DNA of 64,000 nucleotides from Zootoca vivipara (taxonomy: Eukaryota), in NCBI RefSeq assembly GCF_963506605.1, contig NC_083286.1:44888001-44952000 (forward strand), given 5' to 3'. Below are positions 1 to 64,000 of the stretch, piece after piece. Position numbers and translations under genes: made by a program. Numbering within the stretch: the first letter of the stretch is position 1; each line of letters starts with the position of its first letter. Under the pieces are notes generated by a model. That model was given only the letters and a program-made list of their open reading frames with translations, ran no database searches and was not told the DNA's origin.

Positions 1-66
1 TGTTAGCTAGGGATCATGGGAGTTGTAGGCCAAAACATCTGGAGGGCCGCAGTTTGGGGATGCCTG
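1..66. mobile_element. hAT-type hairpin MITE (partial, ~136-bp family)
   Basis: Ends with TIR ...TTTGGGGATGCCTG, as in the copies at 3493, 18644, 27470 and 63371. Confidence 0.8.
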
Positions 67-438
67 ATCTATTGTATCTAGCCATGATGGGGATGTTCTC
101 CTTACAACGTTGGAGGCCATATGCTTCTTAAGCAATGCCAGTTTCTGGGAGTCGCAAGTAGTTCAGGTCCTGTTTGTGGACTTCCCACGGGCAAGGCATC
201 TGGTCAACACAATGCTTGACTAGATGGGCCTTTGACTTGATCCAGCAGGGTCCTTCTCACATTTGTCTATTCTTGCCCAGCCCACCACCAGGTTTGGTGT
301 GCTGGGCTAGGTGCTTGGCCTCCTCCCGGTGTTTTGTGTTTGTGTGTGACATCACAGATGCTGAGATCCCCCTATGTTGGGTCCAAGCTGCACCTCCGTC
401 TCAAAGTATTTCTTTTCTTTTTAAAATGAGGACTGTCC

Positions 439-439
<1 letters not shown>

Positions 440-483
<44 letters not shown>
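440..483. repeat. (ATT)n microsatellite
   Basis: Seen directly. Confidence 0.95.
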
Positions 484-3400
484 GTACTTTTCTCTAACAC
501 ATCAGGAATGTAGAAGCAGTTGAAGGAATTTTAATTGTGTGCTTCATAACTAAAGTACATAGCTATCTAAAGCTCTCCACCCTCCTGCCCTGCCCCCGTC
601 CCAAGATCCACCAACGAAAATTACCTGGCTGTTTGATTTTATTAGGTAGCTTTAAAAAAGGACAATGATGGAGTGCCACCTGATCTGGTACTTTTTACTG
701 CTTGTTTGTGTTGAAACAGGACCAATATATGTGGTCAATCTAGAAATGCCTGAAAAGGATTAAAATGATAAACATGTGAATTTGCAATGGACAGAACTTT
801 TAACTAATGATGTATTAGATTTGTAACATTTATTGCATTTTATAGTTATGAAAACAAATTCAAAAAATTCAAAAATAACATAAAATCACCTTGTTGCAAT
901 ACTGGAAACACAAGGCCCTTAATCATGCTTTTGTTGTTGCCGTGGGAAGTACAGTGTGTGTTTGTTTGTTTGTGTGGGTGGGTGCTTCTTACAGTCAATT
1001 CTCCTCTGCAAATGCCTTTGGAGGCAAAGAAACCAGCTTCATCACTTACCATCTTTAATATATATTTTGTCCTTTCTGTCCTTGTGGCTGATCTGAAAAT
1101 ATAATACTGTATATAAATTGTAACGTTTCAAAAGTCTCAATGAAATGCAATTACACACTCCTGAGGGATGACCTGTGGATGTCCAATCAGTTAAGCAGTT
1201 ATCCTTCCTAACATTTAACATACATCTGCCTCCTTTCGTTGGGTATTAGTAGGCAATTGCTCACACTATGAATATTAATTGTGCAAACATGTTGTAATGT
1301 GCCTCACAGATAAGATTCTTCATGTCCATCAAATGAACAAATATTGAGTGATGCAATAAAATGTACTCAGTACTGTCTTCATCATGGTGGCCAACCTGAC
1401 ACCTCTGGGAAGCCTGAAAGCAGAGTTACACTGCATCCAACAGTGAAGATGGAACATAGCCATTGTGGTTAATAACCACCAACAGCCTTATCCTCCATGA
1501 ATTTGTGGACCTCCAGATAATGCTGGACTTCATTATCCATCAGCCCCAGCCAGTGGTGAGGAATGATGGAAGCTGTAGCCCAACATCACTGGCCTACACT
1601 TACGAGCTGTAGCTCTCCAGTTTTTCCAAGCCTTACCTGCAGATGCCAGGGATTGAACCTCGAACCTTCCGCATCTGCATGCAAAAACTTGTGCTCTGTG
1701 ACTTATAAATGTGAGAGTCCACCTGCACTTTGCTCAGGTGTTTTGCTAGCTTATCTGTAATGGTGAGGATGGGGAAAGAGGGAGAATGCACACCTGCACC
1801 ATTTCTCTCTGTGCTTCTTTTTCACATTCTTTGGTTGTGGATCCAAGCACGCTATCCCTTGGAAATAAATTATTAACAAGGTCTTGGTCCAGCAAATGCC
1901 ATTTTAGGTCACCTGCTCCTTTACCTCTCAGAGGGGGAAAAAATTACCTGTTATATTTTTTCCCATGTTCAGTGATCTGTAAAGGAATTAGTCTTCTGCT
2001 AGATCAGACTGGCTCTAGCAGGTGATATTGGGGGCTACGTATTTTCCTTTATTACCTTTCCTGTTGTATGCTGCTTTCTTCAGTAGGACTTGTTTCCAAG
2101 TGTGTGCAAAGGATTGCAGCCTTTACTGCCCAATTCATTTGTTTATTTGAAGCATTTTTACACATACACTTGAGTTGGCTTAGAACCATCAAGAAGACAG
2201 ACCCTGCTCTCAGGCTTACCATCTAGTAGACAATGATGCTGGTCTCTATTTTCAGGTGACTACTGTATTTTCAATCACATCGTGGCAAATTCAGGTTGTA
2301 TAATTCAAGTCGATTTGGAGCTGTTGTGTGGCAAACCTATTCCTATCCATCCCCTATGCCAAAATAGGTTTTTGTGTGCGTTAAGGGAAGTGGAATGCCC
2401 TCCCATCAGCTGTTAAGGAGATACAACCTTTGGAAGACATCTTAAGGCAGCCCTCTATAGGGAAGTTTTTTATGTTTCATGCTTTTGTATGTACTGGAAG
2501 CTGCTCAGAGTGGCTGGGGCAACCCAGTCAGATGGGTGGGGTACCAACAACAACAACAACAACAACATACTCAGCCTAAGGAAAAGTAAACCTCTGTTGC
2601 CACGTTTCCAAATTAAGGCCTTGTTTGGAAGTACCCACAAAAGGAGAAGATAGTTTCAGACACTGAAAGCATAAGGCAGAACTTTGCCTGTGCCAGAGTC
2701 TATGAGATCCAGAATGTCATGTGATATTCCTCAGAGCCAGACTTCTCAGAATCTCAAGTCAGCAAAGGACGCTAGGAAACTCAGATATGGACTTGGAACT
2801 GTTCCTGCAAACAACTTGTGGCCCAACAAGCCAACCGTAACCCTTCAACCATCTACAGTTTTCTAGGAGGTGCTTGACAATCCGTGGTTTTTCCCCTCAG
2901 GAGGTGGGGGGGGGACAGGTTTATTGGGCCACTGTACATGATTGATAGGACAAACTCATCTTGGTGAGTCAGCTGTCAACTAGCCAGTTTTAACCTCTGT
3001 ATTTCATGAGTTCAAAGAGTTACTCATTGCACGTCCTCCGGAATGATAAGAAATTAAGATTAATACGTGCTCTGATGAGCTGTCTGAACATTGTCCTATT
3101 TTATGTCTAGAGAATGCAGCTATCAAAGAGGACTACATGACATTATCCACCTTATCTATATCACACTGGCATAAATCTTCATTGGCTCAAGGGCTTATCT
3201 GGGGAAACCTCTGCAATGTTAGGAAATGTCATCTTTCTTCCAATCTTCAATTTTGAGACTATTTTAAAAAGCACCTTTGCGCTATTTGTTGGGGCAGAAT
3301 GTGGATGCGGTTGTACCATACTCTGAATTCTGCTGGGTTTGAAAATAAAGTAAGGCACATTTGAACATTATTCCAAAATTCCACATTCACAGGCCACTTT

Positions 3401-3492
3401 AAACCAGTTAAACTAAACTATGGTTTAGAAATGAAGGCACATGCACTTTGCTCCCCCACAACTCGGTGCTGCAGTGCTGCCAGGAGCTAAGC

Positions 3493-3628
3493 CAGGCACC
3501 CCCAAACTTTGGCCCTCCAGATGTTTTGGACTACAATTCCCATCTTCCCCAACCACTGGTCCTGTTAGCTAGGGATCATGGGAGTTGTAGGCCAAAACAT
3601 CTGTAGGGCCGCGGTTTGGGGATGCCTG
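3493..3628. mobile_element. hAT-type hairpin MITE
   Basis: TIR CAGGCA(T/C)CCCCAAAC; 8-bp TSD AGCTAAGC. Confidence 0.88.
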
Positions 3629-3857
3629 AGCTAAGCCATGGTCTCGTTATGTCTGATCCTGGGTTTGTGGTTTGTCTTCCCCAAAGAAATCTCAAGCAGT
3701 AAGCCAAGAACAAACCATGGATTAATTTGGTTAATTTGGAAGGAAATAAACCACAAGGCTACATTCAGAAATAACACTACTGTATTCCAAACCATGGCGT
3801 AGCAAGGAGGAGTGAAGCACTTGTGATTTCAGCAGCATGTCATACTATAAAACATAA

Positions 3858-4408
3858 GTTAAGAAGGATATTGACAAGCTGGAATGTGTGCAGAGGAGGG
3901 AAACCAAGATGATCAAGGGTCCACACCTGGAGTACTATGTCCCATTCTGGATACCACAGTTTAAGAAGGATATTAACAATCTGGAACATGTGCAGAGGAG
4001 GGAAACCAAGCCTTAGGAGGGACAGTTGAGGGAATTGGGTATGTTTAGCCTGGGTAAAAGAAGACTGAGAGGAGATATGATAGCCATCTTCAAATATCTT
4101 AAGGGATGTCACATGGGAGATGGCGCAAGCTCGTTTTCTCTTGCTCCAGAGTGTAGGACCCGAATCAATGGCTTCAAGTTACAAGAAAGGAGACTAAACA
4201 TCATGAAGATTTCTCTGACAGTAAGAGCTATTTGACAGTGGGACACTCTCCTTCGGAAGGTAGTGGACTCTCTTTCATTGGAGGTTTTTAGGCAGAGGTT
4301 GAATGGCCAGCTGTCATGGATTGTGCTAGTTGAGATTCCTGCATTGCAGGGGGTTGGACTAGAAGACAATCAGGGTCCCTTCCAACTCTACAATTCTATG
4401 ATTCTATG
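3858..4408 (+). mobile_element. CR1 3' fragment with internal duplication
   Basis: [17 protein letters not shown] and ATTCTATG tail; about 50 bp repeated at 3859 and 3961. Confidence 0.85.
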
Positions 4409-6069
4409 GTTTTGCCCCCAAAGCAAGATGATTCATTCTGCCTCACCCCCCCCCCCCGCCTACATGGCAAACTGCTGGGGTACCCTGGGAATCTGCTCTT
4501 TAAGTGCCACAGCTTCCTCCCTGCCCCATTGCAATACAACTGGGCACACAAGGACTTGCAGCATATTTGAACTTGCTGTTTGGGTCCCAGCCATACTCTC
4601 AAGGCAGCGTAGGGATCAGAGGCAGAGAAGCACGAAACAGCTGGAATAGGTTCCTGCAATTTAACAGTCTACTGATTCAGTTAAGCTTTTGTCCCCTAAA
4701 CAGAGAGATGTAAAGGAGCAATTGTTGCCAATTTAATCTGAGTTCCAGCTTTTAATTTTCTCAAGGCTGTCAAGCCATTATGCTCAGCACAGCTAAGCCG
4801 AGCAGCCCTGAGTCAAATCACAGCCTACATTGTTAACATTCAGGTTGCCTGGACAAAAACAGGAAAAGAGAAATAAACAATACAGGTTGGAGGCTGTTTG
4901 CTCGGTTTTTGTTCATTTACCAGATATGCAAGCAGTGCCTGATTCTACAATGTGACCTTTGGGTTTAATTCCCCCAGAAGATCACCTGTGCAAGAGAGAG
5001 AGAGAGAGGAGGATGGGAAATACTGAGCTCACCCGTGACCCTTTAGGATGAGCTGGTGGTCATAGGCTGTGTACACATTGCTGTTTACTCGGGCTCCATT
5101 GCGCTCCCACTGCTGGTGTTTGAAGCTGTGCACACATAGTGTTTGCCACAAGCCATACATGTGCTGTAGTTTCTTGAGAAATACTGTTGTTTGGTATGTT
5201 CCCCCTCGAACCAGCTTCCATCTGATTTGCAAACATAAGCCACATTCATTTTGCAGTTAAGCTGAGGTGTGTGTACTTGAGATCACCTTTGTGAATGCAG
5301 TTTCATGAGTAGGAGTTGCGGGAGTGTAGGCATGGTGAAACCAAACAGGCAATGTGCATTGGGTGAAGACATCCCCACCCCTTCTCTGGTGTGCACAGCA
5401 ATGTAAGAATGTGACTTGAAACACAGCCTTGCTGCATTTTAAGCTGCTAGTGTGTACATTGCCTTAGAACAGAAAAAGGAGTTAGTGTTTAAGATTGGAG
5501 GCATTTCCAGCCTATGTTTGTGTGGTATTCAATCACTTACTGGCAAATCCAGGCTGTACAATTGGGAGGTCTTGTGCAACAAACCTGCTTTGCCCCCAAA
5601 TATCAGACTTTGTGGTATGAAAAGTAATGGGAAAATGCAGTGGGAAGTGCGGGATAACACTCACTTTGACTGACCTGCAAACAAACCAGACTGATTGCTC
5701 ATTTAATAGCCAGCATCTAATATCCCTGCAGACAAAATCAGGATGAATGCACAATAAACAGGGTGTCTGGACATACCCTTAGAGAAAAGCAATTGTTTAT
5801 AGACTTTGAAACAAAAATGCACATTTTTGCCCAGAAAAACTCACCATGAGTTTACTTTTCTCTTAATTTTGGCACAAGGATGTGACGTTCCTAGAATCTC
5901 TTTAAAGAGTCAAGTTGCTACAGGACATGGTGCTCTCAACTGTGTGACCTCACAGTGTGTTGGAGCACTCAGAGGGTCACTTCCAGATGATAGACAACTC
6001 ATGGGAAACTTGTGTAATGAGAAATGGCTGTGCATATTAAACATCAGTGGCATTAGTTGTCTGAAGTGT

Positions 6070-6070
<1 letters not shown>

Positions 6071-6145
<75 letters not shown>
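6071..6145. repeat. (CT)n microsatellite
   Basis: Seen directly. Confidence 0.95.
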
Positions 6146-6149
<4 letters not shown>

Positions 6150-7831
6150 ATTTCATTTGTTGCCATTTGATGATTGTCTCTGAAGGCAAATCATGGAAAG
6201 CAGAAGATGCTTTCAGTTCACACCTTACACACACACACGTGAGGATAAAAAGATTTTTTTTAAAGTATGATTAAACCAGCTACTTCAATGCTCCCAGTAC
6301 AGATCAGAGGCACATTCCAGATCAGGGACTTGTGGCTGCTTTGCCTTCAGGCTAAAAATTGCTCATTTAAGAATCATTTATTTTCTCCCCCTAATTATAA
6401 CACATAGTTTGGCATTTAAATTTCTCTGTTTGTCTGTCTATTTTACTTCCCTCATATCTATAGTGGCATTTGCTTTTATCCCACTTTCTGCCCCACATGC
6501 ACACATGCACACAAGTAGCACAAGAGAGGCCCAGAGAGCCTGATTGTCATGTATGAAAAACAGTGTTGTAATGGTACATTCCGAAGGGTAGGCACTCATC
6601 ATGACCATTGCCAGAACTATGCCCCTTCCAGTACAAAATCACACTTGATCAATGCAGACATTATGTCATCAATATTAAGGTGGCCTTTTTTTCTCACCAC
6701 CCCTTGTATTTCATTTAGCATCCGGCCTGAAGCAGTGTTCTGGTGGACTCAAATGCTTGCTCGCTATTTGGGGCCATTTTTTTTTGTCATGAAAAAAGAG
6801 GCTTTAAAATTTTTCAAAATAAAAACTGGCTGTTTGGACTGTTAGCCAGGTGTGCTAATGTACCTACCTCTTCCTCAACTTACCTTATTTGGTGGGTTTA
6901 TCTGAGAAAAATGTTAGCTATCTGGAATGCAGGGGATGGGAAATTGTGCCCAGGAGACGACATCATCACTTTCTGTGAAATAAGTGGTGGTGCTTTGTCG
7001 TTGCACGCCCTTGTTCCTGATGGGGGGGGGGGATCCCAATGAGTATTAGGGCCGGCTCGATACATTTTGGCACCTGAAGTAAATCTTGCTTTAATGCTTG
7101 CTATGCACTGCTTTTTCTCTTTTTTGCATTTCAATTTTTTGCAGTGAGTTTCCTTAGTTGTGAAAAGCAACATAAAAATCAATTTAAAAAACCCAGTTAA
7201 CTCATTCTGTGAGTGCCTATCCTTAGGACTGAAGATGCTCAGCGCACATGAAAGAGTCTCTGGGCTAGGAGAACAGAAAGTTGTATTCTGGAGAAGGGAT
7301 GACAATTTCATACTGCAATATTTTGTTGCAGATCACACTTTAACAACAGCAACAACAATGCAGCCAGTGGAGACCTCCCTAGGGAGTGTTTGGGTCTCCC
7401 TCTCCTGCACCCAAGGCTTTGAACCTTTGGATCAGTATTGCCAATTGGTTTCAAGGTAGGCTGATGCAAACAAAAACCAGCTGTTGGGCAGGGAAATTTG
7501 CTCAGGCTCCCATGTCAGGAAAGGGTGTGCATCGGGCCAAGGCAAGGACACAACGAAATGTGCGGGCTCAGCAGATCCTCCTTTCCTTAAAAACAAGTAA
7601 TAAGTTTCTTGGAATTAATGTCCTCCCCACACACATTTTGACTCTACCACCAGCTCGGAGTTACTGAGGGGAGCTTAGACACTGCACCGCCCCCAAAAAG
7701 CCACTTTTCCTGCACAATTCTTTTTCCCAGGACGACAGGAAAAGCTCGTTATTTCCAGTTAGTTAACGAAAACAAACGTTTGGCTAGGTTTCGCTCCAGG
7801 GAGCTTGCAAGGACATTGCAAAAGAGTCCCC

Positions 7832-7883
7832 TGAACTTTGAACCGCGCCTTGCAAGCGGTGATAAACAGGCGGAGTATAAATA
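7832..7883 (+). promoter_or_regulatory. SELENOP: SELENOP proximal promoter: HNF4-type DR1, forkhead site and TATA box
   Basis: TGAACTTTGAACC (7832-7844, DR1), ATAAACA (7862-7868, forkhead core) and TATAAAT (7876-7882) lie just upstream of a strong donor at 7996. HNF4A/FoxO control of mammalian SELENOP is established. Confidence 0.7.
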
Positions 7884-7904
7884 TCAGAGAACTGCAGCTG
7901 CTAA

Positions 7905-7995
7905 CTTAGATAGCTAGATTTGTTTTCCTTGCATGGTGTAGCTGGAGAGAACACAAGCGAAGTTGAGGAGCAGCCAAGCGAAGGGTGGGGCCCGG
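7905..7995 (+). other. SELENOP: SELENOP non-coding exon 1 (start approximate)
   Basis: About 25-30 nt downstream of the TATA box; ends at CGG|GTAAGT. The next exon acceptor is AG at 9324-9325. Confidence 0.65.
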
Positions 7996-8979
7996 GTAAG
8001 TCTGTTGTTTCCTTGTCAAATTCGCTTTTCCGATTTCTGCGAAAGTCATTTTTTGTCTTTTTGTGTGTTGAATCGGGAATCGGTTTTATATATTTGTGCG
8101 CGCGCAAAGCGAGACTCTAGTCTACAAAGTGTGATTCTCGCAAGTTTTCCTCCTCAAGATTTTAGGCAGTATGACATGGGCAGCTTTCACGGACTCCAGC
8201 TTCAAACAATAGTTCCCCACATATGTATTGCACATTCGTAAATGTATATCGGTGTGTACCTCTTGTGAGAGGGCAGACTTGCAGAAGAGGCTGAGTTGTC
8301 AGGCTTTGGAGGTGGCAAGAGAACAGGATTTGTGTATTTGTTTCCATAATGGGGTTTCTGGAAAGCAATATATTATATTCTTCCAGAATTTATCGTGTTC
8401 AGAGCTGTCGGAACAGAGGGGGAAAGGGGACAAATCAGATAAAGCTTGACATTAACAGTACAAGCCTATGCATGGTTACTCAGAAGTAAGCACAGTCTAG
8501 TCCACTTTACTCCCATGAAAGTGTTTACAGGATTGCAGTTTAATAAGTCTATGCAGTGGCCACCCCCCCTCGTGCAGCCTTACTCACAAGTAAATATGCA
8601 TAGGATCAGGCTGTTGTGCGAGTCCCATGGATTACAAACACACTGTAGTTTTAGTGGTGGTTGACATCAACTGGCTTTTACTCAGAGTAGACCCATTAAA
8701 ACTAATGGTGACAGCTAACTTAGACCAGACCCACTGGAATGAATAGACCTGAATAAAAGTTAGTTGAACACAACCCTGTATCTTTGAAATAAATACAAAC
8801 GGGGAATGATTGCACACTTTGAATTTTGACATTTGCCTCAATTAAACTGAATATAGCAAACATAAACAGCTGTTTGCTATAACTGCAGTGGTTCCCAAAG
8901 AAAGGGAAAGGCGAGGGGTGGGGTTGGAGTCCTTGAAAACAAGAAGTGGGACAGATTCATTGGGAACAAAATAATAATA

Positions 8980-9200
8980 AAATTCTTCCAGTAGCACCTT
9001 AGAGACCAACTAAGTTTGTCATTGGTATGAGCTTTCGTGTGCATGCACACTTCTTCAGATACACAAAGTGTGTGTGCACACAAAAGCTCACACCAATGAC
9101 AAACTTAGTTGGTCTCTAAGGTGCTACTGGAAGATTTATTTATTTTTTACAGTGTATTTTGTTTCGACTACGCCAGAGCAACACGGCTACCTACCTGTAA
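8980..9200. mobile_element. Penelope-like element remnant (inverted pseudo-LTR hairpin) in SELENOP intron 1
   Basis: About 75-bp inverted repeat CTTCCAGTAGCACCTTAGAGACCAACTAAGTTTGTCATTGG...CCAATGACAAACTTAGTTGGTCTCTAAGGTGCTACTGGAAG that carries a hammerhead core. Confidence 0.7.
9025..9062 (-). ncRNA. Minimal type I hammerhead ribozyme motif
   Basis: Minus strand reads GUAU-CUGAAGA-A-GUGUGC(AU)GCACAC-GAA-AGCU-C-AUAC: stem I, CUGANGA, stem II, GAAA, palindromic stem III and UC cleavage site. Confidence 0.75.
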
Positions 9201-9332
9201 CTAGATTTATTGGGAGTATGTTTATTCTGCTCTGGAGGAACTAGGGGCAGGAGGCATGTTCTGCGACCAACCGATGGGGTTGTGGGTGAAGCGTTCAACT
9301 TGTTTTCTTTTCTTTTCTGCCAAAGCCCTGCC

Positions 9333-9535
9333 ATGTGGGTTGGCCTGGGGCTTGCCCTGGCTCTCTGTCTCCTCCCAGGAGGAGGGACAGAGGGCCAGGG
9401 TACCAGCAGCCGTTGCAGAGAGGCTCCAGAATGGCAAATCGGGGAAGAAGATCCTATGCTGGATTCCAGGGGTACTGTCACGGTGGTAGCCCTTCTTCAA
9501 GCCAGCTGATACATGTGCCTGTTGCAGGCTTCTAG
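9333..9535 (+). CDS. SELENOP: Selenoprotein P coding exon 1 (signal peptide; UxxC motif, Sec TGA at 9507-9509)
   Basis: MWVGLGLALALCLLPGGGTE...VTVVALLQAS-U-YMCLLQAS; Kozak GCCATG; donor AG|GTAAG at 9536; 203 nt. Confidence 0.97.
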
Positions 9536-10947
9536 GTAAGGACATCCTGTGTTTGCACCTGCATTTTGGTAGGGGAGAGTGGATCTTTTTGTCAAAAATA
9601 AGAGGCACGTTTATACAAGACGGGGGTGGGATTTTCTCCTTATTTTCTTTCAGGCTTATGGTGTCTCTACTTTTCCATGACTCCCAAAAGTGTTTCTGTT
9701 ATGAAAGTTATTTTTGGCTCACAAACTGAAATTTCTGGCTCCACTGCTTGGATTCTGTACTGCTGTTTGTAATAACAAAACTCCTCCTATAAGCTTCATT
9801 CTTCGTTTTTGAATTTCATCCAGAGCTTGGACGAAATGAAAGCAAACCAGCAAGTGCCCAAGCAACAGAGCACTACATGTTTCATGGGGATTATATAGCA
9901 GAGAGAGGCCATTAGTGCTTTCATGACTTCATAGTTCTCTTGCACTGTCCCATTACAAACTTCCTTGGCTAGCTTCAGGGGGACATCAAACCATTCCACT
10001 CCTCATATTGTTTCTTTAGTAAATTAAATACAGCTGTTCAGATATTAGAAGTGTGAAAGTCCACAGTGCCCTGCATTCTTCAGATTGGGGTGAATGACCT
10101 CCAAAGCCTTATATTGGGGGGGGGGGGGCGGCGGTGGGAGACAGAACTGCTGATGCCTTGCAAAAGAGACCCAGATTGTTCAGGCTGTAGTGAGCAAGGA
10201 AAACCTGAGTTGCCAAATTAACTTCTGCTTTTCCAGTTTATTGTCCTCCAAGGGCATACAATTTGCAGCTACTGTGACAGTTACAGAAAGAAGGAGGAAA
10301 ATGACATCCATTTGCACATAATCTCCACTTTTTTTTAAAAAAGCAGCATATTACTACTAATTTTCAAGCATTAGTACAGGGCTTTTTGGGTGGGAGATGG
10401 ATCAAAGGCTTTTTTCACAGACATATGAAAAAGCCTTTAGAATGGCAATTGCTCTTTTTTTTTACTTTTAACACAACCAATTAAACAGTAAAGCGATTTG
10501 CCAAGGACATATTTTAAAATCTTAAATTATTTGAGTAGGCAAGAACCATGTTTGTCCCATATGGCATTAAAATCTTCACATGCAATAATATTAATACCGC
10601 TTGGCCAAATGTTCTGTTTTCTAATCACAAGCACGCAAACACCATAGCAAATACCTCCAGAGCCACATATGTGGTAATTTGAACTATCCATAAAAGGTCA
10701 GTGCCACTCATTTCTGACAACACCCTAGAAGATAGCATACACAACTAATATTTTACAGTTATGCTGTTGTATGCTGATTGCTTGTTTTAAATTCTAAGTT
10801 GTCCAGAGACAAATAAATCCAATATTAACAGTGGGAGTTTATAGATTCTGAGAAGCCGCCATTTCATCTTAACAAAGAATATAAACTGTCCTGAAGGTGG
10901 ATAGTGCACATAAAATACTCCTTTTCTCTCTCTCTATTTCCTATTAG

Positions 10948-11160
10948 ATTGGAAGATCTGCAACTGAAGCTTGAAAGTGATGGCTTGGTAAATGTTTCAT
11001 TTGTGGTGATCAATCACCAAGGACACCATTCCCAGCTGAAGTATAACCAGCTAAGAGAAAAGGTTTCGGAGAACATTCCTGTATACCAGCAGGATGCAAA
11101 ACAACCTGATGTCTGGACTACTCTAAGTGGAAAGAAGGATGACTTCCTCATCTACGACAG
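10948..11160 (+). CDS. SELENOP: Selenoprotein P coding exon 2
   Basis: ttag|A TTG GAA gives LEDLQLKLESDGLVNVSFVVINHQG...KKDDFLIYDR; donor at 11161; 213 nt, phase compatible. Confidence 0.97.
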
Positions 11161-11275
11161 GTCTGTATATAAAGGAAAAGCTAGGAGATCTAAATGAACC
11201 TCATGGGGCAAGGTTTTCCATAGCACTGAGGAGAATAGGGCTGAGAAGACCCTGCTTCCCATCCATATCAATCTT

Positions 11276-11427
11276 AAAGGTAAAGGTACCATGTGGTCCA
11301 GTCGCGTACAACTCTGGGGTTGCGCGCTCATCTTGCTCTATAGGCCAAGGGAACCGGCATTTGTCCGCAGACCAGCATGAGTAAGCCCTAGGCTCTCTGG
11401 TTTAGACCACAGCACCATCCACGTCCC
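11276..11427 (-). mobile_element. Sauria SINE, internally deleted
   Basis: Head and tail present, middle missing; TSD ATATCAA(T/C)CTTA. Confidence 0.78.
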
Positions 11428-12057
11428 ATATCAACCTTATTTCCACCATAAATAGGATACTAGGTTGTAACCAACAGGCACATAGATAGCTGAAGAGTTC
11501 TAGTAGCTTAGCTGTCCCTTGCACATGCTACTTTTTAATCTATAGATATGTTATTGATTTTGAAAATAAGGAAGCACATTCATTTATGTGAGTCCCCATC
11601 TGCAACCCAGGCATGGGTTTATTGCTTCAGGACAAACTTTGCTGCTCTTGAAGGTTTTTCTTGGCAGAGAGCTCCTTGCACTCTTAAAGAGGCATGAGAA
11701 GTGAGAGGGTGCCTGGATTTCCACAGAAACATGCTCACAGGGAGAAAAAGTGTCATGATTTGCTGTTGTAAGAGCCTGTGCAAATGCCATTCCACCCCTG
11801 CAAGCTAGCTATATAGGATTGAGGCAGCTGTGAAATGCTTGCAGTAGACTTTTTATGGATTATAACAGAACACAGGACATCTAGCACAACAGAAATTCAT
11901 TTTTCATTTTCATAAAGCTCCACATTATGGGTGATAATAAACTTTAAGTATTATTCCAAGTAGATGCATTGAAATTAATGAATATGACCAATAGTTGAAT
12001 ACCACCCCATGAATGTATTTCACATTGATATTAAAACTCGGGTAACTTTCTTTCTAG

Positions 12058-12175
12058 GTGTGGCCGTCTAGTGTATCATCTTGGTTTGCCCTACTCTTTT
12101 CTAAGTTTTCCGTATGTGGAAGAAGCTATTCAGATCACATACTGTGAATCCAAGTGTGGAAACTGCTCTTATCTG
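12058..12175 (+). CDS. SELENOP: Selenoprotein P coding exon 3
   Basis: ctag|G TGT GGC gives CGRLVYHLGLPYSFLSFPYVEEAIQITYCESKCGNCSYL|gt; 118 nt. Confidence 0.97.
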
Positions 12176-13005
12176 GTACTTTTTTTTTTTACAATATTCT
12201 TTTCCCATTGTGTTTGTGTGCATTTAATTGAATAAACAGAAACCTAATCAAGCATGTTTTACCAGAGCGGTTTTAGCTTATATTCTGAACATGATTTTTG
12301 AAAAATTTGAAAGGTCCTGGGCTGCTATGGGCTTAATTTGTGGTGGAAACCTGCTATAATGCGTACAGCCGAGGTACTCCCACACCATTGGATTCTAACT
12401 TACATATTCCCTACTGCTGAACCATCGTGAAGGCACGTCTTGACAAACTTTGTGCCGGAAAGCACTCTGTGACTCCATCTCTGGAGCTAAGTATGGGAGC
12501 CCTCCTGAAACCCATTTGGAAGCTCATTGGAAAGCCAGGATAACTGAATAAATAAATAAAATGAGTGGCTTGTAGCCAATGAAATCCTACTCACAGTAGA
12601 CTCACTTAAATTAATGAACCTAAGTTAGTCCTGTCCATTGACTTCAGTTTGTCTACTCATACTAAGGCTAGCATGGGGTACAACCCTTTGACTCTACAGC
12701 CATCATGCAAATAGAAAGTCTCATATTCTTAATGCCTCCCGCATGATACCAAAGAACTGAAACATGCATTTTCTTAACGAGTTTCGTGTTGATCGTAGTA
12801 TCATGAAATTTTACAAGTTGCTATGGAGAGAGAAAATTGTTAAATGCTTCACCACCATTCAATAGAAGTGCATTAATTTGAAGGTTGTAATTTTACACAG
12901 CAGGTATATAAGAATCAGCTAAAATTTTGCACATGTATTTAAAGAGCCACATACCTGTCTACCGAAACAGGGTGCATTTATGTTGCCTGCACTATTTCCT
13001 TCCAG

Positions 13006-13590
13006 ACACCAGAGATCGAAGAAATATGCAGGAACATTTCAAAAAAGCCAGATGAAAAGCCAGAAGAGGCAGAACCTCCTCCCTCTCAGCACGACCAGTC
13101 ATCTCCCCTCGGCCATCAAGGCAAGAAACCCCATCACCATAGACACGGGCATCGGCAGAACAACCGGCGCCATCAAAATAGAGGCGGTCAGGCAGGTAGT
13201 GAGGATGTTGTAGAAGCTGCCCCACAGCAACCAGCTGTGGAGGATCCCCCCCAGAGAAAGAGGATTTGACGAAAGGGGAATGGCATATGCCAGAGGCAGT
13301 TGAGCTGAAACTGGCAGGAGCTGACAAGGCCCACTACAGGTAACTGATGTTGACATTGTCGGCACTTGCTGTTTGAAGATCTAAGTAGCGTAGCCGCCTG
13401 ACACTGCCGTGGTGAGCTCCCATCTTCCTGCAGGTGACGTGGGCAGCTGTTGGCAGAGAATGTCACTGAGTCTTGCCAGTGACGACTGCCAATGGCTGCT
13501 TGACAGCCAGCAGTAGCAGGTGAGCTTGAAACTTCAGCTGCCTGACAGTGAGTAGGAAGGGCAGAAAACTGAGCCTGAAAAACAAACTAA
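13006..13590 (+). CDS. SELENOP: Selenoprotein P terminal coding exon: His-rich tract and Sec-rich tail (12 in-frame TGA), stop TAA
   Basis: In-frame TGA at 13267, 13306, 13345, 13351, 13399, 13435, 13480, 13501, 13543, 13549, 13570 and 13576. Motifs NUCUHCRHLLFE and ENVTESCQURLP; TAA at 13588-13590. Confidence 0.96.
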
Positions 13591-14010
13591 GCATCTTAAG
13601 ACACTAGGGAAGTGTCCTCAATATAGAATGTATTCATTGATAATGCAGCCATTGGTAGCATCAGATTTTTCCAAGCTGATTGGAAGCACTTATTGGCAAG
13701 AGCCAAAGAGATTTAAAATACATTGAGTGACTATTACATCAGTGAGCTTCCCATCTGGTACCATTATGTGAATGTCTGAAAGAAAGCAACTTACGCAGCT
13801 CAGTCCACGAACCAATTAAGCCAGAGTACTTGGGTTTCATGTTTTGCAACTGTAGTCAACTGCTATTGCTTAATTGGCTTTGTACTGAGTTGTTTTGGTT
13901 AGCTGATTTGCCTTTAAAAAACAACAATGAAATTCTCGTAATGGTACAGATTTTTGTTTTTCGGTGCCCATTTAAAGTGTCTGCTACGTTTAGTTACCTC
14001 ATCTTTCTGG

Positions 14011-14114
14011 TTTCCTCTTCTACCATTCTGTTTGCATTTGTGAAGACAGAAGCATAAACTATAACCTAGGGGCTTCTGTTTGATGTATAGCAACCAAGAA
14101 CAGGGGAGGAGAAT
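14011..14114 (+). promoter_or_regulatory. SELENOP: SECIS element 1 (form 2, GUGA core)
   Basis: GTGA 14040-14043, helix GACAGAAGC/GCTTCTGTT, unpaired AAA, apical mini-helix CTA/TAG, GA 14082-14083, lower helix TTGC/GCAA. Confidence 0.9.
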
Positions 14115-14710
14115 AAAGATGTGTTAACTACTTAAAACAACTCTGGGTTTTTTTGAAAACCAAGTAAATATATAAAAATGTGAATTTTCCCCCACTAAAA
14201 CTTTAGAGCCACTTAATGATCAAACCGTATTGTAGAAGTTGATGTACTTTAAAAGTTTGTGTGTGATGGCCGATATTCCAAAGGGATTTGCCAGAATTCC
14301 TAACACCCAAGTAATAGATTTTGAACAGGAACATTTAAGATCCTGTGGCAAGAAGACTAGAATAGACTATGAATCTTTTTGTGTTTTTGTGAAAGTCCCA
14401 CCAAAGCTAAGTATCACAGCTATTATGCATTTGGGGTGCAAAGTGAAACATGGAACAGGGTCAAAAACATCTGTTGATCAGATTTAAGTCTTGATCTATC
14501 TATCTCACAGTTCCTGTTGGTTTGTCATTCTTGGACTGGTTTTGGTCACTTTTATATCAGATTAATGAAGCTTGTATGTTTCTTTTTAGCTAAATAGTAT
14601 GTCTCATTGTTAACACCTTGTCTTTCTGAAATGAATTTTTGAGTGTTTGTGTGTGGAGGTTTTAGGAACGAAAGAAAATGTTCAACACAAAAACTGCTTA
14701 GATGGTGCTT

Positions 14711-14775
14711 GCTGTAGTTCATGATGGTTTCCTAGGGAAAGTCACTGCCCTACAAACTTGAATATTTTTTATGGT
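14711..14775 (+). promoter_or_regulatory. SELENOP: SECIS element 2 (form 1)
   Basis: ATGA 14721-14724, helix GGTTT..TAGGG/CCCTA..AAACT, AAA loop, GA 14760-14761, lower helix CTGTAG/TTATGG. Confidence 0.9.
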
Positions 14776-14852
14776 GAACACTTGTTAAGCATGAAAGTAG
14801 TTAAGAATATAACTGGAAAGCATGTTTGTTGACAATGGATAAGAGAACTTTT

Positions 14853-14858
14853 AATAAA
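14853..14858 (+). terminator. SELENOP: SELENOP polyadenylation signal AATAAA
   Basis: First AATAAA after SECIS2, followed by GT-rich sequence. Confidence 0.7.
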
Positions 14859-14945
14859 CCAAAACAAGCAATTAACATTGTGTGACACTTGTCAGTTACA
14901 CTTCCTAAACAGACAACTTGTGTTTTCATGTAATTCTCAAAACTG

Positions 14946-15059
14946 TTAACGTTTGAAATGGAAACATTCACCTTTGCCAAGCCTCTGTTCCAAGTTTCGG
15001 ATGGTATTACGGAGAACTTCAATTTCCTTATTCTTCTCTTCTTGAAGATGCTGAAGCTT
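14946..15059 (-). CDS. CCDC152: CCDC152 last coding exon
   Basis: gcag|KLQHLQEEKNKEIEVLRNTIRNLEQRLGKGECFHFKR*. The 8 exons join into an uninterrupted 735-nt CDS (244 aa); synteny between SELENOP and GHR supports the call. Confidence 0.92.
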   Translation of the reverse strand, partial: KLQHLQEEKNKEIEVLRNTIRNLEQRLGKGECFHFKR

Positions 15060-15385
15060 CTGCAAAGATTAAAGCAAATGCTTTATTTCCTGTTAGAACC
15101 TGGTTCCAAGATACAGTAGTGTATATAAACAAAGGTGTCATTGCTTTTGAAAAAAAATCTTCAAATACTTTTCAAAAACTTGTATGTATTATATGACATC
15201 CAGGCACTGAGTCAGCTTGGTGGTCCCACTGGAAGTTACAGAGCACTTAATTAATTAACTCCATAGTTTTTGCCTAAAACATAGCACAAATAACAAGACC
15301 TCTGATAAGCGCTCCCTGATGCCCAAAGGTTGTTACATTTCTTTCTGTACCCCTCAATGGCATAACTTGCCACTTATATTCTATA

Positions 15386-15640
15386 GAGAGCCAGTGTGGT
15401 GTAGTGGTTAAGAGCGGTAGACTTGTAATCTGGGGAACCGGGTCCGTGTCTCCGCTCCCCCACATGCAGCTGCTGGGTGACCTTGGGCTAGTCACACTTC
15501 TTTGAAGTCTCTCAGCCCCACCCACCTCACAGGGTGTCTGTTGTGGGGGAGGAGGGGAAAGGAGGTTGTTAGCTGCTTTGAGACTCCTTCGGGTAGTGAT
15601 AAAGCGGGATATCAAATCCAAACTCCTCTTCTTCTTCTTC
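15386..15640 (+). mobile_element. tRNA-derived SINE (Squam3-like, (CTT)n tail)
   Basis: A box TGGTGTAGTGG, B-box-like motif and CTT tail; four copies in the window. Confidence 0.82.
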
Positions 15641-16048
15641 TATAGCCAAAGAAATTTTAAAAGCTTCATTTAATAATTCTGCAAAGCCTGAAATTTAAAT
15701 ACCACAACCAGTGTGCATTAATTATTGCACATTTTTCAGTGTTACAGAAATTAACGGATGAGAGTTGTAGACAATGTCACCCTGTTGTATGTGTACACAG
15801 TGCTTACATGTCATTAAAAATGGAGGAGTGCATATAGATCAGATCAGTCTTAAAAATGAACAGAGAAGCTATTTTAGATAGGGGATTTTCCCAATGGTTG
15901 GCACTCCTCAGAGGAATAGGAGATCTGGGCCAATGAGTTACACTTTCAGAGATATTAAGATATAGTGATGAGGGCAAGACACAACATTTAAAGTCAAAGC
16001 TTATTGTCAGAAATACTGTGCGTCATCCAAGTATTTAATGAAAAACAT

Positions 16049-16405
16049 GTTGTTGTTGTTTAGTCATTTAGTCGTGTCTGACTCTTTGTGACCCCATGGA
16101 CCATAGCACGCCAGGCACTCCTGTCTTGCACTGCCTCCCGCAGTTTGGTCAAACTCATCTCATCCTCTGTCGTCCCCTTCTCCTTGTGCCCTCAATCTTT
16201 CCCCTTCATGGATCAATGCCTTGTCGTGGCAAAGGGGCTTGAATAACTCAGAGAAGCTATGAGCTATGCCATGCAGGGCCACCCAAGATGGACAGGTCAT
16301 AGTGGAGAGTTTGACTAAACGTGATCCACCTGGAGAAGGAACTGGCAAGCTACTCCAGTATCCCTGCCAAGAAAACTCCATGGACAAAGACAACAGGCAT
16401 ATAAA
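16049..16405 (-). mobile_element. BovB/RTE LINE remnant with 5' inversion
   Basis: (CAA)n RTE tail on the minus strand, BovB 5'-like segment on the plus strand; TSD AATGAAAAACAT. Confidence 0.75.
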
Positions 16406-16452
16406 AATGAAAAACATACATTTAAGATATTAGAAAATGCTGGAAAACATAC

Positions 16453-16539
16453 CCTTCTGTAAATGTTTTGAGGCAGTGAAGTGGGTTTTGGATAGGACTT
16501 GGGCATTTTGGTCTGAAGCTTTACCAATTCAGCATTGAA
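16453..16539 (-). CDS. CCDC152: CCDC152 coding exon 7
   Basis: FNAELVKLQTKMPKSYPKPTSLPQNIYRR|gtatg; 87 nt. Confidence 0.9.
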
Positions 16540-16654
16540 CTGAAACAAAAACACATGTTAGTACTGTATGCTGATAATGGGGGATGAGGAAAAACCTATA
16601 CACATAATTCTACTTTTAACCATTCTTGAGCCAGTGTGGTGTACTGGACTAGGA

Positions 16655-16866
16655 TAATAATAATTAATTAATTACGGTAATAATAATTTATTATTTATAC
16701 CCCGCCCATCTGGCTGAGTCTCCCCAGCCGCTCTGGGCGGCTCCCAATTGAATATTAAAACAATACAGCATTAAATATTAAAAGCTTCCCTAAACAGGGC
16801 TGCCTTCAGATGTCTTCTAAAATTCTGATAGCTGCTTATTTCCTTGACATCTGATGGAAGGGCAAT
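16655..16866 (-). mobile_element. L2 LINE 3' end
   Basis: Typical lizard L2 tail; ORF end FRRHLKAALFREAF; related fragments at ~2437-2545 and ~27180-27305. Confidence 0.65.
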
Positions 16867-17717
16867 GATGGAAGGATGGATGAACTCCAAGCACCACCTT
16901 GGGCCTAATCTACCTAAGAGGGTTGTTTGGAAAACTGAACAGTTTTGTTTACCATAATACAAGGAGGATACTGTAGGAGCTAGAAAAGGGTGACCAAAAT
17001 GACCACAGGGCTGGAGAAACTTGCATGAGAAAAAGCTACTTGGAGCTATTGGACTGGGGGGGGGACTTCCAAAGGGATAAGAGAGAGGTGCATAAATTAT
17101 GCGGTGTTGAGAAGATTGAGTATTACACAGTGCATAGTTAAATTCTGGAGGCTGTTACCACAAGAGATAGTAAAGGCAACCAACTTGGATGGCTTTAAAG
17201 GGAATTAAACTCATGGAGGATAAAGCCACTAATGGATACTAACCATGATGGCTGTACTACCTACGTACAGGTATCAGAGATGGTGCATCTCAGCACCCCA
17301 GTTGCTAGAGGAGAGGAGTGGGAGACCATTGCTACACTCCAAACCCACTTGTGGACTTCCCATAAGCATCTGGTTGGCCCCTGTAGGATCAGAATGTTGG
17401 ACTAGATAGACTTTTGGTCTGATCCAGCCGGGTACTTCTTATGTTGTTAAATGTAATGTAAATAAAATAAAATAATAAAATTTATTGGCTGGGTCATGCC
17501 TGTTTTGAAGTTTATAATTAAAATCATAGGAGGCAGTGGAGAAATGTGCAACCATGTGACAAAAGAGGGTAAGGTAGATATTAAAACATTCCAAGTACTG
17601 TATGGATACATTTTCAGTGCTGCTAGGAACAACAACAACAAAAACCCTCAAAATATTTTTCTTGCTCACACTACAATAAGGATACCAGAATGTTTTCAAT
17701 GAATCTGGGGACACTTT

Positions 17718-17741
17718 AAATAAATAAATAAATAAATAAAT

Positions 17742-17783
<42 letters not shown>
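17718..17783. repeat. Compound (TAAA)n(GT)n microsatellite
   Basis: Seen directly. Confidence 0.95.
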
Positions 17784-17786
<3 letters not shown>

Positions 17787-18085
17787 GTTATTTTAAAAAA
17801 ATAAGAAGTAATATCTTCTCTTCTGTGGTCTCCTCTGTTGCGCTGCCTTCCTATGGGTCCCAGCCTGCTTTCTTGGAGCGCTAGCTATGCTTCCACTCCC
17901 TCCCTGCACTGCGATCCCCTATAGGCTTACTCAAGAGTAAGCATTAGCAGAAACCCCTTCCTCCTGCTGCTGCCCTGCCCTGTGGGCGTCTGGTATGCAG
18001 GCATCAACTGTGGGATGATCACAGATTTGGAAAGGACCTCTGAGGGGCCATGGGGCATCTAGGCCAACCCCCTGCAATGGAGATA

Positions 18086-18311
18086 CAGTGGTACCTCAGG
18101 TTACAAACGCTTCAGGTTACAAATTCTGCTAACCCAGAAATAGTACCTCAGGTTAAGAACTTTGCTTCAGGATGAGAACAGAAATTGTGCTCCTGCTGCG
18201 TGGCGGCACCAGGAGGCCCCATTAGCTAAAGTGGTGCTTCAGGTTAAGAACTGTTTCAGGTTAAGAACGGAGCTCTGGAATGAATTAAGTTCTTAACCAG
18301 AGGTACCACTG
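18086..18311. mobile_element. Tc1/mariner (Tigger-like) MITE
   Basis: TA|CAGTGGTACCTC...GAGGTACCACTG|TA. Confidence 0.85.
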
Positions 18312-18643
18312 TACCTCAACAAGAGCAGCCACAACTTAAAAGAACATAAGGCTTCCCTGCTCCATTTACACACAGAAGGTACCCCCCCCAAGCCCCATCC
18401 CACCGATCTCTCCCTTTTTATCAAAGGGGAGGGATGCAAGCAAGCAAGCAAGCAGAGGTAGCCTTTTTCATTTTGTTAAAGGTTCATTTTTTAATAAGAA
18501 GGGAACAGAAAAACTGTTTAGGGGGAACCAACATAAACACCCCCAAAATAAACATAAAACATTCCTCCTCCCCTTTTATTTTTTCCTAGTGGGGGCAGGT
18601 GCAAGGGAAGAAAATTGAAGCAGCAACGCATTATGAGGTATAG

Positions 18644-18779
18644 CAGGCATCCCCAAACTGCGGCCCTCCAGATGTTTTGGCCTACAACTCCCATGATCCT
18701 TAGCTAACAGGACCAGTGGTCAGGGATGATGGGAATTGTAGTCCGAAACATCTGGAGGGCCGAAGTTTGGGGATGCCTG
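18644..18779. mobile_element. hAT-type hairpin MITE
   Basis: Same family; TSD AGGTATAG/ATGTATAG. Confidence 0.85.
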
Positions 18780-19056
18780 ATGTATAGGGTTGGGGAACCA
18801 GATGTGTGAAAAGACAAAGGGAGAATTGGGAAGTGTTTATGGGTAAGGAGGAAAAAATGGGGAGACAGAGAATAACACAGAGAAGGGAGGGAGGGAAGGC
18901 AGTCCAATGTAGCTCACAAACATGCAGAATGGAGCAAAAGAGGCAAGACAATTCCCACCACCACCACCCTTAACTTTGAAGCAACAGCCTCTGTCTGGGA
19001 GAGCAAAGGGAAGGCTCAAGGCAGCATCCTGCTTTCTTCCAGCTTGGTAGTCCAGC

Positions 19057-19145
19057 CATAGCTGCCAAGTTTTCCCTTTTCTCGCGAGGAAGCCTATTCA
19101 GCATAAGGGAAAATCCCTTAAAAAAGGGATAACTTGGCAGCTATG
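19057..19145. mobile_element. ~90-bp hAT MITE (TIR CATAGCTGCCAAG)
   Basis: Perfect 8-bp TSD AGTCCAGC. Confidence 0.85.
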
Positions 19146-19911
19146 AGTCCAGCTCTCAAGCAGGCAGAATGCAGCAAAGGGGGCTTTAAAGGCATGGAAA
19201 AGTGCTCCTTCTTCCTCATGAGCAAGCAGGAGAGACAGGGTAGCTTGCAGAGATGTCATGCAGGGAGGCTTCTTCCATGCACCTCAGCTCTGCCGGTCCT
19301 AATAACAGCCTTGCCTCTCCGGCTCAAGCAAGCAAGCAGGAAGAGCTGGGCTGTTTGCAGGGAGGTTTCTTTTCGCCCGTCAGCTGATAGGCGGGAGAGT
19401 TGCAGCAAAGCCCAGCTGCACCTCAGCTCCCCAGGAGACCCTCTCTGGAGCTGTAGCGGATGATTGCTTTGGGCTCTGGGAAGGGTCTGGAAGTCCCTAG
19501 GCATATGATTAATCCGGGGACATTACATTAAATCCAGGGACATTCCAGAGGTGGATTTTGTCTGGGGACAGATTGGTAAATCCGGGGCTGTCCCCGGAAA
19601 CCGGAGGTCTGGTACACTACAAGGAAACAAAAAATATAAGCAACATAATTCTAATAACTCAATCTGAAACTCATTTACTTTGATTACATCTAATTAATTT
19701 CAGTGGAAATTACTTCTCAATTATGGCAGAATAACAGCCTGCTTATAAGGCTCTTATCATTTATCCAGTAAAACAACAAGCTAGGCTCTTCTTAAAAAGT
19801 TATACTTTCCATTCACAAGTTACGACTTGTATTTGCATATACTGTACTTCTTTATAAAACAGACCTAATCTTTTATCTTCTGCCTTCTATATGGAGTTAT
19901 CTAGTGCATAC

Positions 19912-20039
19912 CTCTATTTGCAATTTGATCATCTCATCCTGTTTTTGTTTTTCTTGTGCTCCGAGTTGTTTAGTTAATTCAAAAATCTCCATATCTTTTT
20001 TCTCTATTAGTAGTTTGTGCTCTTTCTCCATGGCTTCAA
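19912..20039 (-). CDS. CCDC152: CCDC152 coding exon 6
   Basis: (F)EAMEKEHKLLIEKKDMEIFELTKQLGAQEKQKQDEMIKLQIE|gtatg; coiled-coil composition; 128 nt. Confidence 0.9.
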
Positions 20040-20431
20040 CTTGAACAAAATTAAAATAATGTAGAAATTCATTACATTTAATCAAATGGCTTTAAAATGA
20101 TGAGAAGCTGTATGTTATAAAATGTTACTCAAAACATTTGTAGGAAAAGCTGGGATAATAAATAAGAAACTTAAATTTTAGATACAAAATGATCAATCTA
20201 GAAACATTTTTTTAAATAAAAGAAACATTGGAGGAGCAGATTCATTAAATATGATGCAGGTTAATACACAACAATTTTAGGCGATCCAGATAAGCTGGAA
20301 TTCATCCACCATAGTTAATTTCCAGACTACTGTTCATTAGTGAAAAAGAACTGTGTAGTACCAAATATTTTGCTTTAAAGTGTGAGAAATCTCAACATCA
20401 CTCACATATAGTGTACACAATTTATGCTTAC

Positions 20432-20534
20432 ATTTTTTATTCATGTTATAGTGCAGCTTCCTTTGTTCAAGCTTGTGTTCATCCTCCTTCTTTTCAATTT
20501 CTCTCATGAGTCTATCAACCATATTTTTATGTTC
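20432..20534 (-). CDS. CCDC152: CCDC152 coding exon 5
   Basis: EHKNMVDRLMREIEKKEDEHKLEQRKLHYNMNKK; 103 nt; donor GTAAGC. Confidence 0.9.
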
Positions 20535-20772
20535 CTATAAATTGATTTAAGCAATGTTTTAAAACAAAACACCCAATAGCCAAATTCTCTGGGTAGCTTA
20601 AAATAACAATACAATTAAAATCATGAGACTATACAGTATAATGTAGCATAAAGCTTTCCAGCACGGAATGAAGCAGTTACTATATTACCCTACTCTTTTG
20701 GATACAGTAGATACATGGGAACAAGTGTTTGTGATGTCAGAAGATGAGCCAGAAACAAATTAAGACCAAGTA

Positions 20773-22408
20773 CAGTGATACCTTGGGTTACAATGCTTCA
20801 GGTTACAAACGCTTCAGGTTACAAACTCCGCTAACCCAGAAATAGTACCTCAGGTTAAGAATTTTGCTTCAGGATGAGAACAGAAATCGTGCTCCAGTGG
20901 CATGGCAGCAGCAGGAAGCCCCATTAGCTAAAGTGGTGCTTCAGGTTAAGAACAGTTTCAGGTTAAGAACGGACCTCCGGAACGAATTAAGTTCTTAACA
21001 GGCGAAGTCCCAGCAGACTGGAGGAGGGCAAATGTTGTCCCTATATTCGAAAAGGGAGGACCCAAAGAATTACCGCCCAGTCAGCCTGACATCAATACCA
21101 GGAAAGATTCTAGAGCAGATCATTAAGCAAACGGTCTGTGAGCACCTAGAAAGGAACGCTGTGATCACTAAAAGTCAGCATGGGTTTCTGAAAAATAGGT
21201 CATGTCAGACTAATCTGATCTCATTTTTTGACAGAGTCACAAGCCTGGTGGATGAAGGGAACGCTGTGGATGTAGCATATCTTGATTTCAGCAAGGTCTT
21301 TGACAAGGTGCCCCATGATATTCTTGTAAAGAAGCTAGTAAAATGTGGGCTAGATAATGCTACCATTCAATGGATTTGTAACTGGCTGACTTACCGAACC
21401 CAAAGGATGCTCATCAATGGCGCCTCTTCATCCTGGAGAAAAGTGACTAGTGGGGTGCCACAGGGTTCTGTCTTGGGCCCAGTCTTATTCAACATCTTTA
21501 TAAACGACCTGGATGATGGGCTTGAGGGCATCCTGATCAAGTTTGCAGATGACACCAAATTGGGAGGGGTGGCTAATACCCCAGAGGACAGGATCACACT
21601 TCAAAATGACTTTAACAGATTAGAGAACTGGGCCAAAGCAAACAAGATGAATTTTAACAGGGAGAAATCTAAAGTACTACACTTGGGCAAAAAATGAAAA
21701 TGAAAATGAAAGACACAAATACAGGATGGGTGACACCTGGCTGGAGAGCAGTATATGTGAAAAGGATCTAGGAGTCTTGGTAGACCACAAACTTGATATG
21801 AGTCAACAGTGTGATGCAGCAGCTAAAAAAGCCAAGGCAATTCTGGGCTGCATCAATAGGACTACAGCATCTAGATCAAGGGAAGTAATAGTACCACTGA
21901 ATTATGCTCTGGTCAGACCTCACCTGAAGTTCTGTGTCCAGTTCTGGGCACCACAGTTCAAGAAGGATACTGACAAGCTGGAATGTGTCCAGAGGAGGGC
22001 AACCAAAATGGTCAAAGGCCTGGAAACGATGCCTTATGAGGAACGGCTTAGGGAGCTGGGTATGTTTAGCCTGGAGAAGGTAAGGTTAAGGGGTGATATG
22101 ATAGCCATGTTCAAATATAATAGAGGAGGGAGAAAGGTTGTTTTCTGCTGCTCCAGAGAAGCGGACACGGAGGAATGGATTCAAACTACAAGAAAGAAGA
22201 TCCCACCTAAACATTAGGAAGAACTTCCTGACAGTAAGAGCTGTTTGACAGTGGAATTTGCTGCCAAGGAGTGTGGTGGAGTCTCCTTCTTTGGAGGTCT
22301 TTAAGCAGAGGCTGTCAGGAATGGTTTGATGGTGTTTCCTGCTTGGCAGGGGGTTGGACTGGATGGCCCTTGTGGTCCCTTCCAACTCTATGATTCTAGG
22401 TACCACTG
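20773..22408. mobile_element. Tc1/mariner MITE split by a CR1 insertion
   Basis: Body at 20773-20999; the terminal AGGTACCACTG|TA resumes at 22398. Confidence 0.82.
21000..22397 (+). mobile_element. 5'-truncated CR1 LINE (reverse transcriptase fragment, frameshifted)
   Basis: [37 protein letters not shown]; CR1 tail CCTTCCAACTCTATGATTCT. Confidence 0.93.
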
Positions 22409-22587
22409 TATGTGAAACCAACACTCTAATCTGATTATTGTCAAGTAGCTCATAACAATGAAGATGACAAAACAGATATAAAAAGAAAAAATCAAAATGA
22501 TAAATTGTCAAAAGATGACTCCTCTCTCTAGAAAGTAGGTTGATTCTCCAAACAGAAACCTAAGGTTTTGAAGATAGGTGCTCTCAC

Positions 22588-22652
22588 CTGTTCCTGGGAT
22601 TTTAGTTTCTCTTCTAAATTATGAGCTATGTTCTTCAGTTTCTCACTTTCAT
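22588..22652 (-). CDS. CCDC152: CCDC152 coding exon 4
   Basis: (D)ESEKLKNIAHNLEEKLKSQEQ|gtgag; 65 nt. Confidence 0.88.
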
Positions 22653-23018
22653 CTGTGTAAGGGAATTGTTGACAGTCAGGCTGGAATAGAAATTTTGCAC
22701 ATGTTCTGTAGAAAGAAAGAAAGAAAGAAAGAAAGAAAAGAGGGAGGGAGGGAGGGAGGGAGAGGGAGGTGTATATGGACTGCATAGCAGCCCTTGACAT
22801 CTTAAATGCTCGCTTGAATGCTCGTATATGCATGGGGCTTTTAAAAAGTTAAGATAACTTCCCCTTCTTATTCTATTGTTGGATGATCATTTTAGGAATT
22901 TTGTATGGTATATATATATATATATATTTATTTTTTCTTTGGCTTTTTATTGATTTTACCTGTTTGCATTTTATCTTGTTAAGTCGCTTTGAAACTTTCT
23001 TTGATATAAAGCAACTTT

Positions 23019-23135
23019 TGTTGTTGTTTTTTAGTCGTTTAGTAGTGTCCGACTCTTCGTGACCCCATGGACCAGAGCACGCCAGGCACTCTTGTCTTCC
23101 ACTGCCTCCCGCAGTTTGGTCAGACTCATGTCTGA
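23019..23135 (-). mobile_element. BovB/RTE 3' tail
   Basis: GTCCATGGGGTCACGAAGAGTCGGACAC..(CAA)n on the minus strand; TSD-like AAAGCAACT. Confidence 0.78.
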
Positions 23136-23606
23136 CCAAAAGCAACTAACAGATTGAATAACTAAATAACTAAATAAATGTCTATGCAAGTGAGCAAAGG
23201 AGGTAGGAAGTGGGAAAGTCAGGAACTTTATAAACTCATTGTCATTTTTCAGACTTATGCACTCACAAGCATTGTGCTGGATTAACTCCCCAACCACCCA
23301 GGTGACTATGCCAGCAAAATAATGGATAATAACATGGAAATAACCTTGTGCAACATCTGCCAAAGACGCACAAGCAGAGGTTTTCAACCAGACACACAAG
23401 ACTGAGCTGTAGGCAACTTGTATTGAAGAAGTTTAATAGAGATGCCTAAATACAACTACTTTTGCTGATGCATATCTATATGCATACTGTTACTGTAGTC
23501 AACCCTTGTTGGAAGCTCTATTCCAAATACTGTGTTCTAGTCCACACAAGAGCAGTCTCTAAACACATGAAGAACAACATCAACACTGCAGCTAGCTTTT
23601 TTTTAC

Positions 23607-23675
23607 CTCTCAAATTATACTGGTTTTCTATAGTTTGTTGGAGACCTTTAATCACATTTTGGAGTGTAGCACATT
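23607..23675 (-). CDS. CCDC152: CCDC152 coding exon 3
   Basis: (E)CATLQNVIKGLQQTIENQYNLR; phase 1/1; 69 nt. Confidence 0.9.
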
Positions 23676-26600
23676 CTTTTAAAAAGAAAAAAAAAGAGAG
23701 AAATTGGTACACTTGAATTACTGCAATAAATTATTAAACTGCATCATAACATACTAAGTTATCTTAGTCATCAGCAATAAATACTTCCTTGTTCTGCTGT
23801 AATGAAGAAGTATTATACAGGATGCTGTCTTTCTAAATTATGCATCTTCTTTGTAGATATCATGAAAATTTTACAAGTTTGCCCGCTATTTAAGAATCAT
23901 CAAAATAAATTGCATTTAAAGAGGTGTTCTCAAGTTTCATAGGGCTTCTTGCAGTTTCAAGAAGTGAACACAAGATGGACCTCTGGCATCTCCATACCGT
24001 TCGTACCTTCTATAGTCTACTTATAAAAATACAAAGCATTGCTTTATATTGGGGGGGGGGTTCCCAACATGATATGTCAGAGTTGCATGTATGGAGGAAC
24101 ATCTGCAAGTAGCATTATAGACCCATTCTCTCTCCTATTCCCTTACTAGCCACATAACAATGTTTGCAACAACTCCTATTAAAGTGATATCTGTCTGTAC
24201 TTCATATGAAAAGCTCCAGTGGCCCTGCTCTTCCTAATCCCACCCCCCTGCAAAATTGTCTAGATGAGAACAGCCAATGCCTTTGCACCTGTTCTAGTTT
24301 CCAAACCATCTCCCAGATGGAACATATTTGAAAAATGCACCTTGGAGATTATTAACTGATATTGATTCATTGTTTTGACTTTTTATTTTAAAAAAGCGCA
24401 CCCCATTGCAAGGGTGCCAACTTGCCCTCAGGATTGTTGGTACCCGCCTCCGCAATGCAGATGTGTGATGTCACATGCACACACCTGCAGACATGTGCGT
24501 GTGACATCACATGCCCGCATTGCAGCAGCAGCTCCTCTTCTTCCTCCTCTCTGCAGACAGTGAGGCACCCTTTTCCAAGAGGAGGGACTCAGAGACAGAG
24601 AGACCCTGCCTCAGCATCCCAGTACCCCTCCACCTGCCGGCTTTTCTCATTGACTTTGTGGGTGCCCAGCCCCCACAATTATATTATTGTGGGTGCCCAA
24701 GCACCCACGCCCCCCTGGAGTTGGCCTCCTCCTATGCCCCATTGTTTAAAATATGCCCAAAGGAAATAAAAGACTAACATTCAAAAGGTGACAGTGCGCT
24801 GTTAATAAAGGCTGCTCATAAGTATAATTATGCTATATAATATCAAGCAGGGGTAAGGCTTTTAAGCAGGCAGATCAGACAAGTAAACTGAGCAGATAAA
24901 AGACAGCAGTGTGTGGGCTTTTAGGTATTTTTAAGGCATGCATTTACAAAACAAATGCAGGTAGCAGAAACTATTTTTATATGGTGGCTGATGTAGTGCA
25001 CACATGCATTAGATTAAAAACATTCTGCCTTCATTGCTATTGTTTTATTAACATAGAGACTTAATAGATTAAAGAAATTTTCGTTGGGTTTTAAAAAATC
25101 AATGAATCATGTGATAGCATTACTTTAGTTTAGGAAGACTATCCAGCACTTTTCACCATTAAAGTAATCTTGTTAATGTCTGCTTTTTTATGCATAGTTT
25201 ATTCGTTTTTAATTTTTTCCATAACAATACAAGTAGCAAAAACAATAAAGTCAAAGGAAAACCTATCAGCATAGCATGCCAATTCACGATACCATTTTGC
25301 AAAATAAGGCACATATTTTGGTCTTAAATCTGGAACGCATCTAATGTAGTGCAACCAAGTCTGTTCCATAATCAGATACTTATCTTATGTTAATATCCTA
25401 TTGCAAACTTTTAATATTTTTTAAAAATACTAGCTAGCCCTGGAACAAGGGCAGGCAAAGCCAAGGCAGAATTTGGAGGCTCATGGGCAAAGCTGGAGGA
25501 TCAATTGTATAATGGGCAAAGCTTTTTGAAATATGGAGCTTATTACCTAGGGACCCCTCAGACCTACATCAACAGTAATTTATAGAGAAGATTGCATTAA
25601 TATCTGCATTGCTTGCTTCCATCACATTATTTAATGGAGGACTCCAGTGACTTGCTAGTCCCTGTCTAAAACAGGAATGTAAAAAAAAAACAGGCCAATG
25701 CTTAATAAGTCAAAAGCTGTCATTGTGTTTTTATATCATTCCCTTTCTGCGCAAAAAAAGCCTTTGTACAGAAGTTGGAATGGTTGGTCAAATATATCAT
25801 TTGCCATGTCAAAATATCTATGATTAAATGCAGTTTTTCCCCAGTCTGCTCTAGCATTTGAAGCATGCTAGAGCAGACTATAAATTGTTCCATGCCCACC
25901 CCCACATTACAGTCCTTCTCAGCTCTTCTGCAGATTTGCAGATCACTAAGATCAGACACACCGAAAGAACATTTATTTTAGAAAAGATATAATCCAGACA
26001 CAGCCCTTCACAGAAAAATATAATCGATTTTAAGCATTCATCTTAAAGTGCTTCACACTTTTAGTACATTTTACATTGTGAAATGAATACTTGCAGTGAA
26101 GAGAGGCAGCCCATTATTCTTGTGATATATTACACAAGACCTGCTATTCTATGCACACTTACCTAGGAGGCACAAGTCCCATTTAACTCACTGGGGCTTA
26201 CTTACAAGAAAACCTGCAAAAGATTGGACTAAAGAGCAGAACAAGAAAAAAAAAGCTCCTTGCAGGTTATCATGAATACATATATTTGAGGTCATAAACT
26301 CAGGGTCGGCCCTACGGCCAGGCTGGGTGACGCAGGGTGCCAGGGCGGCGCCCACCCGCCCGCCGGCCTGCTGCGCTGGGAAACAGGGCGGAGGGGGGCC
26401 CCAGAGGGATCCATTGCACCACGGCGCCACGGCGCCAGAGGTGCTTAAGACGGCCCTGCATAAACTGCTTTTCAATAGAAAAGGGGTTTTATTCTTAGAA
26501 GAAAAATCTCCACAACTGCTAAGTTACAGTTTTACTTCTATGGACTTTTTTATATATACCTAGCATAGTATATAAATTAATTTTCACCTTTGTTAATATT

Positions 26601-26906
26601 AAAACTTCCTGGTGTTTCACCTAAGTATGCTAGTATACCTGCACAGCACTCAGTTTTCATATATCCAGATACGTGGAATCTATTTTTCTTCCTAGAGGAC
26701 AACATGTTGTAGGTACCAACATGATACCTGCACAGCACTCGAGTCTCATTTGAGTGTCAGCTGCCTCAGACCCTCCAAGTGTCCGCATTTTCCAGGGACC
26801 TCCCTGATTTAGATAAGCCATCCCGGTTTCTGATTTGATCCCAGAATGTCCCACTTTTCCTTAAGATGTCCCTATTTTCATTGGAGAAATATTGGAGGGT
26901 ATAGAG

Positions 26907-27155
26907 CAGGGGTCCCCAAACTAAGGCCCGGGGGCCGGATGCGGCCCAATTGCCTTCTAAATCCGGCCCATGGACGGTCCGGGAATCAGCATGTTTTTAC
27001 ATGAGTAGAATGTGTCCTTTTATTTAAAATGCAACTCTGGGTTATTTGTGGGGCATAGGAATTTGTTCATATTTTTTTCAAAATATAGTCCGGCCCCCCA
27101 CAAGGTCTGAGGGACAGTGGACCGGCCCCCTGCTGAAAAAGTTTGCTGACCCCTG
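26907..27155. mobile_element. hAT (Charlie-like) non-autonomous element nested in an older repeat
   Basis: CAGGGGTC...GACCCCTG termini; TSD GTATAGAG. Confidence 0.85.
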
Positions 27156-27469
27156 GTATAGAGTTATCCAACCCCTGAGCTATCTGAAGGCAATCTTGTA
27201 TAGGGAAGTTTTTTAAATGTTTAATGTTTTATTATGTTTTTATATATGTTGGAAGCTGCCCAGAGTGCCTGGGGCAATCAAGTAAGATGTGTGGGGTATA
27301 AATAGTAAAATTATCATTATGGAATGGGACGTCCCTATTTTCATCTAAGAAATGTTGGAGGGTATGCTGCCTTCTCCCACATTCTGTTTTAAGACTTTGA
27401 CCAGATGCAGACTCAAGGCATTATCATCAGCCACATCTTCTGCCCACCTCCTTTCTTTACTGTCTAAAG

Positions 27470-27605
27470 CAGGCATCCCCAAACTTCGGCCCTCCAGATG
27501 TTTTGGACTACAATTCCCATCATCCCTGACCACTGGTCCTGTTAGGTAGGGATCATGGGAGTTGTAGGCCAAAACATCTGGAGGGCCGCAGTTTGGGGAT
27601 GCCTG
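27470..27605. mobile_element. hAT-type hairpin MITE
   Basis: Same family; TSD GTCTAAAG/GTTTAAAG. Confidence 0.85.
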
Positions 27606-27827
27606 GTTTAAAGTGTTCTGAAGAGATTGGTTATCTTAATACACCTAAAAAACTTTGAGAGAGTTAACCAGGCTGGTCTGCTGCAGGGCTGGTCTGCTGC
27701 AGCAAAATCAACATAAAGCCATGTAGCACCGTGGAGGCTAACAAATTTATTATGGAATCAACTTTAATGGGCACAAGTCCACCTCATCAAATCTGTGGTT
27801 ATAAAAACAATGCCTAGGAATGCTTAC

Positions 27828-27933
27828 CTTCTTTAGCTGACTCTCCCTTCATTTGGCTTGCTGTCAGTAACTTGTTTGTTTCATCTAACTGAAGATTCAG
27901 AATATTATTTTTTCCATGAAGCCCTGATATTTT
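27828..27933 (-). CDS. CCDC152: CCDC152 coding exon 2
   Basis: KISGLHGKNNILNLQLDETNKLLTASQMKGESAKE; canonical AG/GT; 106 nt. Confidence 0.88.
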
Positions 27934-28271
27934 CTGTAAGAAAAGTTGAGAATTCAAAATTTAACAAATTGTTTAACATTACCCTCCTATCTTCACAGTC
28001 ACTCTAGGCAATAAAGTCTAGCCATGTGCTGTTTAGGCAACAATTAATAAGAGACCTGAGAGCATTAACCACAAAAAGTTACCTCAGAGCAAATATGGAA
28101 AGGTTTCATAGAGAACATACAGCTGTGTTTTGGGTGATGTCTGAATTCATCTGCTGACTTTTGTACTTTACTCTTTTTTTTAAAGCTGTCTTTCATTTTG
28201 CAATTATTTCTTGTATTATTTATTTATTTCATTTATAAATCATTCCCCAAGAGGCATCCTAAAGTGATTTG

Positions 28272-28414
28272 NNNNNNNNNNNNNNNNNNNNNNNNNNNNN
28301 NNNNNNNNNNNNNNNNNNNNNNNNNNNNNNNNNNNNNNNNNNNNNNNNNNNNNNNNNNNNNNNNNNNNNNNNNNNNNNNNNNNNNNNNNNNNNNNNNNNN
28401 NNNNNNNNNNNNNN
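28272..28414. other. Assembly gap
   Basis: N-run. Confidence 1.
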
Positions 28415-28617
28415 TTTAGGGGTATTCTCATTTTGACTCAAGAAAATCACCATTTAATAGTTCAAATCAGGAAAAATAAATACAATAAATGGACAAAAGT
28501 ACAAAGATTCACAAAATGTTTAGGGGTATGCATACCCCTGTGTTCGCCCAGAAAAAAGCACTGTGTGTGTGTATGTACACATTGGCATAACAATTAAATG
28601 ATCTATACTTTTCTTAC

Positions 28618-28680
28618 CTTTTCTATATGTAAAAAGCCCTCTAAAAGTGCATCAAGATTCACCACACTGATTTTCTTCAT
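28618..28680 (-). CDS. CCDC152: CCDC152 first coding exon
   Basis: MKKISVVNLDALLEGFLHIEK|gtaag; in-frame TAA three codons upstream of the ATG; acceptor probably at 28714-28715. Confidence 0.85.
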
Positions 28681-29454
28681 GACTGCTTAGCTGCACAATT
28701 GCCCAGCTGCTTCCTGTGTAATATACAGTGTATTTAAAGAGAAGAAAACAACAACAGATAGCAAAACCTTTTGAGCAAACATTTACAGGACTGCATTTGC
28801 TACATTTTAAGCCCTTCCTGGCTATGAACTCACTGGATGGCACAGGAACATACAGTAGGAAGCTGTCCTAGATCAAGTCAGACCATTGGTCCGCCTATCT
28901 CAGTAATGTTTACTGACTAGTTTACTTACTAGTTTTCAGACAAGGGAGGGACATTGTTAGCTCTGCCTGGAGAGGCCTGGGAAATTGAACCTGGGGCTTT
29001 CTGCATGCAAAGCAGATGTACTACTGAGCTACGTTCCCTCCCTTGTCAAATCACAGTATTTTATATCAACCGTATCTTACAACAGAGATGGGGAATCTCA
29101 GGTTCAGGGGCCAAATGGGGCTATTCAGGCCTCTCTGTTTGGCCCTTGGAACTCTCCCTAGCCCAACTCTTCACTGGCCCTTCTTTACAAGCTCCTTAAG
29201 TGCTTTTGCCTGAGTGTCCTTGAACTCTGATAATGCTTCTTGCTTGCCTGGCTAGAGGCTAGAGAGGGGTGTGTGAGTGCACGGAAACTAGTCTGTACAA
29301 AGGGAAAATTTATATTAAATGTCCTACCCTCTTAACCAGCTCATGACTGACATGTGGCCCTCTGAAGGTTGCCCAGATGTGAGTTCAGCCTCCACACTGA
29401 AGAAGATTCCCTGCTCCACTCATACAATAATGATAGTGATGTGCCCTAGCTAAA

Positions 29455-29625
29455 AAAATGGTGATTGCTTCATTGCCCTCTTCAAATATCTAAAGAGCTG
29501 TCACATGGAAGATAGAACAAGCTTCTTTTCTCCTGCTCTGGAAGGTAGGACACAAACCAGTGGGTTCAGGATACAAGAAAGGAGATTCTGACCAAACATC
29601 GGGAAGAACTATCTGACCATAAGAA
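29455..29625 (+). mobile_element. CR1 fragment
   Basis: TTCAAATATCTAAAGAGCTGTCACATGG...CAAGAAAGGAGATTC matches the copy near 4090. Confidence 0.65.
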
Positions 29626-31496
29626 TGGAGGGAAGGGAACAAACAGCTCAAATTTGCTTTCTGCTAAATCTGTCTCTGAGTGAGGTAGTTAGGATGCCGC
29701 AGAAGTTGATTCCCAAAACTGGGAAATGCTTTTACTTATAAACATTATCAATTATGCTCAGAGAGGCCAGAAGTACTTAACAGCGCCTGTAAAATGGTGG
29801 GGGCTGCCTTCTGGGGTCTCCTAAACTGCTAAGCCCAGCATGATTCAGAGCCCTCACAAAAACCATTGATTCCCAGTACAACTATAGGGTAAGGTTGATT
29901 TGATTCCCTGTCCCTTTTCTGGATGCATATCTCCACTCCCTGCTTCTTGCCTGGCGGGATGTGTGTGTGCCATTTTGTAGTTCACCTGAGGTGCCAAAAT
30001 GACTTGGGCCAGCCCAGACAGCAGGGTTTTCTGGAGTATGAAATGTATAAAGTGCAATAATCTATAGTAGCAAAAACAAGGCAGAGTCCTGTGATTTGTT
30101 ATTTATTGTAGAGTGGCAAATAAAAATGATGGGTTTTGCGAAACTTACAGGAAAAATCCGAAACCAGCATATTCCAAAACCAAGTATTCCAAAAGGTTTG
30201 GAGTAAATTTATATGATATTTGAAAGATTACTGTAAGCAATTAACATCACTGGCAGGGTTGTCTGAAGATTCATAATGAGGAGCTTTCTCCCTTTTCATT
30301 TTAACCTAAATATTAATGTCTTTTGTAATGAGTGAACTAGAATTGGAAAACGTATAAAATGCAATGATATAAAGGTTAATTTTGAAAGCCATGAGGCAGG
30401 AGGGAAGGAAGTCTATGGGCTCTAAAGAGGCAGAAAGTGGATAACAATGTTGTGATTATATATTATCAAATTGAAAACTTATAAAATTAGATAGATAGAT
30501 GATATATAGATTTGTTATTTATTGTGGCATCCAGCTTTCATGGCCACAAATAAGCTTTATACACCGCAACAAGTGTATTAGTCTTTACGGAAACCAGAGA
30601 ACTGTGTTTCTTTTGCAGAATCTTGTTATTCACTATTATCTTTTTCTGTATGCCATTGCAGTTTACAAAACACCCTGTAATTCTCGTCTCACTTAAATTA
30701 AATGCCTTGTTATCTTCATGGCGGCAGCAAACACTTCAACACCAGCCAAAGCTGCCCCAAGGGAAGCCAAAAATATTCCCTACCAGGCTGATCGCTAGCA
30801 TTTGTAGATTTTCTTCTTGAATTTTTTTGTCCAAATGCATAAGGCATTTCTTTCTGAAATGAACTATCCCTCCAGAGCAACAGCAAGATTACTGGACCAG
30901 TTTTATATACTCAAAATCCTAAATAGGAACAAAACAAACAAGCAAAACCTTCAACACTAGTCAATCACTAGGAATGCCTGCTCATCCTCCCACACTAAAA
31001 GCATGGCTCAGTTTAACCAAGGAACAATAAGATGGATGTATTATTTTTATGAGAAAGGACCATCATGCATTGTGAGTGAGGCTGACAAATTTTGAACTGG
31101 TTCCTTTAGAAGCAGGTTGTTTGTACCTGCGGCAATGAGCTGGTGATCATGTTTAGCCATAGTCAGCCAGAAAGGTCATTGGGTGACTTTAGCCTAATCC
31201 CTATTTTCTTAACCTACCTCACAAAGTTGTGAGGTAAGAACCATGTAAGAACTTGAGATATTTTTTGGGGAGGAAAGGTGGTAGCTACACAAAAAAGAAA
31301 GGAAGAAATGAATGCTTTACCACCATCTTATTTCTATATATCGAAAGTATCTTAAAAGGCAGAAGAGCATCGGTGTTTTCCTGCTCAGCTGGCAATATTC
31401 AAAAGGATATACTCGTTCAGAATATATTTTTGAGTCAGTGAATGTGTTAGTATTGAGTGACAAATTGTATAGGGAACAGGGAGGGAACGCATTGAC

Positions 31497-31586
31497 CATA
31501 GCTGCCAAGTTCTCCCTTTTTTTAAGGGAAATTCCCTCATGCTGAATAGGCTTCCTCGCGAGAAAAGGGAAAACTTGGCAGCTATG
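31497..31586. mobile_element. ~90-bp hAT MITE (TIR CATAGCTGCCAAG)
   Basis: TSD GCATTGAC. Confidence 0.85.
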
Positions 31587-33272
31587 GCATTGACTGAGGA
31601 CTCAAGAGTCACAAATTTGAGGGGAGGTTGGTGTTTGGGCCATGAAGAACGTCAGCATCCTGAAGTGACTTGTCAGAAATAGGAAGCAGAGTTGGCTCAA
31701 AATGGGCAAAACTAGGCCACTACCTATAATTTTTATTCCCCCCCCCCCGAGACAGGTTCCCCTTTACAAAGAGAATTCCCACTAAACTGCTTCTGAGAAG
31801 GTTTCCCTCAGAGTGACAGTTGCTTCCCTCTCAACGGAAAACCCACGTCTTGCTGCCCAGAAAAGGCGGGAAAAGTCTCTGCCTCAGGAACCAATGGATG
31901 GAGCATACCACTCATGGCTTAAATGGAACGAGAGGGGTGTTTTCTCTGTGCTAGCCTGATAATAGGTTCATCCACATTTCAAGTGGTTAGGGAAGGCATA
32001 TGGAACCCCCCGCCCAGGTTTTGAGCTGCGCCTGAAAGAAACTTACCTGCACTTTTCTAGAAGAGAGCTGCCTGTACACCATACATTTAAAGCACATGCT
32101 GTTCCTAAGAATTCTGGGAACTGTAATTTTTCCCTCATAGAGCTATAGTTCCCAGCACCCAGTTGTTTGTTTGTTTGTTGTTGTTGTTGTTGCTTTGGTC
32201 AGAACCAATTTCTTTGCATAGATCTTGTTTTAAGACAGTACTGGTTTGGATAAAATTAATAAAATTGTTAATTTTCACACATATTTCTAGAACGGAACGC
32301 AGGACTTTGCGTACGTGTTTGGAAGCTAGCACTTATCCTTGGAGAAAGTGATTTATCAAAGTTGCATTTGAAAGGAAACCCTTAAAGTAAGGTTTTGAAA
32401 AGGTCGAGGGGTGCACTGGGACTGCAAAGGAACAGCTCTCTCTGAACAGCTGTTAAGCAAGAGGATCTCATCTTGTGTGGCGCCACTTGCTGTTCTTCTG
32501 CAAGTGGCTTCCTTACTGGCAACGGAAGCCTTGTTAAAACAGTCAATAATGCCATTTTATAATTGCCTCTGTATATGCGTGTTCACAAGCGGTAAACTCC
32601 ACAACCCCAACAGTTTGTTTTCTAAGCTCAGGGAACACTAATTATGCCCATTAGAACACCTGTTTGCAAGCTTAAGCAAGTGACTGCATATTTTAATGTT
32701 TGCAAATGCTAAATGGCACCTTTCAAGGTTGCTTAATTGAACAAATTGCAGGGAACCAGCTTAATTGTTGCTAGCCAGAGATTCTAGGGGCAAAAAAAGC
32801 AAACACATTTGTTATTCCACTTGTGTTGTGGACATAACTTTATTTTGGCCTTTGTTGTCAGAAACTGTCAGCCAATGACCCTGTAAAATGGCAGGCCAAG
32901 TAATTGGGAGTTAAGTCCAGCAGTGGGAAGGCTTCCAGGATGCTGTTTAGCGCACACCATCAAACTAGTCTATCACATATAAAATTAAAGGAACGTTTAA
33001 CCACCCTCTTCTCATACATAAGATCACTGACCATAGGGAGGCTCAGATGACCCTCATACATGGGAAAGCCTGTGTGATAAGTCTTCTACATTTAGGGTGG
33101 CGAGTTAGACATTGTCCCCAAAGAAACTTTGCATCTCCCCCCCAAAATGCCATCCAATTTGTATATGGTGATTTACATGCAAAGACACAAATCTGTAAAT
33201 AATTAATTTAAATAGATATTCAAGAAGAAGAGGAGTTTGGATTTGATATCCCACCTTTCACTCCCCTTAAGG

Positions 33273-33522
33273 CAGGGGTCAGCAACCTTTTTCAGCTGTG
33301 GGCCGGTCCACCGTCCCTCAGAGCATGTGGTGGGCCAGACTATATTTTGGGGTGGGAAATGAACGAATTTCTATGCCCCACAAATATCCCAGAGATGCAT
33401 TTTAAATAAGAGGACACATTCTACTCATGTAAAAACACGCTGATTCCCGGACCGTCCAGGGGCCAGATTGAGAAAGCAATTGGGCCGCATCCGGCCCACG
33501 GGCCTTAGGTTGCCTACCCCTG
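33273..33522. mobile_element. hAT non-autonomous element inserted in a SINE
   Basis: Reverse-orientation relative of the 26907 element; TSD CCTTAAGG. Confidence 0.85.
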
Positions 33523-33528
33523 CCTTAA

Positions 33529-33783
33529 AGGTAAAGGTAAAGGGACCCCTGACCATTAGGTCCAGTCGTGACCGACTCTGGGGTTGCGCGCTCATCTCGC
33601 ATTATTGGCCGAGGGAGTTGGCGTACAGCTTCCGGATCATGTGGCCAGCATGACAAAGCTGCTTCTGGAGAACCAGAGCAGCACATGGAAGCGCCGTTTA
33701 CCTTCCCGCTGTAGCAGTTCCTATTTATCTACTTGCATTTTGACGTGCTTTCGAACTGCTAGGTTGGCAGGAGCTGGGACCAA
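33529..33783 (-). mobile_element. Sauria SINE, 5'-truncated, with 42-bp TSD
   Basis: (AAAGGT)n tail; flanks 33487-33528 and 33784-33825 are identical. Confidence 0.88.
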
Positions 33784-36225
33784 GCATCCGGCCCACGGGC
33801 CTTAGGTTGCCTACCCCTGCCTTAAGGAGTCTCAAAGCAGCGAACAATCTCCTTTCCCTTCCTCCCCCACAACAAACACTCTGATATATGCGTGAGGCTG
33901 AGAGACTAGCCCAAGGTCACCCAGCAGCTGCATGTGGAGGAGCAGAGACGCGAACCCGGTTCACCAGATTACGAGTCTACCACTCTTAACCACTACACCA
34001 CACTGGCTCTCAACACATCTCACAACTTGTCTTACCTCAGTCTGCTAGCCAGGTGCCACTCAGTGTTGATGGGCACCTTGAAGACCCCCTCCTGCTCTCT
34101 CCTTTTATGGTTCCTTATCTTTAAATCAAGCTTGGACTGACAGCCCTTCAGTATGGACTACTGTTCTTTGTAAAGCAAGGCTGTGTAATACACATTTTAT
34201 TCTAGAATCAATGTAGCTTGATTGCTCCCCCACTGTACAGTCCATACAGAGTCTAATTCTACGGCATATTTTTCGCTCCTTCTGGAGAAACAGGTTTCAT
34301 TCTGAAAAACAACAGTTCGTTGCAGATTGATTCTGCATTACCTGCAATGTGTCCATCTGAAGACAGATGCAGGGCTGTCCAATGATGCTGTGAGTGAGCA
34401 TATACTTCCTTCTTCACTCAGCTTGGGCATGTGCAGACATGGTTGATAAGCTAATCAAGGCGGGGAGTTTCAAATGGTATCAAGTAACCACATCCACTCT
34501 TGCGGACGGCAGGATCTAGATTCTAGAACAAATCTGTATCAAAAGCAGCGTGTTGAGGACGAGGCATGAAGGATCATGGATTGAGGAAAAACTAGTTGTA
34601 AACTACATTAGTCTGTACAGCCTGAGACTCATGACCACCTTATTCAGATGAAAGTGCCCATATGCTTTTGGCAGGCTTCCCTGTTTGCAAACATCGCTCC
34701 AGCATGTGGGCAGCTGAGGGGCAGAGACACCGCAGTTTTGATACGATCCTGTTCCATGTGATTGTTTATCTCCATATGATCATTTATCGGGGATGCCTGA
34801 AGGAGGCTTCTCTTGACTTTTAGACCAGTAAATGAATACCATGTACAGCAGAAAGGATAGAGCCTACAGCAATGTGTTACCCAGGGGTACCCGAGGAGGG
34901 GGTTTCTGGCGACCCCTCCCCATGGGTTGAAATAATGTACCAGGAGTGTTGAGCCCTGTGCACTGCAGCCCTGTTTAGTGGCCAGTATATGAAGGTTGAA
35001 ATATATGCTGGTGCATGTCTGTTGACCTGTTCCATGCAAGAGGGGGAGCTTGATTGTAGCAGGATTACACCCCCCCCCAAACACACACCTCCTTGCATGT
35101 AGTAGCTCTATACTTAGTATAGATACTTAGTATGTATACTCTATACTTAGTAGCTCTATACCCTTACATCAACACCTCTGTCTTCAAACACACTGGCCAA
35201 ATGTATGGATTATGATTGTGGTGGTGCATGGCTGTTGTCCATGTTGGCAGGAGAGGCAGGAAGAGTCTACAGAGTCCTGTGAACCCCTCATGTTTGCTCA
35301 TTGTACGCGTTGGCGACGTGTGTGCTTCACCATTGTGACTCACACATGGACACAAGGGAGATGATGTGCTCCTCGGAGGGTGGCCATTGAGTACACTGTT
35401 GCAGTAAAAATGAAGTTTTGGGAAATGCAAGAACAAAGTGTGCTATCAGTGTTAAGTCAGGAGGGGAAAAAACCCTTCGTCCTTCTGCGCAACATTAGGA
35501 AATGTTGGCATTGCGTAGGCTGTCCCCTCCTGAACTCTACTTTGCTTTTTAAGCAAAATCCTTAAGTTACTTGTAGACGCGTATGCAAAGGAGCACCCAA
35601 CACAGTAAGAGTGTATTGAAAGCTTCAGCTGCCTTGGGATCGCAGTGGTAAAAGGAAGCTTAACTCTTTCTCTCCCTGCCAGAGTCCCAACAACAAAAAT
35701 CCTCTCCAAAGCTGCTATTTGCACTTCAAGGGCAGCTCTCATAGGCACCAATGGAGGCTTCCCATTAAATACAAGTAGCGGCTTAGGAGGGGCAATTTTT
35801 CTTGAGACGGTGGCAGAGTGTGACAGTGTAAAATCCTTGCTTACGTTTCCCCAAGACTATTTACCGGTAAATTGTTTTAAAAGTGCATACTCATTGTATC
35901 AACACAACTGGCTTGCAACTAGTTTGGCCCTGAAATGTCTCCAATGAAGTTTCACTGGCTGAGGCTGCAGTTTCCACGGTGATGAGAGTGGAGGGCTGGC
36001 ATCTCTTCTCCACAACTTTTCAAAGTAGGCTTGTGCCACTTGAATTTTCTCAGATCGTGGCTGTCAGTCATGCCCTCTCTAAGCCCCACTTACATACTTG
36101 AGGACAGGAATGACACCTGTGGAATTGTGATGGTCAAAGAATAAAATATTAAATGTGTTTTCACCCTCTGTAAAGTTTGTGCAATAAAATATGCAACTAT
36201 GTCATAATGGATTGAAGAAAATAAA

Positions 36226-38008
36226 TTTATTGAAATAAAGAACACTGACAGAAGGCAAGTTAAATATAAACAGAAGGACACAAATCTTTATACTGGGGTA
36301 TAATGGCTTGTGTAACCAGCAGAGTACCAAAATGACATTCTGAGATTGATTGAGGTATTTAACTAGTTTTTGGTGATAGAAACACTCTTGTCAATAAGAC
36401 TCGCTTGCCCCCAAGAGAGACTCACATAGCTTCAATGGCATTAGAGCCAAGAACTAAAGAAGGCAGCTGTTAGAAAAAATTTAACAGCAAATTAGCAGAG
36501 TATCTAATAAACATCAGCTTAAAAGTACGAGCCAAATGCAGAATTTCCCAGTTTCAAACATTTGGAAGGCAACACACCCTTGCTCTTATTTGTGGCTTAA
36601 AATATTTATATTTGTTAAAATAGCAAGTACATAAAAATACATGTTGACTTCTGAAGCAAATCATTTGTTTCTGAGCTACATTTATTTTCTTTAGAAATGC
36701 TTATGGCAGTGTCTCCCCACTCTAATTTGCTTTGCTTCTCAAAGCTTGCTTACATGATCCAAGATGCTTGGATTTTAAAATTCACAACTGTGGTCTATAA
36801 TAAAACTCAGTATTTTGTTTTCATTTACACGTGGTTTCAGGCCATGTACTGCAGCTTGCTGTGATCTGCTTTCACAAGAGCTCTACTCACCTGAGACAAA
36901 GGCTGTTACTGTTGACATGGTCCTTTGGATAATGTAATGTATAATCACAGCCTGGAAGGCAACCACATGGTGTGAGAAAGGGATACTTCTGGTTTACCCC
37001 TTCTGCTATCTCCAGCTAATCTCCCCTCCTCTTCCCCATCCCAACTGCTAAAGGAGACTAGTAAGATAACTACCAATAACATAAAGTCCAGCAGCATCTC
37101 CTCTTTCCTGCTCAGGATGACTTTGTGGCTTTCCTTGAGAACTTGGGACAGAGCTTTTGAAACCCTAAATCATCAAGGGGCCACATGTAACCATGCTGCT
37201 ACTGCTTTAGTGTGAACCTAAGCAAGTTTATTCGGAAGCAAATCCCACAGAGTTCTGTGGTGCCAATGCTGCAATCGTAAAATATATTTTAACACATCAA
37301 ACACAGTGGGACATGATCCACCAATGAGAGTCCTACTTATTTTCTCCATTCGGCTGCGCATCAGTGTGGAGATGGCAATGCACCAGCCAGCAACCATTTT
37401 GTTGGTTGAATGTGCAACCTGTGACCAAGGAACAGCAGTAGCAGGCTCTTGAGTTCTGCCTAGTTCACAGCAATGTTTCGGTATGGTACGGATTTGTACC
37501 CACAGCTCAGTGGCAGAAGGCTCCAGGGTTTGATCTCTGGCACCTCCGCTTTTTAAAAGAAACGATTAGGTAGTAGGTTATGCAAAGGTTCTTTGCCTAA
37601 ACTCCCGGAGAGCTGCTGCTACTCAAGAGTGGGCAATACTGAATTAGATGCGTCCAGGATGTGGGCTCAGTTAAGGCAGATTTGTATGATTCCCCCGGCT
37701 TGAAGTGGGCCCTGCACCCTGCACCCTGCACCCTGCACCCCACAGCTCAGAACACTGGACTCCAGAAATTCTCAGTTGGAGATGCTTTGGGTATTAAGGG
37801 CAGCATGGGAAAAATAAGCGGGGTGGGGTTGGGGGGCGTGTTTGCAGGGTCTTTGAATTTAGCCCCCGATTATGTAAACAAAATTTGAGATTGAAGTATG
37901 TTAAGGCGTACCTTGAGAGAGAAAAACACAGGTAAATTGTAAATGAGGCGTAAGCAACGCGACTTCTTTAAAGCCTCTAAACAACTGACGTGCAGAATAT
38001 GCCAAACA

Positions 38009-38058
<50 letters not shown>

Positions 38059-39352
38059 AACTACACTGTTAATAATACTGTACTGAGTTCTGTAGCTTCA
38101 TTTGATTTCGAGTCTGAGCTTTACAAACAGCCTGGAGCCCCCTGCTCAGCTTTCACTGAGCATATTAGCGCTGAGAAGTCCTCAACAGTTTTTTTTGAGG
38201 AAAGGACTTCAGGATATATTGTGAAGCATAGTGTTGTCAAGTCACTGGTGCTTATTTGCCAGTGTGTATTTCTAAACGTTCCATAAAAGTGGAATAGTGT
38301 TCTTGAAAGGCCCCGAAAAAATCCAAACCCATTGTAATTTTTACTGCTATACAAACTGTGTCATGTCTTGTTACAACAACAGACTCTTGTGACAGATCTT
38401 GTATGGTTTGTACATGTTGTGATTTGCTACATGTAAAATACAGAAGCATGAATAGCACTTTAAAGAAACAATTAGGCCTCAACAAACTAGTGTAGCAACT
38501 TTACATTTAGAGTTCTCTATAGCTTTTGTGGAGGTATAAAAATGTTCTGTAAAAAATAATATTCTCCTTATATTCTTTTCTTCTTTTAAAGTTGCTACAA
38601 TGATTGCAGCAGATACATTCCATAGACGGATCATTATAATTAAACTACAGTGTGCAGTGTAAATATAAAATATCCATGCCTGCTTGTCTAAAGTATTAAA
38701 ATATGTATATTTATATAAATCAAAATAAATGTATTATTTAGCCCAACAATTCCACCCCCCGCTGCCCTTCCCAGTATTTCATTCTTCAGGTCTCCCAGTA
38801 TCAACATCTCTGCATATGGTAGAATTTTAACATAAACTTGCTCAAACTGCAGAAAACACCTGACATTAGCTTTTCGAATAAAGATGATTTACGTAACGTT
38901 ACAATGCATTAAGAATGACCCCAAATCAACACCTACAAATAACAAAAGACACTCACGGCTACTGAACCAACCCCACCGACGTTTCATAAGACAATATTTA
39001 CAAGACACGACAGCAATACTGTGATTGATTCGACATCTCAGGTAAACGGAGACGGGACTGCACTAGCACCGCCGACACCCCTCTGAAAATACTGAACGCG
39101 TTTGTTTTGGTTGAAGCATACACACTCCCCAAGCCAACTCCATGCCATTGAAATATATACACTCCCCAATTCAAAGGCTCCAGGTGAGCACGGACGGCCT
39201 CCAATGTGAACACAGAGCTCCACACCAAAGTGAGCATTGAAAACCCCTGCTCACAGGGAGCTCTGCATGTGTTTCAGAGCCTCACAGAGGCATGGACCGA
39301 GGAGTGGGGAAGGGGGGGGGATGGTACCACTTCCTCCTCAGTCCAAGGAAAA
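36226..39352 (-). other. GHR: GHR 3'UTR (distal end tentative)
   Basis: AT-rich stretch with few TE insertions after the stop; minus-strand AATAAA candidates at 36681-36686 and 36226-36231. Confidence 0.5.
38012..38054. repeat. (AC)n microsatellite in the GHR 3'UTR
   Basis: Seen directly. Confidence 0.95.
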
Positions 39353-40327
39353 CTAGGGCAGCATTTTGTTTAGTTGGTCTGTGCTCACGTAACCGCAGGA
39401 CGCGATGAATTCCTTGTCTGGCACTGGGAGAGCGGTGGCATTGAGCACAAGGCCTTGCGGAGATTGCACTACGTGGATGGAGGTATAGTCTGCCACAAGC
39501 GCCTCGGCGCTTCCTGGCTCTTCTTGAACTCCTGCCCTCGCAGGATTCACAGCTGTAGGGGTAAGGCTCTCGGCGGTGAAGTAAGCGTTTTCAGGAAAGC
39601 TCTGGTCTTGAGCTTCTGGCTCGGCCTCTTTGTGAAGTGTCGCAGGGATGCATTTTTTCACATCCAGCTCACAGAAATAGGCACTGTCCATGTCGAAGCT
39701 CGGTTGGCACTGGGCAACTGGTTCTTTCGGAGTCTCGCTCGGATCTCTCCCCATCCTAACCTTTTGCCCCGGGGAAAGCACAACCCTCCCTCCCGGAGTA
39801 ATGTCGCTGACCAGCGTGTAAAAGTCAATGTTGGCCATTGAATTCTGGTTGCTCAGCTGGGTCTTGGCAGGGGGGCTGGTCGTCTCGATAGTGTCGGCGA
39901 CAGAAACATGGGCTTTGGGCTGCTCATCTTCGCCCGGGCAATCAGGCACACCCTCAAGACCTGACGCTGGCTTCTCGTTGTCCTTCTGGTCAAGGCCCAA
40001 GAGATCCTCCTCTTTGTGGTTTGCCTTCTTGGACTGGTCGATGTCTGAGGTTCCGTCACAGGTGTCGCTGGCGCTGAAGTCGGTCTCTGGGATATCCGGC
40101 TCACAGCAGCTGGCTCTCCCAGAATCGTCATCCCTTATGCCGAGGCAGCCGTGAGACTTCAAGCGGTTGTCGCCAAGGAGCCTGTCGGTATCCAATCCTC
40201 CGGTCCTCTCTTCTGCCTCGTCTATATCCAGCTCAATGAATTCTACCCAAGAGTCGTCTCCGTACAGTGGTGGCATGCAGCTACCATGACTGGCTAAGAT
40301 GGAGTTGACTTCGTCAAGTTTTCCTTT
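39353..40327 (-). CDS. GHR: Growth hormone receptor exon 10 (cytoplasmic domain)
   Basis: KGKLDEVNSIL...DSWVEFIELD (UbE motif), DSGRAS degron, DFY, AYF and DYTSIH tyrosine motifs, C-terminus GYVSTDQLNKMLP*. Confidence 0.98.
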   Translation of the reverse strand, partial: KGKLDEVNSILASHGSCMPPLYGDDSWVEFIELDIDEAEERTGGLDTDRLLGDNRLKSHGCLGIRDDDSGRASCCEPDIPETDFSASDTCDGTSDIDQSKKANHKEEDLLGLDQKDNEKPASGLEGVPDCPGEDEQPKAHVSVADTIETTSPPAKTQLSNQNSMANIDFYTLVSDITPGGRVVLSPGQKVRMGRDPSETPKEPVAQCQPSFDMDSAYFCELDVKKCIPATLHKEAEPEAQDQSFPENAYFTAESLTPTAVNPARAGVQEEPGSAEALVADYTSIHVVQSPQGLVLNATALPVPDKEFIASCGYVSTDQLNKMLP

Positions 40328-40552
40328 CTATAGAGCCAATTAAAATAAAATAAAATGAGAAATTGCAAGAGAGGAGCAACAGTTATCTGAATGATTAAAT
40401 ATGCCTGTAGTAGATGTGTTCAATAGAAAGGCCAGCTGAAGTCCCGAACTGTGTGTTAGAGCACACTAGATGGCTGGAAGAGAACTGCTAGTGTGCCGTG
40501 AAAAAGAGATCAGATTCATAATTGAAGGCTCCTGTGTGCCATTGCCGTAGAC

Positions 40553-40980
40553 CAGTGATGGCCAAACTTGGCCCTCCAGCTGTTTTGGGACTACAACTCC
40601 CATCATCCCTAGCTACCAGGACCAGTGGTCAGGGATGATGGGAATTGTAGTCCCAAAACAGCTGGAGGGCCAAGTTTGGCCATCACTGCCCTAGACCAGT
40701 GTTTCTCAAGCAGTGTGCCTCCAGATGTTTTGGGACTACAACTACCATCATCCCTAGCTAGCAAGACCAGTGGTCAGGAATGATGGGAGTTGTAGTCCCA
40801 AAACATCTGGAGACACACTGGTTGAGAAACACTGCCCTAGACCAGTGTTTCTCAAGCAGTGTGCCTCCAGATGTTTTGGGACTACAACTCCCATCATCCC
40901 TAGCTAGCAAGACCAGTGGTCAGGAATGATGGGAGTTGTAGTCCCAAAACATCTGGAGGCACACTGGTTGAGAAACACTG
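40553..40980. mobile_element. Tandem array of three hAT hairpin MITEs in GHR intron 9
   Basis: Units 40553-40688, 40697-40834 and 40843-40980, separated and flanked by CC(G/C)TAGAC. Confidence 0.88.
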
Positions 40981-41278
40981 CCCTAGACAACTGGTTCCCA
41001 AACTTTTCCTCACATCAAATTGCTTAGGGTCTTGGTGGACCATAGTTCTGCCTGTTGTAGCAATTGTAATGTGTTGTGCCATATGCTGTATGGTTTGTAA
41101 TTGTGACTTCATTGCTTCTTTTATTTCTTATATGCTGAATTTTATTGTATTGCTATTTGACTTCCATAGTATTCATTGTATTCCCCCCATAGCACTAGTC
41201 CTTGTGCCAAGAGTGGAAGACATGATCTCCTAATCCTCAAGAAAGCCGTCACACAACCAAATTTCTTAGGTAGTACAA

Positions 41279-41631
41279 CAGGGGTCCCCAGACTACGGCC
41301 TGGGGGCCACATACGGCCCCCGAGGCTCTTTTATGCAGCCCCCGGGGACCCCTGCCACCAGCTCTTACCAGCGCGGCGCGGTTGTCCACTTCTGACCCTG
41401 AAAAGCGATGGAAATAGCTTGTGCACACGCACAAGCGTCATTTCCGGTGTACTTCTGGGTCGGAGGAGGCTTCTGCACATGCGCACAAGCTATTTCCGGC
41501 GCTTTCCAGGTCGGGAGTGTGCCAGAAATGGTGTATGCGCATGGGCGTGCCCCTGCACGCGCTCTCCCGCCCTCCACGCGATTGGCGCGGCGGGCATCCG
41601 GCCCAAAGCCGGGTAAGTTTGGGGATCCCTG
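41279..41631. mobile_element. CpG-rich hAT non-autonomous element
   Basis: CAGGGGTCCCCA...GGGGATCCCTG termini; TSD TAGTACAA/TAGTACAC. Confidence 0.8.
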
Positions 41632-41722
41632 TAGTACACCATTTTAGACTGTTTAGTGTCACTACAGTCAGCTCCTCTGATCATTCTGGAAACACTTCCA
41701 TAGCTTCCCCACAACAAATTAC

Positions 41723-41792
41723 CTTAAAGAGGTCTGGATCGATTCCTTTAATTTTGGGAACTGGAACAGGAGGAAGAATCAGTATCTTTAAC
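41723..41792 (-). CDS. GHR: GHR exon 9 (Box1)
   Basis: [23 protein letters not shown]; 70 nt. Confidence 0.97.
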
Positions 41793-44700
41793 CTTGAAAA
41801 GAAATAGCAACTTTTAACAGAAAGAAACCTTTTGTGGCTACACAGAAGAAACACAAAAAGCATATCATGAATAATAAAAACAAATATGTGTGTTTTGGTA
41901 GCAAGTTGTTGAATACTTGGCTGGCATTGCACAAACCTGACAATATTCCAAACCGGGGTTTGAAGGACATTTTTGCTTCTTCTGTAGGAGCTTTTCTGAA
42001 AGTTATATAGAATTCTGAATTTGCAGAATTCTGGACTGTGCCACTTTGGTCTGTATATTTCTGGACTTTCCCTTGAGTAAAAAGATCCCTGCATTTGGTG
42101 GTAGTGTCTAATAGGGAAGGATTTTGGAATATGGTTGCTGATTACTGCCAGGAATTTTTCCACATTAGACCAGAATTAAGTCCCAGAGCCATGCTTCTTT
42201 ATTTTATTTCTTACATTTATATTCCACCTTTCCTCTGCCTTGAGAGGTTTTTTTCTTTAAAAACAACAACAACCAAGCACTGTATACATTTTACTAAATA
42301 AGCACGCAAACAAAATGGTACTATGGTGTGGAAGCCCCTCAAATTCCAATCGAGTACAGATGTGTGTGTCCATCTGTCTGTGTATCTAGTGAGCAAGTCG
42401 TCCCATAAGCATGGTATGCTAAGAATTGTAATCAATTCATTTATTTATTCCTTTAGTGTTCTTGTTGTATTTTTGTATGTGTGTGCATGTACATGTTTTG
42501 TTGTTTGCATTCTAAACTGTATTTCAAAATAAAGCACCCTTCATGTGTAAAACTAAAATAGCAAGCAGAAAGGCTCAGTGTTGTCCTCTCGGTGATATAC
42601 TGTTTACTAAAGGCAAGGAGCCTTAAGTGGGAAAGCATTTGAAATTATTATGGAACCCCCCACTCCCAGTTTGAAATGATACAGCCCTTTCATTTTGCAT
42701 AACTTGAGAATGAATGCCTGCAAGATTCATATCTTGAAACTGGGAGACTGAAATAATAAATGTCATATCTAGCAATATTTTAGGAAAACAATGTGCATTT
42801 TGGTATGTGGCCAGGATGGGATTACTCAATATTGTGCAGAGTGCCTGTCTTACGAAAGTCAAAAGACATGTTGGAGAGAAATGGAAGGGAGGTCATCCAG
42901 TTCTATAAATAAAGGGTTCGTTGCTGTTGAGGATATAATTCTTCTCAATAGTGACATTGGCCTTCAGTGAAAGCCAGCAAAAAAAGCTCATGCACAAATC
43001 ATTGGGAATTAACTCAGCATGAATTCTGGTCTTTAGTAAAGGATGATTTGCAGCATATGAGAATTTCAAAAGCCATATTTAGTACTTTCTGAATCAAGTA
43101 ATTGATGTCAAATAAAAGGATGGGTAAATTTCTTCTCTTGTGTTTGTTCTGTTTTGAACATCTGTTTACTATATACAGTATAACCAATGGGGATAAAATC
43201 CTCACTGGGAGGTTAAATATGGAGACCCTTGGAAGTCCCTGTTAATTCTATGGTTCATCCATTCAATCATCTGGCAACATGTATGGGTAACACAGCTATC
43301 ACAGATGTTAACACCACAGACAGATTTATTGTCAGATAACCCTAAGATACAAATACTCAGTCATCAAGTAATAGATCCTTTGTACAGATGAGAAACTGAG
43401 GATGAGTTGCTAAGTTCATGACTAAGCAGGGATTTAAAGTCCGGCCAACATAGTTCCCTCCAGATGTTGTTGGATCCCAATTCCCATAGATCCTAGCTGG
43501 CATGGCCAATGGTCAGGGATTATGGGAGCTGTAGTCCAACAAGATTTGGAGGGCGCCATGTTGGTTGCCTCTGCTTTAGGGCAAGAAGCATGCCAATAGC
43601 TCAGCTCCCAACCCTGCAATTAACTTGACTAAAGACCAATTCACACCATCAACTAGGCACAGTAAGTAGGCAGGCTGGGTGGAGAATGTGGGTAGAATTA
43701 AGCATAGGTAGAAGCTACAAGGCAATTGCCTCTGCACACTCACTACTAGCCCTGAGTGCAATCCACCTTACAAATACTTCTGGTCATTCTGCTTTTGGCG
43801 GCTTTCCAGTAGCATGGGCAATGTGTGTTGAGTTACAAACTGTAGGGTGAAGTAATTGCACGTCACCTTTGCCACTCTACCCATGAGCCGTTCAATTTCT
43901 TCCCCCAGAATTAGCTCTATGTGCTAGCAGATCCTGCAAAAGGCCTTGTATTCTGCTGTTTAGGAAGCCTGTATTAACAGTGCAGACAGAACACTGCAAG
44001 CATTGATCAATTAGATGAAGGGAACAAAGCTTTAATTGATCATTCTTTCCCAACTCTTTTAAGTGATGGGATCAAATCTAAATTTGGACAGCTCATGGGT
44101 GAAGGTGATTGGTGAGGTAGTAGGATTGTCCAAGGCTCACATTTATAATTTAAGGCTGTTTTGGTACTGGTGTGTTATTGTAATGAGGAATAAGAAAGCA
44201 TCAGAGAGATGGCCTTTTTCTGACACCTCAGTGGTATCTTTTGATCATGGACAAGTGTGAAAGAGGTTATCTTCCTTCAGTATTTCACAGAGGCACTGAT
44301 ACTTAGATATGGATGCATGCAAATGGACATGAATGCAAATCAATAAAATAATCAGAGGAAATACATTTAATTATTCAATTCCAATTCCAAAATCAGTTGA
44401 TTGGCCTTGTAAAAAAGGAGAACCTGTACAATGGCACATTCACTTTTTCATATAATGCCTGTGCAGTGAAAGCCCAAAGCACATGTCAATGTTAAATGCA
44501 TTTAGCATGCAGCTTTTAGAAACTGCAAATACCATCTGGTGTTTGTTTTTGTGTGTGTGTATGATAATCATGCAGATCAGAGCTTAATGTACCATACTGT
44601 GTCTTCTGGTTTTGGTTCCCCCCCCTCCATCTCAACTGGTAATTGACCGAAATAAATAAATGGAAAGGGGGGGGCGACAGAGGAATTTAACTCTTTCTCC

Positions 44701-44982
44701 CCTGCAGTGATCCTGAGGAAAATACCTCCATGGAAGTTAATATCTGCATTGGAAGGGTATCCCTCATAGTGCCATATCACGCTTCCATGCCTGCTGCAAT
44801 CCGAATAACTATCAGCCTCCCCGCTGATGATATATGCAGTTTAAAAGCCCCACCCCCTACAAATGAAATTCAAAGATGCTTTTAACATCATGTGTAGTTT
44901 GGGCTGTGCTCTGTACTGGGATCCCTGCATCCAGAGAATTAGGATGCAAGCCTTTTTATCCCCACTAATGCTGATTTCACTG

Positions 44983-45016
<34 letters not shown>

Positions 45017-45018
<2 letters not shown>

Positions 45019-45301
45019 GTGGTGCCTCGCTTAACGAATGCCCTGCTTAACGAAATTTCCGCTTAACGAAAGGATTTTTCGAGCGGAGGTTGCCTTGCTA
45101 GACAAATTCGTTTTATGAAAAATTCGTCTAGCGAATCGCGGTTTCCCAGAGGAATGCATTGAAATTCAATTAATGCGTTCCTATGGGCAAAAAAAATCCA
45201 AAAAAAAAATCAATGCATTCCTAAGGGATTCGCTAGACGAATTTTTCATTATAAGAAAAGACCTGTGGAATGAATTAAATTTGTCTAGCGAGGCACCACT
45301 G
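45017..45301. mobile_element. Tc1/mariner MITE (second family)
   Basis: CAGTGGTGCCTCGCT...AGCGAGGCACCACTG|TA. Confidence 0.78.
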
Positions 45302-45901
45302 TATATACACATACTAATGTTAAAAGGATCTCTCCTTCCGCATGGCTTGAGCCATGCTTCCTCTCACTTTTCCTGGAACCACCGCTTTTTTAACTGTTGC
45401 CTTGAGGAGCTTTGTGTGCCTGTGTCGCAGAACGTCGCAGAAACTGGGAATGGATTTTCTCACTGGTCTGTCTGCATGAACAGTTTAATACAACAGCGAG
45501 CCATTGGCCAAAGCTGATGTGAGCAGGCTGTTTGTGTGACGTCAGTCATGAACCCACATGAGATCCACGAGCTGTGAACTGACATGAGGTTGTGGCTCTA
45601 ATGTTATAGGATGCAACATGAACAGAATGTTCACATGAGCTTTCTGTTAGTGCAAAACAGACAACTAACAAGTCTAATCCAGTGGAAGGGATCCTTAGGC
45701 CTGAGGGGCTGAATGAGGTCCAGAGTAGGCCCACTGAAATTAATGGACCTATGTTACTCATGTCCGTTCATTTTAATGGGTCTACTACATTGAACAGGGC
45801 CAACACTGGATCCATTTTTACTGAAGTGTGGGAGAAGATTTAGGACAACTGGTTGTTCAAAGAGTGACACATTGTCACGTGCAATCTAGCAAATAACTTA
45901 C

Positions 45902-45995
45902 TTCTTCTTCTGTTTAGAAAAAAGCACCACAGTTAACATCACCATTACGCCAAGTGTACCAAAGGCCATCATCAAAGGCCAAGGAACTGAGAATT
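45902..45995 (-). CDS. GHR: GHR exon 8 (transmembrane)
   Basis: (E)FSVPWPLMMAFGTLGVMVMLTVVLFSKQKK; donor GTAAGT; 94 nt. Confidence 0.93.
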
Positions 45996-46709
45996 CTGAA
46001 ACAAGATAGAAGAACAGTGAGCTGTTTCAGTTATTTGGGTACTCTCTAGTATTCTTTGATCATCTCATGCTGATACACACAGACAGACAGAGAGAGAGAG
46101 AGAAGGAGAGAGGGAAACCCACATATACGACGCCCCCATGTATGACACCCCCTATTTTTGGGGACTCAAATTTAAGAAAATGGGGGGGGAGGGAATGTCA
46201 CAGAGTTGTTGAGCTTTTTTAGGGGGCATTACCAAGGGTTGCTGAGCTTTTTTTGGGGGGGGGGGAATTGCTGAAAATCACTCACCCGCATGCGTCACTA
46301 CGGTAAATCTGCCTCTTGTCTGTCCCCTCTCCGGTACCCACCCAATTGCCGCAGCGTCAGCCAAAATCAACACCAGCCATTGAGGCAGTAACCAATAACA
46401 CGGCCAATCGCTGCTGACAGAAGCAGCAGCAGCAACCAATCAAAAGTCCACCCTATGCACTATCCATGTATAACACGACCCCCACTTTTTAGCATAATTT
46501 TAAAAGAAATAATACCCTAATCTTACACATGGAAAAGTACGGTATTAGTTTTGGGGTGTGTCATGACAGTGGCAGGCTTTGGAGCCTGAGGGGTGCTGCT
46601 TCAGAAGCCCACCCTGGCACACATATCATGTCTGCAGTGAAGCCGGGGCATAGAAGTTGGGCATGAAGTGGAGATATTTCAAATAAGATCTCTTTCCCAC
46701 CCCACTTAC

Positions 46710-46872
46710 CTTCGTCACATGGCACCTGGCCTGCGGAGCCAAAAGATACGTAGAGGATGTCACTGAAGTCGCCATAAATTTCAGACACCCCTTGCGCCCG
46801 GACTCGTATCTCGTAATCGCGGCACGTCTTCAAAGCATATACCGGAAAGACTGTGGCTCCCTTTGGCTCCAG
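46710..46872 (-). CDS. GHR: GHR exon 7 (YGDFS, the WSXWS-equivalent motif)
   Basis: LEPKGATVFPVYALKTCRDYEIRVRAQGVSEIYGDFSDILYVSFGSAGQVPCDE; 163 nt. Confidence 0.95.
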
Positions 46873-46974
46873 CTGGAAAAATAAACAGAGCGGTTTTCTG
46901 AGCAGTCTCATGAGCAAGGCTGCTCTTTGCACATAAGCAAAACACTTATGGGGGGGAGTCTTAGAATTACAGAT

Positions 46975-47115
46975 TCACAGAACTGTAGAGTTCGAAGGCA
47001 CCCTAGGGTCATCTAGTCCAACCCCCTGCAATGCAGGAATCTCAGCTAAAGCATCCATGACAGATGGCTATCCAACCTCTGCTTGAAGCAGAGTCCACAA
47101 CCTCCCGAGGGAGTT
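46975..47115 (-). mobile_element. CR1 3' fragment
   Basis: Similar to the 63059 fragment. Confidence 0.65.
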
Positions 47116-48315
47116 CGGCAGTCAGCTGTAAGCAGCACTGAATTCAGGGGAGCTCATTCCAGTAATGGCTATTATTACTATTATTATGGTCTGGGTTTGA
47201 AAAGGCACTGAATGGTACACAACTTGAATCTGATTTAAAGAATTAATAAGGGCCATAATCTTCAGTTAACATGCTGCAATTAAAAAAGGAGACAATGGAC
47301 TGAAATGAATTTACATCTCTAAACAAATCGTTAGTAATTTTAAAGTCATATGGTTACTTGAATAATGCATTAGAAACGCATTAAAGCCCAACTGAGACTG
47401 AAGCGGCTGCAATTAAAGCCACCCACGACAGTTTAAAATAAGAGGCAATGCAGGGAGTAGATGAACAATTACTGCAACGAAAAGGAGAAAATATTAACAA
47501 CGGCACTGAGAATCAATAATATAGGAAAGCTGTTGGGACAAAACAATTAAGGGAAACTTACCTATTTCACTGAAAGTTCAATGTAGATAAGATGCGCCAA
47601 CATTTGCAGCACAATCTTAATCACATCTACTCAGAAGTAAGCCCTATTGAACTCAGCGAGGCTTATTGCAAGGTGTGTTAGGCCTGGATAGCAGTCTTAG
47701 GGATTAAATAAGCTTTCCTTAACAAGTGTTGGGTTTATTTATTCTTTATGTGTGTGTTTTTATCCTGCTCCGTCAGGCAGCACCATTGTCTGCATCCTTT
47801 GCGATCACTGAGTAAATGAACGACATCAAATCTGCAGAAACTAGAAGCTGCCGAAAACTCCAGTTGGTGCTGTGCTGTCCTTGGACCAAGGAGGGACACT
47901 GATCCACAGCTGGCTGTGGTGTGTAACCTTTTTTGGTCCAGGGGCCAAACTAGACTCCAAGGGCCACATGCTGGTGGCCAAAGAAGTGTGCGTGTGGCCA
48001 AAGAAATGGCCATACCACGCTTTTGCACACATATGTGTGCACCCACCCAGCCCAGGGCACACATGTGGAAATCTGGGTAGGATTTGAACTTGCGGCTCCA
48101 GAGCCAATCTCAGGACAGCAGAAACATACACCATCTACTCCACTGTGCAGAGCCCCAATTTAGTTGGAGGGTTTCTGTTCCTTTTTTTGCACCCCTGCTG
48201 CCACCCGATTCTCAAGCGGTCTTCAGGGGCCACAGAAAACCACTTCAGGGGCCGGGTCAGGGGTTAGCCACCCCTAAACATTACAGTCTCTGGGGCTTGC
48301 TCCTAGTACACATAC

Positions 48316-48494
48316 CTCCCTCCACTCTGTCTCGTTGACTTCTTTGTACTGCAGCTGGTAGTGGAGGGTGATCCATCCATTCTGAACGTCTGCGGAGGGT
48401 GGAGGCTTCCAGGTGACCTGGATATCGGTATAGATGCCTATTGGGCTGGTGTTCAGAACAGTCCAGTTGAGTCCGACGGGAGGGTCTGGTATGA
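48316..48494 (-). CDS. GHR: GHR exon 6
   Basis: (V)[59 protein letters not shown]; 179 nt. Confidence 0.96.
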
Positions 48495-49269
48495 CTGTGA
48501 ATTAAAACGCATTTTTACCCCAACGAGTACAGATCATTTTTTGAAATTTCTCGAAATCCAATGACAGAAGGGAGTTGTGTTGCTTTTAAAAAAAAAAACA
48601 CCAAAGCATTCGCAGTAGGTCCACAGAGTAGGACCATTCCTGTGACTGATAGCCCAATGCTGATGGACACTTGTTCATTGTTAGTGTCAAAGGGCCCTAC
48701 GCACTGTTAGAAACTTAAGATATTTAAACTAGGCACCAAATGGCTCCGTAAACCGCCAAAACAGAATGTCTAGTTGCCATTTTGGGGGAAAGATGGCTCT
48801 AAAGTTTTATTTTTCAAATGATGGACTGACTGTGACTGATTCTCACATTAAAAATCCGGCTAGTTCAGATGACAACCTTGAGAGAGGTTAAGAACTTTGA
48901 GAACCTAAAGAAGAAGAGCCACTTTATCCAGTCCATTGCTTAGCTAAGGCCGCTGGGGCAAACCGTGCCAGATCTGGCCATGGTGACGTATACTGCAGTT
49001 GCATCTCATCTGGAGTACTGTGACAAGCTGGTGCCCTCTAGATGTTTCGGAGCATGACTCCCACCCCCAGATCCTAGTGCCCCAATAAATCAAATAATAA
49101 GTTCAATTAAACAGCTGCCCTTACGTGATGCTCAAAATCAGCTTCCTGGGGCAACACGCTCACTTCTGCCTAATGGTAGGGCTAGGCGCTGCTTCAAAGT
49201 AATATGCAAATTAACCTTTGGTTACAAGGCTGCAACGGAAGCAGAGCAGAGCACGTAGCAGAAACATAC

Positions 49270-49427
49270 CTAGGTCCTCCACGCGGAAACATACTTCGTC
49301 ACACGTCTTGTTTCCATCAACTAGCCTGATACAATAAGGAACCCAAATGGAGGTGTAGGTTTTGTTGAAATAACAGCTGTTTTCACCGGCGGTTACATAA
49401 TCGGGACACTCTTTCCATTCGCTCTGC
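49270..49427 (-). CDS. GHR: GHR exon 5
   Basis: [52 protein letters not shown]; 158 nt. Confidence 0.96.
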
Positions 49428-49937
49428 CTAGAAGGATAGGAAGAAAGAACTGTGAAAAAATAAGGATATTATGCGCATCCTCCCCCCCTTTAAGAAAAGA
49501 GTAGCTAGATTGGGTTTGGAGCAGATTGATTGATTGACTGATAAAAGGTTATAAAGCAGAAGACCACCTGTATGTGACTTTGCAAAAAATAACAACCACA
49601 AAAAACACAGCAACAATCCCAAACCCTTGAAACCTTATTAACACATGTAGTGGATGTATTGATAATTCAGTGTTTTCACATTACAGCTAAATGTTTTAAT
49701 ATGCTTACTGATGACAGGGTGCTTGCTATCAACGTGCCTGTTTTTATGAATGGTCACTGTTAATACTGTAATTATTGTTGTCCGTACTTTTCCTCATGAG
49801 ATTCAGGGGTCTTGGAGATCCATAGGTTATGGTGTGAAGAATTCCTCCCCCCTCCCCACTTTCATAACCTTCATCCAGATACTTGTTTCTGGTGCTATAA
49901 CACAGAACACACATTTTAGACAGTAATTCCTCCGTAC

Positions 49938-50079
49938 TTTTCTAGGTTCCTTTTCGAATACAGCAATTGCAGGGTTCCGGCAGCTGTTAAATGTGGGAAG
50001 TTGCCATTACTCCAGTAACATGAAAAGGTTTCCAGTTCAGGTGACCGGCACTTAAGGATCTGTGGTTTTCCTGATGAAG
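49938..50079 (-). CDS. GHR: GHR exon 4 (donor position less certain)
   Basis: SSGKPQILKCRSPELETFSCYWSNGNFPHLTAAGTLQLLYSKRNLE; first phase-compatible donor is AA|GTACGG. Confidence 0.9.
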
Positions 50080-50381
50080 CTGTATGTAAAAAGTGGGGAG
50101 GGAGAAAGAAAAGGAAAGAGTGAATATATTTTCAAAGAGATCAAATACAGCAATCAAGGGATTAAAATAGCAACGTAGACTCCAAACTAAAATTTATGTC
50201 CCCGTGCCATGTCATTCCCCTCACATATTGGCACCACAAAGAGGCATAGCCACAAATAGGCCTGCTTTATAGCATATTGATTGTGATATGTGCAGATGCT
50301 CAAAACATTCCATCTCTTATACCAGCTACCGCCACAAGGTTTCCTCCATATGCTTTGAATGTGGTTCTCATCATGCCTGAC

Positions 50382-50471
50382 CATAGCTGCCAAGTTCTCC
50401 CATTTTTAAAGGGAAATTCCCTTATGCTGAATAGGCTTCCTCGCGAGAAAAGGGAAAAATTGACAACTATG
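50382..50471. mobile_element. ~90-bp hAT MITE nested in an older hairpin MITE
   Basis: TSD TGCCTGAC. Confidence 0.82.
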
Positions 50472-51815
50472 TGCCTGACCACTGGCCATATTGGCTGAGG
50501 CTGTTGGGAGATGCAGTCCAACAATATCTGGAGGCAACCAGGTTGTGGGATGATGTTCTATACAACGCCGCCCCATGTTCCTGAGTTTAAATATTTCTAG
50601 GCTGGCTTTCTGGACAAAGCCCTCACCAGACAGCTCACATGAGAAGAACCGTAACATACAATGCTATATTCAAACAAACCAGCATCCTAAAAAAAATCAC
50701 AGCCTAGTATTTGCAGTGAAAAGTTTCTCAACCTTTTATTGCCTTTCCCCATTCAGAACTTTCTCATCAGACCCACCCTCCAGACTTATTTTTTATTTTA
50801 GGTTTATTCTGTACTTAACACAACAATAGTACATTAGCGGTAGATTTATTCTGTGGTGCTTCCACAAATGCCACCACCTTATTACTGTCTGAAGGGGCTA
50901 CAGCACACCCAAAGTGGGGCAACCTCCTACCGCCAAACATTTGTGGCATGAAAAGTTACAGGATTTCAGCAGAAAGTTACAGGACATGCAACAACGTGTC
51001 TCCCTGGAAGCTTTTGCAAGCACAAACAGTATTGAAAGCAGGGTCATGTATGACTACTCCAGTAGTATCATGAACACAAATCATCACAAATGGCCAAGGA
51101 AAGGACATCTGGAGTGGTCCTGGGTGATGACATGAGACAGGGCATTCTCACTGGTGTCACCTCACCTATGAAGCTCCCTCTCAAGTAATATTCAGCCTAT
51201 CTTTAGGACTCCTCCTGTCAACTTCTGTACTGTAGAGTTGCATTTGGCTTCCCAAGTTTCATGCTGTGCTGGCCTGGTTTCACAGAGGTGCAGTGTCACG
51301 GTTTTATAGCATTGTATTAGGGTTGGCTATGCCATAATTGCCAAGGAGTGGAAAAGAACACAGCGATGATCCCAAGATAACCTTCAGAGAGAAGGTGACA
51401 CACTGGCTTTCTGAATTATGTCGGCTAAGCGCACAATTATTCGGTGCTACTGAACTGGCACCAGATGCTTTGCAGCTTGTCCAGAGTGCAAGCCACAGCT
51501 AAAACCCATGGCCATAATAAAACAACAACAACAAAGAAGCAGGCTCGGATGGTTTTTGCCGGGATTCTGTCCTTGGGATCACAATGGCTACATAAACCGC
51601 GAATCCCCCGGGACATTCTGAGCAGCCTTAATTTGTAAGTGGCAGCACACCAGAGAGGTCCTGGAAAAAGCTGTCCTTTTGCTTTGTTTTTCCCAGACTA
51701 TTTTTATTTATTCATTTACATCTTTTTAACCCTTCCCAACTGGGATGCTGTTGCACTCTGTATGTCCTATGATGTGGTACCAGACGTGGTGCCATTAGAT
51801 GGCACTTTGCAAATA

Positions 51816-52053
51816 CAGTGGCACCTCTGGTTGTGAACGCTTCTGGTTACGCACGCTTCTGGTTATGAGCTCTGCTAACCCGGAAGTAGCTGCTCCTGGT
51901 TGCAAACTTTGCCCTGGGATGCGGAAATGGCGCGCTGGAGGCGTGCGCACAACAGCAGGCCCCCTTAGCAAAAGCGCGCCTCAGGATAAGAACAGTTTCA
52001 GCTTAAGAACGGACCTCCGGAACGAATTAAGTTCGTAACCAGAGGTACCACTG
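51816..52053. mobile_element. Tc1/mariner MITE
   Basis: TA TSD and CAGTGG..CCTC TIR. Confidence 0.8.
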
Positions 52054-52618
52054 TAAAGCCTTATTTCACTTTTGATTCCCACATGCCAAAGCAGGTTGCC
52101 TCTTAAGTATTCACACAGTGAGTCAATCAATTAACCCTCCTGTTACCTATAGAGCAGGTATCACCAACCATCTCAGACCCAAACATGCATTTGTTGACCT
52201 ATTTTTTAACTCTTTACTGTACATTTGCCTCACGGAAGTACTCCTGTTGCAACCTTCCTTGGTTCAGGGGGACCCACCAGTTGAAGACCAGTGCTCTAGA
52301 CCATGGACAGTTAATCTGCGGCTGACTGGAATATTTGCCAGAACACAACTTCTGTCATCCCTGACCATTGCTCCTGTTGGTTGCAGGGAGCTGTAAACCA
52401 ATGACATCTGGAGGGCAAATGGCCCTCTGCCATTTTGTGAAACAAACAAGAGAAATGGCAAGGAAATGGTAAAAAGAAAAGAATATGGATAGAAAAACAC
52501 AGCCGTTTCCTGTAGCCCTAAGTTTTCCAAAGCCTTTCTTTCTGCATCAGTTTATGCAACTGCAAATCATGGGCCTCAGTTTTTTTAAAAAAAGATGTAG
52601 TTGATGATTATGTATTAA

Positions 52619-52974
52619 TAGGTAAAGGTACCCCTGACCCTTAGGTCCAGTCACGGATGACTCTGGGGTTGCGGCGCTCATCTCGCTTTATTGGCCGAGG
52701 GAGCCAGCGTACAGCTTCCAGGTCATGTGGCCAGCATGACTAAGCCGCTTCTGGCGAAACAGAGCAGCACATGGAAATGCCGTTAACCTTCCCGCCGGAA
52801 TGGTACCTATTTATCTACCGGTACTTGCACTTTGATGTGCTTTTGAACTGCTAGGTAGGCAGGAGCTGGGACCGAGCAATGGGAGCTCACCCCATTGCGG
52901 GGATTCGAACCGCCAACCTTCTGATCGGCAAGCCCTAGGCTCAGTGGTTTAGACCACAGCACCACCCGTGTCCC
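52619..52974 (-). mobile_element. Sauria SINE, full length
   Basis: Reverse complement of the 58161 copy. Confidence 0.9.
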
Positions 52975-53372
52975 AATGTAGTTTGACCCAAAGAGGGGTA
53001 AAGAATTGGTTTGCATACTACCCTGGGTCAACTCTTCATACGAGCGTTCAGCCTCCTGCTCACGAGGAGACTCTCTGGAGCCCAAAGAGGATGTCCTCTT
53101 TGGACTCTGGGGAAGGTGTCACAAGCTGGAGGAGCAGCGGCACCCTCCCCATTTATGCACATTTTACTTATGTACGCAGGGCTCCACACAACCCCTGTGT
53201 AAATGGGTAGTCTCCTGTACTTTTGATATTCTATTGTTATTCTACTGGAGTTTAGCATACACTAAGATGTGTGTGCGTGAATTTTTCAAGGAAATTTTAA
53301 TTCACCGAGGGTAGTAAAAATGCCAACCAAAAAACCAACCTCAGAGCAGTAGCAGGCAGGTTTGAAACTGAG

Positions 53373-53550
53373 GGGCCGCTGCTCAGTGGTAGAGTATTTG
53401 CAATGCGTGCCAAAGGTCCCAGGTTTAGTCTCCAGCATCCGCAGGTAAGGCTGGGAGAGAACCTTGTCTGAAGGAGAGCCACTGCCAGCCATTGAACTAG
53501 ATGGACAAATGGCCTGATTTTTTTTGGTATCAGGCAGCTTCTTATGTCCC
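53373..53550 (+). mobile_element. Old tRNA-derived SINE (further diverged copies at ~59900-60090 +, ~28850-29040 -, ~37500-37690 +)
   Basis: GCTCAGTGGTAGAG head, GGTCCCAGGTT B-box region and AGGCAGCTTC 3' end. Confidence 0.55.
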
Positions 53551-54009
53551 TATGCATGTTAATTGATGCTACGGTATTATAGCCAGCTACGCTAGGTGGC
53601 AGCAAATATTTGCAGTGGTTGCCATAAAATGGGGCAGGGGACACAAATATACCTTGCGGAGAAGGAGATGACAAGCAGGACCAGGAGCATGCAGCAGGGG
53701 ATTAATAATTGCTTAGCACAGGTATGGTACGTTCACCAAACCAGGTGGCTCTTTCGTGATGCAACTGGTTTTCATCACAGTCTTTCACACCGAGCAACTG
53801 AACATTCTAGGCCACCCAGCCAATCGGTGTCAGTGGCCTTCCTGCCGCAAGGGCAGCCTTGTGTAGATTAAATCACATGCTGTGGTATGTTAGCTGGGTC
53901 ATTCGCCCAAGGGCGGCTAATATATTTTGTCCGCATTTTGTCAAGGCGGATCAGGAAGTCATGGGCCAAACCCCACCATTTTGAGCTTTGGCAAACATCT
54001 GGAATTTTT

Positions 54010-54011
<2 letters not shown>

Positions 54012-54056
<45 letters not shown>
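54012..54056. repeat. (CA)n microsatellite
   Basis: Seen directly. Confidence 0.95.
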
Positions 54057-54059
<3 letters not shown>

Positions 54060-54194
54060 TAGAGACTTGGAACATACTTCAATGGTAATATGATGGTACC
54101 AAATCTGCTTAGAGTTTCTCTCCAGATCTTGGATTGGTTGCACAACTTTTCCCAACAAAGCAGTTCCAAATTTATTCTGTTTTCCCCAGCACTC

Positions 54195-54395
54195 ACGAAG
54201 CTAAATATTTAGGCTCACTAATTTCCAAGATCATACAGGGCAACCAAAGCAGTTTCTGTGCCAAAACTGGGCCTGAACCCCAAGGATCTAGAAAGGTTTC
54301 CGCCAAGAGTGCCGAGATCTGGTTCGTGACTACCCATTCAAGAACCTTGCCCAAGAAGGAGAGATTGGCAACTGGCCGGTAGTTACTTAGTTCCA
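54195..54395 (-). mobile_element. L2-type LINE reverse transcriptase fragment
   Basis: NYRPVANLSFLGKVLEWVV. Confidence 0.7.
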
Positions 54396-56042
54396 ATTTG
54401 TTCTATTTTGCTATGGAAGATTTCAGCATATCAACAAAACTAGTGCAGCAACTACCAACAAAACTCCTGCCTCATGTTTTGGGGACCCAGATGACAACAG
54501 ATCTCACAAGGGCACACATGACAGAGAAACATTAGGTCTCCCTCCCAGCCCCCAAAAGGTTTAATCTAAGGTAAATATTTAATCTAAGGTAAATATTTGT
54601 TAATGCAACTGGCTTTCTTATTGTGGTTATATAGACGTATCAAATGAAAGCCAAGCAAACAGTACAAAGTGACATTGTGAATTGGTTTATTTGGTTGTAA
54701 TAAAATCTCAAAACGATTGGCAAAAAGATAAAACTTAAAAAGCGCTTTACAAAGAGAATGGAACCCTGAACTGCAAGCAATCCGAAACAGTTAGCAAAAT
54801 GAACGTTAGAGCTGGTGAGCAAAAGGGCACAAGAAGCCCAGCCATTAAAAATACAAGCAGCTATGGAGGCTACAGAAAACCCTCTGCCTTATTCCCAATG
54901 ATGGGTGTGGTTATGGTAAACCAGATCTGATGTAAGTTCAAGAATTCTCGAGCTGGAACCTAGGCAGGATTGAGCTGATAAGCCAGATAAGCAGGTACCA
55001 CATGATACCAGAGTTGCTGTTGTCAGGATTTCTTAAAGATATTGGCCCTAGACAAGAGACAGAGGTTGCGGTTCATTTGTTGATGTCTGCCAGGGTTTAA
55101 ATAGCACAAGGCTCGAAGGGTTTGGAAACCCCAACTTTTACATCATGGGGAAATGAAACCTCAGTGCAGAATCTCCAGGTTGTTGTTGTTGTTGTTGTTT
55201 TTAAGTAGGTAGCTGGATCGGGAAGGACCTTGGAAAGTTGTCAGTAGTCTGAAAAGATGGTACAGGGATGGATAAATCGATGACCTGACTTCGAATAAGG
55301 CAGCTTCCTCTGTTCCATGTGTATGGTATAACCAGGGTAAGGGGGAAACTCCGGACACAAACCCCTTAACTTCAAGATTTCTCTGAAACAAGCCTTCTCA
55401 TGAGATTTCCCGTTATTATGAGCGCATAGTTATATTATTTCTTGGCATAGATCCCCTTGTTTCTTTGTCCCTGGCACGAACTAGTTATGTGAAAGGGAAG
55501 ACTGAAAACCAAAGATAAGTTTTAAACACAGGAAAAGGCTGGGATTGGAATCTGTTGTCACAGTCATTTATGGGGGGAAAAATCCATATATGTAATTCAC
55601 TGGGTCATGCTGACCTCGTTTAGCATGATTTTGTTTAGAACAATCAGAAGGATGATCAACATTGTCAGATAATGGGACCTTTGGACAACAATGTCAGAGG
55701 CAAGAGTGGAAGCCAACAACCAAAGAACAGGCTGGCTAATTCAAATGAGTACGCAAAATTCAGGCCAGCCTCACTTCCAGCTGTTTTTCTTGAGTTTTGT
55801 TGCCCCCCCCTTGGGGTCACAGTATTACAGTGACTGCTGAAGCCACACAGCTGGCAGAATTTCCTTGTTTGGTTTCAGACTCGGGGGTTGGCAACCTTTT
55901 TGGAGCAGCAAGCACATTTCGAATGGTAAGGAGGTGCTGCAGGCACCAGTCACAAAAACGGCTGCCATGGCGGTGTGGTATCACATGACATAACTGCTGG
56001 GAGGGGCATGCTGGTCCTGATTACGAAGACCACCCAATATTG

Positions 56043-56295
56043 AAGAAGAAGAAGAAGAGTTTGGATTTGATATCCCACTTTAACACCACCCGAAGGAGTC
56101 TCAAAGCGGCTAACATTCTCCTTTCCCTTCCTCCGCCACAACAAACACTCTGTGAGGTGAGTGGGGCTGAGAGACTTCAAAAAGTGTGACTAGCCCAAGG
56201 TCACCCAGCAGCTGCATGGGGAGGAACGGAGACGCGAATCCGGTTCACCAGATTACAAGTCTACCGCTCTTAACCACTACACCACACTGGCTCTC
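56043..56295 (-). mobile_element. Squam3-like SINE
   Basis: Reverse copy; TSD ATATTGA. Confidence 0.82.
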
Positions 56296-56507
56296 ATATT
56301 GATTCCTCTCTGTCTCTGTTTCTCTCTCACACACACAACAATGCAGTTACTGTCTGGTAGTGACAGGGAGCATCCCCCAGCACTGGGAAAAAAGGCACAA
56401 GGTGGCCACATCATACTTATTGTCCCTTGCACACACAGCACACTCATGTATGCCTTGCACATATATGAGACATGCATCTCTCTCTCATACATGCTCATAC
56501 ACTGCAC

Positions 56508-57100
56508 TGTGATGGCTGGGACTTGGGCTCGAACTCGGAGACGGAGGAATCGCAGCCAGGGACATCGGCTGAACCTACTCTGGGGCCTGTTCCTGAAGAG
56601 CCTCAGTCTGCTCAGGTTCCCCTGCAACAAGCACCAGCTGGGCCGAGTCAGGGGCCTGAGCCTGTCCTGGCTCCAGGTGCTGAGAATACCTCATTGCCGA
56701 CAGCTGACCCACTACCGGCTGGGTCAGGAGAGGCTAAGGCGACTCCTAGGTCCAGTAACCCTCCGGCGTCTCCCGAGCTGCAGAGACTCAGGGCTGAGAA
56801 GAGGCGAGACCTGAGTACTCGCAGGAGGAGTGCTCGCCTTCAGGCAAGGCAGGGTGGTCAGTCATTGGGGGATCGGGACTGGCCATTACCTCGTCAGAGA
56901 TAAAAGGCGGTCAGACCCTGCCCCAGGTTGTGGGTCCAACATTGCTGCTTGCCAGGTCCTGCCTGTGTTCCTGCTCCTGATCTCGCCTAGTTTCCTGCAC
57001 TGCACTCTGCCTCAGCTTCATCGGACTGACCCCTCGTTGATTCCTTAGACTTCGGACTGGCCCTGGACCTCGCCTCTTGGATTACCCTTGGACCAGTACA
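56508..57100 (+). mobile_element. Solo LTR (Gypsy-like), 593 bp
   Basis: TGT...ACA termini, perfect 5-bp TSD TGCAC, abrupt GC rise and TATA-like GATAAAAG at ~56899. Confidence 0.8.
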
Positions 57101-57534
57101 TGCACTTACACCCAGCCACACATCTATTCCCTCTCTCTCTGAACATGTGCATTGCTCTCTTGTCAGTATCAATGCTCCGTTAACTGCTGTACGGTGAAGG
57201 CAGATTTGCACGATTTGTGACTCCCCAAGCTGAATGCCGTCCACCAGCTATGCATTGTGGAGCACCAAATGATTGCCTCACACAGGGAATAAAATTAGGA
57301 GGCTTCTTTGTGGCTCAAAATGTCACCTTGCATGGCTGATGGGCTTTGTTTGTCTCGATGTCTCACGTAACCTGTGCAGGCCTAGGGCTGCAATTTGAAA
57401 AGGTCTGATCTCATTCAACAAATCTCTCCCCGCAGCCACCTCCAATTATTTGCACAGCTATCCATCTACCATTGCTAGATGAGATTTTAGTGGCATGGAT
57501 GGAGCTTCAAAGGGGGAAATTGCTTCCAATTCAA

Positions 57535-59130
57535 TCAGCTTCAATCAATGAATCTCCTTTATTGGCACAGAAAAAGTGCATCGTATAAATGGATCGGAAT
57601 ACAACACAGTTAATGAAACATAGTAGGAGATACTTTAGGATAAAACTGTCCAGAAATCGTGAGGTATGAAAATGGCTCTTAGGACCAATGGGGATGTAAT
57701 TTCATAGCATCGCTCAAAATCCTGCCACATTTTCCACAACGTCATTACTACAATTGTTCAGCAGATAAGACACCCAGGAATAGTCAGTGCAATAAATCCC
57801 CTCCTTCAATAAGGGGGCCAAATACTTACCATATATTTTTGCATAAATTGGGCAATAAAGAAAATATGTGTGATGGATTCAACCTATATTGTGTCACAAG
57901 GGCAGTATCTTTCAGAGTTTGGGATTTCCAAGAATCAAAAACTCTTGCAAAACTGCAGAGGGAAAGATGTTAAATCTTGCAAAGGAAAGAGCTCTGCGCA
58001 GGTGGCAATCGTAAAGCTAGTGTAAATATGGAGTGCCCTGGCCAAACGAGGGTGGAAATCCCAATCCCAATGGGGAACAGGGTTTATTGGCTGCACTGCA
58101 AAAGGTTTGGAATTCAATCTCTAGGATTCTGCACTTGATTGTCCAGAATGCTTCCAATTGTGGCACCCAGGTGGCGCTGTGGGTTAAACCACAGAGTCTA
58201 GGGCTTGCTGATCAGAAGGTCGGTGGTTCGAATCCCTGAGATGGGGTGAGCTCCCGTTGCTTGGTCCCAGCTCTTGCCCACCTAGCAGTTCGAAAGCACA
58301 TCAAAGTGCAAGTAGATAAATAGGGACCGCTCCGGTGGGAAGGTAAACGGTGGTTCCGTGCGCTGCTCTGGTTCGCCAGAAGCAGCTTTGTCATGCTGGC
58401 CACATGACCCGGAAGCTGTCTGCAGACAAACGCTGGCTCCCTCGGCCTATAGAGCAAGATGAGCGCCGCAACCCCAGAGTCGGACACGACTGGACCTGAT
58501 GGTCAGGGGCCCCTTTACCTTTTTAAGCAGCGACTAGAGTGATAGGCCACAGGTTCTGATTTTGCTCTCAATGCAAGCTAGCCATTTGGAGTGGTGGGAT
58601 TCTGCTAGCATGTGGAAAGTTAAAGAAGACCAATTGGACATGAAATGTAGGTGGAGCCAGAATTTTACAGTGGTGAGCCACGCTTTGGTTTCAGCAGCTC
58701 TTGACCAGTTTCCAGACACATGGTTGCCTATGGCACACAATTCGGCAGCTCCTGGATTTTGCGCAGAAATTTGGATTGGATGCATTCCGACGACAGGTTA
58801 ACTGCACCAATCCATAATGGGATGCCATACAGGAGTTTTGGGGCTACTTTGGCGTTAAAGACCTTTAGCACAGCTGGGACGAATGGATCCCCCCTGTTAA
58901 AGAAGAAATGGGTGATAGCCAGAGCTAGAGTATCCGCTCCGTTAAGTGCGAGCTTACAATGGTATTTCCAAGAAGCGTTATTTTGGAAGTGGATGCCTAG
59001 GTATTTGAAGTTTTTAACCTGTTCCAATGTGTTTCCACTGATCTCCCACCTATGAGGATTCCAAGATCTTGAGAAAACAAGAACTTTAGATTTTGCGAAG
59101 TTCAGTTCCAGTCTGTTGGCTTCCATTTTT
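57535..59130 (-). mobile_element. Non-LTR retrotransposon 3' fragment (RTE-X-like), interrupted by a Sauria SINE
   Basis: RT thumb region KSKVLVFS..LEQVKNFKYLG..LLYG; downstream Cys/His cluster CPC..H..C near 57850-57905; AATAAA followed by an (ATTG)-like tail. Confidence 0.65.
58161..58523 (+). mobile_element. Sauria SINE, full length
   Basis: tRNA-like head (GTGGCGCTGTGG..GGTTCGAATCCC), BovB-like 3' end GAGTCGGACACGACT and ACCTTT tail. Confidence 0.9.
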
Positions 59131-61960
59131 TTATGAAGCCGGGTTGTGTGTCTGTGTGCTCTTAGTACGTACTGCCAAAAGGGCAACTTCATGCCCAACA
59201 ATTTCCAGGAAACAAAAAAATGTCCATGGCATAATGAGCTGCATTCACTTTGTTTACCTTCCTTTGGTAAGCACCTTCAAGAGGGTATTTGTGCTAAGGT
59301 TTGGGCTTTTTCAAACAAGGTGCCAGATGCAATCCGCTTTGCACCATTTTGCAGCCAGAAACAATTTGTGAGAGCAGAAAGGAGTTGCAATTGTAGCCTA
59401 TCCTATATTGATCTTTCTGACTGCATTGTTGTCTCCCCTGACACACACTTCCTTGCTTCCTCTTTGCGTTTTAGTTTTAAGGACCTTTTCTTGCTGCTTC
59501 TCTTGTTGGCTTGGATTTATCATTCTATCACTTTTTGGCCTCGAAAGACAGCCTTGAGAAGAAAACATGCTAGAGCAGCCTTCACCAACCTGTTGCTTTG
59601 GAGCACAACTCCCTTCAGCCCCAGCTGTAGTCCAAAACACCCAGAGGATGCAAGGCTAGCCAAGGCTGCCCTCGTGTATGGCATCCGTCCGATGTTGCAG
59701 GCAGCATCAACAGAGAAGCGATGGTCTTATTAGCACAAAAGACTGCGAAGTTTTCAGATTAAACAGAGCATCACATTAGCCAGTGATTTAATTAACCGGA
59801 AGGAACAGCACGTACAATGTGGGATAATGAATGCTGTGAGCTTAAGCCTTCATCCTGATTTGTAAACCAAGGAGTAAACAAGTGATTTATTGGTGGGAAA
59901 GGTCCATATTCAGCTCAGCGGTAGAGATCTGGCTTTGCATGTCCTAGGTTAAACCCCTGGCACTCCAGCTAGAGTTGGGAGAGTCCCCTTTTCTGAAACC
60001 CTGGAGAACCTCTGCCAGTCAGTGTAGACCATACTGAGCTACATAGGCCAATGGTCTGAGTCGGGATAAGGCAGCTTCCTATGTTCTTACTGCTGCTTTT
60101 GCCTGCCTCCTACGATCTCTTCCCAAACTTGGGTCTCCAGCTGTTTTGAGACTACAATTCCCATCATCCCCGACCACTGCTCCTGCTAGCTAGGGGTGAT
60201 GGGAGTTGTAGTCCAACAATAGCTGGAGCCCCTTGTTTGGGAAACCCTGATCTATACAGTGCTAGGGAAACCCTGGTTTAAGAAATACCAGCCTATCAGT
60301 AACACGGGGTGGGCTTTGCATATACTACTACCACCACCAAAACTCATTTGCACTTCCACTTCTCCTCTAGAATTAAGAAAGGAAAAGGCACTTGTGGAGG
60401 TGAGATGCACACATTTCCTCAATGTCTGAAGCTCTCACAGGCTTTTTTATGTTGCAATGGAGACTTCATATGTGCAACCTCTGCCCTGCTTTGTCACAAA
60501 TATTCAGTTTCTCAAAAATGCATTTTTATGATGCTACTGATCAATTGCCTGAATGGTTGGAGGATCGATGAATGGCTATAATTCCATTCAAACGGGGACA
60601 GTTCAAAACTTTCCTGCCATACATACGATGCTCACCTCAAATACAAGGCGGCACATGTACTCTTCCGCGGCTGTCAAAGGAGTGAACATTATCAGTGCTT
60701 AACAGGGAGCAATGGCACTACAAAAATGGCTGGGAAATGGTTTCTAAACCATCTAAATAACGCAAGCTAATTTTGCAGCACTTACTGCAATTGTGCTTTT
60801 CTGTGAAACTTCACTTCCAGATATTACAAATTGCTTTTGAGTTATTTTAGATTGCAAAGATGTTTAGCATTTATTTTGCTCTGGAATTTATTTCCACATG
60901 TTCTAGGATCAAGAAACCTCTTCGAACTCTATGATTGTATGAATTCTATGAATGTGTGAAGGATGGCAGGCATGAGTGGAACACACAGGGACAAAGACAT
61001 AGTGGGCAGAGAGATACGAATAATATAGTATTTTGAAGAAAACGAATTGCAGTGGAAGAGAAACAGCACTGATTGCGTCAAGCACAGGTCGGAATAAAAA
61101 TTGCTGCTTTCTTACATTCCTTATGTATGGTTCAACATCTTTCTACCTTTATGGTGTAATTGTCACATGTGCTGCAGACTGCCTCTTCCTTCCTTTCTCA
61201 GAGTTTGAACTATTAAGGCTGGTAAGAGATTTTCCCCAGATGCAAAAAAAATAAAAATAAAAACCACTTCCAAAAAATTTGTCACTGTAGTTTTTATTCC
61301 TAGCGTTTACACACCAGGGGGTGGAATCACCCTTGTGACATTATTTCTATTATTACAACAGCTTATATAATGATGCTCTAGGTTACTGTAGGTCCTAGGA
61401 TGTTGGCAAGGCCCACACTTCGTTATATGAGCTAGGAAACCGAACTGCGGAGTAAACCTGGATGGAGTCCCAACAGCACAGGCCGAAGGGCACACGATGT
61501 AACATTCTTAGAACAGCAGGGAAATGCTGACAGATTGATCTTCACCTGGCTGCAGAAAGCAGCCACAAGGTGTGTGCCCATTCCCAGTGGCCCGTCTTCT
61601 TTTAGATATTGCTGAGCAAGCAATTTCCAAGCACTGTCCATGCTTTGCCTCCCTGACAAAGCTAAGCAAAACTCTCCAGTACTATGACTGGAATAGAAGA
61701 GACAGCAGATTTATCTTCCACGCTGAGGCTGCAGCAAGATGAAAATGGCGCCAGTTCCACCACGTTTAAACATGGAGCTGCCTAAATCATGGACACCGGG
61801 AGAGGAGAAGGTCTGCCAAGCTAAGGACTGCATTTCTTTGTGGGGCATTTTTCTGGGGGCCACATGCCAGTGCAAGAGGTGAAAAGCAGGTGAAGCAACA
61901 GATTTCACCCCCCCCCCCAATAATTATTTATGGAGTTGTAGTTTGGATGATGGGTGCTGG

Positions 61961-62184
61961 NNNNNNNNNNNNNNNNNNNNNNNNNNNNNNNNNNNNNNNN
62001 NNNNNNNNNNNNNNNNNNNNNNNNNNNNNNNNNNNNNNNNNNNNNNNNNNNNNNNNNNNNNNNNNNNNNNNNNNNNNNNNNNNNNNNNNNNNNNNNNNNN
62101 NNNNNNNNNNNNNNNNNNNNNNNNNNNNNNNNNNNNNNNNNNNNNNNNNNNNNNNNNNNNNNNNNNNNNNNNNNNNNNNNNNNN
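61961..62184. other. Assembly gap
   Basis: N-run. Confidence 1.
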
Positions 62185-62414
62185 TTGATATTCCGCTTTA
62201 TCACTACCCGAAGGAGTCTCAAAGCGGCTAACATTCTCCTTTCCCTTCCTCCCCCACAACAAACACTCTGTGAGGTGAGTGGGGCTGAGAGACTTCAGAG
62301 AAGTGTGACTAGCCCAAGGTCACCCAGCAGCTGCATGTGGAGGAGTGGAGACGCGAACCTGGTTCCCCAGATTACGAGTCTACCACTCCTAACCACTACA
62401 CCACACTGGCTCTC
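62185..62414 (-). mobile_element. Squam3-like SINE (tail lies in the assembly gap)
   Basis: Reverse copy adjacent to the N-run. Confidence 0.82.
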
Positions 62415-62521
62415 AGAGAGAGAGAGAGAGCTCAGTGAACTATAGTTCCCAGGGGTTCCTGGTGAAAGCAAATAAAATCTGGAGAGTAAATATGCTCTTA
62501 GTCACCATCTGGATGCCTATA

Positions 62522-62751
62522 CAATGGTACCTCGAGTTACAAACGCCTCAGGTTACAAACGCTTCAGGTTACAAACTCCGCTAACCTGGAAGAGTGACCT
62601 CGAGTTGAGAACTTTGCCCCAGGATGAGAACGGAAATTGTGTGCCGGCGGCACAGTGGCAGCAAGAGGCCCCATTAGCGAAAGCACACCTCTAGTTAAGA
62701 GCAGTTTCAGGTTAAGAACGGACCTTACGTTCATAACTAGAGGTACCACTG
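62522..62751. mobile_element. Tc1/mariner MITE
   Basis: TA TSD; same family as 18086. Confidence 0.8.
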
Positions 62752-63058
62752 TACTTCTTGTCCAGGTATGGCAAACAACTCCCATCAATCCCAGACATTG
62801 GGATCAATAGTCGGAGGTGATGAGAGCCCTGGTTCAACAACACCTGGAGGGTCACAGGTTGTCCAAACGTGGTCTAGTCTCTTGTCCTGTAAACTACCTC
62901 CAAAGAACCTGACACTCTCCTTACAATGTGCGAAGGGAACTAGTGTAAAAACATAACAGGAATGATGTTAATGTCACCTCCTTTTGGCCTATAGTTTGTG
63001 GGGATTTTCTTATATATACAATGAATATATAATGGTTCTTTTAAAAAAAATAACTAGC

Positions 63059-63364
63059 AGAATCATAGAACTGTAGACTTGGAAGGGACCCCGAGGATTA
63101 AGTTAGTTCAACCCCCTGCAATGCAGGAATCTCAACTAGAACATCCATGGCAGGTGGCCATCCAGCTTCTGCTTAAAAACCACCAAGGAAGGAGAGTCCA
63201 CCACCTCTCATGGGAGTTTGTCCACTGTCAAACAGCTCTTAGTGTCAGTAAGTTCTTCCTGATGTTTAGTCGGAATCTCTTGTAACTTGAGGCCGTTGGT
63301 TCAGATCCTACCCTCCAGAGCAGGGGGGGGGGGGAGCTTGCTCCATCTTCCATGTGACAGCCCT
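63059..63364 (-). mobile_element. CR1 3' fragment
   Basis: Reverse complement of the CR1 tail (AGAATCATAGAA...GGAAGGGACC). Confidence 0.8.
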
Positions 63365-63370
63365 ATAGAT

Positions 63371-63506
63371 CAGGCATCCCCAAACTGCGGCCCTCCAGAT
63401 GTTTTGGCCTACAACTCCCATGATCCCTAGCTTACTGGACCAGTGGTTGGGGAAGATGGGAATTGTAGTCCAAAACATCTGGAGGGCTGAAGTTTGGGGG
63501 TGCCTG
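63371..63506. mobile_element. hAT-type hairpin MITE
   Basis: Same family; TSD CTATAGAT. Confidence 0.88.
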
Positions 63507-64000
63507 CTATAGATATTTGAAGATGGATATGCTGAACTGGACTTACTAAAAATTCTATTTTTTAAAAAAATGAGTTTATAGAAAACACCAGTTACCATGC
63601 AAAAGATTTTGAGCTGATTCCCAGGCTGTTTTCACAAGGCTGCCCCCAAACAGTACTGCTTAGTCACACAACGTAAAGGCACCAGAATCCCGTGTTATGC
63701 TTATACTTCGTAAATAACGAGATATGCATGTTGGAAGCAGAACTGTGAGGATTTATGAAAGAAATTCTCTCCAGCTGGCCTGCTTCCTCTTCCTTTCCCT
63801 TGCCAGTTTCCAAGCATCTAGCTTTCAGCTAATAAAACCGTAATTGGCAAAATCCCACTTGAGGGAAGGAAGGGAACAAACAACGCCTCACATTCGCTTT
63901 CTGCGAGGTCCGTCTCCGAGTGAGGTTGTTAGGATGCCGCAGAAGTTGATTCCCCAAACCCAGGAAATGGGCTGACTTATTAACATTTCCCTGCACCTTA

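What the first reader, a model, noticed from the sequence alone, without database searches (positions are those of the whole stretch)
56508..56903. Solo LTR whose U3 is an open frame ending in an HMGN-like RRSARL motif
Seen: from the first base of the LTR (TGT GAT GGC TGG) one frame stays open for 131 codons to a TAA inside the TATA-like GATAAAAG. It encodes an acidic/Pro-rich disordered tract, then LQRLRAEKRRDLST-RRRSARL-QARQ (motif at 56820-56840). Known: RRSARL is the core of the HMGN nucleosome-binding domain that engages the H2A-H2B acidic patch, and foamy virus Gag and LANA use similar arginine anchors. Inference: in the parent element Pol/integrase reads through the PPT into the 3' LTR, giving an LTR-encoded chromatin tether. 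I do not know of this being described for squamate LTR elements.
Basis: partly seen in the sequence, partly recalled or inferred. Interest (0 to 1): 0.7.

Follow-up and report, generated by a model that had tools for sequence, protein, structure and literature searches.

The report
Integrase tail written inside an LTR
This is a dead end-repeat of a lizard jumping gene whose intact relatives read their integrase gene straight on into that repeat, adding a conserved tail with a short motif (RRSARL) that is predicted to grip nucleosomes the way HMGN proteins do.

Summary
Real, and more than chance, but the frame was misread. 56508-57100 is a solo LTR (TG..CA, 5-bp target duplication) of a Ty3/gypsy chromovirus. 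The RRSARL frame starts at LTR base 2, not base 1: the window copy is one letter short at LTR nt 9-10 (1 of 112 scorable copies). Between LTR subfamilies this frame is under purifying selection (net dN/dS 0.41; 0.13 around the motif; other frames 1.15-1.23). Five Podarcis muralis Pol models run from the chromodomain through the PPT into this tail. Contigs of two other species keep that frame, and 9 of 21 sister loci here read about 100 codons into the LTR. So Pol read-through is well supported for the lineage; this copy cannot make the tail. A structure model puts RRSARL on the H2A-H2B acidic patch (0.77 against 0.00), possibly from memory of HMGN/Dsup. Binding is untested, the sister tails lack RRSARL, and a nuclear-import role is a live rival. 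An LTR-encoded integrase tail is known in plant CRM elements; I found no report for lizards or with an HMGN-like motif.

The parts
56503..56507 (+). left 5-bp target-site duplication (TGCAC)
   Evidence: 33 of 53 copies with both ends have a perfect 5-bp duplication, 10 have one mismatch
56508..57100 (+). solo LTR of a Ty3/gypsy chromovirus family, 593 bp, TG..CA
   Evidence: same LTR bounds a gag-pro-RT-RH-IN-chromodomain element at G000:C3:3623830-3629272
56512..56514 (+). ATG at LTR nt 5; in frame with the motif in the family, out of frame in this copy
56515..56518 (+). private one-letter gap of this copy, which shifts the 5' end of the tail frame
   Evidence: 1 of 112 scorable copies
56517..56903 (+). 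U3-encoded Pol/integrase tail: acidic Pro/Ser-rich linker, then basic motif; ends at TAA
   Evidence: net dN/dS 0.41 (0.30-0.54); homologous to the ends of P0005, P0012, P0017, P0018, P0019
56763..56852 (+). conserved basic segment PPASPELQRLRAEKRRDLSTRRRSARLQAR (about family codons 96-125)
   Evidence: net dN/dS 0.13 (0.05-0.26), net dS 0.31
56823..56840 (+). RRSARL, HMGN/Dsup-like motif; predicted acidic-patch anchor
56899..56906 (+). TATA-like GATAAAAG that also supplies the stop codon
   Evidence: TAA in the motif frame in 88 of 99 copies that have the box; promoter function inferred, not tested
57101..57105 (+). right 5-bp target-site duplication (TGCAC)

Best explanation
The stretch is a dead solo LTR of a lizard chromovirus whose relatives read Pol from the chromodomain through the polypurine tract about 100-140 codons into the 3' LTR, and the RRSARL motif near the end of that tail likely anchors the integrase on the nucleosome acidic patch. 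Shown: LTR anatomy, family membership, selection on the frame, and read-through in relatives (protein models, contig frame, intact sister loci). Inferred: the tail stays on mature integrase as a disordered acidic linker plus basic anchor. It would then act together with the chromodomain, which would read histone tails while the RRSARL arginines would dock on H2A-H2B, holding the integration complex on chromatin. Because U3 is copied to both ends during reverse transcription, every LTR and solo LTR inherits the coding tail, but only the 3' LTR of a full-length RNA would be translated. The window copy has no pol upstream and its ATG is out of frame, so it would not make the tail.
For: (1) Same LTR bounds a full gag-pol-chromodomain element; its integrase groups with P. 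muralis P0017/P0019 at 100/99. (2) Of 14 members of the P0005 cluster read (15 in all), 5 continue from the chromodomain through ...GRGDG|VMAWD... (GREDG in P0019) to ...RRSARL...; one ends just after the chromodomain and the rest end earlier. (3) One contig each of organisms B (depth 1487) and C spans the chromodomain-PPT-LTR start with two single-letter gaps against L006, which places Pol in the base-2 frame (frame arithmetic mine). (4) 9 of 21 loci have an unbroken ORF of 1068-1653 codons ending about 94-105 codons inside the 3' LTR, in the base-2 frame; tail dN/dS 0.21-0.39 in 5 of 6 pairs. (5) Net dN/dS between five subfamilies (111 of 117 aligned copies): 0.41 (0.30-0.54), 0.45 without CpG codons; other frames 1.15 and 1.23; R/U5 controls 0.97, 0.59, 0.96, all with intervals including 1; codons 96-125: 0.13. 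Singleton changes are even across codon positions. (6) Shared indels are triplets in 4 of 5 cases inside the frame and 2 of 8 downstream. (7) ESMFold2 of lizard H2A, H2B and tail residues 84-118: score 0.77, best of 3 controls 0.00; the mark was reached by 51 of 78 solved complexes and 2 of 108 mismatched pairs; runs agree in 100% of contacts; partner pLDDT at least 67. The last motif arginine touches H2A E61 and the arginine four places before it lies near H2B Q47 (mature numbering), the register reported for Dsup R367/R363 (PMC12487698).
Against: Both internal-bearing copies of this family in G000 (L006, L107) are out of frame between chromodomain and LTR, at different places, so read-through is not seen in the window's own subfamily. 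The P. muralis sequences are gene models whose DNA I could not read. The RRSAR codons show no synonymous change either (net 0.00-0.04), so a DNA-level constraint there is not excluded; 53 places were also found with an exact pattern over this segment, which biases towards invariance. The sister tails (loci L096-L099, L097/L108, L102/L103, L214) are basic but have no RRSxRL, one pair has tail dN/dS 0.80, and the nearest sister clade stops right after the chromodomain (19 of 25 loci scorable, 16 distinct places), so neither motif nor tail is required for chromovirus activity. The complex prediction resembles solved HMGN/Dsup complexes and may pass from memory. Its controls were unrelated proteins, not basic or scrambled peptides, peptides are outside its calibration, and H2A D90/E92 are not among the confident contacts.
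Confidence: 0.58

Rival explanations
1. The tail is real Pol sequence, but its basic end is mainly a nuclear localisation signal or a non-specific DNA/RNA-binding patch; the likeness to HMGN is incidental.
For: Sister tails share only an acidic linker and a basic cluster (ELRRKRRGKR; ERRRGGLQDKRK). An NLS at the integrase C-terminus is known for Ty1 (titles in the reference list of PMC3605345). The conserved block is 30 residues, wider than RRSARL.
Against: S, A and L of the motif are kept across the deep subfamily split and in P. muralis, which a simple NLS would not need (inference). The structure model places the motif on the acidic patch. The two roles can coexist.
Confidence: 0.25
2. In the window's own family the U3 frame was a separate small ORF from the ATG at LTR nt 5, reached by stop-restart (TGATG overlap), frameshifting or splicing, not by read-through.
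For: L107's chromodomain frame ends at the TGA that overlaps this ATG. The ATG is present in 73 of 75 scorable copies. A RefSeq model in P. muralis starts at it (P0002).
Against: TGTGATG is the LTR end motif and would be kept anyway. The two local copies break at different places. Relatives are continuous.
Confidence: 0.1
3. A GC-rich U3 gives an open frame by chance, and the conserved segment is a DNA element of the promoter/enhancer.
For: 3.3% of shuffles have such a frame; no synonymous change in the RRSAR codons.
Against: Frame-specific dN/dS, triplet indels and read-through in relatives; net dS in the 30-codon block is 0.31, as high as elsewhere.
Confidence: 0.05
4. This particular solo LTR is expressed or exapted by the host.
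For: An in-frame ATG lies by chance in the flank (frame 56469-56903); a related LTR forms the first coding exon of a P. muralis RefSeq model (P0002).
Against: Three RNA runs (about 6% of each read) gave no depth at 56336-56536 and only a few diverged reads at 56805-57005. The copy is antisense to the growth hormone receptor gene, and its donor-like site is degenerate.
Confidence: 0.02

Closest known systems
Plant centromeric chromoviruses, CRM group A (CR motif; Neumann et al. 2011, PMC3059260, passages; Beetle/Bingo in PMC3605345, passages)
   Same: [quoted passage not shown]
   Different: In CRM the CR motif replaces the chromodomain; here a chromodomain sits before the PPT and the LTR adds a second, short linear motif. 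Host is a lizard. No sequence comparison with the CR motif was made.
HMGN nucleosome-binding motif and its mimics Dsup and Dot5 (PMC12487698, parts 1-2 of 5 read; bioRxiv 10.64898/2026.01.14.699602, passages)
   Same: RRSARL core in a disordered protein; HMGN RRSARLSA, Dsup RRSSRLTS, Dot5 RRSARIAT, here RRSARLQA/KA; same predicted register on H2A E61 and H2B Q47.
   Different: Not an HMGN protein: no Pfam match, no other HMGN features, part of a retrotransposon Pol; binding not measured.
Vertebrate Sushi/Tf1-type chromoviruses
   Same: Domain order gag (Retrotrans_gag, DUF4939, Ty3 capsid), protease, RT, RNase H, integrase, SH3_Tf2-1, Chromo; TG..CA ends; 5-bp duplications.
   Different: The sister clade here ends just after the chromodomain; this clade and three others carry about 100-140 extra residues encoded in U3.
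Foamy virus Gag chromatin-binding sequence and KSHV LANA (recalled; LANA named as an acidic-patch binder)
   Same: An arginine anchor on the acidic patch used by a genetic parasite.
   Different: Those motifs are in Gag or a latency protein, not in integrase and not LTR-encoded.

Membership tests
Ty3/gypsy chromovirus | LTRs with TG..CA and short target duplication | tested here: met
Ty3/gypsy chromovirus | order PR-RT-RH-IN with C-terminal chromodomain | tested here: met
   degenerate in L031; Pfam on P0017, L096, L097, L102; L031 groups with P0017
CRM group A | Pol frame extends into the 3' LTR | tested here: met
   relatives; not in the two broken local copies
CRM group A | CR motif in place of a chromodomain | tested here: not met
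   Chromo PF00385 lies before the PPT
CRM group A | centromeric localisation | not tested
   copies lie on many contigs; centromeres not mapped
HMGN proteins | RRSARLSA core | tested here: inconclusive
   6 of 8 contiguous (RRSARL), then Q/K-A; known binders Dsup and Dot5 also differ after RRSxR
HMGN proteins | HMG14/17 family profile match | tested here: not met
   no Pfam family at E<=10
HMGN-like acidic-patch binders | nucleosome binding that depends on motif arginines and the acidic patch | not testable with these tools
   prediction only

The most novel reading that the evidence does not exclude
Lizard chromoviruses have evolved a two-handed integrase: a chromodomain plus an HMGN-mimicking acidic-patch anchor that is encoded in the LTR's own U3 and ended by the TATA box. 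U3 is then both promoter and a fast-evolving targeting cassette that differs between families, and hundreds of solo LTRs scatter a ready-made nucleosome-binding exon, often with a splice donor behind it, through the host genome.
Probability: 0.45. Interest if true: 0.78.

Novelty: new variant of a known kind. Interest (0 to 1): 0.62.

Why it matters
How vertebrate Ty3/gypsy integrases engage nucleosomes is little known (my knowledge). A short, selected, synthesisable motif makes it testable in one pull-down. It would add a retrotransposon integrase to the short list of HMGN-like binders (Dsup, Dot5), show that plant CRM's LTR-encoded targeting tail has an animal parallel, and mean that 'non-coding' solo LTRs in lizards carry a protein module the host can splice into genes.

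Tried and rejected
Base-1 frame as the coding frame: rejected. Pfam of the tail: nothing (for P0002). ESM Atlas of the P0017 tail: best score 0.78, below lead level. Protein searches reached only Podarcis-labelled records and three unnamed or weak rows; they are word-limited and the tail is low-complexity, so range beyond lacertids is unknown. No RNA holder was listed for the L006 junction. An intact full-length member of the window's own family was sought by DNA and protein (only the best 40-150 candidates scored) and not found; L118 is a broken 5' fragment. Rows dropped: 8 of 92 copies with large secondary insertions or bad ends; 10; groups S4 and S5 (3 copies each) before the five-group estimate; 17 unscorable. 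Literature searches for a prior description found none: (30 of 77 listed), seen as listings only unless named. The library lacks most subscription papers and Repbase Reports, where such read-through may be noted. Supplements were not read. Earlier-finding look-ups by sequence and words gave no match.

Full report
Observation. The window holds a 593-bp element at 56508-57100 with TG..CA ends and TGCAC on both sides. The frame from 56508 is open for 131 codons and carries RRRSARL at 56820-56840. Residues 1-88 have net charge -10, residues 89-115 +7. Shuffles give such a frame 1.1% of the time.

Family. A DNA search of the own genome gave 242 candidates, 40 scored. I collected 92 distinct copies and 35 more distant ones; most are solo LTRs (33 of 53 with both ends have a perfect 5-bp duplication). 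One element at C3:3623830-3629272 has both LTRs (K2P 0.081) around a broken gag, protease, RT, RNase H, integrase and chromodomain. The family is an old Ty3/gypsy chromovirus; the window copy's nearest relative is at K2P 0.058.

Which frame. Every other scorable copy has one more letter at LTR nt 9-10 (111 against 1, 15 unscored). In the family the motif is in frame with base 2 and the ATG at nt 5: 43 of 75 copies are in frame and 24 are open from ATG to motif. The commonest lengths are 321, 330 and 339 bases. The window's base-1 opening is therefore a private accident, and the 'second frame open to 56814' is where its ATG now leads.

Selection. Shared indels are triplets in 4 of 5 cases inside the frame and 2 of 8 in R/U5 (small numbers). 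Net divergence between five subfamilies, which removes most decay after insertion, gives dN/dS 0.41 (bootstrap 0.30-0.54) in this frame, 1.15 and 1.23 in the other two, and 0.59-0.97 with intervals including 1 in R/U5. The linker is at 0.59 and codons 96-125 at 0.13 with dS 0.31. The first estimate on four subfamilies agreed (0.27-0.51); the antisense frame in register shadows it (0.40-0.59 unmasked), as expected. Against: the five RRSAR codons vary neither synonymously nor otherwise between groups, so for them alone protein and DNA constraint cannot be told apart, and part of the sample was found with a pattern over this segment. The stop falls in the GATAAA box in 88 of 99 copies.

Read-through. 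A profile of 12 intact tails found a 1240-residue P. muralis Pol. Five of the 14 cluster members read run chromodomain-KPGP...GRGDG|VMAWD (GREDG in P0019)...SPDLQRLRAERRRELV(A/S)PRRSARLKA; P0017 and P0019 are whole gag-pol models. Their integrase groups with the local family at 100/99. These are database gene models. Independent DNA support: one contig of organism B (depth 1487) and one of organism C span the junction and differ from L006 by two single-letter gaps each, which by frame arithmetic puts Pol in the base-2 frame. The two local internal-bearing copies are both out of frame there, at different places; I read this as decay, but a separately started ORF is not excluded for this subfamily.

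Sister families. Young elements in the same genome (LTR pairs 98-100% alike) show it directly: 9 of 21 loci have an unbroken ORF ending about 94-105 codons inside the 3' LTR in the base-2 frame. Of the rest, 2 enter out of frame, 4 are broken upstream, 1 stops before the PPT, 4 gave no LTR pair, and 1 is L031. Their tails are acidic then basic, with dN/dS 0.21-0.39 in five pairs and 0.80 in one, but none has RRSxRL. The nearest sister clade stops right after the chromodomain. An LTR-encoded tail is thus common but optional, and RRSARL is particular to one clade.

Function. HMGN2 and Dsup bind the acidic patch through RRSAR/RRSSR (PMC12487698), and yeast Dot5 through RRSARIAT, so the residues after RRSxR can vary. 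ESMFold2 with H2A and H2B from this genome and window residues 84-118 scored 0.77 against a best control of 0.00 (mark reached by 51 of 78 solved and 2 of 108 mismatched pairs; contacts agree 100%; partner pLDDT at least 67), with the Dsup register. Like complexes are solved, so this shows likeness, not binding. I commit to an acidic-patch anchor working with the chromodomain (0.58 overall; read-through in the lineage alone about 0.9), with nuclear import as the main rival.

This copy. It lies about 6.5 kb from a growth hormone receptor exon on the opposite strand, probably in an intron (upstream exons not located; exon motifs partly recalled). It has no pol upstream, and three RNA runs (6% read) show no reads over its 5' junction. 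It is a fossil.

Known kinds. Pol running into the 3' LTR to encode a targeting module is described for plant CRM group A and some beet chromoviruses. There the CR motif replaces the chromodomain; here both are present. My searches found no report of this in lizards or of an HMGN-like motif in a retrotransposon integrase; the library is incomplete. Verdict: new variant of a known kind, interest 0.62.

Noticed in passing
window 56853-56863; family copies: A splice-donor-like GGTGAGT follows the motif in 41 of 120 copies (degenerate in the window copy). P. muralis RefSeq model LOC114604991 (P0002/P0003) starts at the LTR ATG and leaves the LTR sequence at this point for unrelated sequence: a possible exonised U3 tail.
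   Followed up: partly
L096 6446-6750, L097 6426-6741, L102, L214: Four other chromovirus tails encoded in U3, some with long acidic Trp-rich stretches before the PPT; PPTPELRRKRR in the L096 family resembles PPASPELQRLR here.
   Followed up: partly
window 39356-40327, 41773, 48480, 50032 (minus strand): Exons of the growth hormone receptor gene (PF12772); the LTR is antisense to it.
   Followed up: partly
window 56042-56290: A high-copy SINE-like repeat just left of the LTR draws thousands of RNA reads, some with joints that go back 183-184 bases.
   Followed up: no
G000:C13:39585601, 39626894, 39654365, 39799409: Near-identical copies of a distant solo LTR clustered within about 215 kb, probably through local segmental duplication.
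   Followed up: no
L107 (G000:C2:7259500-7269400): Second internal-bearing copy of the family, interrupted inside the chromodomain region by a roughly 3-kb insertion.
   Followed up: partly
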